Assembly (NCBI GenBank): GCA_051362555.1
Contig: CM120643.1
Coordinates: 10,726,001-10,790,000 of the forward strand
Direction: 5' to 3'
From: Lingula anatina
Taxonomy: Eukaryota; Animalia; Brachiopoda
Length of the DNA stretch: 64,000 bases
The position numbers were made by a program, and so were the translations under genes. The notes under the pieces were generated by a model. The model had not been told where the DNA came from, searched no databases, and saw only the letters and a list, made by a program, of their open reading frames with translations. Every line of letters begins with the position of its first letter. Within the stretch, counting starts at the first letter, position 1. Shown here piece by piece: positions 1 through 64,000 of this stretch.

Positions 1-209
1 AGATTTTAAAAATAAAACCGTTTTGATGAAGACAGAGCTCAGAGTGTATTGGTATCACCATTAATATTATAACCAATGTACCCATGCAGTTTCAGGTTGC
101 AAAAACCGTGTCATATGACATTTGCTGCTTTGAGTTAGACATATCAAAGACATGATTTGATGTCTAGGTGTGAATATTATCGAAAAGTCTTCAACATTTT
201 TTATGGAGG

Positions 210-1215
210 GACACTGGGTGAGGTCAGAATTCCAGGTATGTTATGTGTTAGGTGTTGGTGTTACAGATATGTTACATTAATCAACAATTCTGACCTTTTA
301 CTAAACACCAGTGAAACACCAATGTTAGTGTAGCAGATCTGTTGAAAACTACAGTTCCTGTAACAGACGGTGTTACACCAAACATCTCTGTTACATAAAA
401 TGTTAAATAAATCAGAGCAAACTTTAAAATGTTACGCTTAAATTTTCAATTGCTTATCGGTTTCTACAGGGATCAACGAGGGGTTATCACAGAATTATTT
501 TAGCTTATCTGCTTACGCTATTTAGCATGTCAGATATAAAACATTTGAATTCCTCTTAATTTTAGAAAGTTTAACCACCAAGTGTTACATCTTCAAGAGG
601 TCAAGATTGAACATGTTAGTGTTAGGCTTCGTTCACATGCAATGTCTATTTTCTAAATTCTATTTTCTATTCGCGGCATGTGTTATGATCACGGTCTGTG
701 CCCTGAATATCCCGCGGCGTAATTACTGGCAGCGCGAGCCAGTTACTATAAGTTACTATAAGTAACTGGCTCGCGCTGCCAGTAATTACAGGGCACAGAC
801 CGTGATCATAACACATGCCGCGAATAGAAAATAGAATTTAGAAAATAGACATTGCATGTGAACGAAGCCTTAGTGTCATGGTAAAGAACAACATAAACTG
901 TACATGTATAGTCAAAATGCAAACTGACCTGCTCGCTTCAAACTTGTACGTAGGCTCTCTCCAGTACACACATGTAAGTTGACTTGGGGATTCCCACTGT
1001 GCTATTCTTGCTGGTGTCACACACCAGGAAATGGGTCAACATGGGGCTATCAGCCTGTTAACAACATGCTGCAGCAGAATAGCGGGATGTTGACCACATG
1101 TCAACAGACTGTTTACCTGAACTCCATGTTTTCTTATTTGGGTTAACAGGAATGTTGACAGGTCTGTAACACTAACACCTAACATACCTGGAATTCTGAT
1201 CTCACCCACTGTGTC
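210..1215. mobile_element. Older non-autonomous TIR element hosting the 625-869 MITE
   Basis: Inverted repeats of about 55 bp: TGGGTGAGRTCAGAATTCCAGGTATGTTA...GTGTTACAGA at 210-268 and its reverse complement at 1163-1215. Confidence 0.7.
625..869. mobile_element. Foldback MITE, PIF/Harbinger-like (TTA target duplication)
   Basis: Near-perfect palindrome GGCTTCGTTCACATGC...GCATGTGAACGAAGCC, flanked by TTA at 622-624 and 870-872. Confidence 0.9.
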
Positions 1216-2846
1216 TTGACAGTCAGCTATCATTCTTTCTTTGAATACTGTAGCTTTCCAAATAGTCTGTATTTGTTTAGCAATTTGATGTGATGCAATT
1301 GTAGCAGTTTCAGGAGTGCACGTATTATACAATAATAAAGAAGATATCGTATGTGTACAGGGTCCTCAGTCTTTTCTACATTCATTAAGAATGATATAAT
1401 ACATGATCTCTATTCAAAGTAAGACGATGTGTCCTTCGTAATTATTTTTATTTGCACCTTCATGTTGGTTTATAGCTATAAAATCCACAATAATAATAAT
1501 AATCTTACACAGGATCTCATGTGCGTCAAGTAATTTTTCCTTTGGAAAGAAGCCTTTTTAAAAACGGAATTACTATCACAGGCACAATTTTATTCACTGG
1601 TTCTTCAATGGTGCTTAAAACTGATAAAATTAAATTTTATAGTTTCCACGTAGAACTAAATGTCTAGTAAAAATGACTACATTTAGAAAAAATATTTCAT
1701 AGTTGAGAAAATGAAAATTATTTGATCAATTGCATTTCTGCACAATTTGAAAGGTCTGAAGAAAAAGATGTTTACTCTAAATATTTTAAAATGACGAAAT
1801 ATATAAGAAAATATATATATTATTTGAATATAATTACACATTGCTTGAAATTTTGGAATTTAACTTCTATTTTTGAAGATTAAAAACATTCTGTACTGTT
1901 TAGATTATTGTTCAGTACATCTTCATTTGTTTCCTATTCTTTGTATGCTAAGATATTTTTAAAAACCAATTATTACCTCACTATAACAAGGAGATTCTGA
2001 CCCTAATAGTTTTTTTAAATAAAAAATAATTACCTCTAAAATTTTCTACAAGAATTTTCTTCTTTTACTTGCCTTTTCAACAAATTCGGGTCACTTTGCA
2101 ACTTTTTTTCAATCAATTTTTCCCATACTGCCAGCCTTCCGAGTAGGTTCTAAAGTCCCGTATATATGAACTTCATAATGTTAGTCTTTCCTCTCACTAA
2201 ATGTTATACCTTCATTAAATATATAATATGCCATATGTTATTAGAATAAACTCTGTTTTTTATAATTTTCTTTCATGAAATTAAACACTAAACAGGACTT
2301 GGGAGGTTGGGGTAGCAAGAGATTTAGACTTCAGCTTACAGCTGAATTTAAGTAAAAAAGAATTAAAAAAAAAAAAAAAAAAGCAATGATAAAAATATGG
2401 TAGACCTAATAAGACACAACAACAAATCTTTCACAATGGAGAAACTCAAATAGCTTCCATAATTACTGCCACTGTGAAGGCTAGAGATATATAATACAGT
2501 CCATCGTGCATATTATGAAAGAAACACATCTTTGGCAACTGCAAGTTTGTATAAGGCATCAAGAGATCCCATTCCTGAAATATACATTTACATTCAAGCA
2601 TTAAAAAATACAGCAACTCTCCTATGATTGACAAGGTCTTCTTCTCTGGGGTCAAGTGTCCAAGATCCAGAAATGACCACAATAAACATGCAGTAAAGCT
2701 TAGGCGACTTCATCACTGCTTAAGTCTTATGGCACAGATAGCAATGAAAACCATGAAGGTTTTTTTAGTTATACTAAGTCTATTGAGCAAAGGGATGCCT
2801 TTTAGATTAACCACCTGAGAGCAGGTTGAACGCAGCCGCCTGAATT

Positions 2847-5800
2847 CTAAGCTTGACTTGTCATGTGTGATTTCTTCGATCGACTAGACGAGCTTAAAGA
2901 CATTGCAGCATCACTGTCTCCACGAACACTAGAGAGGTCCAATGGCGGAACGCCTAAATGCGCTGCTTTCACACGAGGCCTTGAAGTCAACCTTACTCGA
3001 GTAGAAATATCTTGATTGTCATCAAAAACGCCATCCTCTTGGAGCATTTTGGCACTGAGAGAGTGATGATTAGTTCTCACAGGGTACGAAGAATCTGTGT
3101 GCAGTTTCTCTTTCTTTTTCTTCATTTTCTTCCGACCTGGGAGCAACCGGTCCGAGTACTCGGGTATCCCGTCCCCAAAAGAGGGACTAGGATCCCTGGA
3201 ACTGGATGACAAACCTGGACTAAGCCGGGTTGAAGATCGTTCAGTGTTTTTTTGAGATCTACTAGATATATTTGTGTCTGATAGAGGGATTTCTTGTAAA
3301 GATTCTGCCGAGTCTGAGTGGTATTCTGGAGCAGGCGATGCTGGAATGATGTCATCAGAGCGAGGGGTCACGTGATGAATGCCGATTGGGTAGGCAGGGA
3401 CATCAATCCGTACGGAGGTACCACGTGGTGTGTATGATGGCTTACGATCTGGAAAATATGAACATCTCAAATGTTAGAGGTCATGTTTCATAACATAAAG
3501 GCCGAAGGTCAGGTTTCATTTTAACCAATTTTTTTCACACCTGGTTATGATTACTTTCTTTTTATTTCTATCACTAAGGTTACATAACTGTGAATTCTCA
3601 AGCTATATTTTTCTCCTTTCTTTTTTTTTTTTTCTTTTCTGCGAGTGGGGTGGGGGGAGTTGGAAGAGATTGAAATCTTAATATAGTTTTTTTAAACTAA
3701 GTCAACAGAGTCTATTATGAATACAAAGTCTATTACAAATATATGAAACACATAATGAGATGCAATGTTAAAAACACTCTCAGTGGGTTAGATTAAAGTA
3801 TAGGAGAAGGTTCTATGTAAAACTTTGATCAGATTTGTGTTTTAGGAGATTGTTTATGATTATTTTAATGAAATTTGTATAAAAAAAGTCCTGCTAAAAC
3901 AACTATAAAAAATTAGAAAACGAAACTATTTATCATGACTTCAGAGCATAGCCAGAAGAAGGTCATGACCTGGATTTCACCACGCTCAAGACCAATCACA
4001 GCAGGGTTCAGCCAGAATGAGATGATGTCATGATGCAACGCAAGTTTGGCAGAAAAGTTGTAAAACTTCTCTTATATAGTATATTCTAAATCAGCTGTCT
4101 GTACAAAACTAACTTCAAAAGTGAGGCAAGTCGAAATAATGTTCAGATAACGTCGCTAACCATAAAAGTAATTCACACATGTATCTTGTTAGTAACCATA
4201 TTTTCGGTACAAATACCAATCAAAAACAGAAAACATAAAGCCCAAAATGCTCTTATACCTGAACCAACTTTGTATGAGCAGAAATATCATCACGTATTGT
4301 AAACATGTTTATACGATAATCATACATACTTGAGCCCTGTGAAGCGCATAGGCCTACTCACGTGTCGAGAAGTTTTGCCAGTGCCTTGTATGTAACACAA
4401 TTCTGCTTTTAGTTTCTTCCACCTCCCCAACTCCCTCCCAACATACACAGGCTGAGACCTTCTGTGTCTGTCTCTTATTTGTTTTCGTATTTAGCGAACT
4501 GGAATGACTACTTTTTTCTTCTCCTTTTATTGCACTCTTCGGACTTTTCGCACGTCTCCATGTTTGCTGTCTTGGCGCCAAAAAGTAACATCCGGGTCTC
4601 AGCTATAGTATTTCATTCATAGTAAACCGTGAGACTTAGAGAGAAATTGCGCGTTCTGAAGCTGTACTGTGAGATGGTAGCTGAGTATTTAAGACGAGTC
4701 GTCTTAAATAAATTAATGGAACTTAATAACGGTTTTAGGTAGCTTCATTTTCTGAATGGTTTTGGATAGGATATACCTTGGCCATTATGGGAAAATTGGT
4801 GAAAATTCAAATGAATGAAAATTCATTTTCTTGCTATATTAAGGGTTTAACCCACTGAGACAGTCTTTAAGCCTAACACACGACTAATATTTTCTACTCA
4901 CATGTCTTCTGCTCCTCTGGAGATGAAGCTGAAGAAGATCCTGATTGTGTTATCAATTCCCTGGCATCTAATTCTGCTGGTTTTGTCTTCACTTTCTTTC
5001 CTGTGGCAATCTTAGTTTTCTTCTTCTTCTTCTTTACCTGAAAGAGAACCCTGCACATAAATAAACTTCATCATAAAAATTTTAAAGACTGGTACCTACT
5101 GTGAGACAAATTACAAAGGGATACACTGATGGATTTACCTCCCCCCCCCCCCCCCCCGAAAAAAAAATAATAAAAATAATAAAATAAATAAATAATAATA
5201 ATTAATTAATTAATAAACAAAACAAAAAAAAGGTGCGTACACAATGCAAAGTTTGTTTATCTCCACTTCTTTTTATGCTTACTATTAATATTTCTATATA
5301 TGGTACCTTTTGTTTAGGCTTATTATCTGTCGCTTCTTCCATCAGCATCTTTTCATAGTCTCTCAGGACACCAGTGCCCCCTTTAGTCAAGTCCCCCTGC
5401 ACACCATTGCCCCCTACAGTAGAGATACTGTACACAGAATCTGATTGTACCATGCCACTGTCAACTGGATGTATTTTGTTTTTCTGAAAAATGAAACAAT
5501 AACACAACCAATCAACAAATATCAAATTTAATCAATTCAAATCTATCAAAGTCAAATTACGTTTAAATTCAAAGTTACAAAAAAAAAAAAAATTCTAAAT
5601 AGCAATATATTTGTTCAAACTTAACACTTGAATTCAACAATGCTTATGTACAAAATGAATTTTAATATCTTATTAATCCTGCTTAAACTATTTCACTTAA
5701 ATAGCATATTTATCCTCAGGCCAATAAAACAGTGAGATTTTTCTTTTAGCCTAAGCCACCTTTTAAACCTTATTGACAGTCAACTCTTGGATGGCCTCAT

Positions 5801-8566
5801 CTCTGCCCTTTTCCCCATTTTCACTGTTTTTCCTTTGAACTCTGCGTTTATAGAAGCCATGAGTAGACAAACCAGACAGTCCTATGGCATAGAAAAAGCA
5901 AAAGAGAACAGGTAGGTGCAAGCCTAAGAGGGATATACATGTAGCAAGACAAAGACAGATTCCAAGAAAAAGTACAAATGTTCATCTTCTTTGGATCCTT
6001 GCTGTGAAATGCACAGGCATGCACAGGTGAAAAGTGGAGTCTCTAGTGTCTACTTTCTAGCTGCAGTAGAAAGCTGAGATTAGTACATACAACACACACA
6101 CAGAGCTGATATTTTTATTAATAACTGAGAAAATATGAAGAGAAAATAGTTTAGAAAAGAACTGCGTAGGGTAACTATTGCACAGTCAAGAGAGAGACTA
6201 ATATTTGTAATAAGCAAAATGCACTGTTGGGAAGAAATACCTTCACCTGGGGAAAACAAGTAGAAAAATAGTTGTAACACAGATCAATCTCGTATTGATT
6301 GGCTGGAAATTGCACCAAAAGAACCAGGAAGAGGGACATTTAGTTAGTCGCTGCACATTGTCGAAGACTATTTGCTCAATAAGCTGCAGAAATATGTACC
6401 AGTGCATGGTAGGGAAGATTTCACTGAATGATCAAACCAAACGCACACACACACACACGAGGCTGAGTAGATGTTGAGAATAGATTATATCAAAGCAACA
6501 TCAGTGATAAAACTACACAAGAAAAGAGACTAGTGCTGAAAAAAGGAAGAAAAAGAGGTTTGCACATAGGAAGATTGCTGGGAAACTGCACAAAGCTCTT
6601 GAAGAGCTGTACCTTCAAAGATGAGCGTTTTGAATTTTCTTCTTTTATTTTGCCTATTTCTCGTTCTCTTGCCTCACGTTCTGCCTCTTGACGCTGCATG
6701 ACAATGTAATCGTAGGTACTGAGATCTTTGCACACTGGAAGAAATAAGGGAGAAAGACTTAAGGTAAGGTCATTCTACTAAACAACTATACTACGTAATT
6801 ATATACCAACACCCATTCCAGAGATTTACTGTGTAAAAACAGCTAAATCAAATAAAGAGAAAAAAATGAAAACCTAATTTCTATTTCATTTCCCATGCAC
6901 AGCAATTGTCATCTAAATGAGAAAACAAAAAAATTGTTATTCATATGTATATATATATATATATACCATATCCCTAGTAAGTAAATTATTATGTCCCAAA
7001 TTAATAAAAAAGAAAATAAATAAATACCTAAAACGTTAAAAAAAATACATTACTTATTCACTGCAACTGTACTCTAAATGAGAAAACAAAAACCTGTTAT
7101 CTTCTAATAAACAGTAAAGGTTATTCTTCAAGTTCTGCAATTCACAACTAGCCATGCCTCCAATGCATATAGAAAAAAAAAAACTTATGACTAAGTCGAG
7201 ACATATTTCCATGGTAAAAATGCACAGGCACAAGTGATTCTAAAAGAGAAAAACACCCAGGAATGAATTAGTACTATTAGTTTTAACATGCAGACTGTTG
7301 CAGGCAGGGGGGAGTGAATTGGACAAAGACATGTGCGTACCTTGACAGAGCCACAACATTGATAAGGTTTTTCTTCAGAAGAACAGGGAATAGGAATCTC
7401 GCCATTCTCAACACTTGACTGACTTGCCACGCCTACATGACCTAATTCTATAACTTCGTCTTGACTTTCATCATTGGAAGACTCTTGTTTCTTGGACCGT
7501 GTCTTCTGAATGTGTTCGTAAAAAGTCAACCCATTGCATCCTACAGAGATTTGAACACAAAAAATATCAGTAAATTATATAGTTTCTTGATCCAGGTGGC
7601 CATCTTGGTTTTGTCAACCAACTTGAAAAGTCCAGTCTAACTTCCTTAAAATAGTCATAAGAAATAAAAATGAAAACATGCTAATGTGTAGCAACCAGTG
7701 ATTTCAAAATCAGTACAGCCATGAAAAACGAATGTTTCAGAAATATATCTAAACCTACAACTTCTGTATTCACTCATAAAATTCTTAATTATAATTCAGT
7801 AATTGATCATATTTGAATTAAAAAAAAAAAACAGTAATATTTGATAAAGAAGACTCAAAAGTTCAGAAATTTAAGATGTGTTTATATCAGAAAGTATGTT
7901 AAGTGAGTAAATAGAACATGATATCTTGCATAAAAATCAATAAATACTGGAATAATTATGTGATACATCCCTAGTTACTAACTTAAAATATCTTTTGGGC
8001 TGTATCTCTTTCTCACATTATCATATCTATGCTTATTCATATCAACTTCCAATTTGGCATTACTTGCATAAAACTTAATTAATCCCTTTTAAATTGCTAC
8101 TATTATCATCTATTCCCAAACTCTATTTTTTTCTAGGAATTTCTTGACAAAAATGGACTAAAACTACAAATAGTTGTAGCTATTGGTAACAAAAGAAAAG
8201 TCACTAAGACTTCATTTATCTATAATATATGAGGGATTGATCAACATTCTAACCATATCACATATGTAAGGTTAAAAAATTATCATGTGAATAAATGTTA
8301 TCAATAAATATTAATTACAGCTCAAATGAATAATAAAATGGAATAGCATAAGTATTAACATCATTTCAACAATAATATATAGGAATTCATCAACATAAAG
8401 CAGATATAAAGTCTCTAACAATTCATTTTGATATGACACTGTCTTTATCTTATACAAAATTTTCATATATTATAAAGAAAATAAAGTGACATTATGATTT
8501 GAGACTTTAAAATAGCCTATAAAGTGTCTTATGAAAAATCAAATTATATTTAAGCATGTTTCAATA

Positions 8567-8617
<51 letters not shown>

Positions 8618-11600
8618 ATTACTTGTCCATATTTCAGTTAGATTAGAGCTGAGACCAATAGCTGTGAATTTCTTAGTTACTGGCCACTGTTTTTACTTTA
8701 GTCAAATAGACTCATAAACACAGCTTGGTGGCTAAAGGGGCCAGTAGAAAAAAAGGTTTTACAGATAGTTAAAAATTACTTACTTAAATAAATATGGAAT
8801 CCCAGCAGGTGTCCTAATAATATAATGGTTATAAGAGCAAGGACTGCTGTGATTCCTAATACTGCGAGCCAGGCTTCATCAGGCACACTGGCATAGAAGA
8901 TATGGAACAACACTGAAAAGAAAATATAAACATACATATATCAAAGCTCTTTAACTCATACCAAAGTCAAAACTGACTGGCTAAAATGTAAGACATTTTA
9001 TAGAGAGAATTTTTAAAAAATTGTGCAATTTTGGTGGTAACTAAGTAATGTTTACAGATGAGCTGAAAGAAATGGAAGAATTTAGAGAACTGTAGCAGTA
9101 GATTTTAAAATTGAAGGGATATGGATTTTGAATTTCATATGATTTTTTGTTTCAGTTTGAGCATTTTTTTTTCATTTATGGGACATAAAATAAAACTGCA
9201 ATAGAAAAAATTCATAATAAAATGACAAAAAAGGAAAAATTCATACCATTTCTATTCCTATATTAATAAATAAAAATATAATTCAAATTGTGCACGAGTA
9301 TAATTTTTAATCATTTACAACACAAACTTAAAATTCCTAACTCCAAAATCTACTTACATGGTGTCTCATAAGGCACAGTTGCAGTGCTGACAGTGCTGAC
9401 AGTGGTGTCTGTAGTACTGTTACTGTACACAGTTGTTAATACTGATGTTGTTGTACTGGATAAATAGTCTGAATGAAAAGAAACAAATACATGTAACATG
9501 AAATAATAGACAGGCGCAACAGTTGCAGTAAATCACTGCTGTTGTTGTTATTGTTGCACATGGCTGATTTTCTAATAGAAATCAGTTATTTAGTAGATTC
9601 ATTACAAACAATAATAAATGTTTCAATCTCAAAAGTGACACTTTTGACTCCCAAAAAGTTGGAAATGTGCTGATAGTCAGCAAAATCTCATTACTGCATG
9701 GCAAAAACTGAAAGGCAGGCACACTTACCTCTATATTGTTGCAATATATGACCATCACTTTTATCTGTGTAGTAGGCAACAAACTGTAGAATACACAGAG
9801 TAAGGATCAACAGGCATCCTACAAGAGCTGTCACCAAGGTTAAAATAAATAGTCTGGAAAAAAATAAAAAAATATTTCTTCATAAAATCAAACCTTTATT
9901 TAATCATTTCTATCTGTTTAATTTAGTTGGATAACACTGAACTAAAAAATCAAAATATAAATAATTTTTCCTCTCCTATCAATGCATGCATGCCATTTGG
10001 AGGGCGGGGGGGGAGGGGGGGGGGGAGGGGGAGAGAGAGAGAGAATATATTCAGCAATTACTAGTGCTGGTGAATGCAAGTTCTGCACTTATATCTACTC
10101 AAAGCTCAAGTCAAAATCATACTCTAAATGTATGAAGGGTCACCACATGTTTTAAAGAACAAAGAATTTGAAACGTAAAATTTTGGAAGTGCTAATACAC
10201 GACAAGTAAGCGACCCTGCTATCCCCCAATGAACAAAGGGCAACTGAGGGGTGTAAGGAGGCCATTCACTTTTACTTAACAGAATTCACACTGGAGCCTT
10301 ACATTTGTCAGTATTGTGAAAAGGCTTCATTTTTTGGGGGCGTTTGTGTGGTTGTGTTACTAGCAAGGGCCAACAACATAAACAAATCATTATGTCACTG
10401 CCATTTCATGGTCAACAAGGTTTTTTAAGGATGGTATGCCTTACTAATGGCCAGTATTTTGTTACAAAATGTGGAATTTCTCTACTTACATTCAAACAAA
10501 GGATAATTGTGAACGCGTCTGAAAGGGGGGGGGGGAGAGAGATGCTGTAAACACTTGCTAGTGCCAGTGCATGCAAGTTCTGTACACAAATCCACTTAAA
10601 ACACAAGTCTAAATTATACTCTAAATGTAAGAAAAGCCAACACTCCTGTTAAAAATTGAAAAACTTTGCACGTAATTTTTTGGAAGTGCTAATACATGAC
10701 AAATAAGCAATCCTACCATCCCATGATGAATAAAGGGCAACTCAGAACACTAAAGAGGCTACTCAGGTTGGGCCATTATGAAAGAATTCACACTGGAGCC
10801 TTACAAATGTCAGTTCTGTGACAAGGCTTCATTTTTTGGGGATCTCTGCAAGGTACCAACAGAGGTCAGTAATAATGACAAAGAAATAAGTCATGGCCAT
10901 TGTGAATACACAGTTGTACAAGGACAGTTTGCCACGTTGATGACATGCCCTTGCTAGGTAAGTCATATACTCCCCACATTTGCTAAGATACAGAGGCTGG
11001 CTGGGACATCATGCCTAGGATTTATCATGAAGTGTAGTAAAATATTTAGAAGCAGTTTGGCCTTTTTAGATATGTTTCTTAGGTCTACTTTAAGCAAAAA
11101 AAAAAAAAAAAAAAAACTGCTTCAATCAAAATGTGATCTTAAAGTAACAAAATTTTAGTTATTAGTTTTTTATGGTCATTATTCGAAGATCTCTGAATTC
11201 TTAGTATTATTTTTGCATAAGATACGCTTGTGACTCATAAGCAGCTGTCACATGTCCTAGAGTTAACTTACTTGTAGTTTCTGCCTCCTACGCAGTTATT
11301 GAGCCACTTACAGTGGTGATCAAAATCACTGACACACTTGTTACAGGCACTACAATGTTTAGATTTTGGTCCTCTGAAAGGAGAAAAGATAAATTTTGCA
11401 TTAACACCTGCATTTCCTATCCAAATAACAAAGTAAGAAATTTCACTCTCCCAAAGTAAAAGAAACTTAAGCCAGTTTTATCCACTCTATACAAATTCAA
11501 ATCTTCTGAAGTATCATATTAAATGTCAGTACAGCAGAATCATATTAATCAAGTTCTCAAACCTTAAAAAAAGAAATGCAACTTACACTTCTACTTCACA

Positions 11601-14004
11601 TATATAACAGTGATCATTTTCTATAACATGGGCATGTAGTGTTCTATCAAATATGGCAGCAGGTGTCTTCCCTGCTTTTTTGATTACATTCACATCAGCT
11701 GGGTTGATTGTGCAGGCCATTAGATGCACTATAAAATGTGCTAAGAATAAGATCCCTTGCACCTAAGAAAATGCTAAGTTAAGTAAAATAACATTTTAAT
11801 AATAATAATAATAATAATAACATTATTTAGTCAGGGAAAAAGTTCACCTTGATGTATAACATGGTATTTTAATATGAAAGGTTCATTTTTCCATCTAAGA
11901 TGTAAAAGTTACCTTTATGCAGAATTTCGGATGGAGAAAGGGAATCTTTCAATGATAATAATAATTAAAACAAAAATAAAGCAAAAATTTTAATAATTTA
12001 AATAAAATAAGAATAATATTATTTCAAATCAAATCGATTGGACTGTAAAGGTTGGCAAGTTGGGTTTTAAGCCTTATGAACTATCCCTGCACTACTAAAC
12101 AATATTTCTTTAAAATATCAATATATATATATCAGTGTATGAAATTGAAGGAAATTACTAGCCAGACCGCCGGGCAGGTAACTGAAAAGTTACCAGCCCG
12201 GCCATGTAGTTACCTGCCCTAGTTATGATAACCTCTAGAGTTAAGAGAGGTATGCTGAGGGGGGTCTAGAATGCATTCTTAGGAGAGCAAGTTGGAAATG
12301 AAAGGGCAATATCATGCCTTATGCGTGGACATTTAGAAATTGGTTGGAATTTCTACTGAATGATACCTTGTCAGTGTTGGATTTAGAGGGCGGGTCCTGA
12401 CGCCCCCGACCCCCTTTAATTTCTGCAAAAAAAAAAAAAAAAAAAAACTCAGCTCTTGAAATAAGACTTTTCGCTAGTTGAATCATAATATCGGTATCCA
12501 TAGATTAGATCGACCTAACTCTCTGGGGGTTCACGCTAAATAGCTGTCAGCCGGGCGGACACGAAAGTTAATTACCTCCTTACAGCTTGTAGTAGGCGGG
12601 ACGGACATTTAAATTGGAATATCTGAAAGTAATCTACTGAGACTCCCCGCGGGGATAGATCGATCTAAAATCTATGGGAATAGAGCCATAGTTCTAAACC
12701 ATACCAAATTGCACCATTCACCATCTAAAATACCAAAAATTTTCAGGGCCCTTTAGCGGGCGGGGGAGGGGGGGAGTAGTCAATTCAGTTTATGTTCACC
12801 TTGCAGGCTGTCTCATTTCTTCTTCAATAATTTATTCATAACTTTTATTCCGATTTCGTGATTTCATCTGATCATAATTTTTGCTTTTCTGTATAGCAAC
12901 AAGTAGGCCCTATGACCAAATACATATATATTCTTGTCAAATAAATCGATCTCTGTGCTGACAGTAAAGAAGAAAGAATTCAGCACGTAGGGTCCCTTTG
13001 AATATCGCTTAAAGCGGTCGGGAACGATCCTGCACGCTAATGGTCCATAGACAGTCCTGCAGGGCCCTGTATCTGGAAAGCATCGCTTATTGAGAATAGC
13101 TATATCACATAGAGGCTACAATATATTATATGGGGCGAGTGTGGGCGAGTTATTGGATCGAGATGCTTGCGCTCGGTCGCAATGCGTGATACTTTCGAGT
13201 TACGGTTTTACAAAAAAATGTTGCCGCTCGACTCATTGCAAATCGAAGTCACCTTTCCATGGGTCCCAATTTGTTCTCTTTCGTTTGGTTCTGTCGTAAT
13301 CTTTCTTATTTTTATATCTTTCCTCAATTGTTTTTCTTTTGTGAACTTGTCTATGGGACTTGATAGATTTTTTTCATTTTTGACAGCCCAAGATGAAAGC
13401 ACGTGGGGAAAAGAACTACATCTGACGCACGGCGTAAACTCATACGTTCACTCATAATTTTGGGATTCAAATTTTTTGGAAAAAATTCTCCTTTAATTTG
13501 CCTCCGTTGCCTTTATTACAGTTGATTATAAGCACTTCATGTACCTGTAGGTCTTTTTAATCAATATCATAACTTTTTATACTTTCACATTTTTAGTACT
13601 CTCAACCTACAAATTTCTACTCGCGGTATCTCCTCCACACAAAACAATGCCGTTACGTTATCTGCTGTTCACTGAAGCTGATTAAGAACAATGTGCCTCG
13701 TTTCAAGTTGTCTTTCAACTTCATATCACACAGACGGAACTTCGAAAACGAAGCCACTGAGAGGGAGACTGTTGGTTACATTTCGATACGAGCGTTCGAT
13801 TGCAAGCTATGGTTAGTTTTGCTTCTATGAAAGTGGGTGTAAACAGTGAGTTGATTTGATATTTTGCTGAAATCGCTTGTGAACATAGACAAAATAAAAG
13901 GTGAAAATAGGCTGTGAAAATAGCCAGCCCGTCGGGCTGGTAATTTGTAAATCTTACCCGCCCGACCTGAAAGTTACCAGCCTCGGGCTGGCGGGCTGGC
14001 GGCC

Positions 14005-14069
<65 letters not shown>

Positions 14070-14340
14070 TCATCCTTTGCTCAAATTTATCATATGTATA
14101 TATCACATTTCAGGTGACACTAAAGCGTTTCCATTAAATTGTACATGAAATTATGTAAAAGGATACCACATAACCAGCAGTTTGCCATTCCACTGGCAAA
14201 CCAGGCACCAAAATAACAAAATGTATCACACCAAAGAATATGATAAACCCCCAGGCAACAAACTGTAAGGGATGTGGGGGGCAAGACCAGCCGTTCTCTC
14301 TACTGGGCTGCTGGACCTCTACATTGGTGTCAGCACCCAT
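2847..14340 (-). CDS. ZDHHC1: DHHC palmitoyltransferase of the ZDHHC1/ZDHHC11 subfamily, multi-exon (about 617 aa with exon 8B)
   Basis: Coding exons (minus): 14340-14167, 11762-11587, 11373-11272, 9853-9729, 9468-9358, 8912-8784, one of [7540-7341, 6734-6613, 5881-5769], 5483-5307, 5037-4902, 3448-2847. All junctions are GT-AG and phases are consistent. The translation contains [83 protein letters not shown] and LSTYDYI, which match the ZDHHC1/11 signatures I recall. Confidence 0.95.
3772..4866. mobile_element. TTAA-flanked non-autonomous DNA transposon (Kolobok-like) in the last ZDHHC1 intron
   Basis: Both ends read TTAA-ARACNNTCTCAGTGGGTTA in inverted orientation. TTAA lies at 3768-3771 and 4867-4870. 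Confidence 0.6.
5769..5881 (-). CDS. ZDHHC1: ZDHHC1 candidate alternative exon 8C (phase 1->0)
   Basis: Long polypyrimidine tract then gccatag|GA...AATAAG|gtttaa, 113 nt, open frame [38 protein letters not shown]. The donor is weak. Confidence 0.6.
6613..6734 (-). CDS. ZDHHC1: ZDHHC1 alternative exon 8B (phase 1->0), closest to the canonical TTYEYI exon
   Basis: tttcttccag|TG...TTGAAG|gtacag, 122 nt, [21 protein letters not shown]...SSLK. Confidence 0.9.
7341..7540 (-). CDS. ZDHHC1: ZDHHC1 alternative exon 8A (phase 1->0)
   Basis: ctctgtag|GA...GTCAAG|gtacgc, 200 nt, open frame [18 protein letters not shown]...CCGSVK. Confidence 0.75.
8567..8618. repeat. (TAAA)n microsatellite
   Basis: Direct reading; similar tracts at about 21846-21925 and 39760-39805. 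Confidence 0.95.
9358..9468 (-). CDS. ZDHHC1: ZDHHC1 111-nt symmetric (phase 1-1) Ser/Thr-rich exon in the TM3-TM4 loop
   Basis: ttcattcag|ACT...CCAT|gtaagt; encodes [37 protein letters not shown] in frame. Confidence 0.85.
10040..10840 (+). pseudogene. Diverged tandem duplication (about 500-bp period) carrying decayed C2H2 zinc-finger linker remnants
   Basis: AGAATTCACACTGGAG-CCTTACAWWTGTCAGTWYTGTGAMAAGGCTT at about 10281 and 10783 reads RIHTG..PYxCQ(Y/F)C(E/D)KA with a shared frameshifting deletion. Confidence 0.6.
12133..14007. mobile_element. Composite DNA-transposon relic inside the U12 intron, bounded by (TA)n
   Basis: Related sub-terminal motifs TAGCCAGMCCGYCGGGCWGGTAA...AAAGTTACCAGCC occur at about 12158-12220 and 13921-14003. 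The relic begins CAGTG after a TA run and contains a nested MITE. Confidence 0.45.
12497..12678. mobile_element. MITE family A, copy 1
   Basis: TIR CCATAGAT..TAGATCGA. The body is homologous to 28087-28295 (inverted) and more weakly to 25410-25610. Confidence 0.75.
14008..14086. repeat. (TA)n microsatellite
   Basis: Direct reading; another tract at about 51713-51779. Confidence 0.95.
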
Positions 14341-14944
14341 CTGTAATAATAAAAATTGTTATAAAATACAAACATGATAAAAAATATTGAAAAACCAAAT
14401 ACAATCATTGCTTAGTTGATTTTACTGTAAGTATAATTTTAGAATTTGATCATCACATAATTGTAATGTTACAAAAGAAAAAAGATTTTATCATTCATAC
14501 AATACACTTGAATGGGTGGCAATCATAAGCTACTTATGCAGCAATGATAAAAATCATTTGTTCCAATTGCCTGCTAAAGATTTTTTAAAAACTTTTTTTT
14601 TTTTTTTTTTTTGCATAAGAGCGAGAATTTTAGAAAAATTCCCCGTCATTGAATTATATATAAATATATTTCTAATCACAATTCATGTCATCATGTATCA
14701 ATATCAAACTGTGAATAGAATGATGCTATTGACATTTGAAGAAAATGCTTTAAATTGTCAAATGTGCAATTTCTACTTTCATAAAACAAGAATTAGATAA
14801 CAGGTTCTAATACCGTGTCCAAATGTGGTGTCTTAAATCACTTTATTCTTGTAAACTGATGCATTATTTTATATAATCTAACGCAAACCTTGAGTATGAA
14901 AAAGCTTTAATTTTTAACCTTCGAGTAATTAAACTCGATCTTAC

Positions 14945-15010
14945 CGTTTTCAATAGATATCAGTTATGTTCGTGTAAATATGATCGGCCTTCTCCACCGT
15001 CCGCCATTTT
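14945..15010 (-). other. ZDHHC1: Probable 5' (non-coding or uORF-bearing) first exon of ZDHHC1
   Basis: Donor ACG|gtaag at 14945/14944. The coding ATG at 14340 directly follows an acceptor (ttacag|ATG), so an upstream exon is expected. A YY1-type AAAATGGCGG lies at 15010-15001. The 5' boundary is approximate. Confidence 0.7.
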
Positions 15011-15348
15011 CAATCGATTTCAGGTAACTAATGACATTCCGCTAGAAAATAGTTACAAGGTCTCAATGGCAAATGTTAAAAATGTCACTTATTCCCATTT
15101 CTCCCTATAAAAGATAACAAAAGAGATATTTTATTAATATAAAATTCTGACGAAGTATTTTATGGGACAAGGAGCAGTCTTTTTCGGATAGTCCTATCGC
15201 GCATTGATAATCAACTGAGCCTCATCACTTAATCGGACCAGCTTTTCGCTCTTCTTGAAAAGAAGATTTGAAGCAGGTGCACGGGAACACATGAGATTTC
15301 CATGCCTTTATTATTTTCCGTAGTTTTTTACTGAGAAGAGAAAACAAT
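15010..15348. promoter_or_regulatory. Bidirectional promoter region between ZDHHC1 and SRFBP1
   Basis: The two genes are head-to-head, about 340 bp apart. CpG is locally elevated, and a YY1-like CCGCCATTTT lies at 15001-15010. Confidence 0.65.
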
Positions 15349-16593
15349 ATGGAATCGGACGTGAGAGATTTAGATACGGCACCCAAAGCAAGTATCGACA
15401 TAGTTGGTCTGAATAATCAGGTAATATAACTGGCAAAATTTAGGAGCTACAAAGACAAGTAGCTAGTACTGAGTACATGTAGTAGCTAAAGCGAATTACT
15501 CTGTAGCACTTTACTAAATGCAAATGTCTGAAGTTGATTAAAAAAATCAAAAAACATCCCAACTTAATTGTATTACACTGTACACACATTAATACTTTTA
15601 AGATATCAAATATCTGGATTAAATATATGGGATCAAGTTACAGCTATGTAAATGGATGCAAAAAAAAAAAAAAAAAAGTCTTGGTAGAGGTTGTAGCTTC
15701 ACAGAACCATCAACTACTTATTTTGAACTTAGTGAGCATTAGGGGCATATTTAAAAAAAATATTTACTTTTCTTTCAGTTGGTGTCTATGAGGAAAACTG
15801 TGAAGAAAGCTCGGGTCCAGGTCATCAATAAGTTAACAAGACAGATACGTAAATTGAAACCAAAAGGGTGAGTTTTTAATACATACAGGAGCTATTAAAT
15901 ACATACTTTTTATACAATATCTAAATTGCTTGTCTGTAAATATGCATGTAGCACTTATATCTAGTTTCCCACAATTTCATAATAATAGCACTTCAAAAAA
16001 TAGTAGATGGTTACATTAGCAGGCTAGATAGAATTAATGTGGTAGCCTGGATTTGTTTGTTTATTTGTTTGTTTGTGTTTATTTGTTTGTTTATTTTTAT
16101 GGACAGACAGTATATGTGGACATGTGGCCACTACCAGTCTCTATCATTGCGGTTGGTGTTGCTGTGGACATTCCACATTTCTGTACAGGAAAACTGTTAA
16201 TTATTATTCTCAATTTTACATGAATGATTATAAGGACTAAAATACAGCTCAAGTTAAGAAAAAAAAACACATCTTTTGTTTATTTCATTTTGAACTTCAG
16301 AAGATTTTCTTGATAATTTTCAGAGAAAGTGGGCTACCAGGCAGAGAGAAAAGTGCAAGGAGACTTGAGAGATTGAAGGCAGAGATGGAAGTGATTAAGG
16401 TAAAGATTTGATTTGTTTTGAAATGGTGATTTGCCAGTGTCAGGTTTACAGTAGCCAGCTGGTATTAGTATGTATTGTTTCTGACAGATTGTACAGTATT
16501 TTGAAATTCGTCATTTTATTGTGATGAATTTGAAAATATTTAGTTTGTATGTTGCATTAAATATTTGAGTATTATTAATGTGCCTTACAGAAA

Positions 16594-16626
<33 letters not shown>

Positions 16627-19388
16627 GTGTTTCTTGCAGGGTTTGAATGCAGATAAGGTTTCCAAGTATGCATTAGCTTCAACAGCTAGTTTTGCCGATG
16701 TTTGTAAACAGGTACATAAAATATTACTAATTAAAATATTTAATGTTTTTTTATTTCTTCTTAGATTTATAGATTCTTCCCTATTCACCTATGATGTACT
16801 GAGTAATATACAGTGATATTACTAGTATATAGGGGATTGTTGTGTAATTAAAGCCTATTTTATCTCTATACAGCTTGTATGGAAGTTATCATGTTGTTTC
16901 CTTTGATGACTTAAATATCCCTTTTTCAAATGTTTTATTTTCATTTGAAGTGAAAATGGAAGGAACTACCAGTAAATGTTCATTCAGCGTAAGACAAGTG
17001 AATAAAGTTGTCCTGATGTGAACTGACAGGCACTAAGGTTCTTTTGTTGTTTTTGTTTTGCCTTGTTGAACATTTGTCCATTTTGATGTGTAAATCTTAA
17101 TATGTTTCAGCCAAATGCATCTGAAGTTGGCAGAGCAATGGCAAGACTTGCAGATAACGCTGTCTTACAGAAGGCAGTAAAAGAGTTCCGCAGCAAACAT
17201 GCAGACTGGCCATCATTAGCTGCTTATCTTTTAGCAAAAACAACTAATAGAAAATTCAAGAAGAAAAAGAAAAAGGTTAAACAAAAGAATCAAGGAAAAA
17301 AACAGGAAGTTAAAAGGAAAGTTGATGCTTTTACGCTGGAACTACGTTTAAAAAGCAAAGAAAAACTTGAAAAAGACAAAACTGAACAAAAACAAAAAAT
17401 GAGCAATGCAGGGAATACAGCATCTCATTCTTCAACACTGGCACAATCAGAAAAGAAAGAAATTTCTCTCAAGGAGTCCATATTTTCTCAACAGGATATC
17501 CCTAGTTGGGATCATTCTTCTGAATCTGATGGCAATGATTTGTCAGATTCGGATGAAGATAATATGGTTGAATCTGGCAGTGATGCCTCTGGTGAAGATG
17601 ATGAAAAATCCACCAAACCTTCAATATTATCCTCCATGTCAGCTACAAAGTCAGTTGTAACATCTGACACGTCTAGAGAATGCACCAAGACAACCGTGTC
17701 ATCTTCTGAACCCATTGCGAGACCTTCTAAAGCCTCTGTCATTGTGGAAAAAGAAACAGAAGAAATGGTAGTAAAGAAATTAGATTTACGTCAGCTTCCA
17801 GACACTGGTGAAGTTCTGACCAGAAATGGTGCTTCGAAGACGGCTTCAAATTTAAAAGTGAACATATTTGGAGATACAGGTGCTTCTAAGACTGGACACA
17901 ATAAAGATCCATTTTTCCAATGCAGTGATGACTCTGGAGAAGAAGAGAGGGAAGAGGAAGATGATGATGATGATGATGGTGGTGAAAACGTCACTGAGTC
18001 AACATCCTCAAGACCTGTTCCTCCTAAGAGAAGATTTGAGTCCACATTTGTTGGTGCACTGAATAAACCAAGAAAATTGCCCGATGCTAAATCAAAACCA
18101 AAGTATGCACTGCACATAAGACTTTGCTTGATCAATTCCTTTATATTGCTTTTGTGTTTAGTCTTTAGACTTCTGACCTTTGGTTATTTATTTTATCTTA
18201 ACCTAACAAATAATATCTGCAGTATCATCAAAAGCCTGTGGAAGAAAATGGTTTAAAGAAATTTTAATATTAATATGTTTCATAATTAAATGGTACACAT
18301 GTAAATGATATGATGTTGAAAATAATTGGTGTGTTTTATTTTCTTTGCTTTTTGACTAAAAATGTTCAGCTGGGAAAGTAATCTGTACTTAATACACCCC
18401 TCTCCCTCTGTACCATATCAAGCACCACTTTAAACCATTCTGATCTTTTGAAATTATTTATAATTGTTCATAAAGGTTCGAGAGAGACAACAGGAGGGGC
18501 AACCCCAGACAACCTTCAAGGCCTGAGGCAAAGAAAATGGCTGGTGCAAGGAAGTCCAACTCCTCTAGACCACAACAGAAACTGTCAGCTGGGAAACCAT
18601 GGACCAAAACAACAGGTATAGATTATGGCAGGGAGTTCTCTGAAGTTTATGAAACTCAGTGGCTTTTATTTGGTTCTTCACAAGTACATTACTAGTACTA
18701 GTAGTTCTGTCTGGTTTAATGTTTGTGAACATGTTTATATCTTTAGTTTTTAGGAAGGTTTGTATATCATATTTAATGTTAATTTGAAAACATTTTAATA
18801 TTCTCTGTTGTAGGAAGTGATGGATTCCATGACATTGTGTGATTTAATCAACACTGATTTATTATCTCCAGAGTTTTAACTTGTCTGTAGATTGGTTTAG
18901 TTTAGATTGGTCTTAGGACACAAATAATCCTATGTTTGTGGAAGTAATGGATAAAGTGTAATTGTTTTACTGATCTAATATATATGAGTTTAAGTAATTA
19001 GAAATTCACTTCTGTAACTGGCTTACCTTTGCCATTTTTAATGACCAAAACCAAGGGTATGCTGGGTAAAAGAGATTTGCAGTCGATATGATGAAACTGA
19101 GGACGTACTCGTTGTCTGAGGTTTTTGTACCAACAATTTGTCTGTGCTCTGAAAAACATATTTCATTTTCTGTTAGTTTCAAAAAAATTAATATACAATT
19201 AATTTTTTATTTGTATGTCATTTATAGTTTATGATGCAATTATTTCAGAGGGTAGTGCTGTAAATAAAGAGCAGATAACCTCACTCCATCCTTCTTGGGA
19301 GGCCAGCAAAAAACGTAAACAGCAACAGAGTGCAGTCCATGCCTTTCAGGGAAAGAGGATCAAATTTGAGGACTCGGATGACAGCTAG
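15349..19388 (+). CDS. SRFBP1: Serum response factor-binding protein 1 (BUD22-domain protein), 7 coding exons, about 526 aa
   Basis: Exons: 15349-15420, 15779-15867, 16324-16399, 16640-16711, 17111-18102, 18476-18615, 19249-19388 (an in-frame alternative acceptor is possible at 19228). The N-terminus reads LNNQLVSMRKTVKKARVQVINKL and RAMARLA. The C-terminus LHPSWEASKKRKQQQSAVHAFQGKRIKFEDSDDS is the SRFBP1/BUD22 hallmark. Confidence 0.95.
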
Positions 19389-19530
19389 TGCAACAGCATT
19401 GGGGTGCGGTCCATGCCTTTCAGGGAAAGAGGATCAAATTTGAGGACTCAGATGACAAATAATGTAACAGCTTTAGAGTGCGGTCCATGCCATTTAGGGA
19501 AAGAGGATCACATCTGAGGATCAGATGACC
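19330..19530 (+). repeat. 74-bp tandem repeat (about 2.7 copies) spanning the SRFBP1 stop codon
   Basis: GTGCRGTCCATGCC...GGGAAAGAGGATCAMATYTGAGGA units start at 19330, 19404 and 19478. Confidence 0.9.
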
Positions 19531-20878
19531 ATTTAAGCCATCCAAATAAATGTTAATCTAAATTATTACCTGCAGATAATGATTGAGAAATCTTGCAAGG
19601 TTTGACAGTATTAAAGACGTATTGTATATTAAAGGGATAATAACTCTTCATTTTGGCCAAAAAATGAATTTTCCTGGAGTAAACAACAATTTTCCCATAC
19701 TTACCAATGGTTAATGAATCCATTTTTACATTCAAAGTTAGTCCCTGTTTTTTTTCTAAAAAGTTTGGTTTTTTTGTTAAAATCTCTTAAGAGATTATAA
19801 CAGAGTATAGCCATCAATGGAGGTCACGTGGTCTGAAGACAAGCTCAGATATCAGAATAATAGCTATAACTGCTGTTTTTGTTGTAAAACAGAATATATT
19901 ATATTTCTATGAGTTATTCACAATGTTTTTATTGGGAAATATACACCTCATATGAAGAGTTATTATCCCTTTAAAGGAATACGTCTTACATTAGACCTTT
20001 AAGTAGAAAAAAATACAGCAATTTATACACTATTTAAAACTGCCAAGAAAATTACTGAATAAGCCTGTTTTTGAGATACAAGCCTTTAATTTTTACATTA
20101 TTACAAGAGAAATTTGCCAGTTCCCATCTTCATAACACATTTCCATAATTTTTTTCTAAGAAGACTTAACACTCCTTTAAGATGTGTTTTAGAAGGCACT
20201 ACTTGAATATTATCAATACGGACATTGATATATTTAAATGTTTAATACACGAAATTATTATTCATTTCGAGTGATTGTTCGGTGAAGGAAAAGTTGACTC
20301 TGCCTCAAGAAATAAAGTATTTCATTATAAATGTGTGGGTTTATTATTAAAATCATAGCATTTTGGTTTACATGGGTTAAAATGTTTTACAGTGTTCACA
20401 AAACTGCAATAGACAAAACAACATTTTTATCAATTCAATAATTTAAAACCAAATGTCAAACTTGAACCCAATTCTAATTTTCTATAATCAAGGAAATGTT
20501 AAATATTTATAACAAATTTTCTGATTAAACAAATACAACAAACTACTCACATCTAACTGAAAAAAATGTTAGGTAGGAACACATTCCAAACTGCCATAAG
20601 TATTCATAAATATATGTTAACTATTAATGACTTTTTACAAATAAAATGGTATAACCATTAAACTAAATTGACTTTTCCATGAAGACAATGCTTTCATATT
20701 GCTTTGTCCACTAAAACAGTTATTAACAATAAGTTAACAATGTTATAAATATACTTATATAAGTTAATAGTAAAATCAAATATGTTGAAAGTATTCATAC
20801 TTACTGCTTTTGAATTAGAACAGTTTCTGTTTCCATCATTTCACTAGTTTGTCTGCTTTATATACACTTTTTTTTTCG

Positions 20879-20915
<37 letters not shown>

Positions 20916-21868
20916 TCGCTTTCTAAGATTATCCTTATTTCAAGAGGAAAAGGTGTTAAACAAAGCTGAACAATCGGGTAACTGTTGAAACCATCCAACC
21001 TTGGTCGTAAACACTATGTTAAATAGATGGTATTCTAACAAAATGAGGTAAGTTCCCTGAGAGCGGATCTTCCTGCATTTATCTTTCAGCTAAACTAGTA
21101 TTCATAACGAGAAAGAAAACCTGTTTTGCACTAATGAAACCTGTATCAGGACTGGCCTCAGTTTTGAGAAATGTTAGAAGATTAATAAATAAGAACATTA
21201 AATGTATGGACCTGCTTGGCTGCACTGCAGGTAAAGTATTAATCTGCCAAAACCTTCGGATAAACCATAAAAAGCTATTTCCACAAGTATTGGGAACATA
21301 AATGCCTGTATATAATATTGCATATAAACTGACTACAGATCTGAATAGATATCAGTAAGAATAAAAACTGGTATGGGAAACTGGATATAGATATTAAAGC
21401 ATTGTTATGAGTAAAACCTCAGCTGTGCCATTGCCTTCACCCACCTTACAGAACTCGAGGCACTACTGTGACGCGTGCGTGTACAAGCCTATAAACTAAG
21501 GTTAATAGAAAGAAGAAAAAAAAACATTGCACACCATACAATAAAGTAAATTCTGAAGGCGCATTTTGTTATTATGTGCACACACACCCTTTCAAGTCAT
21601 ATTCAGTAAATTCCAAAAGTTTACAAATCTGTCACGCCAAAAAGAGGGTGCTTCAAAAGGACAGGACACATTTGGTTTACCTTACTCTTAAATAAAAACA
21701 GATAAAATGTCTCAATAAAAGTTAAAAGGACAGTGACTTAAAAATAAAATCAAGGGCACCATCAGTTGTCCCCAATATAGAGTTCTCCCTACAATAACTT
21801 TGCCTCTAACTGGGGACTGATGCAAAACAGTGCAAAAAAAAAAAAAATAATAATAAAATAAATAATAA

Positions 21869-21919
<51 letters not shown>

Positions 21920-23779
21920 AATAAAAAATAATAAATAACTTGACAATCAAAACAGTTCTTAAATAAATTATATACAATTATATATAACAAATAAGTAGCT
22001 GAGGATATTATTTTTATGAGCTGCCTCTGCAGTAATCCTTAGCACCAAAATTTTGTTTAATCATAAAGATTACAACATTAAGGTCACTTATCTTGGGAGA
22101 GTTTAAATTTATCTTGGTCTAAAAGAACAAACAGTAGGCTTACTGAAATAAATTGAATAACTGCACAGCATTTCTTTCTTTATAGGGCATGGTATTCCAT
22201 CAGGGAAAAATTTACAGGAAATGACCTTTGAACCATGGCATTGAGGTTCCTAATAGCATAAATGTATGATTTTAAAAAATTTCTTTTTTAAAATCTTAAA
22301 ATACTTATACCAGTTTCTTTAAAAATATTGCTGCCAGTAAAATGTGAGACTATATAATTATGCTGTGCAGTAACCAATTTGATTGCAAATATGTTCTGCA
22401 TCCCTGTGGGGACATAAGTAATAATTATCAAGTTAGAATAAAACATATCTAACAAACACTAAAATCATTTCAAATATCTATTTATCCTGCCATTTATACA
22501 ACACTGCTACCTCCCTCCCCCTCCTTTTCTTTAATTAAATTTTACAAGTCATAACAAGATTATCTTTAACGACCTAAATTGGAAATATTATGCAATGTAA
22601 AACCAAGGACAAAATAAAATATTGACTTGACAACATTAAAAGACTTGTACCTTTAGCATCATCAACATAAACAGAAGTTCACTGACACAAAAAAATTATG
22701 AAAATCTGAGCAACAGTTGTCTATCTGTGATTTTCATTCTTTTTTCTTTTCTTTTTTTTTCTGGTTTAATTTTTCTTGAATGATACATGTTTTATAATGT
22801 TGTATACTTTAAAAATGCCATAAATTTAGGTAAACAATTATTTGGAAAATAAAGCTCAGCTGCCATAAATAACACCTTAAAATTTGACTAATTAGATAAA
22901 TGAGAAATATAGATAATTTACAATCTGATTTTATATTAATCCTTATGTTAGTGTAAAAATGCCTTTTTTTTTCGTATAAAGTACTCATGTAAATGGGCAT
23001 TAGAAAAACTTTGGAAAACTATGTCAGGCGGGGCTCAATCCAATCCTGCACAGGAACTCTTTGAGGATAAAAATGACTAAAATTCCACCAAAAAGTTTGG
23101 ATCTAGAACTAAATAAAACTGGTTAGAACCCTATTTAACAAAGCTCACCCTGTGTAAATCTTGAGTCAGTTATTTTAAGTTGACTCAACACCAGACACAT
23201 TGCTTTCATATAATATTTATGTGCTTGACACAATTGGCTACCATCATCACTGTAAAGAAGACGGATGTCAAATTCTCAGATTTTTTAAGCATAAAAGCAA
23301 TAGCTTTTTCCTTTCGTTTAACTATAAAGTTTACCAACTCATCAAACTAGTTAAGACAAAAAGAAACAATATGCATATGGTAAAAAAAATCTAAAATTTG
23401 AGGTCTGTGTTCAATTACTGGCAGTAAAAATTTTCCATTGGGTAATAATATCCGTTGCTCCTGTGTGAAAGAAATCATTTTAAAATCATATATCATATTA
23501 AAACACCCATTCCTGTCCTTTAAGTGATATCCCCATTCACTTTATCTAAGGCAAGAGAGGCAGGATGATGCAACCTAGGATGCAATAATCAATTTAACAT
23601 TTAAATGCTAACTTTTTTTCAGTTAATTTTTTTTTCACATAAATGAATTTTTATCAAATTTATATCCAAACTGAAAGTTATTCCTCCAGGTTGACGCTGC
23701 TCTATCTGGGCTAGATAGAAAATGTTCCATTATTCCTCTCCGGTGTTATGCAGATGAATTGGTCGAACAGGATAAATAA

Positions 23780-43836
<20,057 letters not shown>

Positions 43837-44651
43837 GTTATGTTGGTTTCAGTCTCTGTTGAGCACGTTTCCCTTGGTGTTTTTTCGTGAATGATAAAAT
43901 GATCCCTTCGAAGTCAGTCCTATTTGGATCGTTTCTTCGGATAATACCAAATGTGTCCTGTGTTCTTGACGAATGTATTTATGACAAAATATGTTATATT
44001 CCTCGATCCACACGCTTGCGCTCCAGCTCTAGTATTCTATCTCGGGAAATGTGCGCCAACAATCACTATTCTTTTGTAAATGGAGTACGGTTTGGCTTAC
44101 TTCCTCCACACAGCGCGAAACGGCAACGAGTTCACGAAGGTGGAGCTGAATAAGTTCATTAACTTTTTTCCTTTAATATTATAAAAGTCAATCAGAAGAA
44201 GTTTATGATGGAAAACAAACTTACAGATTCTAAACTCCACAAAACTCTCTGGAGAACTGGCATATTCATACCATGTATGTATATCTATAAAAGCATACTA
44301 GGTATTTTAAAAATTATTTGTATTGAAATTAAGATATTTAAAAAGTGGAAGTCTACTTATGCACATTTTCTATGTTATGTCGTCCCTCGTTTCGATCTCA
44401 CGCTCAGGTATCCTATCTTAGACTTTCCCGCCAAATCGAATATTCTCCTTATTATCGAATCATATCGCTCGATCTACACGTCACTCGATGTTTTTTATCA
44501 TTTCCAATTAAATAATTTAGTTCTGAGTGAAAGGTCAGTCACTTAAACAGTCATGTCTTCCTGTACAGTCAATATGAATACCAACATGACGTATTTTTCT
44601 TTGAGGTGTTATATTCCCGCATCGTAATGCCCTGCACCCCCCCCCCCCCCC

Positions 44652-44696
<45 letters not shown>

Positions 44697-44969
44697 CTGG
44701 AAGATAGGCCGATGCAAAGTATAAAACAATATTTAATTTCAAAACCTTGCTGTAAATAAAAAGTCAAGTGACATTATGTTGTAATCGTACGTCGTTCAAA
44801 AATCGCCGAGGGGGAGCATCGGTGCGGGGGAGTAACGATGCGAGGCCGTACACAAAGAGATACTCCTTTAAAACTATGACTTTCGGTCTAATAAAAAAAC
44901 GGATATTGTCCCGTTGAAAATCACAAAACACTGAGAAGAAATTACTGGCACTTTCCTTACACGTGCAAG

Positions 44970-45920
44970 AACCCAACCATCTAATTCTTTGAACTTGAAG
45001 TGCCCTGATACGTACGGGCTCTTACAACATGCATGTTTGCGTCCAAATTTTGCGCAGAATCTCACGTGCCACGCAAGTCCTTCTTGCGAAATTTGGCGTT
45101 TGCAGACATCCCGCAAACACGTACGGAGGATATTGGACATGTCCAAAAGATTCTACAAATAATCTGCGAATAGCGAGGCCGAAAGCGTAATTAACTTGCT
45201 TCCCTCGCAAGGAGTTTGCAAGTGAGACGTGCGTGGTCCAAGACGCACGTTGCAAGCAATGGAGGAGCAAGTGCCCTTTGCGTGTTGAGTATGGCGCACG
45301 CCCTCACAGGTAACGAGCAAAGTCGAAAGCACGACGGGAGTGCGTCGAACGTGCGTCACCCACACGCCAGGAGCATAAAAGACGTGCTCAAGACGCACGC
45401 TTGTGTCTCGACAATTAACGTCGATTGTGCAACGTGTACAACAATTTTCAAAAATTTCGAATTTTCATCAATTCAGCTTCTAATATGCCTCCAAAAGACA
45501 AGGAAAGAGGCTTAGAGAGCAGAAAAGTGAGGAGGAACAAGAAAGAAGGGGAGAGCAGGGATCAAAACTGACGTACGCCGTCTTAACGCCATCACAATCG
45601 TGTGAGGCAAGTGTGAATAAAAAGTGACGCAAAAGGGAACTGCTTTCGCCGTGCGTTGCATTCTCTTCAAAAGTGGTGAGTGCGTGCCACGCACGCAGGA
45701 AGCAAGACAAAATCAAGAAGAGTACAATTTTCACGGCCATCGCACCTTGCAAAAAGACATCTCACTACCTATAGGCCTTGCAGACTTGCGCCTTTACATT
45801 GCAAACCTTCCTCTACCTCTACGAACTCCACGGATTCTACTGCATCCAAAATTCGCAGGAGACGTACGATGCTAGAATTCGTGCGTCCGGTTGTGACCAT
45901 GGCTTAAGCGACCATGGCTT
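44970..45920. mobile_element. GC/CpG-rich insertion upstream of exon 1a, probably a non-autonomous DNA transposon
   Basis: Absent from duplicate copy B. Rich in ACGTGCG/CGCACG motifs; the right end reads GGTTGTGACCATGGCTTAA. Confidence 0.55.
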
Positions 45921-48030
45921 AAAAAAAAACACTGAAACAGACTACTATCGCACCCTGTGGCCAGAGAGTACTTTGAAGGACGTTGTTTTCTTTTTATTAA
46001 TGATGGATTGTAAAATTATCGCGTCTTCTCCAAAACTGATGCAGTACAAAACAATGTAGATTGGTAGAAATTATAGAGTATCTGTCTCAGTACAGTACCT
46101 ATCTACCTAAATTTTCAATTAGGTCATTTAAGGCCTGTAGTCTTTTTTGTATCCTTTTCGGAAATAACGATCGCGAGAATGAGCTCCACCGTTCATTTAA
46201 TTTGAAAGGGGACAGACAGCTTGTGGGTAATCAAAGATGTGGCTAAGGACCCTAGAAATTCATAACAAAAAAGGCTTTTACCATTTTAAGACGAGAGCTC
46301 CTCCTTAAAAGTCAACAATCCGGGATATTCCCGCCAAGTCGAATTTTTCTTTAAAATAATTTGTTCTTGCTCATGAATCATTGCTTTACCTATCACCGCG
46401 GTTTTTCTTCTTTGCGTTTCTCGAACGAGAAATTAACGCAATGTCTAACTGTTGTTTTCAATGAAATTATTTCATTCTAGCGATGATTTTGTACACAGTG
46501 CGAAACGAAAAATGATAGCACGGCTGCTGAAAGACCAGGGATACGTGTATTAACCTCTGATGTTCAGAAATGTATGTGTTGCGCTATCAACCCGCTCCCC
46601 TTTTTATTCCATTCGACCACCACGCCCAAACAGAGGCCGAATTTCCAGATGTTACATATACGTCCAAATATTCGGAGTATCCTTCAGTTTTAATTTTCCC
46701 CAAACAAGAATAAGGTGGAATAAACAAGAAATGCTCGTCCCGGATCTTCCTATCCTCGATGCTTTAGATATTAATTAAGTTGATTAAAACCACACACTCT
46801 TGATTGCTGTTTGTTGCCGATGAAAACTGACCTCCCCCCCCCCAAAACTTAATCTAACGCATGCTTAAATAAAATAACACTAATAACTTTCCCGAACTAG
46901 TAAGGTTTTGTCTCCAAAACTCACAAAAATAAAATTACTGTGCTAACATTCCCGACCTACTAAACCCACATGAATAAAATCACTACGATAGACCTTACCT
47001 TGCACTTGGATTCAATGTTCTCTGCCACCTTTAATTTAAATGATTTATACTATAGTTCTAAATGTTTCCCGTAACGTTTTAAAGTCTTCCTGTACATTAC
47101 AAAAGGGAATCGATATCAGGTCTTTTTATTTGACAGGTTTTATCGTTTTTTGAAAGTGTTTTGGGAAAGTAAGTAGCTTAATTTGTAGGGTACATGTAGA
47201 CAGAATAAATATGACTTTAGGACCGTTTTAAACGTGGACAATTTACCTTTTAAGTTTGAAAAATGTCTACACCACGACTATTAAGTTTCCACAGCTAGCC
47301 AGTCCGTTTTGACAAAAGGGAAATTTATAGGAGCCAAAGCTGCAAGCTTCTGAAGTAGGCCCCTAGTGACAACCACCTTACTTGCTCGAACTTCTAACTT
47401 GAAAGCAAGCAATGTCTATAAAACAGTGCATGCAATCAAGTGGCTCAACTGCCACATTCATTGGTTGGTGTCGTTGTTCACTTTAACGGCAATTTTGCGC
47501 ACAATGTATTATTCCTTAATACGTGTTGGTAGTTTGTGAGTCACAAAACTTCTCCGTAAGTCCTTTTCTAACACCATGTGTAATGGTTCTGCTCTAGGAT
47601 TCCCATTAAAAATCCTCTGTCATAGTTAGATATTATAAAGAAGTAGATTCCCAAAGACGGGGAGTAGAGATTGAGCAAGCAACGAGTACAAATTGAAAGA
47701 CTGAAACTGGCTACTGTTGTCTGTGCTGTACTTTCTCAGAGCGATTTCACTTCTAAATATTTTTGACTACGAACCTAGGGTAAATGTATAACTTATTTTC
47801 TACAGGGGTAAGCGATTTCAACGAGTGCGGTGGAATGAAAGAAACTGAACCACCTTGTCTATTTCCGTAAATGATAAAGTCAAATTCCCTGAAAAACCAT
47901 TGCGAGTAAATTAAAGTACCTCCAATCTTATCTGCTATTATGAGAGGAAGTTTTATTTATATAGGCCTATATATATATACTGGTATATTACCTTGGTAAT
48001 AACATGTTAAATTTGTGGCTGATGTTTCTT

Positions 48031-48240
48031 TCCACTCACAAAAAATTGACTGATAGTGTCATTTTTATAGCGTCACATAATAATTGCCAACGTCGCTCAA
48101 GTATCCATCTCAGTTTTTTTCACCAAATTATCGCGCCACTCGGTCGTCCACTCACAAAAAAAATTGACTGATAGTGTCATTTTTATAGCGTCATATAATG
48201 ATTGCCAACTTCGCTCAAGTATCCGTCTCAGTATTTTACC
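48031..48240. repeat. About 117-bp tandem duplication
   Basis: TCCACTCACAAAAAA..TTGACTGATAGTGTCATTTTTATAGCGTCA occurs at 48031 and 48147. Confidence 0.85.
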
Positions 48241-48539
48241 AATTTGTCGTCAAGGTGTTCCTGCTCGAGCAACACAGGGTGACTCCCGCTCTCGCCACCT
48301 ACACCAACCATTATTGGACAGAGCAAATAATTTCTTCCTGTCCTTTCATATAGCAGCTATAAATTTATTTAAAGCATGCAGCGAGAGGTCCTCATAGAAA
48401 GAAAACAAATTAAAGAAACACTTTCAGTTTCCTGGAAATTAAAAAAAAAAATGTTCACTTAATCACCAAGGCCTGGGTCTACCACCTCCGAAATGCTTTG
48501 ACAAAATTACCAAAAACCAGTTTTGGGGGTAGTGGCAAG

Positions 48540-49460
48540 CAGGGCTTTTCCCAGGATTGGGGGTACAGGCCGTCCAAAATTACCACCTGTAATTTCCTAC
48601 AATTATGTTTCAGAGAATCCAAGTATGCCTTCACCAGTCGATCATATTTAAAAAAATCCATAGGCCGTCCACCCATCTTTGCAAATATAGGCCGTCGGGT
48701 GATGCTGACAGCCGTCCAAATGAAAACCCCTGGGGGCAAGCTAAACAGCATTTAATTTATTGTTCAAAATAGCTCGGTTATGCCAGACATCAGTTTATGA
48801 TATACCTGTGTATTATAACAGCAGATCAGCTGGTCTCCTATTTCCACGTTTTTCTCCCGAACTTTTACAATCAGTTGACAACTGACGGGTGTTAGCAATA
48901 CCATAGGGCAGTGGGAAGAGAGTGGCCGTAGTTTGAATTTGATTATAACTGTTAAAAGTATATTTTGAAGGCATTTTCTAGCCTTCGGCAATTTCCGTAA
49001 TGCTTCGGCACGTGTGACAAGTGTCATGCACTGTCAATAACAATTCAGAAAAAAGCAGGATTTGCTGGCTGAGTGGTAATTTTACCTCCATCGCTTCCAA
49101 ACACAGTGGGTTCGATTCTGACTCAGTCCGATCAATTTCTTTTATTATTTTTTAATTATCATTATTATAAATACGCATTAATATAAAATTATTGTTGATA
49201 ATTCTTTTTGCACCTGAAGGCAGGGAAGGGAGGTTGGTTTTGTTTTTTTTACCGGATTTCGATTAAAAATGCACGTCACAAACAAATAAAAGATCACAAT
49301 TACCATGAAAAACTACTTAGCATCATTAACTGTATTTATTGATGTTAGACACTTTAAAAATAAATATTAATTGTTTTCATATCGTGATAAGCTTTCATAT
49401 TGCATTAGATGTGCCATTGTTTTGTGTAATTGTGTTGTGACGCCATCAATTTAGGCAGCC
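48540..49460. mobile_element. Insertion specific to duplicate copy A (DNA-transposon fragment, with a tRNA-SINE-like head at about 49060-49130)
   Basis: Begins CAGGGCTTTTCCCAGG and is missing from copy B (63045-63050). It contains an A-box-like TGGCTGAGTGGT and a B-box-like GGGTTCGATTC. Confidence 0.45.
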
Positions 49461-50064
49461 ATCCAACAATAGTGGAGAATCCAAAGACCCGTGAAAAGTA
49501 AAGAATTGTTAACAACAGTGTTTGTAAGAAATAATCCTTGTAAGAAAAAGTTAAGTGCAATTTCTCTTGACAGTGGCTGCAAGAAATTATTTTTATTATT
49601 ATTATTTTTTTTTTCAAAAGGCCACTGGTAATAATTCATTAAAATAAATCCGTAAAGGCAGAATGCAGCGACTTAATTATTAGTATGACATTACTGATAT
49701 GAATGCCTTTTGATACAAAGACTATTTAACAATTTAAATAAAATGCACTGGTATTATCTATACATTAATGTACAATTTTATATATTTGACGAAAAAAGGA
49801 AATATTTCAGAAACAACTTCTAACACCATATAATTACAACACACTGCAGCCTCGCACATTATTAAATACATTACAAACACTGGTGCCTGTCAGCATGTTG
49901 ATCATAAAACTTGGCAGCGAGACTCGTTTTGAGATCTTTGTCAAAAATGGTTGTTATTCTGGCCTCTCTTTTTATTTATTTATTTTTTTTTTTTCTACTG
50001 CCATTCACAAGATACATATAGTAATATACATTTTCTCCTTCACTCTCCCACACTCATTCACACA

Positions 50065-50509
50065 CCCTTTTTTTTTTTTTTTTTTTTTTACATACTAATA
50101 TATATTTTTTCACTTACATTATTTTGTAAATATATCACATATATACATTTGTGGTATGTCCTGGCTCCTTTTAAGTATCATTTTGCCGTATAAAATGTGC
50201 AATAATATTCGACCTTTACATAAAACTTTCCATTTTTCCTATTCTATAGTACATAATTTTTTTCAGTTTCACAGCATATTTTTAACTCTTTTAAATATAC
50301 CTTGAAAATTTGTTGTTGTTTTTTTTAAATATGTATTGCTCGTCTAATTCTAGAATATATTATGACAAGTGGTCTACATGTATATTTAATGGTGAACTGT
50401 CTATAATTAAGAAATGTCCTATTTTCATCCATCAGGTCACGTATATATCTAATTCCTTTATTATGCCACTACTTATACAATATGCCTCTATTATCTACCT
50501 AGATGTTAC

Positions 50510-50546
<37 letters not shown>

Positions 50547-51400
50547 CCATATCTCAGTATTCAAAATGCTGTTATATTTTTCCCATTCCTTAAGTATTTA
50601 TTCTGAGTGTATAACTATATTTATCTTTTAAAACATTTTTCCAAAACACATTTTCACATTGTTTGCCCTCTGTTTACTGAATTCTGGACCTAGAGTAAAC
50701 AACACTTGCACATAACATTTTATAGCTATTTTCTTGAACATTTCACTCCATACAGCCTTTGTTATTACCATTCTCTTTATCCGAGTTAGTTTCGCTGATT
50801 TGAATAAAGCAGTAATATTTACCATGTTTATATCACCATTCTCCATCTTTTGGATTATTTGCTTTCTATTTATCTGGTTTCTTATCCCATAATAAATGTA
50901 TATTGAAGACAATGCCAAAAAAGTTGAATGGCTCTTGTGACCATAGTAAATCATATTCATTAACCCCCTTTTTTTTTTTGGTACAATTCTTTCTGGACCC
51001 AATCCAAACACGTCTTGTTTTCTTGATATTTGGCTTCAACCCAGAATATTTTGCACATTGGTCAAATAAGCTTAGTGTATTTTTTGAAGAGCCCTCAGAG
51101 CCAGCTAAAAGAAAGGCAGTATCATCAACATATTGACAAATTTTAACTTCTAAACTGTCCATCTCTATCCTCCTTATCTTTTTATTTTCTCTCACCATTA
51201 TCCCCAATATCTCTGCACAAATTGTATGAAGATATATGTTAGAACTCCCTGCCAACATCCTCGACCTATACTGAAGATTGACAAGAATATATGTATATAC
51301 CATGTTGAGTAATGCATAATTTGAAATCTTTGTTTACACATTTAATAATTTCCCTAAAATTTCTTCCAAATCTAAAGAATTCCAGAACTTTGTCTATGAA
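50065..51400 (-). mobile_element. Decayed 3' fragment of an L1/Tx1-clade non-LTR retrotransposon (RT remnant)
   Basis: Broken ORFs contain KICQYVDDTAFLL (YADD-like) and FDQCAKYSGLKPNIKKTRRVWIG, with frameshifts. A poly(A)-like run (plus-strand T run) lies at about 50068-50089. Confidence 0.8.
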
Positions 51401-51710
51401 CTTCCAGAACAACCATGTGAATCATAGAAGGCATTCACATCGAGAAGAGCCGAGGTCTAGCAAGGCCGAAACCTAAATATGGCAGACCTACATGAGAGGA
51501 AGACTGCGCAATCCTTTAATAGTCTCTCAATGAATGTGATTTTCATATAAATTTTTACAGTAGGATTCCACTTCATTTAAAATTAATTTTTGATTTGTAT
51601 TCTGGCCACTTTTGTTCTTTCTTTTCCTTCTTATTGTTTTTTTCTCACCCCCCCCTCCCAGTTGTCCTTTCTATTTTTTATTATCATTTTTTTTTTATTC
51701 GGGATGTGTA

Positions 51711-51782
<72 letters not shown>

Positions 51783-51923
51783 TAATTGGCAACCTGTTCT
51801 CCTTGGTCCCATGCTGTTTACAGCACCATGTGATTATAATAGGAGGGCTGTGTGCCAAATCTGTGACCTGTGCAACTCACATGTGGCATTGTTTGCACAG
51901 GTGTTAAAAAAATATTAGTTATA

Positions 51924-52097
51924 CAGGCCCATAGCCAGCAATTTCAAAAGGGGGGGGGGTTCTTTTTCTGAAAAGGTGGACCTTTTACCATGAAACCTTT
52001 GCATACATAGATAAATTTTTACCCAAAGGGGGGCCTTTTTTTCCCAGCAGTGTATTTTTGAACTCCCTGACTCCCCCCCCCCCCCCAATTAGGCCTG
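51924..52097 (-). mobile_element. MITE family B, copy 3 (inverted)
   Basis: Reverse orientation. Absent from the paralogous site near 41125; flanked by GTTATA/GTTGTA. Confidence 0.8.
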
Positions 52098-53090
52098 GTT
52101 GTATCTAAACATATGATGACTTAATCCTCAGTTTTATTTTATGCAACGTAATAATGAAGCTGAACTCTCAATTGCCCACATGTATCATCCTCTAGCACTC
52201 CTACTTATGTTTTTTTTTCCCTAAAATGCTGTCATGTTGTAAACTAGACTCTCCCTTCAAGAAATTGACTGAAAATGGCTTATTTTCAAATTTGAATGGG
52301 ATTGTAGAAAAAGTATGACAGCTACAGCTCTAGAATTTTGCACATAGGTGCGATATCATGTACTAGTAAACAATAAGGGTTATAACTATCAATCCAAAAG
52401 GTTGCACAGATTTTGAAATAGGACACTTTAAATGTGCAGCATATCGTAACACTAATGCCCTCATGATCTTGACTAAAACCTGGAGTCATCGTGACGTCAC
52501 TCAGTTTTATTTCTGCAGTACCGAATGCAATGTGAACAGTCATGTGGCAATTGCAGGGCTGTTAAACATAGCACTGTTTCGGGGCAACAGCTATTGCTGA
52601 TGTGAAAAACCCCACCTGGCAAATAAAAAACCAGGACATCTTGAGTTGCTCATACCAACGATTTCAAAGGATTAGGTCTACTAAAACAAATTTAAATGAA
52701 ATGTATTCATGATTTTGAATTTTTGAAAAAAAAATCCCAAACTATGACTCTCGTAGGGGGTGGAACTATATTGCAAGCCAAAAAGTTGCAAGCCTGATTT
52801 TTTTTCTTTTTTTTTTCATTTGTGGGTTAAAATATCAAGCAAATTTTATAATTTTGAAGGGATTAGTTTGCACACTGTCAAGTATGGTAACACGGTTCCC
52901 TAATTCAACAAACAATTAATCTTGGAAAAAAATGGATCTTTGGATACCTCTGTCAAACCGTCAAATTTCTTGATCTAAAAACTGTTAAGGGTTGAACATT
53001 TTATTCAAATTTAATGGAAACTAAACTGAAATCAGAATGAAACAACCAATTGAACTACATATAGCTCCAGTGAGTATTTGCATGAACAAC

Positions 53091-53256
53091 CAGGCCCGTA
53101 GCCAGGGGGGTTCGGGGGGTTCGAAAGAACCGCCCCTTTTGCTGGGAAAGGTCCACTCTGGGTAAAATTTGATCTATGTACATGAAATTTTTATGGGAAA
53201 AGGTCCAATTTTTCAGAAAAAGATTCCCCCTTTGGAAATTGCTGGCTACGGCCATG
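53091..53256 (+). mobile_element. MITE family B, copy 4
   Basis: Same TIR and body; flanked by ACAAC/ACAAC. Confidence 0.85.
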
Positions 53257-55771
53257 ACAACCTTCACCTATCCTTGATGCGTGACATGCAAAAGGCAAAC
53301 GTGTGAACAGTTCTTTATTTAAGTGTTACCCTAGAAAAAGAGTGTGGGTTTACATATTCTAATATCATTTATATATGTTGACATACATGTACATGTATTA
53401 AAAGTCTGTGTAAACAAATGCAGAGTGAACACATGAAAAAAAGTTCGACGGGCAGATAAATGTGGATCTGCTGTGGCTTGTAGCTTAACTCTAGAACAGA
53501 AAATGATGTCAGTCATTTTAAAAGGGTTATTATGCTCCATGAACATTCTGATGACAATATTTATAGAAGAAGACCTACTAAAGTAAAAAGCACTTCATGA
53601 TGTTCAGTTCAACCATCCTTTAATGAAATAGGGTTTGCCATGTACCAGGATGATGTAATACCATAACTACTAGTACTTCAATTACGTGCTGAAAGTTACC
53701 TACGCTTTTGATATACCCTATATAAGCAGATCCTGAGGAATAACGGGGGGGGGGGGGGGGGGGGGAGCTGCCCCCCCCTGGGATTTAGAATTTTCCACTC
53801 TGGTAAGGGGACACCCCCTCCCCCCTCGTCTCCGCTTACTGCCCCCCCTGGCATTTTGCTCAGGCTACGACCCTGAATAAATCTATATATTCAACAGTTA
53901 AAGCATGTAAATTTAGGTAATACCTGTCAGAAAATAATGGCTTATATGTTGTCGGATTTAGGAGGGAGAAAGGATCATTACCTTGACAATTTGGTTCTAC
54001 CCCTCATATTATATGTTATTACTTGAATAACTAGTTATTTGTAGTGAATTAAGCAATATTCAAATGCAAGATCTAGGCCTGTTTTTTTCCCCCTCAATAC
54101 TGAGGCAAAAGAGGGTTACATATCCCTATACATCCCCGCACTGATACTCCCCCTCCTTCAATTTTTTAAAACTGAAAACTTGATAAATGTTTCCTTTTCC
54201 TTACCACTGAGACAATCTACAAGACAATGTATCAAGCAGACAACATGAACAGCACACAGCAGATAGGTGGTGTCCCTGATACCCTTCCTCGATCCCCCCA
54301 CCCCACCACCACACAAACACACGCGCACACACACACACAGAGCTGAGTTTTACATTTCTGACTGTATATCCTTATTAAAGGACATAGTCACATTTTTAAT
54401 TTCACCAAAGAGATTTTATGTTATTTTTGTGATTTTGTGACAGATCAGTTTTTGGGTGTAAGAATCTAGACAAGTCGCTGTGGAAGTGATGTCCTCACGT
54501 ACTTTTATAGAAATAATATTCCAACGTATGTTTATATTTGAGTGCGTGGTAGGATTGCCTTCCAATGATTCTCACTTAAAAAAAAAAAAAGAAAAGGCAT
54601 ACGTGACAAAATTATGTTTACACTTCACTTGTATTATATAGTCTTCTGAAAATTTCAATAAAATAACTAATACTTTTTGAGCTAGAACAGAACAGGTCTT
54701 GTCTCTCTCTCTCTCTTGTTTGAGAACTATGATTTTCTTAAGCAGAAATGAACTGTTGTTGCATTGTTCTCTCTCTCCTGGCAACGCCCCTCTTTTTTAA
54801 TTGCCATTTGTTAATGTTACTTTTATTTTTTCTGGGCGTCACTTACCAATTTAAGATTTAAGTGTATCTTTGTCCTTTTATATTACCCTTTGATCAGCAC
54901 CACATATATATTGAATTAAAATATATAAGTAAAAAAATATATGGAATTGCTTACATAGTAATCTAAGTGAATCCTACGCTCATGTCACTTTTACCAATGC
55001 AAATAATATGTAAGAGATATACATGTGCCCTGATACAAATAAGAAATGGCTTTGTCAAAACGTGTAATGTTCATTCCAAAAAATTCTCCAGAAAAATTGC
55101 CTCAGCCATTCCCATAAATTTGTAAATAAATTTTTCCATGGAGAGCATTTACTGGGTTGACCCAGATACAAATCTTAGGAAAGTATCCTAAAGTATCAAT
55201 TAATTAAAGATACCAATGACACATTCTAAATTTGTGCTGCTCAGTCCATTTTATGTAAAAGAAAGAATTAAGGGGGACAGCATTATAACAGGTACCAAGA
55301 TTTTGATATAAATCATTTTAAATTTGATTTAAAATGTATTGATTATTTCCAGTAGTTGTGAAGATGTACACTGTTTACTTTTCATGCAACTTTAAGTGAT
55401 CATTTTCCATTAAAAGTCAAATTTATGCCAAGTGTTTGCTACAATTTAAACCCCCCCTACTATAGTACACTAAGTGGAAATGTGTCAAGGGCATGCATGT
55501 GAAGTGCTATATTCTAAAGTCCTCAATCTGATAATAGAAATAAACAACAAGCATGGATGCAGTACATTATGTTGAGCAGAATGGATAGAGCCAATGGGTA
55601 CTATCATTCAGAATTGTGCAGACTGTATACACGACAAATTTCCTGACAAGCCCTCATAATTAAGTCATTGCCCATGCAGCACTACAGGTGCAATAATAAT
55701 AAATATTGTCATCTTTGAAATAAGACATCTGAGAAGGTAAAAATGATTTTAACACATTGGTTTTTAATTAT

Positions 55772-57330
55772 AACTAGAGGATCAGAGAAGCGATACCGCC
55801 TCTAAGTATTGTACCACCAGCTGGAGCAAGCACATTCGTAGAAAATAAAAAAAGGGACATCATGTTGTATGTGACAAGATATTTATTACAAAATCCAGTA
55901 AACATAAGTTCTCATTTTTTTGAAAACTACAATTTATAACAAAATCATGGGGAAAAGTAAAAGGTCAAATCCAAATTTGTGAAGTGCAGTTCATGGCCAA
56001 AAGGAGGTCAAAGGTCAATTTCAAGGTCACAGGAAGACTGTCAATATACATGAGTTCCTATTCAAGTTCAGTAGTATCAGTGGGCATATCCAGTTTTGGA
56101 GATGTAAGGACCGGAAAAGTTGCAAAGTTCAGCTCATGGTGAAAAGGTCAATTTGAAGGTCACAGTTAGATTGCCAGAATATGTCTTCCTAGTCAAGTCC
56201 AATAGTAACTATTGGTGTATCTTTGCCAGTTTTGGAGATATAAGGGACAGAAGCCTAGCAAAGTTCAGTTCATGGTGAAAAGTAGGTCAAAGGCCAATTT
56301 TGAGGTCACAGATTTCCAGTATATGACTTCCTATTCAAGTTCAATAGTAACTATGGGCGTATCTCTGCCAGTTTTGGAGATATAAGGGACTAAAATGTTG
56401 CAAAGTTCAGTTCATGGTGAAAAGTAGGTCAAAGGTCAATTTCAAGGTCACAATTAAATTGCCAGTATAGGACTTCCTATTCAATTTCAATAGTAACTAT
56501 GGGCCTATCTCTGCCAGTTTTGGAGATCTAAGGGACTAAAATGTTGTAATTTTGGAGTTACAGTACGTGCCATAATTTTTGTACAGAAGAAATTAATTGA
56601 AATAAAGAAAAGGTCATTTTGGCTGAAATGGGAGGTGCTCAGATATTTCAGATGTTCAAATTTAATGAAATAGTGTCATTTTTGACCAGAAGTTTTCTGC
56701 CTCAATATGCCTTATCTTTGTTATCTTTTCCAGAAGTTCTAAATTTTATCCATATTACTGTATTGCACATTTTATTTTCACCACCACAATGTATTTTTTG
56801 ATATAACGTAACTCGTAAACCATATGAAAAAAAAAAAAAAAGGAGGATACCACCTTCAGTGTTGAACTTTACAAGCTCTATCAAATGCAAAAAACAAGAG
56901 GTCTCTAGCATTAACGGTTCCAGAATTAGTTTTTTCAGTTTCAGCATATAATGGTCGCTTCTCCTGTGAAAATGCACCGATTGACCCCAAACTCACAGAG
57001 ATGAAAGATGGCCCTAAGTGTAACACCTGCCAATAATATTATAGGTTAGGTCTGTGTAGTTTCTGCAAATCTGCACAAACACTTTTATGCAGAAAAATCC
57101 CACTTTTAGAAAATTTTGGCCCATTTGACCTTGAAATAAAGGGCAAAGGTCAAATCCAAGGGCATATTTGGAATCTTCAAATATGACTTTCAGTCAGACT
57201 TCTATGGAAATTTTAGTGAATTCCTTTGGTTTGGGAGATATTTAGCATTGAGCATTCAAAAATTATGACAAAGGTGCGTTTCAACGTGCGTCACGCCCAG
57301 GCCAATGCACCGAGACAACAAAAACAAGGG
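55772..57330. mobile_element. HINE-like element with an internal satellite of about 140 bp (about 4 units, 55960-56550) rich in AGGTCA
   Basis: Starts AACTAGAGG. Tandem units read AGTTCATGGTGAAAAGTAGGTCAAAGGTCAATTTCAAGGTCACA...CCAGTTTTGGAGAT. The right boundary is uncertain. Confidence 0.6.
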
Positions 57331-58480
57331 GGTTTAAGTTGCGATTATATGTGACCTAAATCCAAGAGATGGGAACACAGGTCTTTAATTGCAGTCTAGG
57401 AGGAGAAGAGGTAACGGTGACTTGTATCCCAAGCCATCCTGTTGAGCGGGCGGAGCCAGCAGATCCGTACGAGACGGGTCGGGACTAAAACCATGAGTAC
57501 TGCCATCGTACACCCTGACTGTACTTATTATTGAAAATATAGTTTCATTACTGAAATAAAAGATCAACAATTATTTACAAAAGTCAGCAGACCTTCACTT
57601 GCTTCTGTATTGGAAAAAATGACTTCAGAATATGGCTGACATTGAGTGGAAGAGGGGCAACAACACACTTCAACAACTGGCAAAAATGTTGCCAGAATAA
57701 GTTTTGATGAAAATTGGTAGGTTTATTCTGTGTATTAAAAGTCGTCTTCTACCCACTGGAAGAAAGTGTACACCCTCTCTGATAGGAGGTATCTCAAAAT
57801 GAAACGGTGTTGCTACATATAAAAATTGGCATGTTGGCCAATTTTGTCGAGTTGTATCTCATTCATTTCACCTTAATGCTGGGAAAACCGCACACTTAGA
57901 GCTACAGGATACCCTCTGCTATCATGTCTTATTTTTTCACTAGGCTTTTATGCAAAGAATAAAGCACAATTCATGAATTTTCATGAAAATCACAAAACTT
58001 AGAATTTTTTATCACAACTTCATCTCAGTGCACACAACGTATTCTGAATATCTTCCTGCGCACTGCCAGTTGCCATATGACTGAAACAAGCATGTGAATA
58101 TTGCGTCTGATTCTTTGTATCAGACTCGTCATTTTACTTGACAACACCAAATGTTTGAAGGTAGTTTTATTACGATAATTTCTTGAAGGCATCAATTTCT
58201 TAAAGTGCGAGGCTATGGGCATGATTGGAAAAACAGCTAAAAAACAAGTACTTTCAGTTTTTGTCAATTTCTTGAAGGCGTCGATTTCTAGAAAGGCAAG
58301 TCTATGCTTAACACTGTGGTAAATGACAAAAAAAAAAATATTTAAATGGGGGTGTTACATGTTGATCATTCAATCTGTTACATATCACATCATTTATATA
58401 TTTTATATATCAGTTACTGATAACAAATGTAATCTTCAAAATGTCTTTCGGAAAGGACTGTTCCATACACCAATACTTAC

Positions 58481-58979
58481 TCAAACATGCAGCAGCCAAG
58501 AGTCGTTTGGGGAGTTCTGGGTTCGGACAGTGTGGATAGAAAGGCTGGATCACGTAGTTAGCGAACGTCAGTGCTATGATGGTGTTAGTGGTCGGAAATA
58601 CGGTAATTAGCATTACCCACAAGAAGAGAAACCCTACAAAATCCCCATAAGAATGGCGGATATATGCGTAGTCCGCGCCTGAGATTACAATAAACGTTCC
58701 CAGTTCAGCGTAACACATGGCTCCCACCAAAGAGATCAAACCGCACGCCGCCCATAACACGAGGGACGCTCCCACCGAACCCGCGTACTGCAGTACACCT
58801 TTTGGGGAGACAAAAATGCCGCTTCCAACGATCGTCCCAACTATTATAGCGACTCCTTGGAGGAGTCCCATTTCTTTTTTCATTTGCAATGGATCTGTTC
58901 CTCCTGAGGAATCCGTATTCGAGTTGCAATTCATGGGCTCTTTTTCATCTCGTGTTCCTTCGTTTTCTGCCATTGTCAT
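58481..58979 (-). CDS. Duplicated SLC7 first coding exon (exon 1b), intact; probable alternative first exon
   Basis: Same length as exon 1a (499 nt), same phase-1 gtaagt donor, no indels or stops, 28 differences in 166 aa. I found no second set of exons 2-10 between it and exon 1a. Confidence 0.88.
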
Positions 58980-60469
58980 TATGATATGTTAATTTCAGTC
59001 TCCACTTAGCACGTTTCACTTGTGTTTTTTCGTGAATGATAAATGCTCCCTTCGGAGTCAGTCCTCTTTGAATCGCTTCTTCAGATAATACCAAATGTAT
59101 CTTGTGTACTTGGCGAGTGTATTTATGTCAAAATATATGTTATATTCCTCGATTCACACGCTTGTGCTGTAGCTCTAGCTGTTGATCTTGCGTAATGTGC
59201 GCCAACAATAAAAAACCTTTTGCAAATGGAGTACGGTTTGGCAAAAACCGTATGACGCAATACTTTGTTGACTAAAGAGTTCGCGTAGGCGGAGCTGAAT
59301 ACGTTCAATTGATTGTTTGTCCTAAATATGATAAAAGTCAATTATCAGTTAGAGTGTACAGGAAAATAAACCTATACATGCAAAATTTCCACAAGACTCT
59401 GGAAAACCGACATTACATTGCATTAGGCCTACATTATACATATGTGTGTAGGCCTACATGTATGTAGAGTCAATTAAAATGAGAATATTTAATTTATTTT
59501 TCATCAAATTAAAATATTTTAAAGATGTCTGTATACATAATATGATATTTTATATATTATGTCTTTCCTCGTTTAAATCTTTCTAACCAATCCGGTATTC
59601 TCCCGCCAAATGGAATTTTCGGCTCGCAATAGAAGCACATTGCGCTACCAGTACACGTCACGTCATTGGATGGTTTCTACCATTTCTAATTAAATAAATT
59701 AATGATTTAGTTCTGAGTGAAAGGCCAGTCACTTAAACAGTCATGTCTTCCTGTACAGTTAGGAAGAATATCAACATGTTGTATTTTTCTTTGAGGTATT
59801 ATATCATTTTAAAGGCCTGAATCTCCCCGCATCGAACTTCCGCTCAGTTCCCGCCACCACTACCACCACCTCACGCACCTTTACAACCCCACATCGTTAC
59901 TCCCGAGTGGAAGATACCCCTGTGCAAAGTATAAAACAATGTTTAATTTCAAAACCTTGCTGTAAATAAAAAAAAAGTCAAGTGACATATGTGACATCAT
60001 ATGTTAATCGCCATTTAATTAGAAAAATCGCCGAGGAGGAGTAACGATGCGAGAGCGTACACAAAGAGATAGGCCTACACTCCTTTAAAAATATGACTTT
60101 GGGACTTTTTTCAAAGAAAGAAAAAACAGATATTGTGACTTTAAGAATCACAAAGCACTAAGAAAAAATAACTGGCACTTTCACTTTCATTACATGTGAC
60201 CAGTGACCTCTTAACCTCTTAATGTCTGTGAAGTGCCACCTGCTATCAGAGGTTCTAAAATAGAATACGAAGTAAGTGATACATTTTGTAACAGACTATA
60301 CTAGCGCTCCCTGTGGTCAGAGATACATTGAGTGACAAGGCACTAAAACGCTAGTTTGCTCACTATATATACCTTTTCATGTGTTAGCTTTACAACTACT
60401 TGATGTTGTGGGATATAGGCCTACATGTATTTGAAATCAAGATCGAGCTGGCAATACCGAAATCAGCAC

Positions 60470-60568
60470 AAGAATGGTGTGTTTTTTCTCTTCAGTCAAC
60501 AGCTAATATTGAGATAGTTTTTACATCCAATATTAGCTGTTGACTGAAGAAAAAATCACATCATTCTT
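60470..60568. repeat. Inverted repeat/hairpin with a perfect 23-bp inner stem
   Basis: TCTTCAGTCAACAGCTAATATTG / CAATATTAGCTGTTGACTGAAGA, extendable to about 40 bp with mismatches. Confidence 0.85.
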
Positions 60569-61657
60569 ATAACTTAACACAGCTGATGAAATTCTTCTCC
60601 GAAATCAGCACAGGATTCAAATGACTGCGCATGCGCTTGCACAAAAAGCGCGCTGTTTGAAATAAACAAAATGCAGTACAAAACAATGTCTAGATTAGTA
60701 GAATTTATCGGATACATGCATCTGTCTATATATGGTACTTTATCTACATAAATTTCCACTTAGGTCATTTAGGGGCAGACGTCTTTATTGTGTCATTTTC
60801 GAAAGTAACGATGGCAAGAGTGAGCTCCATTGTTTATTTAATTTGGAATGGGACAGCCTGTGGATAACCATGCTAGGATATGGATACTGGTAGGTCCCAA
60901 ATGGTCGAAAGCTTTGGGAACAAAAAGCTTTTACAATGTTAGTCGCGATCGAGTACCTACTTAAAAGTCTATATACGATCCGGGATTTTCCCGCTAGGTA
61001 GAATTTTTTCTTGAAAATAAAGTTATTTGCCCTACTCAGGAATCATTGCTTGAAATGACCCTGCTCTTGGATTCACTGTTCCATCTTTAATTTAAATGAA
61101 TTATACAGTAGTTCTAAATGTTTCCTGTAACGTTTCCATACTTCCTCGATATCAGTTACTTTTATTTGATAGGTTTTATTCTTTTAAGGTGTTTTGGGAA
61201 AGCTTTGTAGGGTATGTAGACATAGAAAAAATGACTTTAGGACAGTTTTAAACATGGATAGTTTAACTTTTAAGTTTGAAAAATGTGTACACAACGACTG
61301 TTAAGTTTCCACAGATAGCCTGCCCTTTTTGATAAAAGGAAATATTAAAGGAGACAAAGCTGAAAGCTGCTGAAGTAGGCCTTACTTGGTACATGTAGGA
61401 CTGCAAACTTTTGAATTTAATCAAAGCGCAATCAAGTGGCTCAACTGTCACATTCATCAATTAGTGTCGGAGCTCACTGTTATGATGATTTTATATACAT
61501 AATCTTTATTACGTGATTGTAGTCTTACGTGATTGTAATTCCTATTCAAATACCGTGTGTACAATTTACATAGTTTAGCATCTGCTTTAGGATTAGTATT
61601 AAAATCAGAGATTGAGCAAGTAACGAGTACACATTAAAAGATTAAAACTGGAATCTG

Positions 61658-61803
61658 GGCTCCGTATCTCGAAAGGTTCGCTATGTTGCGCACGTGCGCA
61701 AGCGTCTCGATTCCACGGCCCTGTATCTCGAAATAGAATCGGTTATGGAATCGAGACACTTGCGCACGTGCGCAACTTAGCGAACCTTTCGAGATTCGGA
61801 GCC
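61658..61803. mobile_element. Foldback MITE, Harbinger-like (CTG target duplication)
   Basis: Inverted arms of about 60 bp, GGCTCCGWATCTCGAAAGGTTCGCTA...; CTG at 61655-61657 and 61804-61806. The paralogous empty site at 47714-47716 has a single CTG. Confidence 0.9.
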
Positions 61804-63678
61804 CTGTTGTCTGTGCTGTACTTTCTCAGGGCGACTTCTACGTAAATATTATTGACTACAAACCCAGGGAAAATATATAACTCGTTTTCCACAGGGATTA
61901 GTGATTTCAACGAGTGTGATGGAACGAAAGACATTTGAACTATCTTATCTGCTGATTTATGAGAACAGCTTACCGAAAAAAATATTCTTAGTAATTGCAT
62001 GTTAGATTTGCTGCTCATGTTTCTTTCCATTTTCTGGAAAAAAAAAAGATTTATAGTGTCATTTTTGTGTGTTCAAAACATGCAGTGATACAGTGTAGGT
62101 CCTCATAAAATTAAAATATTATTTTGATTTTATTTATGCATGTTAGTTTTGAAAGAATATAATATCAATGTTCACAAAAAAGGAAAATAGTGATAGTTTT
62201 GTTTATCAACTTGTAATCATTTGTGAACATGAACTGAACATAATAAATTTCTTAGGTGTGTTCCGCTAAAATGAGAAACATAGGTTAGGTAGTATGTATC
62301 ATTTTAACACTTGACCTTTCGTGCAGGCTGGACGGTTACTGGAATATGTCCTGCAATGGACAAAGTTCATGCATTGATACGTAATAGCAACGATTGATAT
62401 ATTTAGTATATGAAGTAGAGTAAACTAGTAAGAGGCAACTCCCGGATGTATGTAAACGATAGGCAAACCCCCAATTTACTGTATATTACATGTATTCTAT
62501 TCCCAAATTTCCTTAAAAAGAGTGACAGATACATAACTCCAAGCAGCTTACTTTATGTATGTTGGGAAAGCATAAAGACAGATCGCTAGCTCTCATTTAT
62601 TCACTTACTTATTTACTTGCAGTTACTTTTATTCTCGTCTTTGTTTAGATTCACGACTACAGTCATTTTTAAGCAGATACTTTTAAGTAATTACTTTCGG
62701 GCAGTTTCTTTCAGACAGTCTCCAGACAGTTACTTGCACTTTTTAATTGTTTTGCTCAATTGTGGAGCGTATTGGCAGTGCGCTGACTGAAAAAGGAATA
62801 AAAATACTTTCGGAACAGCAAGTGGACTTTTTCTTTCTTGAGCAAAATAAATCATCTTATCACCGGGATAAGGAGACGAACCAGAGTTAGAAAAAGACCC
62901 CCACGATAACCCGGTTGATAAAAATAAAGTTACAATGACCGTTTCCTGAAAATTCAACAATTTTCACTTAATCATTAAGGCACAGGACTACCATCTCCGA
63001 AATCCTTTCACAAAATTAAGATAAACTCGTTTTTGGGTTGGTGGCGAGAACAATAGCGTATCTAAGAATTTGGAGAACTGTAACGTGACATCCCTTTCAC
63101 TGTGTGAAAAACAATAGTATTTGTAAGGAATGGTTGATTGCGATTTCTCTTGACTATCGTTGGAAGAAATTTCTTTTATTAATAATATTTTTTCAATATG
63201 CTGCTGGAAATAATTGATCCATTTCGAAAAAAATCCGTAACATTATAAAACGACTGAATAATCATTATTTCATAAGTGATACGAACGCCTTTTGATGCAG
63301 TGACTATTAACAACTTAAATAGAATGCCTTGGCATTATCTATATATAAATGTACAATTTTTATGTTTGACAGAAAAGTATAATATTTCAGAAAAATTCTT
63401 ACACTTTAGTTACAACACACACTACAGTCTCACACATTAGTACATATACTACAATTACTGGTATGCATACGTCAGCATATTGATCGTAAAACTTGTTGGC
63501 GGCGAAACTGATGGCAGTAAATTGTTTTGAGATCTCTGCCAAAAATGGTTGTTATTCTATCCACTTTTGTCCGCTTTCTTTTCCCTTTAATTGTTTTGCT
63601 CTTTTTTTCAGTTTCTTTTATTTTGTTTTTATAAATAGGTTTAACTATCGTTTTTTAAAATAATGATTGCTGTGAACT

Positions 63679-63956
63679 CTAAACTAGTGACATATTGTCT
63701 TTATTGTCTTGCGTTCCATGGTTTATATTAACGTTGGGGTGATGTAGCTCCCGTAGTTCTTCCTTGGCTCTTGTTGCTCTTTTCCACGTGATACTAAACA
63801 AAATGAACACCAAAAACAGTATAAAAAGAACAAGTCCTCCCAGTGTCACCAATCCTGACATCAATTCTGCTTTCTGGGACTGTAAATTTTGAGTGATTTG
63901 ATCAAATCTTTCATTCTCTTTTAACTCGGACCGCTGGCCTATTCTTTTTAAAAATC
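63679..63956 (-). CDS. Probable terminal coding exon of a single-pass (type I) membrane protein whose gene lies right of the window
   Basis: The ORF has one hydrophobic helix (LMSGLVTLGGLVLFILFLVFILFSITW), then basic KR residues, a short tail and a stop. Candidate acceptor tttttag|G at 63957/63956 (another is possible near 63985). Family not recognised. Confidence 0.6.
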
Positions 63957-64000
63957 CTAAAAATCGAAATTTACAAACTGTTAGCTGCATGAAAAAAAAA

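What the first reader, a model, noticed from the sequence alone, without database searches (positions are those of the whole stretch)
5769..7540. Cluster of three mutually exclusive exons that swaps the post-TM4 TTxE motif of a DHHC palmitoyltransferase
Seen: three separate exons lie between the TM4 exon (ends phase 1 at 8784) and the next constant exon (starts phase 0 at 5483): 7540-7341, 6734-6613 and 5881-5769. Each is phase 1->0, open, and ends in AAG|gt. Their first residues align: [33 protein letters not shown]. Including any two, or none, shifts the frame. Established: the TTxE motif just after TM4 is conserved in DHHC enzymes, packs near the active site and precedes the membrane-proximal C-terminal helix. 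Inference: exon triplication gives one gene three interchangeable catalytic-adjacent modules, ranging from near-canonical (STYD) to strongly altered (TFYE, STHG). Exon 8A also adds several cysteines that could be autoacylated. I know of no description of such a cassette in ZDHHC1/11.
Basis: partly seen in the sequence, partly recalled or inferred. Interest (0 to 1): 0.85.

Follow-up and report, generated by a model that had tools for sequence, protein, structure and literature searches.

The report
Duplicated exon shortens a palmitoylating enzyme
In a lamp-shell (brachiopod) gene for a fat-attaching enzyme, an extra exon that likely arose as a copy of its neighbour is spliced in ahead of that neighbour in roughly a quarter to a third of messages in two RNA samples, which shifts the reading frame and would give a short, likely weakened enzyme or a message marked for decay; the proposed three-way either-or switch was not seen.

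Summary
The three exon-shaped stretches are at the stated coordinates, open and in phase, in a ZDHHC1/11 gene that matches Lingula anatina RefSeq proteins at 364 of 365 residues. The 'mutually exclusive' reading failed the RNA test (4 of 9 runs). 8B is the canonical exon, and every listed join to exon 9 comes from it (190 reads). 8A is used (22 of 63 listed reads leaving the TM4 exon), but its only listed spliced exit is into 8B (17 reads, 16 start places). No 8A-to-exon-9 join was listed. 8C has no reads in any run. 8A+8B shifts the frame and stops inside 8B, giving the 365-residue protein that RefSeq already models. That protein has Phe where 144 of 145 homologues have the second Thr of TTxE, and lacks the 304-residue tail. 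Best reading: a tandem-duplicated, frameshifting cassette that likely turns down full-length enzyme. True exclusive use in unsampled tissues stays possible (about 0.3), because 8A and 8C keep open, in-phase frames. No 8A or 8C homologue was found in other animals. This is a new case of a known kind; interest is moderate.

The parts
14167..14340 (-). first coding exon (start codon, TM1)
   Evidence: the exon model matches RefSeq P0005 at 364 of 365 residues
11587..11762 (-). coding exon 2 (TM2, DPG-position motif)
11272..11373 (-). coding exon 3 with intact DHHC motif
   Evidence: PF01529 on P0005; structure matches to ZDHHC9/20
9729..9853 (-). coding exon 4 (TM3)
9358..9468 (-). coding exon 5 (Ser/Thr-rich loop)
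8784..8912 (-). TM4 exon, ends in phase 1; joined to 8B or to 8A
   Evidence: loose ends at 6734 and 7540 match window 8784-8813 apart from one variable base
7341..7540 (-). exon 8A: diverged homologue of 8B, frameshifting cassette; motif T-F-Y-E
   Evidence: TM4 to 8A 3/15/4 reads (X1/X3/X4); 8A to 8B 9 and 8 reads; no 8A to exon 9 row; profile rank 2 of 7219
6613..6734 (-). exon 8B: canonical post-TM4 exon (S-T-Y-D), present in every listed path; first 78 nt read in a second frame after 8A
   Evidence: TM4 to 8B 19/19/3 reads; 8B to exon 9 89/95/6 reads; orthologue in homologues
6654..6656 (-). early stop codon met when 8B follows 8A (protein of 365 aa)
   Evidence: same end as RefSeq XP_023930091/2
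6241..6246 (-). candidate 6-nt in-frame micro-exon (Val-Lys); not seen in the reads
   Evidence: sequence; loose ends at 6613 go straight to exon 9 with agreement 1
5769..5881 (-). exon-shaped 8C: open, in phase, weak homology; silent in the four runs laid
   Evidence: depth 0 over 5725-5850 in all 4 runs
5307..5483 (-). exon 9, first constant exon after the cluster (phase 0)
   Evidence: loose ends at 6613 equal window 5454-5483
4902..5037 (-). exon 10 (Lys-rich tail)
   Evidence: in RefSeq P0007
2847..3448 (-). last coding exon to the normal stop

Best explanation
Exon 8A, likely a tandem duplicate of the canonical exon 8B, is spliced in ahead of 8B rather than instead of it, which shifts the frame and stops translation inside 8B, and so likely works as a switch that lowers the amount of full-length, fully active ZDHHC1/11 enzyme. 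Shown: two paths in RNA, TM4-8B-exon 9 (617 aa, canonical S-T-Y-D) and TM4-8A-8B (365 aa), with 8A inclusion of about 24% and 38% in runs X1 and X3; 8C is not used in the four runs. Inferred: 8A and probably 8C arose by duplication of the post-TM4 exon and were under coding selection. 8B has stayed effectively constitutive in these tissues, so choosing 8A gives double inclusion. The product either goes to nonsense-mediated decay or, given its high steady level, is translated. If translated it would be a four-helix DHHC protein that lacks the active-site-contacting second Thr of TTxE (Phe279) and the 304-residue tail, so likely a weak enzyme. Either fate lowers normal activity.
For:: joint 7341-6734 in 9 reads (8 starts) in X1 and 8 reads (8 starts) in X3, on the strand expected for the gene. 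TM4 to 8A: 3, 15 and 4 reads. No loose-end row at 7341, 5881 or 5769. All 190 listed reads into exon 9 leave from 8B; 22 of 63 listed TM4-donor reads go to 8A (95% interval 23-48%; 19-53% with counts halved for overlapping mates). If half of the spliced 8A exits went to exon 9, at most 2 such reads would have probability 0.03 (X1) and 0.05 (X3). RefSeq X1/X2, which differ from the window at 1-2 residues and so likely come from another haplotype, model the same 8A+8B protein; second-Thr column is T in 144 of 145 homologue windows; 8A has F. HMMER places Thr278/Phe279/Glu281 on T-T-N-E of ZDHHC9 (weak second stretch). PMC7586229 (passages): the second Thr bonds the DHHC Asp in zDHHC20, and AAXE markedly lowers activity; the model has the post-TM4 helix (279-305, pLDDT about 90 to residue 300) and a low-confidence rest.
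Against: 8A is open for 66 codons (178 of 20000 base shuffles are), and both 8A and 8C keep the phase of exon 9. A pure frameshift switch needs neither, which points to present or past in-frame use. Only two runs are deep; about 6 in 100 of their reads were read; tissues are unknown; joins under 3 reads per run are not listed. The laid stretch held neither the TM4 exon nor exon 9, so those joins are read from loose ends and a TM4-to-exon-9 skip could not be seen. The tool drops some reads silently, so zero depth on 8C is not proof. Regulation is unproven: X1 and X3 differ at p=0.02 by reads but p=0.24 with halved counts. No protein, decay or activity data. No homologue of 8A was found to show conservation.
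Confidence: 0.5

Rival explanations
1. A real but tissue-restricted mutually exclusive cluster policed by decay. In tissues or stages not sampled, 8B is repressed and 8A or 8C is joined to exon 9, giving full-length enzymes with swapped motifs; the 8A+8B form is the leak seen where 8B is on.
For: Three open frames with different lengths but the same phase; exon shapes of this phase are rare in the window; 8A keeps the motif with conservative and silent codon changes while whole-exon DNA likeness is at chance level. In C. elegans 14 of 19 non-triplet exclusive clusters rely partly on decay, and some exons are rare at sampled stages (PMC4165533, passages). Only 4 of 9 runs were laid.
Against: No single-inclusion 8A or 8C form in 316 laid reads. 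Double inclusion is about 30% at the 8B acceptor (17 of 55), far above the 'almost undetectable' level that paper reports for its exclusive clusters. The search on exon 2 found one cluster among 2 candidates, with no full-length 8A or 8C protein among the 3 of 4 members read. The 606- and 731-nt introns give no steric block unless a branch point is far upstream, and no shared docking/selector repeat stood out.
Confidence: 0.3
2. Decaying relics. 8A and 8C are old duplicates that have lost their use; 8C is silent and 8A leaks into messages without benefit.
For: Loss of the near-invariant Thr in 8A and of the acidic residue in 8C. No homologues found. 8C has the weakest donor match (4 of 9 consensus letters, shared with exon 1) and no reads. 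Nine reads run unspliced past the 8A donor.
Against: Wasting about 30% of messages is costly. 8A is still open and identical in protein (66 of 66 residues) between the window and RefSeq, and no variant base was listed inside it; but the rest of the gene differs at only 3-4 residues, so this test is weak.
Confidence: 0.17
3. Mis-mapping or assembly artefact (collapsed paralogues or haplotypes).
For: The RefSeq model is split into two genes at this place.
Against: Reads are mostly 99% or more alike (118 of 142, 114 of 155); none fit two places; joints have GT..AG ends with up to 64-68 letters on the short side.
Confidence: 0.03

Closest known systems
Non-triplet alternative splicing: decay-sensitive, alternative C-terminal length and dual-coding classes (PMC13247117; abstract and section 7 read)
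   Same: A cassette whose length is not a multiple of 3 shifts the frame of the next exon. 78 nt of 8B are read in two frames, above that paper's 60-nt threshold for dual coding.
   Different: Here the cassette is itself a homologue of the exon it knocks out of frame, so it replaces a catalytic-adjacent motif. Which class applies (decay or stable protein) is untested.
Tandem exon duplication-derived substitutions (PMC8373072; passages read)
   Same: Homologous tandem exons that give homologous protein stretches; that paper notes C-terminal substitutions can come from frameshifting events.
   Different: Its substitutions include one or the other exon, not both. 'ZDHHC' occurs 0 times in its main text (supplements not read). 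Here both copies are in the same message.
Decay-dependent mutually exclusive clusters of C. elegans (PMC4165533; passages read)
   Same: Homologous, non-triplet exons with long spacing introns, where double inclusion gives an early stop.
   Different: There single-inclusion forms dominate and double inclusion is nearly undetectable in wild type. Here double inclusion is the only listed fate of 8A.
ZDHHC1/ZDHHC11 palmitoyltransferases
   Same: DHHC domain, four membrane helices, S-T-Y-[DE]-Y-I after TM4; intron position after TM4 also seen in four short unnamed records that read into the intron.
   Different: No second post-TM4 module among 41 of 60 printed relatives that had the anchor. Human ZDHHC11 acts on TRAF6 without catalysis through residues 198-412 (PMC8417235, passages), so a tail-less form might also lose adaptor function.

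Membership tests
ZDHHC1/11 palmitoyltransferase | Intact DHHC cysteine-rich domain between membrane helices | tested here: met
   Exon 3 translation; PF01529; Foldseek top hits ZDHHC9 and DHHC20, E about 1e-6
ZDHHC1/11 palmitoyltransferase | Closest relatives are ZDHHC1/11 | tested here: met
   Named rows among the best 120 of 1378 hits are mostly ZDHHC1 or ZDHHC11-like; no tree was built
ZDHHC1/11 palmitoyltransferase | TTxE-type motif with second Thr and acidic residue, in the 8B form | tested here: met
   S-T-Y-D, 34.0 bits, inside the homologue range
ZDHHC1/11 palmitoyltransferase | TTxE-type motif with second Thr, in the 8A form | tested here: not met
   Phe279 in a column that is T in 144 of 145 windows
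ZDHHC1/11 palmitoyltransferase | Autoacylation and transfer activity | not testable with these tools
   needs assay
Mutually exclusive exon cluster | Same phase, open frames, tandem position | tested here: met
Mutually exclusive exon cluster | Each exon joined on its own to both flanking exons | tested here: not met
   only 8B has both joins; 8A has no listed join to exon 9; 8C has none (4 runs, rows need 3 reads)
Mutually exclusive exon cluster | Double inclusion absent or rare | tested here: not met
   17 of 55 reads entering 8B in X1 and X3 come from 8A
Mutually exclusive exon cluster | A device for exclusion (short intron, docking pairs, minor-spliceosome ends) | tested here: inconclusive
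   introns 606 and 731 nt with GT-AG ends; 39 short inverted pairs, none an evident shared docker, no shuffle control
Tandem exon duplication | Homology of 8A to 8B | tested here: met
   profile rank 2 of 7219 AG sites and 2 of 127924 12-mers; pairwise alone is weak, 83 of 2000 shuffles
Tandem exon duplication | Homology of 8C to 8B | tested here: inconclusive
   1.1 bits, rank 5 of 7219; 591 of 2000 shuffles reach the pair score; 8A/8C 14 of 2000
Poison exon (splicing coupled to decay) | Inclusion makes an early stop well upstream of the last junction | tested here: met
   354 nt upstream of the last junction, 956 nt before the normal stop
Poison exon (splicing coupled to decay) | Isoform rises when decay is blocked | not testable with these tools
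   no such data; steady inclusion of 24-38% argues against strong decay
Poison exon (splicing coupled to decay) | Conserved in related species | tested here: inconclusive
   no other brachiopod sequence was recognised; the wider searches did not run

The most novel reading that the evidence does not exclude
A homologous swap achieved by co-inclusion: the duplicate exon silences its twin by frameshift, so one splice choice replaces the TTxE motif and removes the tail. The 365-residue product escapes decay and acts as a regulated low-activity or decoy form of ZDHHC1/11 in about a third of messages, while 8C (and 8A joined to exon 9) give full-length motif variants in rare tissues.
Probability: 0.2. 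Interest if true: 0.65.

Novelty: new member of a known kind. Interest (0 to 1): 0.36.

Why it matters
It is a natural test of what the TTxE motif and the long ZDHHC1/11 tail do: one gene yields a canonical and a Thr-to-Phe, tail-less form. It also shows a duplicated exon cluster that has the anatomy of an exclusive cluster but not its behaviour, a possible stage in the birth or loss of exclusivity, and warns against calling exclusivity from phase alone. It suggests why the public annotation is wrong in practice: RefSeq holds the short form and a separate 'gene' for the tail, and the main 617-residue form was not among the records read. The reach is limited: one species, no function shown.

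Tried and rejected
No whole genome is held for this window, so no genome-wide or related-genome test and no dN/dS. The run search listed no indexed RNA holder, only 9 raw-read runs of the same species label; that blank is not evidence. Homologues of 8A: none among the best 120 of 1378 hits, among 60 printed cluster members and extras (only 15 of 209 members of one cluster listed), or among 4 hits of 14 short candidates, all of which matched TM4 only. The search of 1.84 billion representatives and the Atlas search never ran. The 6-nt micro-exon was not seen in reads. Alternative donors 10 or 16 nt past the 8A donor would put 8A+8B in frame, but no such joint was listed. Nucleotide likeness between whole exons is at chance level (146, 335 and 167 of 500 shuffles). 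No docking/selector repeat was evident. The Octopus motif T-T-F-E-V looked 8A-like but is the only form in 4 of 4 anchored members and keeps the second Thr. Earlier scan notes: nothing by sequence or by words. Print: searches (listings only, apart from the papers cited; 0 papers) showed no title or abstract on such a ZDHHC1/11 cassette; subscription papers and supplements were not seen. PMC9013439 held none of six terms. The AlphaFold model is driven by homologues with the canonical exon, so its helix at 279-305 does not show that the 8A form folds or works.
Full report
Setting. The stretch lies in a minus-strand gene whose exon model, built from coordinates, matches RefSeq XP_023930091.1, labelled probable palmitoyltransferase ZDHHC1 of Lingula anatina, at 364 of 365 residues when 8A and 8B are both included. 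The DHHC motif is intact, and the fold matches ZDHHC9 and DHHC20. No whole genome was held.

Observation. The coordinates, splice sites, phases and open frames are as stated. One exon gives a full frame of 643, 617 or 614 residues; none, two or three give an early stop. Exon shapes of this phase are rare: 5 in both strands of the window, 4 of them in this intron (criteria chosen after seeing the exons). All three have exon-like G+C (0.40-0.43); three of the four flanking introns are lower (0.24-0.30) but one is not (0.39).

Homology. 145 of 165 fetched homologues of 150 residues or more had the TM4 anchor (many redundant; 28 left after thinning). Their profile scores 8B 34.0 bits (rank 1 of 7219 AG sites), 8A 18.3 (rank 2) and 8C 1.1 (rank 5). 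8B is the orthologue of the single exon in other animals. 8A reads T-F-Y-E in the T-T-x-E register (a weak second stretch against ZDHHC9) and so loses the second Thr, found in 144 of 145 windows. A review states that this Thr bonds the DHHC Asp in zDHHC20 and that the AAXE mutant has markedly lower activity (PMC7586229, passages; PMC8059564, passages, says the exact chemical role is unclear). 8C keeps S-T but loses the acidic residue; its homology is not established pairwise. No 8A- or 8C-like module was found in other species, but no other brachiopod sequence was recognised, and two wider searches did not run.

RNA test. Nine raw RNA runs share the species label. Four were laid on 5725-7585: 142, 155, 10 and 9 reads; about 6, 6, 6 and 25 in 100 of each run were read. 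Listed rows (3 or more reads from 2 or more starts): TM4 to 8B 19, 19, none, 3; TM4 to 8A 3, 15, 4, none; 8A to 8B 9 (8 starts), 8 (8 starts), 0, 0; 8B to exon 9 89, 95, none, 6. The loose-end letters match the TM4 exon end and the exon 9 start. There is no row for 8A to exon 9 and none at either end of 8C; depth over 5725-5850 is 0 in all four runs. Inclusion of 8A is about 24% (X1) and 38% (X3); pooled 22 of 63 at the TM4 donor. For 8C, 0 of 190 reads into exon 9 bounds its use at 1.6% (3.1% with halved counts), or 4.6% (8.9%) against the 63 donor reads. Limits: mates overlap, so reads overcount molecules; up to 2 reads per run may be unlisted at any join; tissues are unknown; the tool silently drops some reads; a skip of all three exons could not be seen.

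What it makes. TM4-8A-8B reads 26 codons of 8B in a second frame and stops at 6656-6654, 354 nt upstream of the last junction and 956 nt before the normal stop. The protein keeps all four membrane helices and the DHHC domain, gains T-F-Y-E and six or seven cysteines (274, 325, 334, 335, 340, 352), and loses the 304 residues of exons 9-11. RefSeq models exactly this as isoforms X1 and X2 and files most of the tail as a separate gene, LOC112041319. A fourth cluster member was not read. The AlphaFold model (mean pLDDT 82) has a helix at 279-305 and low confidence after about 310, but it leans on homologues with the canonical exon.

Mechanism. I commit to a frameshift switch (0.5): 8B stays in, and adding 8A in front lowers full-length enzyme, by decay or by a likely weak, tail-less protein. 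The joins are shown; duplication, the fate of the message and the loss of activity are inferred. The main rival (0.3) is a tissue-restricted exclusive cluster. 8A is open for 66 codons (178 of 20000 shuffles; 8C 1301 of 20000), both spare exons keep the phase of exon 9, and in C. elegans most non-triplet exclusive clusters rely on decay (PMC4165533, passages). Against it: no single-inclusion 8A or 8C read was listed, and double inclusion is 17 of 55 at the 8B acceptor. A decaying relic gets 0.17, an artefact 0.03.

Known and new. Non-triplet cassettes, dual-coded exons and tandem exon duplications are well described (PMC13247117, abstract and section 7; PMC8373072, passages). Nine paper searches (listings) showed no account of such a cassette in ZDHHC1/11; subscription papers and supplements were not seen. 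The case is a new member of a known kind, with one unusual trait: the frameshifting cassette is a homologue of the exon it silences. It fails the membership test for a mutually exclusive cluster in the sampled RNA. Interest 0.36; the boldest open reading has probability 0.2 and would deserve 0.65.

Noticed in passing
window 6246-6241 (minus): A 6-nt in-frame micro-exon shape (Val-Lys) with a strong pyrimidine tract lies between 8B and 8C. At the same protein position Tubulanus isoforms differ by 4 residues (starting Val-Lys) and Littorina and Babylonia isoforms by 10. Not seen in the reads laid.
   Followed up: partly
window 7340-7300 (minus), intron after 8A: Nine reads (5 in X1, 4 in X3) run unspliced past the 8A donor, all with G for A at 7331, and none reaches below 7300; no joint or loose-end row explains it.
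   Followed up: partly
window 6613-6734: Reads leaving 8B (89, 95) outnumber reads entering it (28, 27) about three to one. It could be read filtering, 3' bias or decay fragments downstream of the early stop; the tool warns that dips are no finding.
   Followed up: no
window 8803 (TM4 exon) and 6646 (8B): Variable bases in the reads. In run X3 the consensus at the TM4 site differs between reads going to 8A and reads going to 8B, a weak hint of allele-biased 8A use; both letters occur with both joins across runs. The 6646 variant changes Ile to Met in 8B.
   Followed up: no
RefSeq XP_023930091/2 and XP_023930097 (P0005-P0007): The public annotation splits this gene in two and, among the 3 of 4 cluster members read, lacks the main 617-residue form.
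   Followed up: yes
window 5037-5032 (minus), start of exon 10: The exon begins GTAAAG right after its acceptor, a donor-like start that could allow a 6-nt shift or re-splicing; seen in the sequence only.
   Followed up: no
window 43249-43848 and 58410-58988 (minus): Two similar ORFs that look like first exons of tandem amino-acid transporter genes (SLC7/LAT type by recall, no family search run).
   Followed up: no
window about 15300-18256 (plus): A neighbouring gene runs away head-to-head from the ZDHHC gene, with a long Lys- and acid-rich ORF at 17087-18256; not identified.
   Followed up: no
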